Source: Eledone cirrhosa
Lineage: Eukaryota
Direction of reading: 5' to 3'
DNA length: 64,000 nucleotides
Assembly: GCA_964016885.1 (NCBI GenBank)
Contig: OZ024740.1
Coordinates: 289,416,001-289,480,000, forward strand
Position 1 is the first letter of the stretch, and each line of letters opens with the position of its first letter. Below the pieces are notes generated by a model. The model worked only from the letters and a program-made list of their open reading frames with translations, was not told where the DNA came from and made no database searches. Positions 1 through 64,000 of this stretch are shown in pieces. Made by a program: the position numbers and the translations under genes.

Positions 1-170
1 GAGACTTATAGAATACTTAGCTGTGAATATTTTCGAATATTCTATGTCTATATATATATATATATATATATACCAGGTGCGTTTTTAGTACCCCCTTTTT
101 TATCATCATTTACCTTATATATATACACATTTACACAAACATATAATATACACATATACACACACAAACA

Positions 171-219
<49 letters not shown>

Positions 220-249
220 GCACATATATATACATACATATGAATATAT

Positions 250-280
<31 letters not shown>

Positions 281-409
281 GGAAAGTTATATTTAAATTG
301 TTGGGTTACAACTAGTAAATATTTATAACTGATATAAAAGCACTCAACAAGTATTTGGAGTATATTTACGATATTAAATAAATGGAAACTATATTTATAA
401 AACCATATT

Positions 410-475
410 TATTTCATTATATATATTTCAGGGATATCATATTAACAATATGTTATGCCTTCTTCAGACAAAATA
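410..475 (-). ncRNA. Type I hammerhead ribozyme in a Penelope pLTR-like fragment (second copy 2851-2916)
   Basis: Minus strand reads tattttgt-CTGAAGA-aggcataacatattgttaatatgatatccct-GAAA-tatata-TA-atgaaata. Stem I is 8 bp (2 G.U), stem II is long, stem III is palindromic, and the triplet is AUA. The flank matches the 3' end of the Penelope element at about 18620-18690. Confidence 0.7.
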
Positions 476-637
476 CAATATAGACAGTTTTATAGATAAA
501 TAGATTTGACATACCGTTCAACATCGACTTGTATTTGAAAATCAACTTTTTCAAATACAAGTCGATGTTGAACGGTATGTCAAATCTATTTATATATAAA
601 ACTGTCTATATTGAATTTTGTCTGAAGAAGGCATAAC

Positions 638-642
<5 letters not shown>
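447..642. repeat. Long near-perfect hairpin, about 94 bp arms with an 8 nt loop (second copy 2888-3083)
   Basis: 447-540 is the reverse complement of 549-642 with about 2 mismatches; the loop is atcaactt. Confidence 0.9.
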
Positions 643-681
<39 letters not shown>

Positions 682-915
682 TGCTACTGTACGTCTGTAT
701 ACATATATGTATGTACGTATACAAACATACTTACATTTAAGTAAGTGCCATACTAAGAGTGAGAAATGAAATTTCGTTTTCATTTTTTTCAACTTATCGT
801 TTTCGGTATGCCTGACCGATTTAACTCACTCAATATGCAAATTAGGCTGCTCAGCCGTTAATTTTCATAAGGAAATTATATACTTTCGAACGTTCAACTA
901 TCTGGCAGATGGGTA

Positions 916-960
916 AACGGTGCTGATGATAGCTAACAAGCTTGAAACTAGTACATCGTT
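916..960 (+). ncRNA. Minimal type I hammerhead ribozyme, one per ~450 bp unit
   Basis: aacggtg-CTGATGA-t-agct-aaca-agct-t-GAAA-ctag-TA-catcgtt: 7 bp stem I, 4 bp stem II, palindromic stem III and a GUA triplet. Identical copies lie at 1444, 2068, 3343, 3857, 4499, 6574, 7086, 7736, 9811 and 10311 (each 45 nt). Confidence 0.88.
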
Positions 961-1122
961 CCTGTATCAGTGTTGAACAAAAAGGTGACGTGGTTGCCTT
1001 AACACCGTATGGCATAAATTCAGGCTGTTCGCTTTGTTGACAAACAAACGAACAAAGCGGCCGGCGTTATAATAAACGTCGGCTAAACTGATGCGTGCAT
1101 ATATGTATGTGTACCTGTATGC

Positions 1123-1206
<84 letters not shown>

Positions 1207-1650
1207 GCATGCTACTGCACGTCTGTATACATATATGTATGTACGTATACATACATACTTACATTTAAGTAAGTGCCATACTAAGAGTGAGAAATGAAAT
1301 TTCGTTTTCATTTTTTTCAACTTATCGTTTTCGGTATGCCTGACCGATTTAACTCACTCAATATGCAAATTAGGCTGCTCAGCCGTTAATTTTCATAAGG
1401 AAAGTATATACTTTCGAACGTTCAACTATCTGGCAGATGGGTAAACGGTGCTGATGATAGCTAACAAGCTTGAAACTAGTACATCGTTCCTGTGTCAGTG
1501 TTGAACAAAAAGGTGACGTGGTTGCCTTAACACCGTATGGCATAAATTCAGGCTGTTCGCTTTGTTGACAAACAAACGAACAAAGCGGCCGGCGTTATAA
1601 TAAACGTCGGCTAAACTGATGCGTGCATATATGTATGTGTACCTGTATGC

Positions 1651-1709
<59 letters not shown>

Positions 1710-1782
1710 CCCCACTCTCCTGAGCGTGAATCTAATAAACATTTGTCGTACTGCCTCTCTGTTCTGTCCCTGTTCAATTTTT

Positions 1783-1833
<51 letters not shown>

Positions 1834-2274
1834 TGCTACTGTACGTCTGTATACATATATGTATGTACGTATACATACATACTTACATTTAAGTAAGTGC
1901 CATACTAAGAGTGAGAAATGAAATTTCGTTTTCATTTTTTTCAACTTATCGTTTTCGGTATGCCTGACCGATTTAACTCACTCAATATGCAAATTAGGCT
2001 GCTCAGCCGTTAATTTTCATAAGGAAAGTATATACTTTCGAACGTTCAACTATCTGGCAGATGGGTAAACGGTGCTGATGATAGCTAACAAGCTTGAAAC
2101 TAGTACATCGTTCCTGTGTCAGTGTTGAACAAAAAGGTGACGTGGTTGCCTTAACACCGTATGGCATAAATTCAGGCTGTTCGCTTTGTTGACAAACAAA
2201 CGAACAAAGCGGCCGGCGTTATAATAAACGTCGGCTAAACTGATGCGTGCATATATGTATGTGTACCTGTATGC

Positions 2275-2351
<77 letters not shown>

Positions 2352-2424
2352 CCCCACTCTCCTGAGCGTGAATCTAATAAACATTTGTCGTACTGCCTCT
2401 CTGTTCTGTCCCTGTTCAATTTTT

Positions 2425-2461
<37 letters not shown>

Positions 2462-2554
2462 AGGTGCGTTTTTAGTACCCCCTTTTTTATCATCATTTAC
2501 CTTATATATATACACATTTACACAAACATATAATATACACATATACACACACAA

Positions 2555-2660
<106 letters not shown>

Positions 2661-2690
2661 GCACATATATATACATACATATGAATATAT

Positions 2691-2721
<31 letters not shown>

Positions 2722-3549
2722 GGAAAGTTATATTTAAATTGTTGGGTTACAACTAGTAAATATTTATAACTGATATAAAAGCACTCAACAAGTATTTGGA
2801 GTATATTTACGATATTAAATAAATGGAAACTATATTTATAAAACCATATTTATTTCATTATATATATTTCAGGGATATTATATTAACAATATGTTATGCC
2901 TTCTTCAGACAAAATACAATATAGACAGTTTTATAGATAAATAGATTTGACATACCGTTCAACATCGACTTGTATTTGAAAATCAACTTTTTCAAATACA
3001 AGTCGATGTTGAACGGTATGTCAAATCTATTTATATATAAAACTGTCTATATTGAATTTTGTCTGAAGAAGGCATAACATATTATATATATATATATATA
3101 TATATGCATGCTACTGTACGTCTGTATACATATATGTATGTACGTATACAAGCATACTTACATTTAAGTAAGTGCCATACTAAGAGTGAGAAATGAAATT
3201 TCGTTTTCATTTTTTTCAACTTATCGTTTTCGGTATGCCTGACCGATTTAACTCACTCAATATGCAAATTAAGCTGCTCAGCCGTTAATTTTCATAAGGA
3301 AATTATATACTTTCGAACGTTCAACTATCTGGCAGATGGGTAAACGGTGCTGATGATAGCTAACAAGCTTGAAACTAGTACATCGTTCCTGTATCAGTGT
3401 TGAACAAAAAGGTGACGTGGTTGCCTTAACACCGTATGGCATAAATTCAGGCTGTTCGCTTTGTTGACAAACAAACGAACAAAGCGGCCGGCGTTATAAT
3501 AAACGTCGGCTAAACTGATGCGTGCATATATGTATGTGTACCTGTATGC

Positions 3550-3619
<70 letters not shown>

Positions 3620-4063
3620 GCATGCTACTGCACGTCTGTATACATATATGTATGTACGTATACATACATACTTACATTTAAGTAAGTGCCATACTAAGAG
3701 TGAGAAATGAAATTTCGTTTTCATTTTTTTCAACTTATCGTTTTCGGTATGCCTGACCGATTTAACTCACTCAATATGCAAATTAGGCTGCTCAGCCGTT
3801 AATTTTCATAAGGAAAGTATATACTTTCGAACGTTCAACTATCTGGCAGATGGGTAAACGGTGCTGATGATAGCTAACAAGCTTGAAACTAGTACATCGT
3901 TCCTGTGTCAGTGTTGAACAAAAAGGTGACGTGGTTGCCTTAACACCGTATGGCATAAATTCAGGCTGTTCGCTTTGTTGACAAACAAACGAACAAAGCG
4001 GCCGGCGTTATAATAAACGTCGGCTAAACTGATGCGTGCATATATGTATGTGTACCTGTATGC

Positions 4064-4124
<61 letters not shown>

Positions 4125-4197
4125 CCCCACTCTCCTGAGCGTGAATCTAATAAACATTTGTCGTACTGCCTCTCTGTTCTGTCCCTGTTCAATTTTT

Positions 4198-4264
<67 letters not shown>

Positions 4265-4705
4265 TGCTACTGTACGTCTGTATACATATATGTATGTACG
4301 TATACATACATACTTACATTTAAGTAAGTGCCATACTAAGAGTGAGAAATGAAATTTCGTTTTCATTTTTTTCAACTTATCGTTTTCGGTATGCCTGACC
4401 GATTTAACTCACTCAATATGCAAATTAGGCTGCTCAGCCGTTAATTTTCATAAGGAAAGTATATACTTTCGAACGTTCAACTATCTGGCAGATGGGTAAA
4501 CGGTGCTGATGATAGCTAACAAGCTTGAAACTAGTACATCGTTCCTGTGTCAGTGTTGAACAAAAAGGTGACGTGGTTGCCTTAACACCGTATGGCATAA
4601 ATTCAGGCTGTTCGCTTTGCTGACAAACAAACGAACAAAGCGGCCGGCGTTATAATAAACGTCGGCTAAACTGATGCGTGCATATATGTATGTGTACCTG
4701 TATGC

Positions 4706-4737
<32 letters not shown>

Positions 4738-4860
4738 GAATATAGACATAGAATATTCGAAAATATTCTGTATGTTTATAATAAACATTTTGAAGACCTA
4801 ATCGCTATAGAATAGAATACGTCACGTATTACAATTAGATTCTCGATAAAAGCAAGGGAA

Positions 4861-4903
4861 GTAATCTACGCGTTTCATTCTTGTTAGAAATCATCAGGAC
4901 TAC
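4861..4903 (-). ncRNA. Minimal type I hammerhead ribozyme of the 310 bp unit
   Basis: Minus strand reads gtagtc-CTGATGA-t-ttct-aaca-agaa-t-GAAA-cgcg-TA-gattac. It is nested in a 16 bp helix, attctcgataaaagca/tgcttttatcgagaat. Minus-strand copies lie at 5171, 5481, 8098, 8408 and 8718. Confidence 0.88.
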
Positions 4904-6084
4904 ATATCCAGTGCTTTTATCGAGAATGACACAGCTAGAGACTTATAGAATACTTAGCTGTGTACAGGAACTGGTTTGAAAGAGCGGTTGCCGGTCCGGC
5001 AGAAATTAGAAATTGGAATAAATGCTCTGAAATAGCGATATATATGTGAATATAGACATAGAATATTCGAAAATATTCTGTATGTTTATAATAAACATTT
5101 TGAAGACCTAATCGCTATAGAATAGAATACGTCACGTATTACAATTAGATTCTCGATAAAAGCAAGGGAAGTAATCTACGCGTTTCATTCTTGTTAGAAA
5201 TCATCAGGACTACATATCCAGTGCTTTTATCGAGAATGACACAGCTAGAGACTTATAGAATACTTAGCTGTGTACAGGAACTGGTTTGAAAGAGCGGTTG
5301 CCGGTCCGGCAGAAATTAGAAATTGGAATAAATGCTCTGAAATAGCGATATATATGTGAATATAGACATAGAATATTCGAAAATATTCTGTATGTTTATA
5401 ATAAACATTTTGAAGACCTAATCGCTATAGAATAGAATACGTCACGTATTACAATTAGATTCTCGATAAAAGCAAGGGAAGTAATCTACGCGTTTCATTC
5501 TTGTTAGAAATCATCAGGACTACATATCCAGTGCTTTTATCGAGAATGACACAGCTAGAGACTTATAGAATACTTAGCTGTGTACAGGAACTGGTTTGAA
5601 AGAGCGGTTGCCGGTCCGGCAGAAATTAGAAATTGGAATAAATGCTCTGAAATAGCGATATATATGTGAATATAGACATAGAATATTCGAAAATATTCTG
5701 TATGTTTATAATAAACATTTTGAAGACCTAATCGCTATAGAATAGAATACGTCACGTATTACAATTAGATTCTCGATAAAAGCAAGATTTCTAACAAGAA
5801 TGAAACGCGTAGATTACTTCCCTTGCTTTTATCGAGAATCTAATTGTAATACGTGACGTATTCTATTCTATAGCGATTAGGTCTTCAAAATGTTTATTAT
5901 AAACATACAGAATATTTTCGAATATTCTATGTCTATATTCACATATATATCGCTATTTCAGAGCATTTATTCCAATTTCTAATTTCTGCCGGACCGGCAA
6001 CCGCTCTTTCAAACCAGTTCCTGTACACAGCTAAGTATTCTATAAGTCTCTAGCTGTGTCATTCTCGATAAAAGCACTGGATAT

Positions 6085-6127
6085 GTAGTCCTGATGATTT
6101 CTAACAAGAATGAAACGCGTAGATTAC
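6085..6127 (+). ncRNA. Hammerhead ribozyme of the inverted 310 bp unit (second copy 9322-9364)
   Basis: gtagtcCTGATGAtttctaacaagaatGAAAcgcgTAgattac read directly on the + strand. Confidence 0.88.
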
Positions 6128-6280
6128 TTCCCTTGCTTTTATCGAGAATCTAATTGTAATACGTGACGTATTCTATTCTATAGCGATTAGGTCTTCAAAA
6201 TGTTTATTATAAACATACAGAATATTTTCGAATATTCTATGTCTATATTCACATATATATCGCTATTTCAGAGCATTTAT

Positions 6281-6339
<59 letters not shown>

Positions 6340-6780
6340 TGCTACTGTACGTCTGTATACATATATGTATGTATGTATACATACATACTTACATTTAAGT
6401 AAGTGCCATACTAAGAGTGAGAAATGAAATTTCGTTTTCATTTTTTTCAACTTATCGTTTTCGGTATGCCTGACCGATTTAACTCACTCAATATGCAAAT
6501 TAGGCTGCTCAGCCGTTAATTTTCATAAGGAAAATATATACTTTCGAACGTTCAACTATCTGGCAGATGGGTAAACGGTGCTGATGATAGCTAACAAGCT
6601 TGAAACTAGTACATCGTTCCTGTGTCAGTGTTGAACAAAAAGGTGACGTGGTTGCCTTAACACCGTATGACATAAATTCAGGCTGTTCGCTTTGTTGACA
6701 AACAAACGAACAAAGCGGCCGGCGTTATAATAAACGTCGGCTAAACTGATGCGTGCATATATGTATGTGTACCTGTATGC

Positions 6781-6851
<71 letters not shown>

Positions 6852-7292
6852 TGCTACTGTACGTCTGTATACATATATGTATGTACGTATACATACATAC
6901 TTACATTTAAGTAAGTGCCATACTAAGAGTGAGAAATGAAATTTCGTTTTCATTTTTTTCAACTTATCGTTTTCGGTATGCCTGACCGATTTAACTCACT
7001 CAATATGCAAATTAGGCTGCTCAGCCGTTAATTTTCATAAGGAAAGTATATACTTTCGAACGTTCAACTATCTGGCAGATGGGTAAACGGTGCTGATGAT
7101 AGCTAACAAGCTTGAAACTAGTACATCGTTCCTGTGTCAGTGTTGAACAAAAAGGTGACGTGGTTGCCTTAACACCGTATGGCATAAATTCAGGCTGTTC
7201 GCTTTGTTGACAAACAAACGAACAAAGCGGCCGGCGTTATAATAAACGTCGGCTAAACTGATGCGTGCATATATGTATGTGTACCTGTATGC

Positions 7293-7357
<65 letters not shown>

Positions 7358-7430
7358 CCCCACTCTCCTGAGCGTGAATCTAATAAACATTTGTCGTACT
7401 GCCTCTCTGTTCTGTCCCTGTTCAATTTTT

Positions 7431-7501
<71 letters not shown>

Positions 7502-7942
7502 TGCTACTGTACGTCTGTATACATATATGTATGTACGTATACATACATACTTACATTTAAGTAAGTGCCATACTAAGAGTGAGAAATGAAATTTCGTTTT
7601 CATTTTTTTCAACTTATCGTTTTCGGTATGCCTGACCGATTTAACTCACTCAATATGCAAATTAGGCTGCTCAGCCGTTAATTTTCATAAGGAAAGTATA
7701 TACTTTCGAACGTTCAACTATCTGGCAGATGGGTAAACGGTGCTGATGATAGCTAACAAGCTTGAAACTAGTACATCGTTCCTGTGTCAGTGTTGAACAA
7801 AAAGGTGACGTGGTTGCCTTAACACCGTATGGCATAAATTCAGGCTGTTCGCTTTGCTGACAAACAAACGAACAAAGCGGCCGGCGTTATAATAAACGTC
7901 GGCTAAACTGATGCGTGCATATATGTATGTGTACCTGTATGC

Positions 7943-7973
<31 letters not shown>

Positions 7974-7974
<1 letters not shown>

Positions 7975-9517
7975 GAATATAGACATAGAATATTCGAAAA
8001 TATTCTGTATGTTTATAATAAACATTTTGAAGACCTAATCGCTATAGAATAGAATACGTCACGTATTACAATTAGATTCTCGATAAAAGCAAGGGAAGTA
8101 ATCTACGCGTTTCATTCTTGTTAGAAATCATCAGGACTACATATCCAGTGCTTTTATCGAGAATGACACAGCTAGAGACTTATAGAATACTTAGCTGTGT
8201 ACAGGAACTGGTTTGAAAGAGCGGTTGCCGGTCCGGCAGAAATTAGAAATTGGAATAAATGCTCTGAAATAGCGATATATATGTGAATATAGACATAGAA
8301 TATTCGAAAATATTCTGTATGTTTATAATAAACATTTTGAAGACCTAATCGCTATAGAATAGAATACGTCACGTATTACAATTAGATTCTCGATAAAAGC
8401 AAGGGAAGTAATCTACGCGTTTCATTCTTGTTAGAAATCATCAGGACTACATATCCAGTGCTTTTATCGAGAATGACACAGCTAGAGACTTATAGAATAC
8501 TTAGCTGTGTACAGGAACTGGTTTGAAAGAGCGGTTGCCGGTCCGGCAGAAATTAGAAATTGGAATAAATGCTCTGAAATAGCGATATATATGTGAATAT
8601 AGACATAGAATATTCGAAAATATTCTGTATGTTTATAATAAACATTTTGAAGACCTAATCGCTATAGAATAGAATACGTCACGTATTACAATTAGATTCT
8701 CGATAAAAGCAAGGGAAGTAATCTACGCGTTTCATTCTTGTTAGAAATCATCAGGACTACATATCCAGTGCTTTTATCGAGAATGACACAGCTAGAGACT
8801 TATAGAATACTTAGCTGTGTACAGGAACTGGTTTGAAAGAGCGGTTGCCGGTCCGGCAGAAATTAGAAATTGGAATAAATGCTCTGAAATAGCGATATAT
8901 ATGTGAATATAGACATAGAATATTCGAAAATATTCTGTATGTTTATAATAAACATTTTGAAGACCTAATCGCTATAGAATAGAATACGTCACGTATTACA
9001 ATTAGATTCTCGATAAAAGCAAGATTTCTAACAAGAATGAAACGCGTAGATTACTTCCCTTGCTTTTATCGAGAATCTAATTGTAATACGTGACGTATTC
9101 TATTCTATAGCGATTAGGTCTTCAAAATGTTTATTATAAACATACAGAATATTTTCGAATATTCTATGTCTATATTCACATATATATCGCTATTTCAGAG
9201 CATTTATTCCAATTTCTAATTTCTGCCGGACCGGCAACCGCTCTTTCAAACCAGTTCCTGTACACAGCTAAGTATTCTATAAGTCTCTAGCTGTGTCATT
9301 CTCGATAAAAGCACTGGATATGTAGTCCTGATGATTTCTAACAAGAATGAAACGCGTAGATTACTTCCCTTGCTTTTATCGAGAATCTAATTGTAATACG
9401 TGACGTATTCTATTCTATAGCGATTAGGTCTTCAAAATGTTTATTATAAACATACAGAATATTTTCGAATATTCTATGTCTATATTCACATATATATCGC
9501 TATTTCAGAGCATTTAT

Positions 9518-9522
<5 letters not shown>
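7974..9522. repeat. Second block of 310 bp tandem and inverted repeats
   Basis: Matches 4737-6285 at an offset of 3237 bp. Confidence 0.95.
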
Positions 9523-9576
<54 letters not shown>

Positions 9577-10017
9577 TGCTACTGTACGTCTGTATACATA
9601 TATGTATGTATGTATACATACATACTTACATTTAAGTAAGTGCCATACTAAGAGTGAGAAATGAAATTTCGTTTTCATTTTTTTCAACTTATCGTTTTCG
9701 GTATGCCTGACCGATTTAACTCACTCAATATGCAAATTAGGCTGCTCAGCCGTTAATTTTCATAAGGAAAATATATACTTTCGAACGTTCAACTATCTGG
9801 CAGATGGGTAAACGGTGCTGATGATAGCTAACAAGCTTGAAACTAGTACATCGTTCCTGTGTCAGTGTTGAACAAAAAGGTGACGTGGTTGCCTTAACAC
9901 CGTATGACATAAATTCAGGCTGTTCGCTTTGTTGACAAACAAACGAACAAAGCGGCCGGCGTTATAATAAACGTCGGCTAAACTGATGCGTGCATATATG
10001 TATGTGTACCTGTATGC

Positions 10018-10076
<59 letters not shown>

Positions 10077-10517
10077 TGCTACTGTACGTCTGTATACATA
10101 TATGTATGTACGTATACATACATACTTACATTTAAGTAAGTGCCATACTAAGAGTGAGAAATGAAATTTCGTTTTCATTTTTTTCAACTTATCGTTTTCG
10201 GTATGCCTGACCGATTTAACTCACTCAATATGCAAATTAGGCTGCTCAGCCGTTAATTTTCATAAGGAAATTATATACTTTCGAACGTTCAACTATCTGG
10301 CAGATGGGTAAACGGTGCTGATGATAGCTAACAAGCTTGAAACTAGTACATCGTTCCTGTGTCAGTGTTGAACAAAAAGGTGACGTGGTTGCCTTAACAC
10401 CGTATGGCATAAATTCAGGCTGTTCGCTTTGTTGACAAACAAACGAACAAAGCGGCCGGCGTTATAATAAACGTCGGCTAAACTGATGCGTGCATATATG
10501 TATGTGTACCTGTATGC

Positions 10518-10556
<39 letters not shown>

Positions 10557-10798
10557 CATACATACTTACATTTATATATATATATATATATGTAAATATT
10601 TGATCGTTACGCAGCTCTCGGACCTCTCGCACAAAATCATTTTGACGTAGATTTGTAAAATAGAGAACCGTAAAATTAATTACAAAAGTATGTTTCATTT
10701 AGACAGAGGGTAATATTGTAGATTATGTATTTACTTAGATATAATAGCAATAACGATAACTAATTTCAATTCTTTTAAATTGAATAATTATAACGGTT

Positions 10799-11830
10799 TC
10801 TTTATTATTAGCCACAGGGGCCAAACATAGAGGACAATACAAAGAAGGGGACAGTGGGGATTTACATGCAATCGAGTAACAAAAATTAACAAAACAGATA
10901 AACAAAAAAATATCAACAACAGAATTCCTCCAATAAAAGGGGATACCACCCAGGGGCGACGTTATGAACCCTACAAATCCCCCCCCCCCTCGCCTCATTT
11001 CCTAGAGTACCCTAGGAGGGCGCTCCTCTTTCCCTCCATTTTCCAGCCTACATGCACATGCACATGCACAGGCCATTTTCGCAACAATACAATGATCTAC
11101 CTTTTTAAAAAATGTTCTGTGGGGCAGCATTTCTCTCTCCACCCTTATCTTCCTTTCCAAGCGGAACTTGAAAAAGTTACGAGGACTTGACCAAAGAGGA
11201 AAGTGTCTGTCTTCAGACCTTTCAGTCGCGGCGTCCACCACACAACCCCTTTTGCTACAGCTATTAGACTGAGTAAAACTGCCTGCTCTTCCAGGTCAAA
11301 AGAAGGCGGCGTAGCGATCTTCACTATGGACTTGATCGATAGTCGAATGCCTCCCACACGTGACAATAGTTGTTCGACATAACTCCATAAGTCAGCAATA
11401 CACGTGCACTTGACAAGTGCGTGTAAAAGGGTTTCGTCGCTCTGCGCGTATCTCGGACAGTTCCGTCTGACAGCACTACGGTCCCTATAGAGTTTATCTC
11501 GAATCGGCAGTGCACCCCGGTAGCACTTCCAAGCGATGGACTTTTTGAAATTGTGCATAGTCCCCGGATCGAAAGTCCTCCGTAAAAGACTGGCTAGTTC
11601 ATTCTCGTCGACGCCTAGAATATCCCCGAGAGTGTAGTCGCACTTGCCCACCACCAATTCTCTATAGACAATCCACTGACCGCATTGCCCGCCTGGTAGA
11701 GGGCAGTGAGCACCTGGCAACATTCCAGATGCCAGGCGCCCAATCTCGGTCTCTTCTTGATCCAGGACTGCAGCTCAGTCAAAGAAATGAGCTGCGGAGA
11801 GGCCCGTCTGATAAACGGCGATCAAACCTG
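10799..11830 (-). mobile_element. 5'-truncated L1/Tx1-type LINE 3' fragment
   Basis: ORF 11145-11723 (AWKCYRGALP...CPRYAQSDETLLHALVKC) is homologous to the C-terminus of the LINE at 59500-60150. AATAAA lies on the minus strand at about 10801. Confidence 0.8.
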
Positions 11831-12247
11831 TTTCCATAAAATAATAATAACAATAACTAATTTCAGTTCCTTTAAATTAATAATTACAGTATTGTTTTTT
11901 TAAATACATATTGATATATACATATATTTGGTGAACATTAAGGTAACTGCGCATGCCTATTATTAATATATAAATGTATGTAATTCTGGAAAATAATTGT
12001 TTAATTAACTATCCTTCCATATATTTAAATTTAAATTTAATTTTATTATATTATAAGCAACATTAATACATTTGAAGTATTATATAAAAAGCTTGGTACT
12101 TATGTTTTCCTGTAAAAGGTTTTCTTTGTGTCGTTGGAGGTTAACTTATCAATGAAAACAATCTTTTCAAACTATGATTCATTACCATTTATTATATTTA
12201 CATGCCTAACGTATTTCTAGTCAATGTACACATGTATGTTCTCATAT

Positions 12248-12430
12248 AATTGTTTCTACTTTTGGCACAAGGCCAGCAATTACCCAGTGCATTACTGGTA
12301 CTTTATTTTATCGACCCCGTAAGGATGAAAGGCAAAGTCAACCTCGGCGGGATTTGAACTCAGATCGTAAAGGGACGTAACTATGCTGGAAAGCATGGCG
12401 TCCGACCCTCCACCGATACTGCCAATCCAT
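12248..12430 (-). mobile_element. tRNA-derived SINE with a Deu/Nin-like central domain (family 1)
   Basis: Box B-like gagttcaaatcc followed by cgccgaggttgactttgcctttcatccttacggggtcgataaaataaagtaccag. Further copies or fragments lie at about 13315, 17375(+), 27203, 28920, 29113, 32232, 32443, 36955, 38292, 39727, 60446, 60612 and 62345(+). Confidence 0.85.
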
Positions 12431-13071
12431 ATAATATTGTATATAAAGGCATTGTAATCATTTTCTATTTTTTAATCCTATATGTCTGTTAATGTATGGA
12501 TGTACATAAGCGCAACATTTGATATACTGATTTTGATATACTGCTTTTGGTTTGCTTTTGCCTTTGCTTTTGCTTTGCTATGTATTCTCAATTGGTATGG
12601 TATGAACCTCATCCGTTGTATGGAGTCATCTCATGTATGTAACACAGTTGATACTTCGAACAATATCTGGACTCCTGAGGATATTTAGAGTGATGAACAA
12701 ATATCTCCTATGTATCGTGGTATGATTCACCGCTCTATATTGAAACATATGTTGAATAAAGATATGTTTTAAGTAAAACTTGGTTCTTCTTACCATTGAT
12801 AATTTATGAACTCTGCAGTCCGTATCCCAACTATCTACAGCATGATCTCCAACAGTTGAGAAAGTACTTAGCCGATTTCGGATTACTGCTGTATCAAGGA
12901 AATTGGATTGCATCGAACTACTCTCATCTTTACCAGGATCCAAATTGGAATGTCCCAATATCACCATATATATATATATATGTATAAAGCAGGATGGATT
13001 CAGTTAGAAACTAGCTAGCTGTTGAAACGGCAAGAGCTCAGCCGTCGAGGTCCTGTCTCATGCATACATAT

Positions 13072-13280
13072 AGATCGACATTCATCAAATAGGACCGAGG
13101 AAACAATGTTTCCATTAGTCTTTCTAATTGCTAATACTCTCTATCGGTCGCAACTCCAGGTAGAAGGAGCAACGTGAAATAAAGTGTCTTGCTCAAGGAC
13201 ATAACGCATCACCTGGTCCGGGAATCGAACTCACAACCTCACGATTGTGAATCCAATTCTCTTACCACTCAGTCATGCGA
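13072..13280 (-). mobile_element. tRNA-derived SINE (family 2, short form with a structured tail)
   Basis: Box A/B head (tgactgagtggt...gttcgattcc), CORE-like gtccttgagcaagacacttt, and a tail shared with 51377-51472 and 35551-35645. Confidence 0.75.
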
Positions 13281-13609
13281 GTGCGTACTTGTGTGTATGT
13301 GTGTATATAAGAATAATTGTTTCTACTTTAGGCACAAGGCCAGCAAATGCCCTGTGCATTACTGGTACTTTATTTTATCGACATACACATATATATGTGT
13401 GTATGAAAAGAATGAAATCATGTAGTTGATAGTTCAATACCAATATACGAATTTCTACAATAAACTCGGGTCATCCGAATCTTGCGGGTAAAACACCTCC
13501 AATACCAGCACCATCACCAACACCACCATCACCAACACCAAAAACAGGAAAGACGAAAACTGCGAGGGAGCAGGTCGAATGTATTGTATCTGAAATTAAA
13601 AAGACCAGC

Positions 13610-13770
13610 CAGGGACGTCTTAACAGCATTATAGGCCCCCCGGGCAAACCAGAGCACCGGGGCCCCTACATACACAACCACTCACAGGAATAAAAATACA
13701 AATGGGCCCCTTATCCTCGTAGGGCCCCCGGACAACTGCCCATGCGTGACCATGCGTTAAGACGGCTCCG
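13610..13770. mobile_element. hAT-like MITE
   Basis: Imperfect TIRs cagggacgtcttaac / gttaagacggctccg, subterminal ggcccc motifs, and similar 8 bp flanks (agaccagc / cagccagc). Confidence 0.55.
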
Positions 13771-14139
13771 CAGCCAGCATAGTCACTCACTATACCACAA
13801 TTTATACGCGGAGTGCATGCTTAAATATATGTGCATGGATTCGAATATATATGTATGTGTGAATGAGTGTGTGTGTGTGGGGTGTGTGTGTAGATATTTC
13901 GTGAAAAGCTAGAATCCCGTACTGCACATAAGCGGAGAGAAAAAAAACAACAACATGCATAATCGATTCTGCATATAACGACGAAGATGTGTGCGCATGC
14001 GCACGATGACAGTGCAGATATTCGTATCTGATATCAGGTACTAACATACACTTATATAGGCACGTACATGAGCACACACGACAGGAATACGCACACAGAT
14101 ATACATATATAAATATATATATATAGACATTACATATAT

Positions 14140-14622
14140 TTATATGCATGTATGTATGTATGTATGTATGTATGTATGTATGTATGTATGTATGTATGTA
14201 TGTATGTATGTATGTATGTGCGTATGTGTGCGTGTAAGTGTGTATGTATGTGTGTGTGTATGTGTGTATGTATGCATGTATGTATGTATGTATGTGTGTA
14301 TGTATGTATGTATGTGCGTATGTGTGCATGTATGTGTGCGTGTATGTATGCATGTATGTGTGTATGTATGTATGTGCGTATGTGTGTATGTATGTATGTA
14401 TGTATGTATGTGTGCATGTATGTGTGCGTGTATGTGTGTGTGTATGTGTGTGTGTATGTGTGTATGTATGTATGCATGTATGTATGTATGTGTGTATGTA
14501 TGTATGTATGTATGTATGTATGTGTGTATGTAAGCATGCATGCATATATGTGATATATATATATATATATATATTTACACATATATATTACATAATCGTC
14601 ATCACTTAACGTCCCGTGTTCC

Positions 14623-14658
<36 letters not shown>

Positions 14659-14691
14659 GTGTGTGAGTGTGTGTGTATGTATGTGTATATA

Positions 14692-14758
<67 letters not shown>

Positions 14759-15001
14759 TCGCGCGTGTGTGTAAGTATGTGTGTATGTGTAAAAAGAAAT
14801 TGCAGCCATGTACATTTAATCTTATTAGTTACTTATATAGACCTAATGTTATTGCCTTTATCTTAAATATTTTAAATACCTTACATCGTAGCATTGTATA
14901 TTTTATCCTGAGTTTGTGTTTTGCTTAAAGATGTATGCACTGCTTCGGGTGGATTAGAAGAAGTTCATGTACTGTGTGAGTGTTTGACTGCCTGATTGTG
15001 G

Positions 15002-15072
<71 letters not shown>

Positions 15073-15118
15073 TGTATGTGCGTGGGTGTATTTGAAAAAA
15101 AATTAATGTATATATATA

Positions 15119-15158
<40 letters not shown>

Positions 15159-15174
15159 GATATGTGTGTGTGTT

Positions 15175-15206
<32 letters not shown>

Positions 15207-15255
15207 TATACATGCTTGTACATGTGTGTGTGTGTTTGTGAATATATGTACATAC

Positions 15256-15315
<60 letters not shown>

Positions 15316-15452
15316 GTATATATATATATGTATATATATATATGTATATATATATATGCATATATATACTTATATATACTTATATATACATATATATATA
15401 TATATAAGTATATATAAGTATATATATGCATATATATATACATATATATACA

Positions 15453-15497
<45 letters not shown>

Positions 15498-15543
15498 TTA
15501 TATACTTATATATCCTATATATACTTATATGTCATGTATATGT

Positions 15544-15627
<84 letters not shown>

Positions 15628-16048
15628 ATGCGCATTCATTTTTAGGACAGTATGCGTGTCTATGTGTTTGCGTGCACTTAAATATTACACCAAATGCTTA
15701 TTTCGTCGCAGTTGTAAGAATGCACTCAGTTTATGTGAACTACAGCAGAATGTTAAATAACATGATTAGATGCGATTAGATAAAACATGAGGTGAACAAT
15801 ATTCATTTCTTCACATACGCAAGCACATATGCGCATGTACAAATCCATCTGTACATTGTAGAGGCTTATATGCACATGTACACACATCCAGGTTTGCGCA
15901 TGTGCAAAGATCCAGAATATAATGTGCAATTATAACAACTTGAAAAACAATAAACACTCGAATCAATGCGCAATTACAAAGGAAATGCATACGGATATAT
16001 TTATATATGTATATTTTATATATATATATATATATAAATATATATATT

Positions 16049-16079
<31 letters not shown>

Positions 16080-16221
16080 AAATATACATATACACACACG
16101 TATATATATATATATAGTAATAATAATAAATTTGAAGACTAAAATCCAAAGAGGGCTCGATAAGAATAAATATATTTCAAATTAATAAATATATATATAT
16201 ATATATATGTCTGTGTAAATG

Positions 16222-16260
<39 letters not shown>
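14140..16260. repeat. Compound microsatellite field: (TATG)n, (TG)n, (TA)n
   Basis: Directly visible simple repeats. Confidence 0.95.
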
Positions 16261-16263
<3 letters not shown>

Positions 16264-16447
16264 AAGTAAGACCCCGACGGCTGAGCTCAAGCCGTTTCGA
16301 CGGCTAATTCAGTCCAGAATTAGCCGTCGAAACGGCTTGAGCTCAGCCGTCGGGGTCTTCCTTGTTCCTATTACCTACTCTACTACCCTAAGTATTGAGT
16401 ACTTTGGTGCGTTATGGTCCACCTGGTTCCTTACCACATTTCCTTCG

Positions 16448-16489
<42 letters not shown>

Positions 16490-16513
16490 CATATACACAG
16501 ACATGCAAACAAA

Positions 16514-16624
<111 letters not shown>

Positions 16625-16775
16625 CAGCACACTTAAAAATCAATACGGAAACAGATAGACATCAGATAAAACATGCAATGCACATTAAACAATAACTCAA
16701 TAACTACACATAAATCAATGCACACACACATACTTGGATAATATTAAAAGACATACATTGATATATAAACGTACA

Positions 16776-16838
<63 letters not shown>

Positions 16839-16888
16839 TCGATTATATATATATATTACTCGAAATCGAATTACAGCCATCATATATA

Positions 16889-16932
<44 letters not shown>

Positions 16933-17372
16933 CATATATATATACATATATGGTATATGTGATGGCTGTGACTCAATTTCGAGTAATGCCATAGCTTGTT
17001 ACTTAAGCATGAACAACACCGACATATGGTATATATACGAACACACATACGCGCATGCGCGAACAACCACCCATCCACATATGGAATATCTATATATCAA
17101 TACACTAGGGTTGCCAGATAAATTTCATAAAGTGTAACTAAAAAAAAAAAAAAAAAAAAAAGTAACTGAAGTAGCAGATTATATCGAAAATAGCCCAAAT
17201 GGAAATTTTTCCTACTTTAAAAAATACAATATATATATATATTGATAGTGTAACTTGTAAAGTCAGTTTTAATTTTGTTAGTCGATAATTTACTATGATA
17301 GTCAAGATAATTCTTATCTTTAAAAACTTAAATTCTCAAGTACCGAATAATCTTGTCTTATATTATTGCTGT

Positions 17373-17562
17373 ACGGTGGATTGGCAGTATCAGTAGAAGG
17401 TCGGACGCCATGCTTTCCAGCATAGTCACGTCCCTTTACGATCTGAGTTCAAATCCCGCCGAGGTTGACTTTGCCTTTCATCCTTACGGGGTCGATAAAA
17501 TAAAGTACCAGTAATGCACTGGGTAATTTGCTGGCCTTGTGCCTAAAGTAGAAACAATTATT
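17373..17562 (+). mobile_element. Family 1 SINE, full-length copy
   Basis: cggtggattggcagtatc...gagttcaaatcccgccgagg...gtagaaacaattatt. Confidence 0.85.
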
Positions 17563-17997
17563 GCTGTAGTATGTGCCGTGTAAAACGTCGGTCACGTTGG
17601 AAGGGGTGGTAGTGGTAAGAGTGTGCAAGAGAGAGAGAGAGAGAGAGAGAGAGAAGTCAGATTTGCAGAGAAAGAAAGCGATTGCAGTGATCGTAGTGGT
17701 GGATGAAAAATATCATTATGGAAAGGAAGGGGATGGTAATAGTATGTGAGAGAGAGAGACAGATAGATAAAAAGAAATAAAAAGATAGGGAGAGAGAGAG
17801 AGAGAGGGAGAGATACAACTAATCTCAAATTATAAACGAGTAAATGATTCCATTCTGTTACCGTCAGTCATTTGTTAAATTTATACAATATATTTTCTTG
17901 TCATATATATGTAATTAAGTAATGTATATATTATTTGTGTGTCAAAAGTCTAAAGTTATTAAAGTATATACATATGCATATGAACACATCTCACCCC

Positions 17998-18035
<38 letters not shown>

Positions 18036-18051
18036 ACACATAATTATACAT

Positions 18052-18340
18052 GAGAAGACATGTGGTCAATAATATCAGGTGCAAAAATCTAGCTCCTCTT
18101 ACATCTGAAGTACCATATTGAATCTACATATACGGATCAAGGAACACGCGACAACGAGAGCTTCTTCCGTTAAAAAAACAATTTGACGGATGCCGCAACC
18201 AAGACATTGAGGTCACCATAGAGGCGACTGAAAGGAATATGGCAACTCTATGGATTGAGGAAGCCATTTTCATCAGCTGAATAAAACCAGAGATAAATAA
18301 TATGTCAGAATTACACGAGGCAGAATGGTTACTGTAGCGA
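18052..18340 (+). pseudogene. Degenerate GIY-YIG endonuclease C-terminal fragment of a Penelope-like element
   Basis: Manual translation across frameshifts gives HVVNNIRC...SSYI*STILNLHIRIKEHATTRASSVKK...LWIEEAIFIS*IKPEINN, which resembles the PLE pattern VY-x-C...YIG...RxxEH...LEAxxI...PxLN. Confidence 0.6.
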
Positions 18341-18614
18341 CCTCGAGCATGTGCGTGTGTTTTCAAACACATAGAACAGTTTGGGAAGAAAACTCTAAAA
18401 ACTCTGATCGCTCGTTTGTTTTGTTTTGGACTGTCTTAGCATCACATCCGAAAAGATGGCAACAGTCCTGAAATATCATGCTAAAATACACTGGGTAAAA
18501 CATTACTTTGTTTTGCTTTATTTGTCATCATTTGCTCTTCCTATTTTTCTACCGTATTGTACCGGCTTTAAAAAAAGAATTTATCGGTATATATATATAT
18601 ATATTTATATTCAA

Positions 18615-21400
18615 TGATATTAAATAAATGGAAACTATATTTATAAAACCATATTTATTCTATTATATATATTTCAGATAAAATACAAAGTTTGTTTTAT
18701 AAATATTGACATAACCAGGAATAGGATCTTAACGGTTGAAGTTATTCCTGGATAGTGAAGGAAAGAAGGGAAAAGAGAAGAAAAGTCAAATATTTCAAAT
18801 TATTAAGATGAATATGCAAATGTGGTTGAGGTATAGGGCTGAAAAAAACCCCGATATTTTTAGACGCTATGTAGATTAAAATAATTATTAGGATATATGT
18901 ATGTATGTGTAGGAAGAAGAAAGAGAAAGAAAGAAGAGCTTGCATTTACGTTAATTTAAAAAGAATTAACAGTTTGTAGGAATGGTGGAATATGATTCCA
19001 GAATTTAAAAATTATTTAGCTGTATTATGAGTTACAATATTGTATATATAATCAATTAGATTATATGAAGAACTATGGTTGTAAGTACATTTTATCTTAT
19101 TACATTACAACAGGTTGTAAGTATATAAATATCTATATAGATTGTGCATGTATAAGTATTATTGGTGATTTTATAGAAATAGAAATAAATCACAATTATT
19201 AGTTGTTTACATTTCTCATATGAGTTACGAAGGGTGTTGATATTGCATTTTACATTAAAAAAACACGTAGTTCAAGTTGTAAGTGGAGAACAATTTGTAG
19301 ATTCAAATATTTTGTTCCAACATTGAAAATGTTTTCAGAATATTGTTAATTTAGCGAAGTTATATAGTTTATCATACATATTATATTATAATGTTTATGT
19401 TTGCTCCATTGAAAAGGAAAAGATAACTCAAATCTTGTTTGTTAACCGTTAAATTTGATGAAAATAATGTCAAATGGTAAAAATATTAAAATTAAGAAGG
19501 AAGATCATTTAAAAAAATCTAAATTTTCAGTAAATAAAAGGATCATTTTAAAGGTGTATAAGATACAGTCAAGTGTAATGAATATCATAAATTAAAAATA
19601 CTTCTGAAAGTGGAATTTTGGCGATGTCTGCAACTAGAAAATAATTCTGTTTTAAGATTAATAGAGTCTTAACGGTTAATTATATAAAATAATCTCCTCG
19701 ATACACAAGTGACAGAATCTTGAGAAAGCCATATTTCGGTATGCAGGTGCTTTCGAAATCGTTCCCAAGATATTGAATAGTCTATATTGTTGTCTTTTAA
19801 ATTCCAAATTAAATGTGAAAGTGAAGTGGAAGATTTTTTATCGGACCTATTAAATGTATGTTTATGGCGTCCTTTAAATTTTGTAGAAGTGGCACCAATA
19901 TAGTTAAATATTTTGTCTCTAGTTTTAACTGTGCATTTATAAATTACGTTTTTGTCTAAGCAATTATTTTGTAAAGGGCAGTTTGATTTAATTCTACAGT
20001 TACCTTTTCTGGAGTTGTTGTTATTAGGAATATTATTATTGATATCTTGGTTTGTTTGGTTAGAGTTTAAATTTAAGTTTCTATTATTAATTCTATTTAT
20101 ATTTTGTGCTATGTCCATAGTAGTAGAGTAGGATAGTTTTATAATGTGTCTGTTAAAAATAGAGTGGTATCTGTGGGCTTTAGAAAAACACTTATCTAGT
20201 GCTTTAAAAAATAGCTTTGCTAAAGGTGTTTTAACGCTTAATGAGAATGGGGGAGAGTACCAAATAATATTTCTAGTTCTAGTTTTTTTGTTTGGTTTAC
20301 TATTTAAGTTGAAATGTTTATTGTTATTATAATGAATTCTAGGATGATTTGTCATGTTATTGTTATCTAAGTATTTAATTTTATTCGAGTATCCTGCTCT
20401 ATGTAAAGCCTCATTGTAATATTCTGCCTTATCATCAAAATTATTTTTATTAGCAGAGATGCGTGAAATCCGTTGCTGGACGCTATTGATAATAGTGTTT
20501 TTAATATTTCTAGGATGATTAGAATTGAAACTTACGTAATTTAGATTTTCGTTAATTTTATGGAATAGATAGTAAAGACTTGAGCTAAGGTTTAAGGATA
20601 CATTTAAGAAGTTAACGATTTTGTAATTATTCTCGATTTCTAAATTAAGGTTGTAGTTGTTGAAAAATTGTATTATGGATTTCTTTTCCCTATTAATTTC
20701 ACTATTGCTATAGTTTTCAATTAAAAGTAACATATCGTCGCGATATAAACCTCCGGTCATCTCTGGCAATTTTCTATCCAGTATATTATTGATAAATAAT
20801 CCAACGAGGTCTGTTACTTGCGCATAGTCAGATGATCTCATAGTGATATCAAAATTGTTTTTTCTGTCGGCTCTTGTCCAGAGATGATTATTAAATTCTA
20901 TTAGCTGTTAGAATTATATTCATTTCTTCACTAGATAGGTCTGTATGTTTAAACGCGTAGATAAGTGCCTTATTAAGTAAACTAGGGGTAATAGAGGAGT
21001 AGTAATTTGCAATATCCATTTGAATGAATTTTTTGTTATGTTTTAATTTTATGTTATTAAACCAATCTATAACTTCATTAGTACCGTTCCATAGTTTAAG
21101 GTGTGATTTTTCTTTAAGTAGTGGTATAATTCTATCTAGTATATGCTTGCTAATTATGCCTAAGTCAGATTTAGATGGTGCGATGAGTCTCACTGGTAGT
21201 TAAATTTCAAAATTTCTTTTGTGGTCCTTCAAGTTAATGAAGGTTTTCTAGGTATAAAGGGTTCAGTCCTATTTTGAATGCCTAATTTATAAATAATTTC
21301 CGAAGCTTCCCTATTTAAGGTTGAAAGATCTTCAATTGATGTCATTTTGTAGCTTTTCCTGAGTTCTTTCAGTATAAGGTTATTATATAACTCGAGCGGG
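18615..21400 (-). mobile_element. Penelope-like retroelement (RT + GIY-YIG), frameshifted and 5'-truncated
   Basis: ORFs 21229-21426, 20891-21193 and 19669-20841 give RLIAPSKSDLG, MDIANYYSSI, GLYRDD (RT) and CRIKSNCPLQNNCL-VIYKC-YIGAT (GIY-YIG). The 3' end matches the pLTR-like sequence at 370-430. Confidence 0.9.
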
Positions 21401-21735
21401 AACGATTTTCCATTGCCAATTTGCATTGATCATCTGCAAAGCCGTATTGTTCTCAGCACCACTACACCAGTCTTTCGATGCGTGCAGCTGGAATTACTGC
21501 CACTCATTGATTTGGCAGGATTAAAAAAAATTTTTTTTTAAAGATGACCATTGACTCTTACGAGTTCTTCTGCCCTTTGTCAGGTTTTGTTTTTTGTCCT
21601 GCAGGGTGTCCAAAATCACCTTCCTCACCAAGAAAACTTGGCGGGGTTGCCGGTTTAGTCGGCGACGACCCGACCATGCGACAGGTTGTACTGGGTTACA
21701 TGCTACCAGTAGCACTCAAGAGTGACCTGACCTAA
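21400..21735 (-). mobile_element. RTE-LINE 5' end fragment
   Basis: Contains the ~190 bp repeat also at 31945, 37950, 45990 and 47755. A diverged + strand copy at 63165 precedes an APE endonuclease reading frame. Confidence 0.55.
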
Positions 21736-21791
21736 GTATTGAGTACTCTGGTGCTTTATGGTCCATCTGGCATCCTACCACATCCTCTTTG

Positions 21792-21878
<87 letters not shown>

Positions 21879-21980
21879 CTAGTAACATATATATACATAC
21901 AGATGCATATCAATGCTAGCAAATATATAGGTTTTGTCTTAGTAACTTTGTGGTTCAATGCATGGGGCTGCAGAACAATA

Positions 21981-22286
21981 ATATGAGAGACGTAAAATAA
22001 GAAAATTATAAAATTAAGTTACTTACTCACCGACGCAGAGGCAGTGATTTTCCCAATGGCTAGGAATTCAGTCCACGCTTTGCTATTTTCTATCCACTGA
22101 ATTATTTTTGAATAAGTTTCCAGAGTCCACGCTTTGCCTGGATACTTAGCTGAGAATAGTCTTCCCTGACGACGAAATGATTCTCTATATTTTCTTCGGA
22201 AAGTATATTTATTCCATTTCAGAAACTAATTAGTTGGGAGTGAAATTTTAGTAAGTAAGTTAATTTTATAATTTTCTTATTTTACG

Positions 22287-22296
<10 letters not shown>
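21981..22296. mobile_element. Small fold-back element with ~47 bp terminal inverted repeats
   Basis: atatgagagacgtaaaataagaaaattataaaattaa...acttact pairs with agtaagt...ttaattttataattttcttattttacgtctctcatat. The interior contains CTGACGA-cgaa...ttcg-GAAA. Confidence 0.7.
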
Positions 22297-22376
<80 letters not shown>

Positions 22377-22402
22377 TCTCATATATATATATATATATAT
22401 AT

Positions 22403-22469
<67 letters not shown>

Positions 22470-24000
22470 TAAGAAGTTGACGGACCCAGCATATCTATCA
22501 ATGATAGGACCAGTTGCATCTCAGCGTACTCAATAGGTAATGTAAAATACACTCACAGAGTATACACATAGTTATTCGCTTCAGTACAACACTCGAAAAC
22601 GGGTACCTATAGTAGTTCTCGAACTCGAGTTTCGGCCACATTTAATGCTGCAGTAGGGTGCACGGCACCCTCTGTCTGCATGTATTATGCAATAATGCAT
22701 AATCGGCGTATGGTGCTTCATCAGCGGGTATCGCCTAATCAATAACCAATCGATCGACAGAATTCGATTCCAGTCCATGCCGGCTATGACTGCTTGTGAC
22801 GGCCGACACAGTAAAATGATTAGCAACTGGAATTTGATACAATGCTGTCCCCCGATCGGCCACCGATTTACAAATTTACGTGATGACAGGAGATTAGAAA
22901 ACAAACATTTCCGCTCCCGTCTTAAGCTCTCAGCCAGCGTGTCTCAAACACAAATTAATAAGAAAGTAAGAAAGTGAAAAATTGGTTATTAGAAAAAGCA
23001 GTCTCACATCGTTGTATAATAGAAGGGTAGCATTCAGCTCTAGTCTCCAAGTCCCATGGCGAGAGGATCGCGATAGTAACAGTGGTAGTGCCTACAACCT
23101 TTATCCGGACATTAAATGCCAACATCCATTACACAGCGATATAGAGTAGCGTGGTGGTTAGCGACCAACCACGTGCGTAAACCAGTCTATTTCACAACTT
23201 AAACGATTCAATAAGTGAGAGAGAGAAAATTAATAGCAGGAATTAGAGCGCATATATATATATATATATATAACTTATTAATATAACATTTAAAATACCA
23301 TATTGTTGGGTGGTTATTTTTAATTACATTGGGAAATTTCTACTGGGTCAGCTAGTTGAAATAAAAAATAATATTCTGATCCGTTATTTTTAGCTCAATG
23401 TAGTAACTATGCAATACATACGAGGTGATACACAATATATTCTTTAACTGGTTTAGTCAACAGATTGTGGTTATGCTTGGATTTACACGAGCGCGTTGAC
23501 TTCAGTTGTTATTCAGAATATGGAACATATGTTATCGATCTCTTTCTGCCAAACCGCTAGATTACGAGATGCAAACTGGAGTATATATATTATGGCCCAA
23601 ATATATCTACAAGATCTTTGTGGTAGGTTTGAAACTCCAAAACGGAATATATATATATATATATATTGTTATACTTGGGGAGGGTCATATTGTTGTAATA
23701 ATATTGCCAGAATTAATAACAGAACACACTCACTGTTTGGTTGGTTTTCGCTTCTGTATCTTTTATATCAGCTAATTCATTCGGTCCTCAATTGACTGAC
23801 CAACGGTCAAAAATACAGATATAATATAGATATAAACACACACATATAGTCTAACAAAGTTCTTTCGTTGCACATCTGCAACATCGTCAGTGGTGTTATT
23901 ATGTTCCTCCTGTTTTATTGTATATCTACGCCATCATTTTCCCAAGTATAACAATATTTGTTTCGACACACGATTTCATATCAAAAACCTCGCAAAAGAA

Positions 24001-24057
<57 letters not shown>

Positions 24058-24154
24058 TATGTGTGTATGTATATATATGTGTGTGTGTATGTATGTGTGG
24101 GTGTGTGTATATATATGTGTATGTATATGTGTGTATATATATGTATGTACACAC

Positions 24155-24196
<42 letters not shown>

Positions 24197-24241
24197 ATGT
24201 ATGTGTGTATCTGGATGTATGTGTATGTATATATATGTGTT

Positions 24242-24272
<31 letters not shown>

Positions 24273-24345
24273 GTGTGTGTATGTGCATATATGTGTGTGT
24301 GTATGTGTGTATGTATATGTATGTGTGTGTGTGTGTGTATGTGTG

Positions 24346-24386
<41 letters not shown>

Positions 24387-24739
24387 ATGTATATGTATAT
24401 GTATGTATGTGTGGATGAAGGTATGTGTGTATATATAGGTGTAAGTGCACTAAATCCCTTTCTATCAATCTCCCCTCCTCTACCGAGCACAGGAAGATAT
24501 ATGTATGTATATTGCTTCCACCCCCTCACTGACCAGCAGCTGGCCATCTGGCCATTGCTAAATTTGACCTTTATAAAATAACCCACACCCCCAAATAACT
24601 TCTCATTCACTACCAGAAGCAGTCAACGAGCTGCTACCAAGATGAAAACTACTATGAAATCCCACAATGAATTTTATACTTGAATTTTCAAATCTCAAAT
24701 TTTAACTCTTCTTATTATTAATTTTTCTTAATATTAATC

Positions 24740-24787
24740 AACATTTGAAAAGATGGCTTTTGCAGACCCATCGAAACCGGTCATTTT
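24740..24787 (+). ncRNA. Hammerhead-like motif with a U3-A8 core
   Basis: aacat-TTGAAAA-gatgg-cttttgcagac-ccatc-GAAA-ccgg-TC-atttt; stem I is imperfect. Confidence 0.5.
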
Positions 24788-24884
24788 TTATACCCTTTAT
24801 TATTTCCTTACCTTATAAAATTATATGTTTTTTCACAAAAAAGTATTCTGTCTCTTATATATTCCATGTGCCATTACCAACCTC

Positions 24885-25020
<136 letters not shown>

Positions 25021-25191
25021 ATATATATATCAACATATTGAGAGAAGTATACATAGGGATATGTTCAATCATAGGGGATCAAAAACGACCAGAGTGACGA
25101 ACATATTACCTACGGAAGAAATGGTGAATATAAATCAATAAAAAGAATATATATATATATATATATATATATTCTAAGGACATAATTTATA

Positions 25192-25247
<56 letters not shown>

Positions 25248-25631
25248 TTTCATTTTTTTCCGTTTATATATATATATATATATATAAACGGAAAAAAATG
25301 AAACGAAATTTCATTTCTCACTCTTAGTACGGCTGTTACTTAAATATAAGTATGTATACGTACATACATATATGTATACAGACGTACAACAAGACACTGT
25401 ACGGCTTAATTCGGGTTGTTTGTTTATAAACACACCGAGCATTATATTAAATGTTCGCTGAATCCATACGTACATATATATATATATGTGTGCATGTATG
25501 TATATATATATACATACTACTGTACGTCTGTATACATATATGTATGTACGTATACATACTTATATATATATATATATATATATGAGAAGATTGGAGTGCT
25601 GCGTGGTTGCACATGGGTTACATATGAATAA

Positions 25632-25711
25632 AATTAGTTCTTCATCAGCGATTTTCCAACCTTCATTGGTATTCCATCGCTTTAAAAATCATATACCTCT
25701 AGTTGGTGCGA
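25632..25711 (-). ncRNA. Permuted hammerhead-like motif (degenerate copy, GAAA mutated to GGAA) inside a repeat at about 25588-25925
   Basis: Minus strand reads tcgc-a-ccaact-aga-ggta-TA-tgatttt-taaa-gcgat-GGAA-tacc-aatgaa-ggttgg-aaaatcg-CTGATGA. It is a paralog of 54402-54481. Confidence 0.55.
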
Positions 25712-26104
25712 GCAATAGCTAAATAAAGCTATTGGGACAAGTAATATAGCGTGAAGCGAGCGAGAGATGTAAACAAACAAAGATGGTATTGCAACGGAAA
25801 GATAGAAAGAAACAAGTACATGATATCTATTAAGCTTAAGCTTGGTGAATTCATGGACGAGAGAGATATACAGACCATCCGACATGGGTGAGGTGTGAGC
25901 GAGAAAAGGATTTCACACAGGTCAAACTTTTGACCAATCCTTGTGACAATCACTTTTACCATACATGGAATTACCCCCGAGAAGCTCGGCTATTCATGTA
26001 CAAGGATAAAAATTTTCATTTAGTCGATAATTAGCCGTCGAAACGGCTTGAGCTCAGCCGTCGGGGTCCTACTCGTTGCTATATATATATATATATATAT
26101 ATAT

Positions 26105-27050
26105 GAAAATTAGAATTGGTGCTCTGAAATATATATATATGAATGTATATATAGTCTATTTTGCAATACACTGTATGCTTAATTAAAAGCATTTTGAAGA
26201 CCATACGCTATTGTTTTAAAATAGTGACAATGTCACTTATTTAAATTTTCAGCAAACAGGGGAAATAAACTGACAGAGCTCTGTTTCGTACTTTTTAGTA
26301 CTTATCAAAGCTCACTACCCGTCCTGTTTACTGAAAATTACGTGTGTTGGATTCTTATAGAATTCCAGTAATAATCAGGAACTGATTATACAGAGCGGTC
26401 GCCGGTCCAGTAGAAATTAAAAAATTAGAATTGGTGCTCTGAAATAGCGATATTTATATATATATGAATGTATATATAGTGTATTTTGCAATACACTGCT
26501 TAATTAAAAGCATTTTCAAAACGATACGCTATTGTTTTAAAATAGTGACAATGTCACTTATTTAAATTTTCAGCAAACAGGGGAGATAAACTGACAGAGT
26601 TCTGTTTCGTACTTTTTAGAACTTGTCCTCCTGTTTGCTGAAAATTATGTGTGTTGGATTCTTATAGAATTCCAGTAATAATCAGGAACTGATTATACAG
26701 AGCGGTCGCCGGTCCAGTAGAAATTGAAAATTAGAATTAGTGCTCTGAAATACCGATATATATATGAGCACCAATTCTAATTTTCAATTTCTGCTGGACC
26801 GGCGAACGCTCTGTATAATCAGTTCCTGATTATTACTGGAATTCTATAAGAATCCAACACACGTAATTTTCCAACACACGTAATTTTCAGCAAACAGGAG
26901 GAGTAGTGAGCTTTGATAAGTACCAAAAAAGTACGAAACAGAGCTCTATCAGTTTATCTCCCCTGTTTGCTGAAAATTTAAATAAATGACATTGTCACTA
27001 TTTTAAAACAATAGCGTATGGTCTTCAAAATGGTTTTAATTAAGGATACA
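26105..27050. repeat. ~310-325 bp tandem repeat (2 direct copies + 1 inverted), related to the 310 bp unit
   Basis: Shares cagagcggtcgccggtccagtagaaatt...gctctgaaatagcgata and cattttgaagacc with the 4737 family. The inversion is at about 26765. Confidence 0.85.
26265..26315 (-). ncRNA. Type I hammerhead with a compensatory U3-A8 core (inverted copy 26906-26957, +)
   Basis: Minus strand reads gtgagct-TTGATAA-gtact-aaaa-agtac-GAAA-cagagctctg-TC-agtttat. It is nested in a 17 bp helix, aattttcagcaaacagg/cctgtttgctgaaaatt (perfect in the 26.9 kb copy). Confidence 0.75.
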
Positions 27051-27081
27051 GTTTCAAACTTTAACCAGCATAGGACATAGC

Positions 27082-27135
<54 letters not shown>

Positions 27136-28298
27136 TACACACACACAAGCACACACACACTCTCTCTCTCTCTCTCTCTCTCTCTTTATATATATATAAT
27201 ATAATTGTTTCTACTTTTAGCACAAGGCCAGCAATTACCCAGTGTATTACTGGTACTTTATTTTATCGACCCCGTAAGGATGAAAGGCAAAGTTAACCTC
27301 GGCAGTATTTGAACTCAGACCATAAAGGGCCGTAACACTTTGCTGCAAATCATGGCGTCCGAACCTTTACCGTTACTGCCAATCCACCATAATATAATGT
27401 CGGTGATACAATCAGTTAAGCCTTCAATGGTATTTGTAATATTTGCTTACGTCCAAACAAATCCTTCTCAGGCTCACTTCGTCTTCTATTAGATTGATAG
27501 AATAAGTACCTGTTATAAAATAAGTACTGGGGCTTAGAAGAAGTCGATTGTACCCTCGTCAAAGTCTTATTGACCAAAACCAGGTAAAACGTATTGAGCG
27601 ATAAAACGTATTGAGCGATAAAGTGTTTGACATCTTGCTATTATAAGTAAGTAACACTATCAGTAGATAAGCGAGTGACAAACTGCAGCTAAGTAAGCTA
27701 ACACACCCTTTACACAATACCATCATTATGTACATGGTATCCTTTTACAGCTAGTTGGGTGTGTTAGGTTTCTATTGACGCACCAAAGCGCCGCTGAAAA
27801 GACACAACATGTTTACTCTTAAGTCAAGTCGCCGACATTCTGCCGACATTCTATCGATATTCACAGCTTTTGCACGCGCATGAGCTTAATATTTTCCAAG
27901 CTACATGGTCGTAACTAACTTTGTGTAATAGAAAGTATATGAAAGTGAAAGTATAAAACTAAGCTTGAATAATTGAAGAATATCAAAAGGAATTGAAAAA
28001 TAAAACAAAACCCTCAAGCGTTTGGTATACCGATACATATCAGTAAAAACGTAGACTGGGTTGAAAATAAGTAAAGAGCTTTATTCTGGGTTTACAATAT
28101 AACCCATACATATGTAACATAACCACAATACATGACTACCGACACTACATTGAAGCTTTGTAATTTACCTATAGGTGAATTGCATCAGGATTTTAATCGC
28201 CAAATCTATACAATTAAGTTAAGTAATTGACCTTATTTCACTCTCTGTATCTCTCCCTCTCTGTCTCTCCTCGCTCTCTCTCTCTCTATCTATCTATC

Positions 28299-28380
<82 letters not shown>

Positions 28381-29249
28381 CACATATACACATAGTAGAT
28401 AGACGTACAACTGCCCGGGTAGTATAATATCATTAGGCAGTTGTTGCTCTGGTTTTACGATTGTGTGAATTAAACAAACGAGAAGAACGGACCTCAAGCA
28501 TACTACATAAATAAAGTTTATCACCAGTTACTTCGCAGGATGTCTAGACGCTTCAGAGACTTATTCACCTCGTCATACAATTACTACTTTAGCCTTATAA
28601 TATACAGCAGTTGTTGATATCGTAATAACGCATGTGGTTGCTAAATAAATCGATCAGGAACAGGCAAAGGAACGAAGTGGTCACTTTATACGTCACATTT
28701 AAAGCTAGTGAAAAATAACTTCAAAGTACTCTACAGGAAAATTAAAATAAGTTGGATAGCTAAACTCGAGAGCCATGGTATTTTGATCGTGCTGGGTGAG
28801 GTGTTACATTTACCAACCTTCGATTTATTATCATGAGTTCTAAATGAGTGAAAACTGCCAATGCAAAGGATGCAAGTGTTAAGAAAAACGGGTAAGTAAT
28901 AGAATCGAAAGAATAATTAATAATTGTTTCTACTTTTGGCATAAGGCCAGCAATCACCCAGTACATTACTGGTACTTTATTTTATCGACCCCGTAAGGAT
29001 GAAAGGCAAAGTTAACCCCGGCGGGATTTGAACTCAGATCATAAAGGGACGTAACTCTATGCTTCAAAGCATTGTGTCCGACTCTCTATCGATACTGCCA
29101 ATCCACGGATTAATAATTGTTTCTACTTTTGGCACAAGGCCAGCAATTAGCCAGTACATTACTGGTACTTTATTTTATCGACCCCTTAAGGATGAAAGGC
29201 AAAGTTGACCTCGGCGGGATTTGAACTCAGAATGGCAAGGGCCGTTCTG

Positions 29250-30660
29250 AGTAACAAACATGGAAGTGCAACTACCAAAGCTAAAACAGACCGAGACCAA
29301 ATTATAGACTTAATATTGAGGACACTTTTATGAACATAATATCGAGAAGTTTTATGAACATGGTATACAGAGTGTAAATTCATCATTGAATTTCCAAACA
29401 AGAAACACAAGCACTGCAATGATCGAAATGGAATGTGTTTTGTTAATTCGGATCGAAAGCAGATTCCTTTAAGTTAAATAATCAGCAAAAAAGAAGAATC
29501 TCAGTCTGTCTTTAGCAGTTTAACGAAAACGAAAAGAAAACGAAACGGAAGGAGAAACTAATGAATCATTCTTTGAAAGATCTGGAAGTTTAGACCGGTT
29601 TAAAAAATCTGGAATCCATAACTTTAGGGTAAAGTGAAAGTATGGACTTTAATGAATTAATCAGACATCATACCGAATCGAAAAAGAAAAAAAATGAAGT
29701 TGGTAGTTATGTCGATGAACAAATGATGAAGAAAAGATGAGAAAAATGTTGTTGAAACAGATTTGTTTTGGAAACGAATGCCAGATATAACTTACCAGTG
29801 GAAAAATATAAATTAAATGCAGCTTGGGTTCAAAGTGACAAATGATCGTCTAATATGGGTGGAAATAATTTTGGCGACTTCAAATTATAACTGAAGCTGA
29901 TCTATAATTCTAAAAACCCAGATGCTTTTTAACGGATTCAACAAGAAGTTTCTTACCAGTTTATCGACAATCTAATAGAATAGATGAAATTACAAATTTC
30001 ATATTTGAGGATTCGCACGAATTGTTTGTATCCCGAGATAGAAAAATATTGTATGTCTATAAATCAAGATTAAAATGTTTTTTGTTAATGTTTGTCAATG
30101 CTCTGGGTTACCAATTCCACTTAGCGTATTTTGCCAAAATAGTATGGCTGCATTTTTATCACCGAGCTGAAACAAGGAATAATAACAAACAATCAACGTC
30201 TATCATGTACGCATAACCTATGTCTGGGAGAAAATACAATTAATGTTATGCACTTTTAGAACTTTAGCATAAAGAAAGCATTGGAAAATATTAATGGTGC
30301 ATGACGTAGTGTAGCAAGTACCAATATGAAAACTTATGGGAAAATATAATTGATCATTGCACAAATAATTTTCATGGATTCAATGATGAAGTTGCAGAGA
30401 CCGTAACAGAAATCACACAATTCGATTTACGCCTGGAAATGTCTAGAATAGACGATAATCATATCAGTAAATTGACTAACTGACATGATGTGAACTTCAA
30501 TATTTAGATTTAGAGTAGCAACTTAAATATGTATGAACACGACGATGGGTAAGCCAACAGATGACGTTGATACGCAAACGAAAGAATCCATAATTAAGAT
30601 CCTAATGTAGAGAGGGCCATGGAAGTTAGAAAACAAATTGAAAAAGCATACATATAAAAA
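29250..30660 (+). pseudogene. Highly decayed DNA-transposase-like remnant (possibly pogo/Tigger)
   Basis: Purine-rich, coding-like sequence with many stops. Patches weakly recall a DDE_1 domain (LPVEKYKLNAAW; LYPEIE). Recognised only weakly by eye. Confidence 0.3.
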
Positions 30661-30664
30661 AGAG

Positions 30665-30950
30665 TATGACCATGGCAAACCCCTCGTCTGGGATGCCACA
30701 TGCAGCGACACTTTCTCCAGTCGCAACCTGGTGAAGTCTGTGGCTAACCCAGGTTCTGCTGCACTTCGGGCAGAAGAGGGCAAACTCTCCAAATACCGGT
30801 CGTGCCCTTGGCAGTGGAGCCTTCTGGTGTCCTTGGTCCTAGGGCTTCCTCCTTACTCATCACCATAGGCGCTGAGCTGGCCAGCCACATCTCCCTTACC
30901 ATCCTCCGGGGAAACGCCTTCTCCATTCTGTCCGCAGGGGCTGTGGGGCG
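30665..30950 (+). mobile_element. CRE-like non-LTR retrotransposon RLE C-terminal fragment
   Basis: GKPLVWDATCSDT...GSAALRAEEGKLSKY / PLAVEPSGVLG...ISLTILRGNAFSIL is typical of the CRE-clade restriction-like endonuclease. Confidence 0.7.
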
Positions 30951-32189
30951 GCCAGCACGTGGAACGCCATTTGCTCACTATACAGAGAAATGGGGAAGGC
31001 GAGAGAGATGGGGGGCGATGGCGGTGGGAGTTCGGCTCTTCCGTGTTCGGACACATTTCACCTGCCAAGAGTGTATATTGATGTACCATGACACGAAACA
31101 TACTACTACAACTCCAACGTTGCAAATAACCATTCACTAATAGGAAACATTCATTTTATGTTGAAATTATACAAATGCAATTATACAGAAAGAAGTAAGA
31201 TAAATCGAAATAAACATATTTTCACAGTATATTTTAAAAAGAAGCAATAAAACATTTTTTTTACATATGCTGCTGCATGTCAATAAACTCCCTGTAAAAT
31301 AGTAATAAAAAAAACAGCGTCCAGTGTATTTATTTTCTTTTTTTTATTTATATTGATTTCTATACGTTTTTTGTTTCATACAGTATTTTGAAAAATTGAA
31401 TATTTAGTATTTCTTCAAAGTCTAGACATCAATCGACGGTTTTACAACTATTTATATATCATATTATTATATATTCGAGAATAATTATTTGTGTATATAC
31501 ATATATATATATATATAGACATACATGGTGGCTGCCAACTCGTTTTCGAGTACGGCCACTACTTTATATCCATGTAAGAGAACCCCTACCGATGCGCTGA
31601 ACGAGTGTGACTTTTTAGTCCAGCCAGCGAGTTGAAAACTCTGGTACAAACACTACACTTGTGACAATTATTGACACATAGTGCTGGGCCCATGGTACCA
31701 TGTGAGGACAAGTGCAGAGAGATCTCCAGATATAAAGCAATGCCTGTGCCGTGAAGCTTTTATAGTGAGCAAAGGCAGTGCACAAAGCCAGTCCCACTCT
31801 CTTAACCAAGATGATATTTACCAAAAAGAACAAGTCAACATCATTGGATACCATCAGGGTTACAGGTGTTATATCAGAGTTTTCCTTCTCCTAGAATTCT
31901 GCCTTGACAAAGGCTAAGGGGTCATCTCTCCCAGTGATTTTGGATGGCCATTGACTCTTAAGAGCTCCTTTGCCCTTTGACAGGGTTTGTTTTTAGTCCT
32001 GCAGGATGTCCAAAGTCACCCTCCTCACCAAGAAACCTTGGTGGGGTTGCCAGTTTAGTCGCCAACGACCCGACCATGAGACAGGTTGTACTGGGATACA
32101 TGTTACCAGTAGCACCAACTGGTGACCTGACATACATAGACATACATAGACATACATACATAGACATACATACATACATACATATATAC

Positions 32190-32231
<42 letters not shown>

Positions 32232-32820
32232 ATAGTTTCTTATATAGGCACAAGGCCAGCAATTTTGGGGGAGGGGAAAGTCGATTTATTCGACCCCAGT
32301 GCGTAAAGTTATTTTATCGACCCCGTAAGGATGAAAGGCAAAATTAACCTCGGCGAGATTTGAACTCAGATCATAAAGGGCCACAACTCTATGCTGCAAA
32401 TCATGGCATCTGATGCTCTACCGATACTGCTAATCCACCCAAATAATTGTTTCTACGTTAGGCACAAGGCCAGCAATTACTCAGTATATTACTGGTACTT
32501 TATTTTATCACCCAAATAATGTTAGTTAAGACGATATGTATTTTCATTTTCTTCTCACCAAGTGTGTGACGCATCTGTATGACATTTTCTTCCTCGATGT
32601 TTACAAATCATGTGTGAACTGAAGGTTGCATATGTCAAATATTCAGTATATGTCAAGTTCTTTTAAGAGATTAGACAAGTCTAAAACAATGGCTTCCATC
32701 TTGGTAGCAAATACAGTTTTAGTTTAATGTAGAATCATTAAAAAAATTCAATGTAATTTTTGTCTTGGATTTTTGGAAGTGTTTAGTTCTTCACCATTCT
32801 GAAATATTAGTGTGCTGTTT

Positions 32821-33170
32821 GTGTTTATATTCTTTATTTGTACATATTTATCTATGTGTTTATATTCTTTATTTGTACATATTTATGTATGTGTTTATAT
32901 TCTTTATTTGTACATATTTATGTATGTGTTTATATTCTTTATTTGTACATATTTATGTATGTGTTTATATTCTTTATTTGTACATATTTATCTATGTGTT
33001 TATATTCTTTATCTGTACATATTTATCTATGTGTTTATATTCTTTATTTGTACATATTTATGTATGTGTTTATATTCTTTATTTGTACATATTTATGTAT
33101 GTGTTTATATTCTTTATTTGTACATATTTGTGTATGTGTTTATATTCTTTATTTGTACATATTTGTGTAT
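32821..33170. repeat. 35 bp minisatellite (about 10 units; paralog at 38803-39165)
   Basis: Unit gtgtttatattctttatttgtacatatttatgtat repeated head to tail with no spacers. Confidence 0.9.
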
Positions 33171-33484
33171 TGTGTATGATGAGCACAAGTGTATATATAT
33201 ATGTGTTCGTATCTGAAATAACATTGAATTGTTGTTGTTGTTGTTTAGCCCCGGGTTAGATATATGATCAAATTTGTTTCTAAATTTGGACATAATCTAG
33301 CACAGCATTATCCACCGTATCATTCTCATTTTAAGATGTGATTTAAGGAGATTTGGTTCGAGGAGACTTTTCTATTATAGAATACCAATAAATTGCTGGA
33401 GCCTGTTGTAAACTGATTGTAATGCTCAATATTACTGGTCTTTTACGTGAAGACTCTTATGAAGATAAAAAGGTAACTTTAGAG

Positions 33485-33803
33485 TAGGGGCGTGCACCAG
33501 GCGGCACACGGGTCACAATCCGGCCCGCCAGACCAGTCAGAGTGGCCCGCGATGACCGTTTTTAATTTTTACCTTGTAGGCTTGTTTAGAATTTTTTTCG
33601 TAACCGTAATACAATTTCCTGTTGGTTGACCTATACTAAAGGGCTTCACTGATAGGGTTATCTGTATTATAATTTCCCAGTTTCATGTTATGGAAAGAAT
33701 TTGTGGTGAATCTTTGGAATAGTGCTTAATAAATATTAATGACCCTAATAGTTGTTTCAATGTTCAAAAGTAGCCCGCCAATGGAATATGTTGCACACCC
33801 CTG
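33485..33803. mobile_element. hAT-like MITE (paralog at 39471-39989, interrupted by a SINE)
   Basis: TIRs taggggcgtgcacc / gttgcacacccctg, subterminal ggcccgc motifs, and 8 bp flanks resembling nTCTAGAn. Confidence 0.65.
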
Positions 33804-34609
33804 GTCTAAAGTATTTTAAAGTGAGACTCAAAAACAGATGTGACAAAATACCGCAAAACATTTTGTTCGATGCAGTACCGACTCTACTAATCCATTGCTT
33901 TTGAGAATATTGCAATAGAAAATTAAAAATAAATCATGTTTTTAATTTGGTTCGGAGCCACACATATAAGGTGGAGTGTATAGTCGATTAATTCTAATAA
34001 AAATATTAAGAGTGAAAACAGTGATGTTTAAAATCTTCAACACATTTTATCGTCACATTTCTAACCTCTGGAGTCCTCAATATTAAATATCATTTCATAG
34101 CTATCATAATTTCATCTTCCAATTTTTATCCTCTCGGAAGAAGAAAATGGGCACGAAACGTTGGAATTTTCACTCGTCACGGCAATTCTTCTTCTTCTTC
34201 TTCTTCTTCTTCTTCTTCTTCTTCTTCTTCTTCTTCTTCTTCTTCTTCTTCTTCTTCTTCTTCTTCTTCTTCTCCCTCCTCTCCTTCCACCAAGCCCCCC
34301 CCCCCCCTCGTTTTTAAGCTCGTCTTTTTTCACCGTATAATGACGTCTAGTTAACTTATTTATGCTCCGGCCTGCATTAAAAATGTTAACACTAACTTAA
34401 CTAAGAATTTGATGCTTTAAAACTGACACAACCAGCACGACAAACAGTATTCAACGAGAATATTTATAGCTTTGCTTTAAAACAATTTCGAGTTCATAAC
34501 CCTAAAAGATAGCTTGTCCAGGATATTGGCTTTTGGGGTTATTAGCCCTACAGTATAGCTAGGGAGATCGACGCTTAAAATATATTTCGGCAGAGAATTA
34601 ATTATGTAC

Positions 34610-35265
34610 ATCCATGTACATAATATGAAAGACATCCATGTACATAATATGAAAGAGTACTGGTGGAATGTTCCAGTAAAAACCCCAATAAAATGCAAGC
34701 ATAACAGACCAGATATGATATGGGACAGGGAGAAGAAAGCATGCACAGTAGTGGAAATTAGCTGCCCAGCAGATGCCAGTGTAATATCAAAGTTAGCGAA
34801 AGGGAGAATATTTATGCAGAAATGCTGAGAAATCTGCAGATACTCCACCCTGATTACACCTTTAGATTTATGCCTGTGATTATTGGAGCACTGGGGTATG
34901 TTAGTAACTGCCTCAATACAAATCTTGAGAAGCTAGGCTTCACATGAACAGAAAGAACACAACTAGTTAGGAAATTACAAGTACAATCCATTAATGGAAC
35001 AGTAAAAATATGTAAAACATTCCAAAAGTTTTGCATCTAATAACTGCATATACACATGTACAGATACAAAGCATATACACATGCACACATACAACTCAAA
35101 ACATACACATCCACACATACAATAACACCCATATCTACACATGCATACATACATAATCTACGTAGTTGATGTGTAAATTCCAATGAGAGAGTCTTGTATC
35201 TATTGTTAGAAACCGACTCTCCGTCTATTGGGAAAACATTTGTGAAATTATAAAACCAGAAGAAC
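34610..35265 (+). mobile_element. R4/Dong-like RLE non-LTR retrotransposon 3' fragment
   Basis: EYWWNVPVKTPIKCKHNRPDMIWDREKKACTVVEISCP (PD-(D/E)xK) and FMPVIIGALG. Confidence 0.75.
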
Positions 35266-35521
35266 ATACTTACATACATACATAAATATACATACATACA
35301 CATATGCATAGAATGTTCATATATATAAACTAATAATACATGTAAAATATCCCAGGTGCTTGACTAGTATCAGGTACACATACGCACATATAGACATACA
35401 AGCATATGCACATATACACATATATAAGTCAAACCACAGATTTACACATGCAATGACAGGTATGCATGTAAGAACACATACACAACATACGTGTATAGGT
35501 AGACATTAGCAGACATAAATA

Positions 35522-35552
<31 letters not shown>

Positions 35553-35642
35553 CCTGGAGTTGCGACCGATAGATAGTATAAGCAATTGGAAAGACCAATG
35601 GAAGCATTGTTTTCTCGGTCCGATTTGACGAAAGTCGATCGA

Positions 35643-35711
<69 letters not shown>

Positions 35712-35723
35712 TTAATATAGATG

Positions 35724-35774
35724 AGATTCTACAGGACTAGAACTGTTTCATTCATTTGAAATCATCAGGAATCT
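35724..35774 (-). ncRNA. Type I hammerhead ribozyme with a canonical core
   Basis: Minus strand reads agattc-CTGATGA-t-ttca-aa-tgaa-t-GAAA-cag-ttctagtc-ctg-TA-gaatct. It is part of a ~130 bp element with degenerate relatives at about 50395-50490 and 62833-62950. Confidence 0.8.
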
Positions 35775-35840
35775 GTTATACTCTGCTATGTATTGAGTAC
35801 CTTACTTACTGTGGTTACCTCCGATTCAACCCGGAATAAC

Positions 35841-35877
<37 letters not shown>

Positions 35878-36139
35878 TCAAGTAAATGGATATCAGTCGC
35901 CTTCGATGATGAGTATTCAGTTGTTCGAACAACTGAACTCCTTGCTAATTCCACAGAGCAACCCTTAGAGTTAACGTGACAGAGTGTTTGACAAGGCAGG
36001 TACAATCTACTGAATTTCACTATACTCTTCGCCGAATTTCCCCGCCTACGGTAGTAAAACGTAAAAGTGTAAAAGTAAACCGTAAAGACCCCTCTCCCCT
36101 TAGGTCACGAATGACCATGAGATTTGAACCTCGAAATTC

Positions 36140-36432
36140 CACCCCCCTCCTGAGGAACAAGTCCAGACAAGGTTGTTTGTGGAAGACCAGCAGTCGCGCA
36201 TGCACACCAGCCTCCCCTCTCCACACCACCGATGTTGTCCAAGGGAAAGACAGTGGCCGATACAGCTTGACATCAGTGACGTCGCAACTCCTTTCTACAG
36301 CTGAGTAAACTGGAGCAACGTGAAATAAAGTGTCTTGTTTAAGGACACGACGCTTCACCCGGTCCGAGAATCGAACTCATAATCTTCTGATTGCAATCTC
36401 AATGCTCTAACCACTAAGCCATGCGCCTTCAT
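36140..36432 (-). mobile_element. tRNA-derived SINE (family 2, long form; paralog at about 43600-43885)
   Basis: Minus strand reads gaaggcgcatggcttagtggttagagc...gagttcgattc...gtccttaaacaagacactttatttcacgttgctcc. Confidence 0.8.
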
Positions 36433-37133
36433 ATGAAAGTGAAGTGTATAATCCAGGTAACTATACTAATCAAGCTTAGATAGTTTTGAGCCGCATGCAA
36501 AACTGATGCTTCATAGTAAGTATTCCTAGAGAAGTGAATGTAACTTGTGTTTTAATGAAACATATCGTGTGTCCCATTACAATACAAACACCTGGAAATC
36601 TAACCACAATCTCTTCCGATTGTGACCTAGTTACTTTCTGAATACGCAAATAGGTCACAATCGTCAACATTAAAATAGATCCACGATTATTGTAGCATAT
36701 GTTATCAACTTGGTCTTGAAGCGAAGTAAGTAAAAAAAAAACTTGCCATCTGCACAATGACAAAAACATTGTCAGGTTTCACAGTCTCGAAAAGCAATTG
36801 AGAGAGTTACAGTATAATGACTGAAAATAGTGTTGGGTCAGTGTTATACATACAAAGATACATGATATGATGGCTGCCCCCTCGTTATCGAGTATGGCCA
36901 TTGCTCGATAAAAAAACAAGCAAAAAGTAAATGAAATAATAATAATAATAATACTTTCTAATTTAGACACAAGGCCAGCAATTACCCAGTGCATTACTGG
37001 TACTTTATTTTATCGACCCCGTAAGGATGAAAGGCAAAGTCAACCTCGGCGGGATTTGAACTCAGATCGTTAAGGGACGTAACTATGCTGGAAAGCATGG
37101 CGTCCGACCCTCTACTGATACTGCCAATCCAAC

Positions 37134-37176
<43 letters not shown>

Positions 37177-37212
37177 CCCCCCCCCCCCACATACATATAT
37201 ATATTTATAATT

Positions 37213-38135
37213 ACCGGTGCTGCGATCGAATGTGGCTTTTTAGCCCAGCCAATGATCTGAAATGTCTTGCACAGAGTTGGCAGCCATGATAAAAAACATT
37301 CACTGGCATAGTTGGTCGTCATGTACTTTTGCATGTCGTTTGAGCCCTCCTGCTGATCTACACTCTTTTCCACATGCTTGACAGGTATGATGAGTAGCAT
37401 CTCCGACAGCAGCCTGGTATCAACCACTGGTCTCACTTTACGACTGCGAAGATTACTTTTGAGTCCAGCTTTGCTGAGGCAGACTCTTGCATAGACGCTG
37501 CATGTCTGCATACATACATATATACATGGTGGCTGCCAACTCGTTTTCGAGTACGGCCACTACTTTATATCCATGTAGGAGAACCCCTACCGATGCGCTG
37601 AACAAGTGAAGTGTGACTTAGTCCAGCCAGCGACTTGAAAACTCTGGTACAAACACTACACTTGTGACAATTACTGACACATAGCGCTTGGCCCATGGTA
37701 CCATGTGACGACAAGTGCAGAGAGATCTCCAGATATAAAGCAATGCCTGTGCCGTGAAGCTTTTATAGTGAGCAAAGGCACTGCACAGAGCCAGTCCCAC
37801 TCTCTTAACCAAGATGATATTTACCAAAAAGAAGAACAAGTCAACATCATTGGATACCATCAGTGTTGCAGGTGTTATATCAGAGTTTTCCTTCTCCTAG
37901 AATTCTACCTTGACAAAGGCTAAGGGGTCATCTCTCCTGGTGATTTTGGATGGCCATTGACTCTTAAGAGCTCCTTTGCCCTTTGACAGGTTTTGATTTT
38001 AGTCCTGCAGGATGTCCAAAGTCACCCTCCTCACCAAGAAACCTTGGTGGGGTTGCTAGTTTAGTCGCCAACGACCCGACCATGAGACAGGTTGTACTGG
38101 GATACATGTTACCAGTAGCACCAACTGGTGACCTG
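37213..38135 (-). mobile_element. Internally deleted RTE derivative: 5' region joined to the zinc-finger 3' end (paralog at 45260-46070)
   Basis: 37213-37510 is homologous to the C-terminus of the 41355-42302 ORF. 37525-38135 carries the RTE 5' repeat. Confidence 0.6.
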
Positions 38136-38235
38136 GCATACATAGACATACATACATACGTACATACATACATACATACATACATACATACATACATACA
38201 TACATACATACATACATACATACATACATACATAC

Positions 38236-38291
<56 letters not shown>

Positions 38292-39726
38292 ATAGTTTCT
38301 TATATAGGCACAAGGCCAGCAATTTTGGGGGAGGGGAAAGTCGATTTATTCGACCCCAGTGCGTGACTGGTACTTTATTTTATCGAGGCCGTAAGGATGA
38401 AAGGCAAAATTAACCTCGGCGAGATTTGAACTCAGATCATAAAGGGCCATAACTCTATGTTACAAATCATGGTATCCGATACTGCCAATTCACCCAAATA
38501 ATGGTAGTTAAGACGATATGTATTTTCATTTTCTTCTCACCAAGTGTGTGACGCATCTGTATGACATTTTATTCCTCGATGTTTACAAATCATGTGTGAA
38601 CTGAAGGTTGCATATGTCAAATATTCAGTATATGTCAAGTTCTCTTAAGAGATTAGACAAGTCTAAAACAATGGCTTCCATCTTGGTAGCAAATACAGTT
38701 TTAGTTTAATGTAGAATCATTAAAAAAATTCAATGTAATTTTTGTCTTGGATTTTTGGAAGTGTTTAGTTCTTCACCATTCTGAAATATTAGTGTGCTGT
38801 TTGTGCTTATATTCTTTATTTGTACATATTTATCTATGTGTTTATATTCTTTATTTGTACATATTTATGTTTGTGTTTATATTCTTTATTTGTACATATT
38901 TATCTATGTGTTTATATTCTTTATTTGTACATATTTATGTATGTGTTTATATTCTTTATTTGTACATATTTATGTATGTGTTTATATTCTTTATTTGTAC
39001 ATATTTATGTATGTGTTTATATTCTTTATTTGTACATATTTGTGTATTGTGTATGATGAGCACAAGTGTATATATATATGTGGTCGTATCTGTTTATATT
39101 CTTTATTTGTACATATTTATGTATGTGTTTATATTCTTTATTTGTACATATTTGTGTATTGTGTATGATGAGCACAAGTGTATATATATATGTGGTCGTA
39201 TCTGAAATAACATTGAATTGTTGTTGTTGTTTAGCCCCGGGTTAGATATATGATCAAATTTGTTTCTAAATTTGGACATAATCTAGCACAGCATTATCCA
39301 CCGTATCATTCTCATTTAAAGATGTGATTTAAGGAGATTTGGTTCGAGGAGACTTTTCTATTATAGAATACCAATAAATTGCTGGAGCCTGTTGTAAACT
39401 GATTGTAATGCTTAATATTACTGGTCTTTTACGTGAAGACTCTTATGAAGATAAAAAGGTAACTTTAGAGTAGGGGCGTGCACCAGGTGGCACACGGGTC
39501 ACAATCCGGCCCGCCAGACCAGTCAGAGTGGCCCGCGATGACCGTTTTTAATTTTTACCTTGTAGGCTTGTTTAGAATTTTTTTCGTAACCGTAATACAA
39601 TTTCCTGTTAGTTGACCTATACTAAAGGGCTTCACTGATAGGGTTATGTGTATTATAATTTCCCAGTTTCATGTTATGGAAAGAAGTTGTGGTGAATCTT
39701 TGGAATAGTGCTTAATAAATATTAAT

Positions 39727-39910
39727 TGTTTCTACTTTAGGCACAAGGCCAGCAATTATCCAGTGCATTACTGGTACTTTATTTTATCGACCCCGTAAGG
39801 ATGAAAGTCAAAGTCAACCTTGGCGGGATTTGAACTCAGATCGTAAAGTGACGTAACTATGCTGGAAAGAATGGCGTCCGACCCTCTACCGATACTGCCA
39901 ATCCACTGCC
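39727..39910 (-). mobile_element. Family 1 SINE with a 16 bp target-site duplication
   Basis: cttaataaatattaat occurs at 39711-39726 and 39911-39926. The empty site is present in copy A at about 33725. Confidence 0.9.
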
Positions 39911-40809
39911 CTTAATAAATATTAATGACCCTAATAGTTGTTTCAATGTTCAAAAGTGACCTGCCAATGGAATATGTTGCACACCCCTGCTCTAAAGTAT
40001 TTTAAAGTGAGACTCATAAACAGATGTGACAAAATACCGCAAAACATTTTGTTCGATGCAGTACCGACTCTACTAATCCATTGCTTTTGAGAATATTGCA
40101 ATAGAAAATTAAAAATAAATCATGTTTTTAATTTGGTTCGGAGTCACACATATAAGGTGGAGTGTATAGTCGATTAATTCTAATAAAAATATTAAGACAG
40201 AAAACGATGATGTTTAAAATCTTCAACACATTTTATCGTCACATTTCTAACCTCTGGAGTCCTCAATATTAAATATCATTTCATAGCTATCATAATTTCA
40301 GCTTCCAATTTTTATCCTCTCGGAAGAAGAAAATGGGCACGAAACGTTGGAATTTTCACTCGTCACGGCAATTCTTCTTCTTCTTCTTCTTCTTCTTCTT
40401 CTTCCACCAAGCCCCCCCACCCTCCCTCGTTTTTAAGCTCGTCTTTCTTCACCGTATAATGACGTCTAGTTAACTTATATATGCTCCGGCCTGCATTAAA
40501 AATGTTAACACTAACTTAACTAAGAATTTGATGCTTTAAAACTGACACAACCAACACGACAAACAGTATTCAACGAGAAAGTATCATATATAGGATGAGT
40601 ATATTTATAGCTTTGCTTTGAAACAATTTCGAGTTTATAACCCTAAAAGATAGCTTGTCCAGGATATTGGCTTTTGGGGTTATTAGCCCTACAGTATAGC
40701 TAGGGAGATCGACGCTTAAAATATATTTCGGCAGAGAATTATTTATGTACAGATGTAATAATTATGCATAGATGAAAGCATATACACACATATATATATA
40801 TATATACTC

Positions 40810-40851
<42 letters not shown>

Positions 40852-40853
40852 TC

Positions 40854-40905
<52 letters not shown>

Positions 40906-41089
40906 AAATATATGAATAAATGAATATATAAATATATGAATATATATAAATATATTCATACATACATGTATACATAAATACATAATACAAACTTACATAC
41001 ATACACATACATACATGCATACATGTATGATGGCTGCCCCCTCGTTATCGAGTATGGCCATTGCACGAGAAAAAAAAAAAATGATAATG

Positions 41090-41121
<32 letters not shown>

Positions 41122-41354
41122 CAAAAAAAAAAGGAAATATATATATATATATACATATACATACACATATACACACACACACACACACTCACACGCACAT
41201 ATACACACACACATACATTAATAACAATAATAATAATAATAATCATAACAACAATAATAATAACGACAACAACAATAATAATATACATATACATATATAT
41301 ATACACACACACGCACACACACAAGCATATCTACACACACACACACGATAGCAA

Positions 41355-42280
41355 CTAACAGCGCTGCGATCGAATGTGGCTTTTTAGCCCAGCCAATGAT
41401 CTAAAATGTCTTGCACAGAGTCGGTAACCAAAACATTCACTGGGAATAGTCGGCTGTGGTAGGAGTTGATGTACTTTTGCATGTCGCTTGAGCCCTCCTG
41501 CTGATTTACATTCTCCACCACATGTTTGGCAAGCATGGTGAGTAGCATCTCCAACAGCAGCCTGGTAGTCAACCACTGGTCTTACTTTATGACTGCGAAG
41601 ATGACTTTCGAGTCCAGCTTTGCTTAGGCAGAGTCTCGCACATACGCTGCATGTCAGCACCATAGGAGGACCCTCACCGTCTGGAAGTGCAACAGCAATG
41701 CCCTTCCTCACATCCCGCTTTACTTTCTCGTATGCGATTCGAGATGCCTCAAAGGCAACTTTTCCCTCATATACAGTCTTTCTCCATTTATTACGATCAG
41801 CAGCAATATTCTCCCATGTATCAGCAGAGATGTTAGCGTCTTTCAGAGAGGCCTTCAAGGAATCCTTATACCTCTTTTTTGGTTTATGTGGCGGTCGTTT
41901 TCCTTTAACCAACTCTCCATAAAGGAGTTGTTTTGGTATTCTAGAATCCTTCATCCTGGCAAGGTGACCACTCCAACGGAGTCGTTGCTTAAGCACAAGA
42001 GCTTCTATACTGTCACACATAGAGCTTTCCAAAATCTCGACATCACTGATGTGGTCCCTCCAGTGAACGCCATGGATCCGTCTGAGACACATCTGATGGA
42101 AACGCTCCAAGTGCTTAAGGTGGTGTCGATATGTGACCCAGGTCTCGCAGGCATAAAGAAGACAAGAGAGCACACATGCCCTGTACACTTTTACCTTTGT
42201 CCTCCTGCATATATCTCGCCGAACCCAGAGTCGCCTTTCTAGCTTTCCGAAAGCATCACTTGCTTTCCTAATCCAGAATG
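41355..42280 (-). mobile_element. RTE-clade LINE 3' fragment (RT thumb and C-terminus with C2H2-like fingers)
   Basis: RIRKASDAFGKLERRLW...TKVKVYRACVLSCLLYACETW...RLRWSGHLARM...PKQLLYGEL...KRYKD are RTE/BovB-type motifs. Confidence 0.9.
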
Positions 42281-42467
42281 TATATGTGTGTATATACATC
42301 ACTCAGTCAAACGACCAGATTTCAACCCCAACATCTACAACAACAACACCGGCACTAATGTTTACAGCAACAACAGCTTCAGAATGAGCTGAAATGAACA
42401 TTTACAACAACAACAACAACAGCGACATACATGCATACATACATATATACATATGTGCATGCATACA

Positions 42468-42501
<34 letters not shown>

Positions 42502-42627
42502 CATGCATACATACATATATACATATATACATGCATGCATACATACACATATACATACACACATACATGGATACATACATACATATATACATGCATACAT
42601 ACACATATATATACATACACACGCAAT

Positions 42628-43585
42628 ATAGATAAGGAAAGTAGTCTATCTTGGACCAACAACCGCTATATTGGCTCCCACTTTGAAGGATATGCTTTTG
42701 CAATCCAAGAACAGGAGATTAACACGAAATACCTTACAAAAGAGATAGGGATGCAGGCAAAACACCTAGATGTGATAACAAGTGCAGACTCTGCAGAACT
42801 AACATCGAGGATATCACCCATGTCATCAGCAGCTGTCCAAAGATGTCATCGCGGTACTATCTACCTATGAGGCATGATGTAGTACAATGCAGTTCGTAAA
42901 AAAGATAGCCCCGATAATAATCACATTAAAAGCTACAGCAATGTGGAAGACATCCATGTACATAATATGAAAGAGTACTGGTGGAATGTTCCAGTAAAAA
43001 CCCCAATAAAATGCAGGCATAACAGACCAGATATGATATGGGACAGGGAGAAGAAAGCATGCACAGTAGTAGAAATTAGCTGCCCAGCAGATGCCAATGT
43101 AATATCAAAGATTAACGAAAGGGAGAATATTTATGCAGAAATGCTGAGAAATCTGCAGATACTCCACCCTGATTACACCTTCAGATTTATGCCTGTGATT
43201 ATTGGGGCACTGGGGTATGTTAGTAACTGCTTCAATACAAATCTTGAGAAGCTAGGCTTCACATGAACAGAAAGAACACAACTAGTTAGGAAATTACAAG
43301 TACAATCCATTAATGGAACAGTAAAAATATGTAAAACATTCCAAAAATTTTGCATCCAATAACTGCATATACACATGTACAGATACAAATCATATACACA
43401 TGCACACATACAACTCAAAACATACACATCCACACATACAATAACACCCATATCTACACATGCATACATACATAATCTACGTAGTTGATGTGTAAATTCC
43501 AATGAGAGAGTCTTGTATCTATGTTAGAAACCGACTCTCTGTCTATTGGGAAAACATTTGTGAAATTATAAAACCAGAAGAACAT
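42628..43585 (+). mobile_element. R4/Dong-like RLE non-LTR fragment (longer paralog of 34610)
   Basis: FEGYAFAIQEQEINTKYL, CRLCRTNIEDITHVISSC (CCHC knuckle), RHD, and RPDMIWD...VEISCP. Confidence 0.8.
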
Positions 43586-44382
43586 ACAGTCCCCCCCCCC
43601 CAAAAGGAACAAGTCCAGACAAGGTTGTTTGTGGAAGACCAGCAGTCGCCCATGCATACCAGTCTCCCCTCTCCACACCACCGATGTTGTTCAAGGGAAA
43701 GACAGTGGCCGATACAGCTTGACATCAGTGACGTCGCAACTCCTTTCTACAGCTGAGTAAACTGGAGCAACGTGAAATAAAGTGTCTTGTTTAAGGACAC
43801 GACACTTCACCCGGTCCGAGAATAGAACTCATAATCTTCTGATTGCAATCCCAATGCTCTAACCACTAAGCCATGCGCCTTCATATGAAAGTGAAGTGTA
43901 TAATCCAGGTAAATATACTAATCAAGCTTAGATAGTTTTGAGCCGCATGCAAAACTGATGCTTCATAGTAAGTATTCCTAGAGAAGTGAATGTAACTTGT
44001 GTTTTAATGAAACATATCGTGTGTCCCATTACAATACAAACACCTGGAAATCTAACCACAATCTCTTCCGATTGTGACCTAGTTACTTTCTGAATACGCA
44101 AATAGGTCACAATCGTCAACATTAAAATAGATCCACGATTATTGTAGCATATGTTATCAACTTGGTCTTGAAGCGAAGTAAGTAAAAAAAAAACTTGCCA
44201 TCTGCACAATGACAAAAACATTGTCAGGTTTCACAGTCTCGAAAAGCAATTGAGAGAGTTACAGTATAATGACTGAAAATAGTGTTGGGTCAGTGTTATA
44301 CATACAAAGATACATGATATGATGGCTGCCCCCTCGTTATCGAGTATGGCCATTGCTCGATAAAAAAACAAGCAAAAAGTAA

Positions 44383-45120
44383 ATGAAAGGAATGTTAATG
44401 GCTGCGCAAGAGCAGGCCCTCAAAACGAAGTGGTTGAAACACCATATTTACAAGGAGGAGGCTAGCCCACTGTGCATGATCTGTGGAGAGAGAGAGGAGA
44501 CTGTGGCTCACATTGTATCCGAGTGTAAACACCTAGCCCAGACTCACTATAAGGGCTGGAGACATGATGTGATGGCCAGGGTGATCCATTGGCACCTATG
44601 CAAAGTAAACAATTTACCACATTCTGAGAAGTGGTATGAGCATAAGCCAGAGGCGGTGATAAAAAACGATCAGGTGAAGGTGCTATGGGATTTTAGGATA
44701 CAGACGGACAAGAAACTGGAACACAATAGACCTGACCTGGTGGTTTTGGATAAAGAAAAAAGATCGTGCCTGATCGTGGATGTGGCCTGCCCATTCGACA
44801 CGAGAGTGCAAGAGAAGGAGAGGGAGAAAATTAACCGATACCAGGACTTAAAGTGGGAGGTAAAAAGGATTTGGAACTGCCATGAAGTCAAAGTGATCCC
44901 GATTGTGATAGGCGCACTAGGGACTATGTCAAAAAGTTTCCAGGGATGGTTAAAGAAAATTGGCCCCTTCACGCTTTTTGGAACGCTTCAAAAGGCATGC
45001 TTGCTGGGAACAGCAAGAACCCTCCGATACGTCCTGAATATCTGAGGCTGCAGGTAGTGGCTTGATATTCATTTCAACAAACTTTCCAGTTAACTAACAT
45101 CAATGACTGAGACTCAAAGA
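44383..45120 (+). mobile_element. R4/Dong-like retrotransposon, 5'-truncated, with an intact C-terminal ORF (44383-45045)
   Basis: AAQEQALKT, CMICGEREETVAHIVSEC, RHD and RPDLVVLDK...IVDVACP...EKINRY. The 3' end runs into (TAA)n, and the element is absent from copy A. Confidence 0.88.
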
Positions 45121-45135
45121 GTAATAACAATAATG

Positions 45136-45223
<88 letters not shown>

Positions 45224-46071
45224 CCCCCACCCCCCACATACATATATATATTTATAATTACCGGTGCTGCGATCGAATGTGGCTTTTTAGCCCAGCCAAT
45301 GATCTGAAATGTCTTGCACAGAGTTGGCAGCCATGATAAAAAACATTCACTGGCATAGTTGGTCGTCATGTACTTTTGCATGTCGTTTGAGCCCTCCTGC
45401 TGATCTACACTCTTTTCCACATGCTTGACAGGTATGATGAGTAGCATCTCCGACAGCAGCCTGGTATCAACCACTGGTCTCACTTTACGACTGCGAAGAT
45501 TACTTTTGAGTCCAGCTTTGCTGAGGCAGACTCTTGCATAGACGCTGCATGTCTGCATACATACATATATACATGGTGGCTGCCAACTCGTTTTCGAGTA
45601 CGGCCACTACTTTATATCCGTGTAGGAGAACCCCTACCGATGCGCTGAACGAGTGTGACTTAGTCCAGCCAGCGACTTGAAAACTCTGGTACAAACACTA
45701 CACTTGTGACAATTACTGACACATAGCGCTTGGCCCATGGTACCATGTGACGACAAGTGCAGAGAGATCTCCAGATATAAAGCAATGCCTGTGCTGTGAA
45801 GCTTTTATAGTGAGTAAAGGCACTGCACAAAGCCAGTCCCACTCTCTTAACCAAGATGATATTTACCAAAAAGAAGAACAAGTCAACATCATTGGATACC
45901 ATCAGGGTTGCAGGTGTTATATCAGAGTTTTCCTTCTCCTAGAATTCTGCCTTGACAAAGGCTAAGGGGTCATCTCTCCCGGTGATTTTGGATGGCCATT
46001 GACTCTTAAGAGTTCCTTTGCTCTTTGACAGGTTTTGTTTTTAGTCCTGCAGGATGTCCAAAGTCACCCTC

Positions 46072-46582
46072 TCACATACATACATACATACATACATACA
46101 TACATACATACATACATACATACATACATACATACATACATACATACATACATACATGCATACATACATACATACATACATACGTACATGCATGCATACA
46201 TACATACATACATGCATACATACATACATACATACATACATGCATACATACATACATACATACATACATACATACATACATACATGCATACATACATACA
46301 TGCATACATACATACATACATACATACATACATACATACATACATACATGCATACATACATACATGCATACATGCATACATACATACATACATACATACA
46401 TACATACATACATACATACATACATGCATACATACATACATACATACATACATACATGCATACATACATACATACATACATACATACATACATGCATACA
46501 TGCATACATACATACATACATACATACATACATACATACATACATACATACATACTTACATACATACATACATACATACTTA
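46072..46582. repeat. (TACA)n microsatellite
   Basis: Directly visible. Confidence 0.97.
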
Positions 46583-46584
46583 CA

Positions 46585-47945
46585 TGAAGGCTGCATCTCG
46601 ATTTCGAGAATTGCCCTCATTTGATCTGTTCTCACACATGGGTGGCATGAACATGATTTTAAGGCAGCCCCCCCCCCCCCAGGATTTACGTTCCTTTTTG
46701 CATATGCTACAGTGTAAGCCAGCTAAAGCCAACCATGCTCATGCAGTACATATGGAAGAGGTTTAGATCACACGATGTTTGTGATTGAAGCTTTTTTAGT
46801 GAAGAAGGGCCTTGCACTGGACCACTCCTACACTCTGGTATCCCAAAATAAGAATAGTTCAACACCCTTGGCTGCCATCGAGTGGCAGGTTTTACATCAG
46901 AATCCTCCTTCTAGAATAATGTCTGAGACCAGATTTGCTCAAGCAAATTTTTCCACACTCAGGGAACTTCAATTCAATGGAGACACCGATCGTTTCGAGA
47001 GACACACCGGGGCATTGCTTACGCACATCCCGTTTGATCTTCTCGTGCTCTATGCGTCTGTCCTTAAAATTATGGACCCCATCATTCACCATTCCACGCC
47101 AAGTTTCTCTTTCAAGAACTTCTATCTCCCAGTCAGCCACCATCAAACCAGCTTTTCTCAATGAGTCCTTTACACAATCCCTGAATCGTAGCCTTGGCTT
47201 GTGAGGTGCTCTCTTACCTTTACAAAGCTCGCCATACGAAAGTTGTTTTGGTATTTGATCATCCTCCATTCTGCAGAGGTGTCCGGTCCATCGCAAACGC
47301 CGTTGGTGGATGATACTCTCATTGCTCCAACACTCACTTCTCTCAAGGACCATAACATCACTCACACACATCTGCCACTTTATACCGAGCATCTTTCTGA
47401 GACACTGCTGGTGAAATCATACATATATACATACTTGAATACATACATAATTGTTGCAACTCGATTTCGAGTAATGCTATCGCCTTTTAGTCCTGCTGGG
47501 GATTTGCATATGGCCAGAAATGTCATGCATAGCAAAAAATCAAGCGATGCCTGTGGTTGAAGCATTTTTAAGGGAGGAAAGTCTTTGCACGGGACCAACC
47601 CCACTTTCTGAACATCAAATGCATTTACCCCAAAAGAAGAACTGATTTACATCATTTGATGCAAATGAAGTCGCGGATTTTATATCAGAGCGACCTTCTC
47701 TTAGAGAGATGTCTTAATAAAGACTAGGAATCACAAAAAAACATACTTTATTTGATGGCCGTTGATTCTCCCGAGTTCCTACGCACTTTGAAGGGTCTTG
47801 TTTTTTATCCGGCAGGATGTCCACAATCCCCCTCCTCACCGAGCAAGCTTGGTGGGGTTGCCGGTTTAGTCACCGACGAACCGACCATGAGACAGGTTGT
47901 ACTGGGTTACATGTTACCAGTAGAGTTGAAATGCGACCTGACATA
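46585..47945 (-). mobile_element. Internally deleted RTE element: 5' region 47450-47945 and 3' ORF fragment 46585-47420
   Basis: RRLRWTGHLCRMED..IPKQLSYGEL...CPECGKICLSKSGL, plus the shared RTE 5' repeat at 47755-47945. Confidence 0.75.
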
Positions 47946-48643
47946 TAAACCAACACTGTTGTCAAATAAATTTGAACGAGGGTGATTTGTTATTTATAGA
48001 AAACAAGTTTCTTCTATATATGAGTAATTCTCATAATTAACAGAAAGATAACACACACACACACAAACATACACACACACACACTCACACACACACCCAC
48101 ACTCACACACACACACCCACACTCACACACACACCCACACTCACACGCACTCTGTCTCACGCACATACACCCAAATACGCATATGTGTATGTACGTATGT
48201 GCGTAAGTATGTATGCATATATGCATGTATGTATGTATTTGTGTTTGTGTGTCCATGTGTGTATGTGCACGTCTGCATGGAATCTGAAAACAATTTCAGA
48301 GGTAGCGTAATGTACTAGTCACACTATCAGAGATCTTATCATGAATCATACGACTATTTAGTTACACACACACACACAACGCACACCCACACATACACGC
48401 GCGCACACACACAGACGCACATACACACAAACACTCACACAAGCACTCATACACAAACACTCACACACAAACGCATACACAAACACACACAGACATTCAA
48501 ACAGACATTCAAACAGAAACACTCACACACAAACACATACACAAACACACACACATACATTCAAACACAAACACGCGCACATACATAATTAAACAAAACA
48601 CACATACACACAAACATAAACACACAAACACACACTCATATAT

Positions 48644-48728
<85 letters not shown>

Positions 48729-48763
48729 TTATAAGAATCAAAGTTCTGTTCAAATCATTTATA

Positions 48764-48810
48764 TGCTTACAATTGTTTCCTCCAAACCGAGGTTTGGATT
48801 CTTCGAAGCA
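48764..48810 (-). ncRNA. Hammerhead-like motif with variant core UCGAAGA
   Basis: Minus strand reads tgct-TCGAAGA-a-tccaaacc-tc-ggtttgga-g-GAAA-caattg-TA-agca. Confidence 0.5.
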
Positions 48811-49171
48811 ATTTATCAATGAATGATTACATATATGACCTCCTTTTCAACCCAAGAGACATACAGATACATATGCATATATTGTTGCTTGGTGGGTCGA
48901 CATCCATTATAACATTTAGCGTGGCAGTATACATTTAAAGATTACATTCATATCAAAAGAGGATAAAATTAAAATTAAAGTTAAAATACAACATGAAATT
49001 AATGCGATAGGATAGTCAGAAGCAGTTAGTGTGTGTAATAGTTACACGTGTGGCAAGCAGGTGTGTCTTATTTATATAATATTATAGTGCAGCAGGGTGT
49101 TACATGTAATACAAGCACTTTATAACTACAAAAGGTTTTTGTATATGCATAACCATAAATAGTATCCTTAA

Positions 49172-49222
<51 letters not shown>

Positions 49223-49264
49223 TAAATATACACGGGTGTGTATGATTGTGTATAGAAGATTATA

Positions 49265-49528
49265 TTAATAAGAGGAATTCCAACTTTGTCTGATTTACTC
49301 GTTTTATTTACAATCCTTTAAAATTTATAATGGTATTATAATGAAAATTGCAAACTTAACTGTCACCACACATTATGAACCTGAAGATTGCGAAAGCATG
49401 AAAGTACTTGTTCAATTAACACTTAACATTTAATATTCTACCATACTATTTCATTCTAATACCATTATAAATTTTAAAGGATTGTAAATAAAACGAGTAA
49501 ATCAGACAAAGTTGGAATTCCTCTTATT

Positions 49529-49530
<2 letters not shown>
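49265..49530. mobile_element. Fold-back mini-element with ~75-80 bp inverted arms enclosing a hammerhead
   Basis: 49265-49338 is the reverse complement of 49457-49530. Confidence 0.85.
49376..49414 (+). ncRNA. Minimal type I hammerhead ribozyme
   Basis: tgaac-CTGAAGA-t-tgc-gaaa-gca-t-GAAA-gtac-TT-gttca, with palindromic stem III and a CUU triplet. Confidence 0.75.
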
Positions 49531-49576
<46 letters not shown>

Positions 49577-49670
49577 AAGGAAAAGCTTTTCCTTATTCGA
49601 TATTTACTCCGTCACTCCTATGTGGAAAAAGTACGTTGAGTGCTTGAATTGAATTGCATCAATATTTACC

Positions 49671-49719
<49 letters not shown>

Positions 49720-50191
49720 TATACGACTTTTAAAATTTCTGAGAATTCTGTATAGGCGTTTTGTTGATGTGACATTTTTCGTTCCAATTATGTGACCTCG
49801 TGCATTAGCGATACAATGTGAACCCACCACTAATAAGCGCACACAGACATTCACAAACACATACAATCACACACAGACACACCCACGCCCAAAACAACCC
49901 CACTTATGACTTATAAATACACACAAACATGTAGACATATTGTTACACATATTTTTTGTGTATGTATGTCTCTAGTTCCCATTATGTCACTCTCCCCCCC
50001 CCCGCTCTTTATATACATATAATATACATACATACATGTATATATAAACACGCACACACACACACACACACACGCACGACGGCGCGCACACACACACACG
50101 CACGACGGCGCGCACACACACACACATATATATATATATACAATATATTAACAAATGGAAACTATATTTATAAAACCATATTTATTTCATT

Positions 50192-50298
<107 letters not shown>

Positions 50299-50351
50299 CC
50301 TTATCGAGCGCTCTTCAGATTTTTTCTTCGTAATTATTGTTACTATATATA

Positions 50352-50388
<37 letters not shown>

Positions 50389-50577
50389 GTAGGTCCCGGG
50401 TTGAGTCGGAGATAACCACAGTAAGTAAGGTACTCAATACATGGCAGATTTCATCTGAAGGAAACAGTACTAGTCCTGTAGAAGCTCCTTCTATAAAATA
50501 TATATACATATATATATATTCATATATATATATATATATTTTATATATGTATTTTATATATATATATTTTATATATG

Positions 50578-50677
<100 letters not shown>

Positions 50678-50785
50678 CATACATATATATAAATCCGTAG
50701 AGTAAATGTTTATTAGTCCAGATTAAAGTTTAAGCAAAAAATTTCGGCTTTCACCCTATTACGGGATCTTCTGGAGATCCCGTGT

Positions 50786-50831
<46 letters not shown>

Positions 50832-51060
50832 GTATGGTGCATGAAAAATACGTCTGTAGGCGGTATGCTTGTTGAGCACTCGATGCTCGTGCAGAGCAGA
50901 GTATAATACTATAAGGATAAGGAACAAGAATTCATTTTTGTGGATGTACACATATGTGTGCGTAAACATATATGTCCGTGTCGAGTTACATATATATGTA
51001 TGTATATGTGTGTCTGTGTATGTGTGTGAATGTGTCTGTATGTATGTGTGTGTGTGTTTG

Positions 51061-51092
<32 letters not shown>

Positions 51093-51205
51093 CACACACA
51101 CACACATTTTGTATATATGTGTGTGTGTGTGTATATATATATATACACACACACACATGTATGTATATGTGTGTCTGTCTATGTGTGTGAATGTGTCTGT
51201 ATGTA

Positions 51206-51253
<48 letters not shown>

Positions 51254-51257
<4 letters not shown>

Positions 51258-51470
51258 GGCGTGTGGCTGAGTGGTTCGAGAATTGGATTCGCAATCGTAA
51301 GGTTGTGAGTTCGATTCCTGGACAGGGCGATGCGTTATGTCCTTGAGCAAGACACTTTATTTCACGTTGCTCCTTCTACCTGGAGTTGCGACCGATAGAT
51401 AGTGTTAGCAATTGGAAAGACCGGCGGAAACATTGTTTCGTCGGTCCGATCTGGCGAAAGTCGATCGTTC

Positions 51471-51472
<2 letters not shown>
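51254..51472 (+). mobile_element. tRNA-derived SINE (family 2, short form)
   Basis: gaaggcgtgtggctgagtggtt...gagttcgattcc...gtccttgagcaagacacttt followed by a structured tail. Confidence 0.8.
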
Positions 51473-51526
<54 letters not shown>

Positions 51527-51541
51527 ATATGTGTATATATA

Positions 51542-51624
<83 letters not shown>

Positions 51625-51631
<7 letters not shown>

Positions 51632-53388
51632 TTAGTTAAGCAAAACAAGACCACAAATTTCACAAGGAAGACATTATTAAAAGATTGTCAACATATTTTA
51701 GTTTGATGTAAGGAATGTAGAGAATAATAATAATACTATTAATAATAATAATGTCCGTTTACATATAGCCAGATTCGCCGGAATTTTAGCAGTAACAGCA
51801 CCTATACAGGGAAGTTTAATGGTGGCAGCGGCCTGCTCCCCACTCCAAGTAGCAAACTAAAAATCAACCCTAGAATAGGAATGAGAAATGGGATGACAAA
51901 TAACAAATCCCCAGGTAATAATAACCCTAGGAAGGCCCCTACCAACTCCACTAGAACCCCTAGAAGGAATAGACCTAGAAATATCAACTGGCTTAATCTA
52001 ATCTAACCACTAATATCCCTAAACGCTTCTTCTCTATCCTATCTAAACATTCCCCCCCCCAACCATAGATATTACAAACTCTTTAATAAAAATAACATTA
52101 ACATCTCATTCTCCACAACACCTAACCTAGCTAGCCACATCGCATTCAGTAACCATCAAAAACTAAGCCAGTATAACTCCCACACCGCGGTACCACCACC
52201 CCTATCAAATACACCACGCCACTACACCAATAATTACTCTAGTAGCACACCTCCCCCATCTAATCCTTCTAGCACTGACCAACCGCTTAGGTTAAACTAC
52301 CCTACTCTCAGTAACCGCAGAAGCAACTGCAACTGCCATTACCCTAATGCCTGCCCATTAAATGGATACTGCCTGACACCCAACATAGTCTATACGTGCA
52401 CGGTTAAAACTGCTTCGAATACCAGCTCTTATATCGGGTCTACCTCTAACCCTTTTAAGGTACGCTATAACGCGCACTCTTTTTCCTTCCGAGACCCTAG
52501 CAACAGATGTTCGACATCTCTAGCTAGGCTCATTAAAAACCTTAAATTAAGCAACATTGAACACTCACTAAAATGGGATATCGTGGCTAGGGCCCAACCG
52601 TTCAATGGACGAAGAAAATCTTGTGATCTCTGTATTACCGAAGCATATTACTTAACTCTATCACGACCTCTACCGATTAACGATAGAACGGAGCTAACTA
52701 TTAGCTGTCAACATCGAAGGGCTAATTCCTTCGCCAATAGAATATTCGACCCAACATAGTCATCTAGCCCCATTTTTACTTGTAGCTAATAAGTTAAATA
52801 GCTATAACTAACTTAGATAATTATAAGTTACCTTCCCTACATTGTCTCTCAATTAAAAAATTAAAAAATTAGCACTTAACTATAAACTACCCACAATTTC
52901 TAATCTCTCGAGGAGTTACTTCCCCTGAAACCACCCTCTAATTAGTAAGGTAAATATGTCCTTTGGCAGCCATCTTGTTACCCAAAGGCAGATCTCACAC
53001 AATGCAGCCTCGACAGATGAATACTGCTTGATTATGGCTGACAACTGATACAACCAGGACATAATAGTGAAATACCAATATATGGAACATTACATTATGT
53101 AACATTCTCTCCTTATTTTAATTTATATTCCTTTGAAGTTCCGATGAGCCGCTCTGTTTTTAAATATGCTAATTATTTTCAACTGAACCAGATCAATAAT
53201 GATATATAGTCATCTGATCCAGAAATATTATATGGAGTAGCGAAACAATTGTAAACGGACATTATTATTATTAATGTTATTATTATTATTCTCTACATTC
53301 CTTACATCAAACTAAAATATGTTGACAATCTTTTAATAATGTCTTCCTTGTGAAGTTTGTGGTCTTGTTTTGCTTAACTAATGAATAT
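51625..53388 (+). mobile_element. 5'-truncated Penelope-like element with an inverted ~138 bp terminal repeat
   Basis: Manual translation gives NCNCHYPNACPLNGYCLTPNIVYTCTV...SYIGSTSNPFKVRYNAH...CDLCITE, with a stop at 52757-52759 (GIY-YIG; missing from the ORF track). 51625-51763 is the reverse complement of 53250-53388. Confidence 0.88.
53138..53256 (+). ncRNA. Hammerhead-like motif (CCGAUGA core, long stem II) in the Penelope 3' pLTR
   Basis: gtt-CCGATGA-gccgctctgt...atggagtagc-GAAA-caattg-TA-aac. Confidence 0.55.
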
Positions 53389-53568
53389 TTCCAGCTCTGC
53401 GCACCTAACTTCTGCATGAACCCAGTCACCTAGCTGCTTTATACTGCATATTGCACATTGAGCACATGCCTTTACGCTTTGGCTTCTAACTAATTCACCA
53501 ATCTCTCCTCTCCTATCTCCTCTCCTACCTCCATCTCTCTCTTTAAGATTGGATTGGTTACTCTTGAA

Positions 53569-53663
<95 letters not shown>

Positions 53664-54103
53664 TATATACACATTTTGATCCGCTTAACTTCAATGACTG
53701 TGGTTGTAAATAACATTATTTTTTCTTCCACATTGACTTTTTACGTTCCACGTTATGCACGTTTTTTTTCCTTTTTCTTTTTTCTTTTCACTTCTCAAAC
53801 CTTGTTTGTAAATAACATTATTCTTTCTGCACCTTCTGTTTAACATGTGTGACACAACACTAATACATCTCACTATCATTTGATAATGCATATAAATGCT
53901 GAAACCGGTAATAGACAATAATTAAATATATAAATAGATAAATAAATGCCATTGTTAAATAATAAATAAATCAACTAATACTTTAACACTTCACACAAAG
54001 TAAAACATTTCGTTTTAATCATTTTCTAACCCAGAAAAACGAGAGAAACAAAAAAGGGAAAAAAAAATTTTTTTCTTCCTCTTAATCGTCTCCTTCTCCC
54101 TGT

Positions 54104-54203
<100 letters not shown>

Positions 54204-54277
54204 AAGTATGACCCCGACCCAGAAATAGCCGTCGAAACGGCTTGAGCTCTGCCGTCGGGGTCATGCTTTCTCCTATA

Positions 54278-54358
<81 letters not shown>

Positions 54359-54401
54359 ACATGGCGTGCTGCGTGGTTGCAAATGGGTTACATATGAATA
54401 A

Positions 54402-54481
54402 ATTTAGTCCTTCATCAGTGATCTTCCAGCCTTCATTGGTATTTCATCGCTTTAAAGACCATATACCTCCGGTTGGTGCGA
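54402..54481 (-). ncRNA. Permuted (non-cyclic strand order) hammerhead-like motif with an intact core, inside a repeat at about 54353-54890
   Basis: Minus strand reads tcgc-a-ccaacc-gga-ggta-TA-tggtctt-taaa-gcgat-GAAA-tacc-aatgaa-ggctgg-aagatca-CTGATGA-aggactaaa. Confidence 0.62.
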
Positions 54482-55280
54482 GCAACGGCTAAAGAAAGTC
54501 GTTGGGACACGTAAATAGGGGGAACGAGCGAGACTGTAAACAAACAAAGATGGTAATGCAACGAAAAGTGAGGAAGACGGAGTCAAGTCCCTGAAATCGA
54601 TGAATATAAGTTCTGTGAAATCGTAGACGAGAGAGAATAAAGACCATCCGACCTGGTCGAAGTGTGCGTGAGGAAAGAATCTCGCACAGGTCAAACGGGA
54701 GGAAGTAGGAGAGGGAGTAGCAGAGAGTGAGTGAGTGAAGTGTGAGGAAGAGGCTAACAGAGAGAGTGACTGTTAGAGGGGGTAAAAGGAAGTGAGAGAT
54801 ACAGAGAAAAGGCGAAGCAGTAAGTAAGAAACAGACGGGTCACAGCGGAGGAAAATATATATGAATATGAAAACATGGCGTGCTGTGCAAATACGGGTTA
54901 GGAGGCGAGGCTGTGTGGTTACTGAAAACGAAGTGTTAGAAGGTAATCGGGACACAAACAAAAGAAGAAAAGTTTCCGTGGAGCTATCGCTGGTATATGA
55001 ACATTAAACCTATCAGTAAATGGCAGGCCAACGACCTCTCACGCTTACAGCCGCCATCCCCAGGTATATATATATGTTTCTTTCACCTTTGTCTTCCCAC
55101 GATGGGATCTGTACACTTTTTTTTTTTTAATTCCTTTCCTATTTTTCCCCTTCTTCCTCTCTCCTCATCTTTCCACCTCCTGTTCTTCCTCCTTTCCCTC
55201 TCTTTCTTTTCCCCTCTCTCCTTTTTCTCTCTCTTTCTCTCTCCTTTTCCACCTGGCCTTTTGATTAATAAAAGGCCTCG

Positions 55281-55358
55281 GGCGCACCCGAACTACACCG
55301 ATGTCCTGTAATTCAGCGCCGAAACATCGGTTCGGGATACATTTACAGCTGACGATGG
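55281..55358 (+). ncRNA. Permuted hammerhead-like motif from a second sequence family
   Basis: ggcgc-a-cccga-actac-accgatg-TC-ctgtaa-ttca-gcgcc-GAAA-catcggt-tcggg-atacat-ttacag-CTGACGA-tgg. Confidence 0.62.
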
Positions 55359-55562
55359 AAACTCCTTTCTTCCTTTCTCCTCCTGTTCTGTTTGCCTGTC
55401 TGCCTGTCTATACGCCATTCATACACATATATGATATATACTGGTGTAGGTAAACGTGAGCTAAAGAACGTGTATAATTCTATACAAAAGCATAATGAGG
55501 GTACAAATATATCTGACAACATGCGTACTTTTTTTTTTCATGTTCATCACTTTTTATCGAAC

Positions 55563-55607
<45 letters not shown>

Positions 55608-55716
55608 GCGCGCACGCGCACACATACACACACATACGCACACACATACACACACGCACGCTCACACAGCAATACACACACACACACACGCACACACAGA
55701 CACAGACACAGACACA

Positions 55717-55761
<45 letters not shown>

Positions 55762-56312
55762 AGACACAGACACACACACATAAAGACACACACACACACA
55801 CACACACACACACTCATAGATACACACACACACACACGCACGCGCGCACACACACACATACACACACATACGCACACACATACACACACGCACGCTCACA
55901 CACCAATACACACATACACAAACGCACACACACACACACTAATACACAGACATATACACGCGCACACACACAATAATACATACACACACACACAGACTCA
56001 CACACACACACAAAGACACACACAGACATAGACACACACATAGATATATACAACGGGCTTCTGCAGTTTCCATCCATCAAATTTCACTCACAAGGCATCC
56101 TACAATCCTAGGCTATATTAGAAAACACCTGCTCAAGGTGTTACGCAGAAGAACTGAACTCTTCAACCACACAGCCAAGCCTTAACCTGTGTATATGTAC
56201 AGGCTGGTCCGAAAGTCTTGTCATCCCTACATATTGTTTTGACTTTCATTATTTTTTGTTTAAATAATATAATATATATCATTAAGCCCCCCCCCCCCCA
56301 ACCACCTACACC

Positions 56313-56344
<32 letters not shown>

Positions 56345-56830
56345 CACCACCACCACCACCACCACCACCACCACCACCACCACCACTACCACCACCACCA
56401 CTGCCACCCTTAGCATCTACCTCCATCATCAAATCCAACAACACGACAGCAAACACAGAAAGCACCAACACCACAACAGCAGACACAATACTCAGCCATA
56501 GACACAGACAACACAAAGCTTTTACATTACATTCAACACCACACCAACATCACAGAAACAAACTACGTACAGACCACCAAAATTGCACCCCCCACACACA
56601 TAAAAATTATAGAAATCACACAAAAAAATTACATAACATTAAAAAAATGTTCCCCCACATCAATTGGAGACTACCGAGGGAACATCACCAAAAGAATATT
56701 CACAGATATTCTCGTGGAGAAACCCACCAATGGTCAGAGTGATGGATCACCCACCCGCTTCTTAAAAAAGAGCCACAGGTAATTTTTGTACCTCTCCCCT
56801 CTCATTTGTTTTCCGCCTATCCTAGCTAAC

Positions 56831-59800
56831 ATGGCTTCTCTCAGAATAGGTAACATAAATGCACGTGGCCTGGGGTCGTCTTGGAAGCAGGACCAACTGC
56901 TGAACGTTCTCAGGTCGCTAAACATAGATGTGGTGGCCATCAGCGAAGCCGTCCCGGATCGGGGGGGGGGGGGGCGTGTTGTTCGGGAGAAGTCTGGATC
57001 TTCTTTGACCCAGAGGGTAAGTTGGTGGTACTGGACTTGACCAGCGGAGAAGGACAAGCTTTCAGGCTAGTGGCCGCCTATGCCCCAACAGGAGAAGGAC
57101 AGCCTGAATTCTTCCGGCGTCTGGAGACCTTTCTTGGAACGTCCTGCTCTCTAGTGTTAGTGGGCGACTGGAACGGGATCTTAGATGCACGCTGGGATTG
57201 TGTGGGATTAGCGGATAGGGGAGGAGGGTGCAAAAGTCGCACAAACCTACTCAGGCATTTTCAACTGTCGGACAGGTACCGATTGGATTTTCAGAATGTG
57301 CCAATGTGGACTTGGACAAACCGTATCGGGTCATCGAAATCATATCTAGATAGAGTATTTTGTAGGGAAACAGATAGGTCTAGCATAGGCTGTCCACAAT
57401 TCAAGATAGTCAGCTACACGGACCACAAATTCGTGATCTGTGTGGTTGACTTAGATAGGCTTCATAGACAGGGACCCGCCTACTGGAAACTAAACGCATC
57501 GCTAACAGCGCGCAAAGCTTACAGAGACCGGATTAGCGAATTAGTTAAGCGGGCGTTGACAGGGGCCATCGTGAACAACAAGTGGTCGTTTGCTCTGAAA
57601 AGAGCGATTAGAATAGAATCCATTAGGTTTAGTAAGGCTTTAGCAATAGAGAAAAATAGAGCAGAGGGAGAACTAGTTAAGAAAATAGACGAGGCGCTTA
57701 GTAAAGGCATCGCGACCGACGTGCTTGCGGCGAAATTGGCTCTCGACCAATTTTTCAACGCTAAGCACGAAGGCTGCGTTGTCAGAGCTAGGGTGCGTGC
57801 TCTCAGACACGAGGGGACAAAAGCCGTTCAATGGGCCCGGGTGGCGGAGGCGCGTCGTGGCAACAAAGCCACGATCCGGTCTTTGGCGAACCAAATGACG
57901 GGCACATGATACTCGATCCCGGGCAGATGTGTGCAGCTTTTCAGCAACACTTTGCTCTGCTATTCGGGAGCAATGGCGGGCCGCATCGCGGAATGCACTT
58001 CAGTGCCTACCTCGACCAACTGCCGCGGCTCTCGGCCACTGAGGTGGAGTGTTGCGAAAGGCCGATAACAGCCGCTGAAGTACGGGAAGCAATGATTAGC
58101 TGCACAATGGGTAAATCGCCTGGTTTGGATGGTCTGCCCTACGAATTTTACATACATATGCCAGGCTTGTTCGAAGACCTCTTGGCAGACGTCTACTGCA
58201 ACTGGCAGCAGAACGGGAGAATTCCCAGCTCTGTGAGCCGAGGAGCGGTGGCGCTGCTGAGAAAGGATCCGAACAAGGGGGAGAACAGAACATTTCAGGC
58301 CCATAACTCTGCTAAACACAGAGTTCAAGATTTTGGCTAAGGTGCTAGCAACGAGGCTGGCGCTTTTCGTTGGTGGTATGGTGGGAGAGGCGCAAACATG
58401 CGCCATTCCAGACAGATCCATCCACGGCAACCTCCACCTCATACGATACATCGTAGAGAGGGTAGCTAGGGAACCTGGCATGGGTGAGTCTTTGATCAAT
58501 TTATATCAGTCAAAAGCTTTTGATAGGGTCGACCATCGTTATCTGGAAGCAGTCCTAAGAGCAGCTGGCTTTGGACCTGTCTTCAGAGGCTGGATTGCTG
58601 CCATGCACAGCGACATCTGCTCTGTGGTGAGTGTGAACGGTCACCTTTCGGAACCGTTCAACATCATGCGCTCGATCCGCCAGGGATGTCCTCTCTCAGC
58701 CTTGTACGTATTGACTCTTGAGCCATTACTGCACAAACTGGAGACGTTGAAGGGGGTCCCACGTGAACTAGGATGCGGAAGAACAGTGTCAGCTTATACA
58801 GACGACATCACCGTAGTGGTGTCGAACACTAAACACATCGAGGCAATCGACACCACACTAAGAGAATACGAGGTAGTGACAGGAGCAATGATAAACCAGT
58901 AGGCCTGCAACTCGGCACCTGGGGAGGCAGGTCAATGCCGCCCAACAGCGTCGTCGGGCGCTGGACGGACGAGCCGGTTATATTGCTAGGGGTTTGGTTC
59001 TGTCCGGTCCTCCAGACGGACAAAATCTGGGATGAGGTCACAAGCAGGGTGTTTTCTCTCACCCAGAAATGGGCCGAGAGGAAGCTATCCCTGAAAGGTC
59101 AAGCGGAAGTGGCGAATGCGTACATCGCGTACGTCATCTACTACCGCCTGACCGTTGTGCCTTGTCCTAAGCCTCGCCTGACTTCACTGGAGCGTTTGCT
59201 CTTTCGCTTTTTGTGGAAGGGACGTTCTCTGATGGTCAGGCGGTCCATCTGCTGTCAACACCCGCTGCGTGGAGGGCTGGCAAAGCCGTGGCTGATGATG
59301 CGCAGACATACGCTCAGGCTACGGCATCTCCACCTCTTCCTCGACAGTTATCAAGTGTGGTCGCCCTTTGCTAGACACATGTTTCCCCAGCTTATCTCCT
59401 TGGCGGAGCTGCAGTCCTGGGTCAAGCGAAGACCGAGAAGAAGCGCTTGGAGACTAGAATGTCTTCAGGCGCTTACAGCCCTCGACCAGTCGAGCAATAC
59501 AATCGCTGGAAACTCCACCTTGGTTTTCTATAGAGGATTAGTGGAAGGAAAGAGCAACGACGTCCTTGGGGAGACTCTAGGCGTCGACGAAAACCAACTA
59601 GCCTATCTCTTCGGGAGAACTTTCTGGCCGAAGCCGATGGACACCTTCCAGAAATCCCTGGCCTGGCAGTGCTACCGAGGAGCCTTGCCAGTTGGGATAG
59701 ACTCTAGAGGCATGGAAGTGCCGTCAGCCGAGCCTGTCCGAGATGTGCACAGGGCGATGAAACCGTCCTGCAGGCACTCCCCCAGTGTCCGAGCATTACT

Positions 59801-60390
59801 GATTTGTGGGTTTATGCCGAACACATGCTGTCACGTGTAGAACGGATCCGGTTATCAGCTGAGTCCATCGTGAAGATTGCCCCGCCGCCTTCCTTTAGCC
59901 GAGAAGGGCAGGCAGTTTTTATCTGCCTGGTGGCCATGGTAAAAGAGATTTTATGGTGGACACGTCTGAAAGGGTTGAAGATGGGTACTTTCCCCTTCGA
60001 TGATGTCCTCATTAACTTTTTCAGGTTTCACCTGAAGAGGAAAATCAGGGTGCAGAGGGAAGTGCTGACCTCCAGCCAGTTTGTTGAAAGGTGGGTGAGA
60101 GAGGCAAGAATGGCCCGTGTAAATGGGTCTACCCTGAGCGTGTGCCTGTAGCATTGTAGAAGGAAAACTGGAAGAGGGCATTTGCCCTAGCGGTCAGGGT
60201 AACCGTGGCTTTTTTGTGGGCTTTCTCCACGAGCAACCCTCGCACGTATCCCCTCTATTGGGAATTTTTCATTGTTTCCTTTTGTCACACTCTGTTTTGT
60301 TTTTTTTTACCCGCAGAAATGCCCATTTGTATTGCCCTGTGTTGTCCTTAATGTTATAATTTGTGTCAACCCTTGTGGTTAATAAAGAAA
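56831..60390 (+). mobile_element. L1/Tx1-type LINE ORF2 (APE endonuclease + RT + CCHC), frameshifted, with 3' UTR
   Basis: MASLRIGNINARGL, GDWN, YLDRVF, TDH (APE); KSPGLDGLPYEFY, KAFDRVDH, RQGCPLS, YTDD (RT). The stop is at 60151 and AATAAA at 60381. Confidence 0.92.
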
Positions 60391-61242
60391 GCATTAATTA
60401 TAATATATAATAATAATAATAATATAATTTTCTTATAATATATAATAATTGTTTCTTCTTTTGGCACAAGGCCAGCAATTATCCCAGTGCATTACTGGTA
60501 CTTTATTTTATCGACCTCGTAAGGGTGAAAGGTAAAATAAAGTACCAGTAATGCACTGGGATAATTGCTGGCCTTATGCCAAAAGAAGAAACAATTATTA
60601 TATATTATAAATAATTGTTTTTACTTTTGGCACAAGACCAGCAATTACCCAGTGCATTACTGGTACTTTATTTTATCGACCCTGTAAGGATGAAAGGCAA
60701 AGCTAACCTCAGCGGGATTTGAACTCAGAATGGCAAGGGCCGTAACTCTATGCGTCAACGCAATATTGCCAATCCACCGCCTGTATATCACGATAAACCA
60801 GTGCGATCCAACAAAAATACCTTGTAGTAGTTAATCCACCCCACTTGTGCAAGCATCCTTTTGTATCTCACGCCATTGGAAACACAGTGAACTGGTGATT
60901 GGCATATTGAAAACCTATAACCAATCTCGCTTATTGTTCGCAAAAATGCACGACACAAAAAAAATAGTGCTGCACCACTATATCTCTATGTTGCTCAATA
61001 ATGGCTGGCAATATCGATCTGCTGCAGAAACATATTGGTTTCACCTGATTCATTGCACCATAGTGGTATGCTGCACATTTCTACTGCGCACACTGCATAC
61101 GTAATGACGCAGTCTTTTTCTTTAATCAAATATTTTGATATGTTTTACATCTTAACTCTTACATCACTGTCTATTTATATATCGATCCTTCTATCTACCT
61201 ATCTATCTATTTATATCCATCCATCCATCCATCCATCCATCC

Positions 61243-61311
<69 letters not shown>

Positions 61312-61741
61312 CTTATCTATCTATCTATCTATCCATCTATCTATCTTTCTATCCATTTATATATCTATATATCTATCGATTTCTCTGTCTCTCAAATTCC
61401 TGTCTGCCAGTTTCTCTACTAACTCGCTATCGATGAATTGCTATATATATAACTAATATCCTTTATCCATACACATAAACACAGACACAAACACGCTGAT
61501 AGACATACCCTTGTTTACTTTTGTATGTATGTATGTATGTATGTATGTATGTATGTATGTATGTATGTATGTATGTATGTATGTATGTATGTATGTATGT
61601 ATGTATGTATGTATGCATGTATGTATGTACGTATGTACGTATGTATGTATGTATCTATGTATATATGTATGTATACATTTATGTATGCATGCGTATATTT
61701 GTTTGTACGTAAATATCTACCTGGCTGTATCTCTCTCTCTC

Positions 61742-61787
<46 letters not shown>

Positions 61788-61925
61788 AATAATGGAGCTG
61801 CGGCGCTGCAAATGGGTTACATATGAAAATATATATATATATATATATAATATATATGTGTGTGTTTGTCTATATATGTATATGTATGTATATATATTAT
61901 AACAATACGACCCTCCTTAAATATA

Positions 61926-62009
<84 letters not shown>

Positions 62010-62034
62010 ATTTATTATAACAATATGACCCTCT

Positions 62035-62080
<46 letters not shown>

Positions 62081-62948
62081 GGTAATTTTGCGGTTTAATC
62101 AATACATATAATCTATACATCAATTATGTTTTTCGATAAAAAATGTTCATGAATATACAAATTTAAATGATATATAACAAGATATATCAATTGAGAAACT
62201 AGTAGTATGTTGTATATATATACAGAACAAATAATATGTAAGTAAATATACATACTTCAAGATGATAAAATATTTCTACTACTAATTTGTTTAAATTAGT
62301 TGAGTTGTCTTAATGGGACTTGCTCGGTAGAAGATCAAACGACATGCTTTGACGCATAGAGTTACGGCCCTTGCCATTCTGAGTTCAAATCCCGCCGAGG
62401 TTAACTTTGCCTTTCATCCTTACGGGGTCGATAAAATAAAGTACCAGTAATGCACTGGGTAATTGTAGCCTTGTGCCAAAAGTAGAAACAATTGTTAGTA
62501 CTCCTTACGATCTATACTATATTTGCTCTTCCATTAAACATCATTTAAACACCACATAGAGAACATCTAAAAATTGTTCCTTTGGCAGTTGACTAGTAAT
62601 TTTGTGCAGTGTGAGTTATATATATAGAAAACCTAACCTTGCTGATGATGGAAATCATAGTCTTAAGATGCTTATTACCAAAATCGATAATTGGTGATTA
62701 CTAAAATCGATGGTTTGTGTCAAGTTTTGACTTTTAGAAACAGATCTGTCTAAGGAACTATAGGCTATTTTATCAAGTATATATATATATGTATATATAT
62801 GTATATATGTGTGTGTGAGTGTGTGTGTGTATCCCGGGTTCAATCGGGGGTAACCACAGTAAGTAAGGTACTCAATACATAGCCTTTGATCTATTGAGTA
62901 CCTTATTGATGATTTCCCGTGAGTGAAACAGTTCTAGTCCTGGAGAAG

Positions 62949-63055
<107 letters not shown>

Positions 63056-63126
63056 AAAATGGAACGGGAACAAAACAGAGAACAAAGGTTTATTAGTTTC
63101 ACGCTCTTGAGAGTACGGGGTGGTGG

Positions 63127-63164
<38 letters not shown>

Positions 63165-63165
<1 letters not shown>

Positions 63166-64000
63166 CAAGTTACTCTTGAGCGCCATGTAACCTGTTGCTC
63201 GGTTGGGTTATCGGTGCTTAAATCGACAACTTCTACCAAGCTTGCTTGATGAGGAGGGGGTTTCTGTGCACCCTGCGGGATGAAAACGAGACCTACCAAA
63301 TGGTGGAGGAACCAATATATTATCTAGGAGAAGGTAACTCTGATATAAAATCCATAAGGATAGATGGTACTCACCAGTCGTAGTGAAGGCAATCCACCTA
63401 GGAGAAAGAAATCTCTGAAATAAAAACCATTCAGCGATGGCTTGCCCCCAGCCTTAAGTATTTTTACACAGAAAATGTTAAAGCTTCTAATAATTCTAGA
63501 TTTCATGAAATGAATAATCGGTATCTTCCGAACTATGATCTAGTCGGAACGATGGTCATTGATGCTAATCTTTTAAAGAAATCTTAAAACTTGCAATAAT
63601 AAATTGCAATAAAACCTTATCAATGACAACATACAATGCTGGCATATTAGTAAAGGACTTCCACACGAATGAATTTATGAATTCAGCAACAGAGCATAAT
63701 CTAAATATTGTATGTGTTCAAGAACATAGGTTCATAAATGAGGAATAGATAAAATACCATCAGCTTAACTCAGAATTCATACTCATTACATCACCGGCTA
63801 TACTAAATAACTCCAATGCTGCAGTTGGTGGTATTGGTTTACTTGTAAATAAACAGGCGCTTTATTTATTATTGACCGTAGAAACTATTTCATCGCGCAT
63901 AATGGAGGCCACTTTTCCAGGAAATCCCCAAACTATCATAATATTCTGTCTCTCCCCACATAATCAATCACATGAGAATGAAATAATTGCTTTGTATCTA
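63165..64000 (+). mobile_element. RTE-clade LINE 5' end with a decayed APE endonuclease, running off the window
   Basis: Manual translation from about 63620 gives TYNAGIL...NIVCVQEHRF...NAAVGGIGLLV...ISSRIMEATFPGNPKTIIIFCLSP. Confidence 0.75.

Follow-up and report, generated by a model that had tools for sequence, protein, structure and literature searches.

A decayed retroelement copy of Eledone cirrhosa carrying a conserved pseudoknot predicted to be a rearranged hammerhead ribozyme

Introduction

Does the unusual strand pairing at positions 25632-25711 of this locus represent a genuine RNA fold and, if so, what kind of element carries it? The window analysed here is the whole 64,000-nucleotide stretch of the Eledone cirrhosa genome, and the motif occurs in it twice, both times on the minus strand, at 25632-25711 (copy A) and at 54402-54481 (copy B). 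A preliminary description, made from the letters alone, presented copy A as a paralog of a permuted hammerhead with compensatory changes in its stems. Our analysis indicates with considerable confidence that the copy A segment is the 3' part of a decayed, 5'-truncated non-coding retroelement inserted in (TA)n, and that it holds a mutated, likely inactive pseudoknot predicted to be a rearranged self-cleaving hammerhead. The conserved fold is real and is probably a rearranged hammerhead.

The repeat family and its insertion habits

Copy A is a 5'-truncated, single-unit insertion of subfamily A1 (25588-25925, minus strand). Its 5' end lies at GACCUGUG, +272 from the predicted cleavage site, and its 3' end abuts a (TA)n-rich microsatellite (25520-25587) that represents the insertion target. 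Copy B (54357-54900, minus strand) is a 1.2-unit insertion, which comprises a core, a CT-rich linker and the partial tail of an upstream unit, has its 5' end at +64 in that previous unit and likewise ends in (TA)n. The two copies share 82% identity over approximately 338 nt, and no ORF of at least 130 aa overlaps either of them. A fragment consisting of the tail of this superfamily alone is present between two TA runs (uuuucauauguaacccauuugcag...) at 61790-61836 on the minus strand.

The extent of 25588-25925 initially given for the repeat proved too small, as the unit measures approximately 520 nt and copies consist of 1.x units. Within the unit, a CT-rich linker of approximately 175 nt comes after the core, which measures approximately 340 nt, and the tandem period is 518-523 nt. 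Most copies are 1.x-mers with a 3' end fixed at the TA run and variable 5' ends; an alternative 3' end is found 32 nt earlier. Copies often adjoin inverted, 5'-truncated partners, with TA repeats flanking both sides. In the 3.0-Gb genome, a first-look search returned 2,859 candidates with copy B as a query and 4,221 with copy A, and the identity of the 40 candidates scored in each case was 96-98% (B) and 93-97% (A). The A/B superfamily has the tail uucauauguaaccca, and the tail 14-mer has 8,822 exact genome matches versus 8 for the reversed control. Clustering of an unselected sample yielded about eight multi-member families. The A/B repeat is thus a non-coding interspersed element inserted in (TA)n.

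Several other features of these loci were observed. The first 137 nt of the B core recur as a period-129 tandem array in several loci (e.g. G000:C12:9783493-9784016), representing an internal minisatellite. The copy L066:1390-1506 (plus strand) shows about 10 A-to-G substitutions relative to its subfamily, grouped in approximately 80 nt of the fold region, and little other change. The pattern resembles A-to-I editing of double-stranded RNA that then served as a template for reverse transcription. A different recurrent repeat (..aggaccccgacggc.gagctcaagccgtt.cgacggctaat..) is located at 25930-26080 of the window, adjoins these elements as well as lying in TA runs, and is likewise present in the flanks of L004, L063, L080 and L176.

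A scan of the 64-kb window with Rfam cmscan detected no family at gathering score. At E<=10, the matches around copies A and B included no hammerhead and consisted of microsatellite-driven miRNA noise and weak C/D snoRNA matches. Such a miss is expected if the Rfam library models only hammerhead types I-III.

Three other identities of the repeat, as the 3'-tail hairpin of a SINE or LINE, as a C/D-box snoRNA-like element and as the end of a Helitron, seem very unlikely to us in comparison with a ribozyme linked to Penelope-like elements. The snoRNA matches cover the CUGAUGA region at 21.5-23.9 bits against gathering cut-offs of 65-85, and neither a D box nor a terminal stem accompanies them. 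Helitrons end in TC...CTRR, and such ends are missing here; given the anatomy of copies A and B, we set aside both the Helitron and the snoRNA readings. A fixed 3' end with variable 5' ends, together with LINE fragments nearby at 56.9-59.8 kb, would suit a SINE or LINE. However, the TA targets, the 32-nt tail variant and the arrangement of copies as partial tandems or with foldback partners agree with the account of Penelope-like elements in PMC8557442, and the genome holds 10,596 GIY-YIG candidates. The ribozyme elements have no relation to the LINE fragments (56881-59840, plus strand; Exo_endo_phos, E 1.5e-4; RVT_1, E 1.1e-13) or to the zf-RVT fragments at 11145-11723 and 44383-45045.

Anatomy of the fold in copies A and B

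The strands of the fold follow one another in the order 5'-IV-[hairpin V]-II5'-VI5'-III5'-U16.1-H17|-I5'-(4-nt linker)-II3'-N11.1-GAAA-III3'-VI3'-I3'-CUGAnGA-N10.1-IV3'. The four helices initially proposed form an incomplete set, from which the 10.1-11.1 pair, the closing helix IV, the covarying hairpin V and the bridging helix VI were missing. The U that precedes GAAA has a possible partner in the A just after CUGAUGA (10.1-11.1). In helix IV, the GGAC that follows CUGAUGA-A pairs with a GUCC approximately 100 nt upstream, not with II3'; hairpin V sits between this GUCC and UCGC; and helix VI joins CCAACC, after UCGC, to GGUUGG, before the 3' strand of stem I. On this model, stem II amounts to a single core pair and, stacked with it, a helix that receives its 5' strand from upstream via a four-way junction, the members of which are the core helix, IV, V and II'.

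In copy B the fold occupies 54407-54508 on the minus strand and its core is intact. Helix IV pairs 54508-05 with 54410-07, V 54504-498 with 54489-83, II' 54481-78 with 54450-47, VI 54476-71 with 54431-26, III 54467-63 with 54442-38 and I 54461-55 with 54425-19. H17 is A 54462, GAAA spans 54445-42, CUGAUGA 54418-12, and A10.1 (54411) pairs with U11.1 (54446).

The corresponding region of copy A (25637-25738, minus strand) is decayed. It contains IV5' (25738-35), hairpin V (25734-28/25719-13), II5' UCGC (25711-08), VI5' (25706-01), III5' GGUAU (25697-93), H17 A (25692), I5' (25691-85) and the linker UAAA (25684-81). These are followed by II3' GCGA (25680-77), U11.1 (25676), GGAA (25675-72, A13 changed to G), III3' (25672-68), VI3' (25661-56), I3' (25655-49), CUGAUGA (25648-42), A10.1 (25641) and IV3' GAAC (25640-37), a mutated GGAC.

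Stem I of copy B pairs UGGUCUU (54461-54455) with AAGAUCA (54425-54419), and that of copy A pairs UGAUUUU (25691-25685) with AAAAUCG (25655-25649). In the pairwise alignment, from B to A, one C-G pair became U-A by a double change, G.U became A-U and U-A became U.G, with 7/7 pairs kept. CUGAUGA (25648-25642 in A), GGUA-UA/UACC and UCGC/GCGA have the same letters in both copies, and GAAA became GGAA in copy A (25675-72). Every letter in this list of differences, as drawn up in the preliminary description, is correct, but half of them are private decay of copy A. In an alignment of 81 copies from 60 loci, aaaatcG with its final G and GGAA are confined to window copy A and are consequently not subfamily states. 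The same is true of the GAAC of helix IV among A-type copies. The changes in stem I that are diagnostic of subfamilies in these 81 copies are G-to-A, C-to-U and G-to-A, and the subfamily states are UGGUCUU/AAGAUCA, UGAUUUU/AAGAUCA (a U.G intermediate) and UGAUUUU/AAAAUCA.

Copy A represents a neutrally decaying insertion of subfamily A1, as no other aligned copy has the final G in I3' or GGAA. The label 'paralog' is thus misleading, because copy A is the dead transposon insertion of a sister subfamily and has not been maintained. The change of A13 to G would likely kill a hammerhead, and with helix IV also broken copy A would not cleave. Its worth lies in adding a single entry to the series of subfamilies C-G / U.G / U-A, the insertion itself being dead.

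Covariation across copies

An unselected sample was built by taking the tail motif at its first 100 places in the genome; these gave 96 distinct tails, 58 of them with the full region. Alignment A2 comprises 59 rows, namely 57 sampled copies and window copies A and B; L077 was left out as non-homologous. Over these 59 copies, a 34-pair, seven-helix model is 93.8% paired, versus 26-48% when the partners are slid by 1-3 columns. Its covariation score is 0.180 versus 0.02-0.08 for slid partners, none of 500 shuffles reaches it, and nine pairs show double changes versus 1-5 when slid.

Stem I alone has 94.4% of its cells paired versus 41-61% slid, and a covariation score of 0.368 against a shuffle mean of 0.219 (0/500 reach it) and 0.03-0.18 slid. 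Double changes occur in three of its pairs (UA37/CG18; CG42/UA13/UG4; GU21/AU19/GC19), in pair 53-78 of stem III (UA31/UG26/CG2), in the 11.1-10.1 pair (UA42/CG13) and in three pairs of hairpin V. Helix II' (UCGC/GCGA) is 96.6% paired with no double change inside the A/B superfamily, and helix VI (CCAACC/GGUUGG) is 96.6% paired with only one double-change cell; no informative double changes were found within this superfamily in helices II', IV and VI. Mismatches include A.C in V and VI of family B and U.U in stem I of family C. The helix IV counts of 14 rows are gaps or false mismatches, arising where MAFFT puts columns 107-111 of family C off by a missing A.

The cells count copies, not events, and correspond to about four independent events in stem I and about 8-10 in all, few because all families A-H share descent. 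Pairing is nevertheless kept beyond chance across copies, with covariation above both slid and shuffled controls in the 59-copy alignment. The preliminary description had proposed R-scape on all genomic copies; on raw copies this would be a weak test, because insertions decay neutrally and the signal sits between subfamilies.

Thermodynamic predictions did not single out the fold. Folding energies were no better than those of shuffles (RNAfold z 0.11, -1.42, 1.66, -0.53 and 0.43). RNAalifold on A2 gave -4.43 kcal/mol and recovered helix II' alone, being a nested-only predictor that cannot draw pseudoknots. The nested helix preferred by RNAfold, between I5' and the stretch after CUGAUGA, was rejected, as it shows no covariation and is reached by 500/500 shuffles.

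The hammerhead core

The CUGAnGA strand is flush with the 3' strand of stem I in copies A and B and in the sampled families, and U4, G5 and A6 are invariant in 59/59 rows. At the level of families, the only core variation is N7 = U or C, H17 = A or C and 10.1-11.1 = A-U or G-C, while GAAA, U16.1 and CUGA-GA are otherwise constant. GAAA lies between stems II and III in copy B, in the unrelated family N described below and in the family medoids, with GGAA in copy A. The cleavage dinucleotide, flush between III and I, is UA in most families and UC in families E2 and N; H17 = G was seen in single decayed copies only. The core consequently varies solely where the hammerhead consensus allows it.

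The conserved fold is therefore a covarying pseudoknot with the parts of a hammerhead core, in S-G-C order with a split block C.

An unrelated family with the same architecture

We searched the window with a descriptor of the core that required only GAAA, a CUGAnGA directly adjoining stem I, a stem III with the A15.1-U16.1 pair, and any base other than G at H17. The descriptor matched copy B and one plus-strand segment, 55248-55359, and had no match in 100 dinucleotide shuffles. The second match belongs to a non-coding element of approximately 318 nt after a TA run (55074-55391, plus strand), unrelated in sequence to A/B and located 174 nt from copy B, which we call family N. A first-look genome search yielded at least 921 candidates for it; 40 were scored and are 97-100% identical, 7 of the 40 being 100% identical over 123 nt, and the family is very young.

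The rearranged fold of family N is intact. Read from the sequence, its helices on the plus strand are IV, UCCA (55248-51) with UGGA (55356-59); V, 55255-62 with 55270-77; II, GGCGC (55281-85) with GCGCC (55316-20); VI, 55287-93 with 55330-36 (7 bp); III, 55299-304 with 55324-29; and I, CUGUAA (55306-11) with UUACAG (55343-48). H17 is C 55305, the linker is UUCA, GAAA spans 55321-24 and CUGACGA 55349-55. All seven helices are present, with letters wholly different from those of A/B.

The likeness of A/B to N is architectural and does not extend to sequence, as a covariance model (R1) derived from A2 and encoding the nested helices IV, V, VI and III found copies A and B but did not detect family N, even with filters off; copy B scored 145.8 bits as one of the model's own training rows. 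No covariation is visible among the copies of family N, which are too alike (97-100%). Within the A/B superfamily, the divergent family C held by L061 shows a change of U-A to C-G in stem I and of A-U to G-C at 10.1-11.1.

It is extremely improbable that the motif arose by chance, from a random CUGAUGA heptamer in a transposon, cherry-picked short complements and transitions that happen to keep pairing. The window contains 42 CUGAnGA heptamers, there is no Rfam match, the folding energy is insignificant and all the stem changes between copies A and B are transitions, all of which such a reading would accommodate. It does not account for covariation far above the slid and shuffled controls, for a descriptor absent from 100 shuffles yet present in two unrelated families of the window, or for the same architecture in published Naiad consensi, as read by eye in the accessible supplement. 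An early reading of the motif as SINE-like or due to chance was abandoned in view of the family C changes at L061 and of the literature on type-SGC hammerheads, in the parts accessible to us.

Comparison with type-SGC hammerheads

Type-SGC hammerheads (the HRIMA-1 motif and its variants) are natural and cleave in vitro (Eckert, Friedrich, Weinberg & Weinberg 2023, PMC10085705). According to the accessible text of that study, their linker between stems I and II is typically about 3 nt and is combined with an extra bridging stem, and non-circular permutations of an RNA fold have been documented so far only for hammerheads, from environmental sequence with unknown hosts. The fold described here resembles them in having S (III5'-UH-I5') followed by G (II3'-GAAA-III3') and then C, with the core CUGAnGA/GAAA/UH; in a very short I5'-II3' linker of 4 nt (UAAA or UAAU, and UUCA in family N) versus typically 3; in a probable extra stem, here helix VI, that would tie the far sides of I and II; and in pseudoknots that replace the three-way junction. 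An objection on grounds of topology, namely that II5', III5', I5', II3', III3' and I3' form a triple pseudoknot, was dropped because natural S-G-C hammerheads cleave (PMC10085705). The strand order published for type SGC, the covariation at family level in stem I, stem III and the 10.1-11.1 pair, and the same architecture in family N bear out the claim that the unusual pairing is real, for which the comparison of copies A and B had been put forward as the main internal evidence.

The two differ in block C, which in type SGC, as presented in the accessible text, is uninterrupted (I3'-CUGAnGA-II5'), whereas here it is split: only 10.1 follows CUGAnGA, and the rest of II5' lies upstream of S, tied in by IV and V. 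Family N, and the Naiad consensi when read by eye, lack even 10.1 after CUGAnGA. They differ also in source, metatranscriptomes and metagenomes with unknown hosts on the one hand and thousands of copies in the retroelements of an animal genome on the other, and in that cleavage of type SGC is demonstrated in vitro, whereas here it is predicted. Type-SGC-like hammerheads in animal retroelements are not described in the full-text literature searched, a corpus that does not extend to subscription journals and in which type SGC turned up in the study by Eckert et al. alone.

Relation to Penelope-like elements and retrozymes

Naiad elements, as described in the accessible part of Craig et al. 2021 (PMC8557442), use (TA)n targets and lack canonical hammerheads, some being annotated with an 'HHR_core' or, in the notes, an 'HHR_half_core'. 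Their insertions form pseudo-LTR partial tandems and inverted truncated copies and have a tail of 30-40 bp; they dominate many invertebrate genomes, with those of cephalopods being old remnants (Craig, Yushenova, Rodriguez & Arkhipova 2021, PMC8557442). The window elements share with them the (TA)n targets, the partial tandems, the inverted copies, a tail variant, here of 32 nt, and the lack of a canonical hammerhead. They differ from the portrayed Naiads in being protein-less, with units of 320-520 nt, and in forming families that are 96-100% identical, versus old remnants.

By eye, the 3' ends of the Naiad_Obim and Naiad_Ovul consensi in the accessible supplement of PMC8557442 have the same order and junction with other helices, and three closely similar consensi around Naiad_Aacu/Naiad_Anas, as well as two others, show the same architecture, again with other helices. 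A 19-nt motif from the octopus Naiad consensus has no match in the E. cirrhosa genome. An autonomous partner with a shared 3' end was sought among the GIY-YIG candidates, and none came to light in the 12 + 5 loci covered, which were without homology to the repeat and without such a fold. In three long ORFs whose position was worked out (L194-L196), GIY-YIG is at the C-terminal end.

As a separate observation, the nematode consensi that precede >Naiad_Hcon and >Naiad_Hpol in the same supplement were read by eye as type CSG, with block C intact; the type-CSG hammerhead was, according to the portion of the literature available to us, earlier known from two metagenome sequences only.

One GIY-YIG Penelope-like locus of the E. 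cirrhosa genome (L153, plus strand, around 2711) has an apparent canonical type I hammerhead (CUGAUGA ... GAAA); given this locus, it looks as though classical and rearranged hammerheads would coexist in the genome.

Animal non-LTR retrozymes have reportedly been the subject of work by Cervera & de la Pena in 2020. They carry canonical type I hammerheads and are tied to Neptune/Poseidon-type elements (Li et al. 2026, 10.64898/2026.07.22.740005), and the accessible text of this preprint does not mention permuted forms. The elements of the window resemble the retrozymes outlined there, which are short non-coding hammerhead repeats, often in tandem, proposed to be non-autonomous passengers of Penelope-like elements; they differ in that the predicted ribozyme is rearranged and most copies are dispersed 1.x-mers.

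Predicted cleavage and its DNA footprints

Transcripts of active source copies would be cleaved after H17 (in copy B, between 54462 and 54461), and this cleavage would trim read-through or tandem transcripts. Judging by its insertion habits, the element probably owes its copying to a Penelope-like reverse transcriptase of the Naiad type that is primed on TA repeats.

The 5' ends of 29 A-type loci besides the reference copy range from -113 to +273, with none at the predicted site, 16 at +7 to +99 and three upstream; B-type 5' ends are scattered much like those of A-type. A wider survey covered 97 tail-anchored copies, of which 53 pass the full-region test; in a further 13 the alignment extends back 158 nt or more beyond the site. 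Of the junctions, three fall at -99 to -16 and about 24 at 3-56 nt downstream, several of these being foldback or deletion junctions; two copies have no anchored match, and two junctions are flush with the site, though with a 4-nt ambiguity, since UAUA resembles the flanking TA. Few junctions thus occur in the 160 nt upstream of the predicted site. This distribution points, though not decisively, to a structured or cleaved template, and stalling of the reverse transcriptase in a stable knot would give the same pattern.

The latter point leads to the alternative of a conserved knot that serves as a module by which the reverse transcriptase recognises the 3' end or is primed, like other 3' UTR structures of retroelements, with the core letters kept for protein binding or folding and no cleavage. 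We regard this as rather unlikely. The fixed 3' end, at which reverse transcription would begin, does lie no more than approximately 105 nt from the fold, and many junctions fall inside the fold and not at the site, as stalling in a stable knot would produce. Moreover, stem II is interrupted beside A9. The A9/G10.1 region is catalytically sensitive, and the strand break in stem II adjoins it. A priming module, however, would not explain why the invariant core positions, the flush stems I and III and A15.1-U16.1 are kept in families with unrelated helices, why H17 is never G at family level, or why variation is confined to N7, H17 and 10.1/11.1, which is what a hammerhead tolerates; in addition, the type-SGC relatives cleave (PMC10085705, in the text accessible to us). 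A rearranged hammerhead remains our preferred interpretation of the fold.

Implications

We lean towards the wider proposal that Naiads and their protein-less passengers across animals have a hammerhead in which the S-G-C circular topology is opened at a fourth place, inside block C, and closed by a four-way junction. If so, no other natural non-circularly permuted ribozyme would come near it in abundance, and stem II could be built from three strands. Should the nematode Naiads prove to have intact type-CSG hammerheads, one retroelement clade would span several openings of one topology.

If the fold cleaves, current ribozyme annotation, which gave no Rfam match here, misses a very large class, and the hammerhead core tolerates a multi-helix junction in stem II. 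The 'missing' ribozyme of Naiads would be explained, and the permuted hammerhead would gain a host, a biological role and thousands of natural variants.
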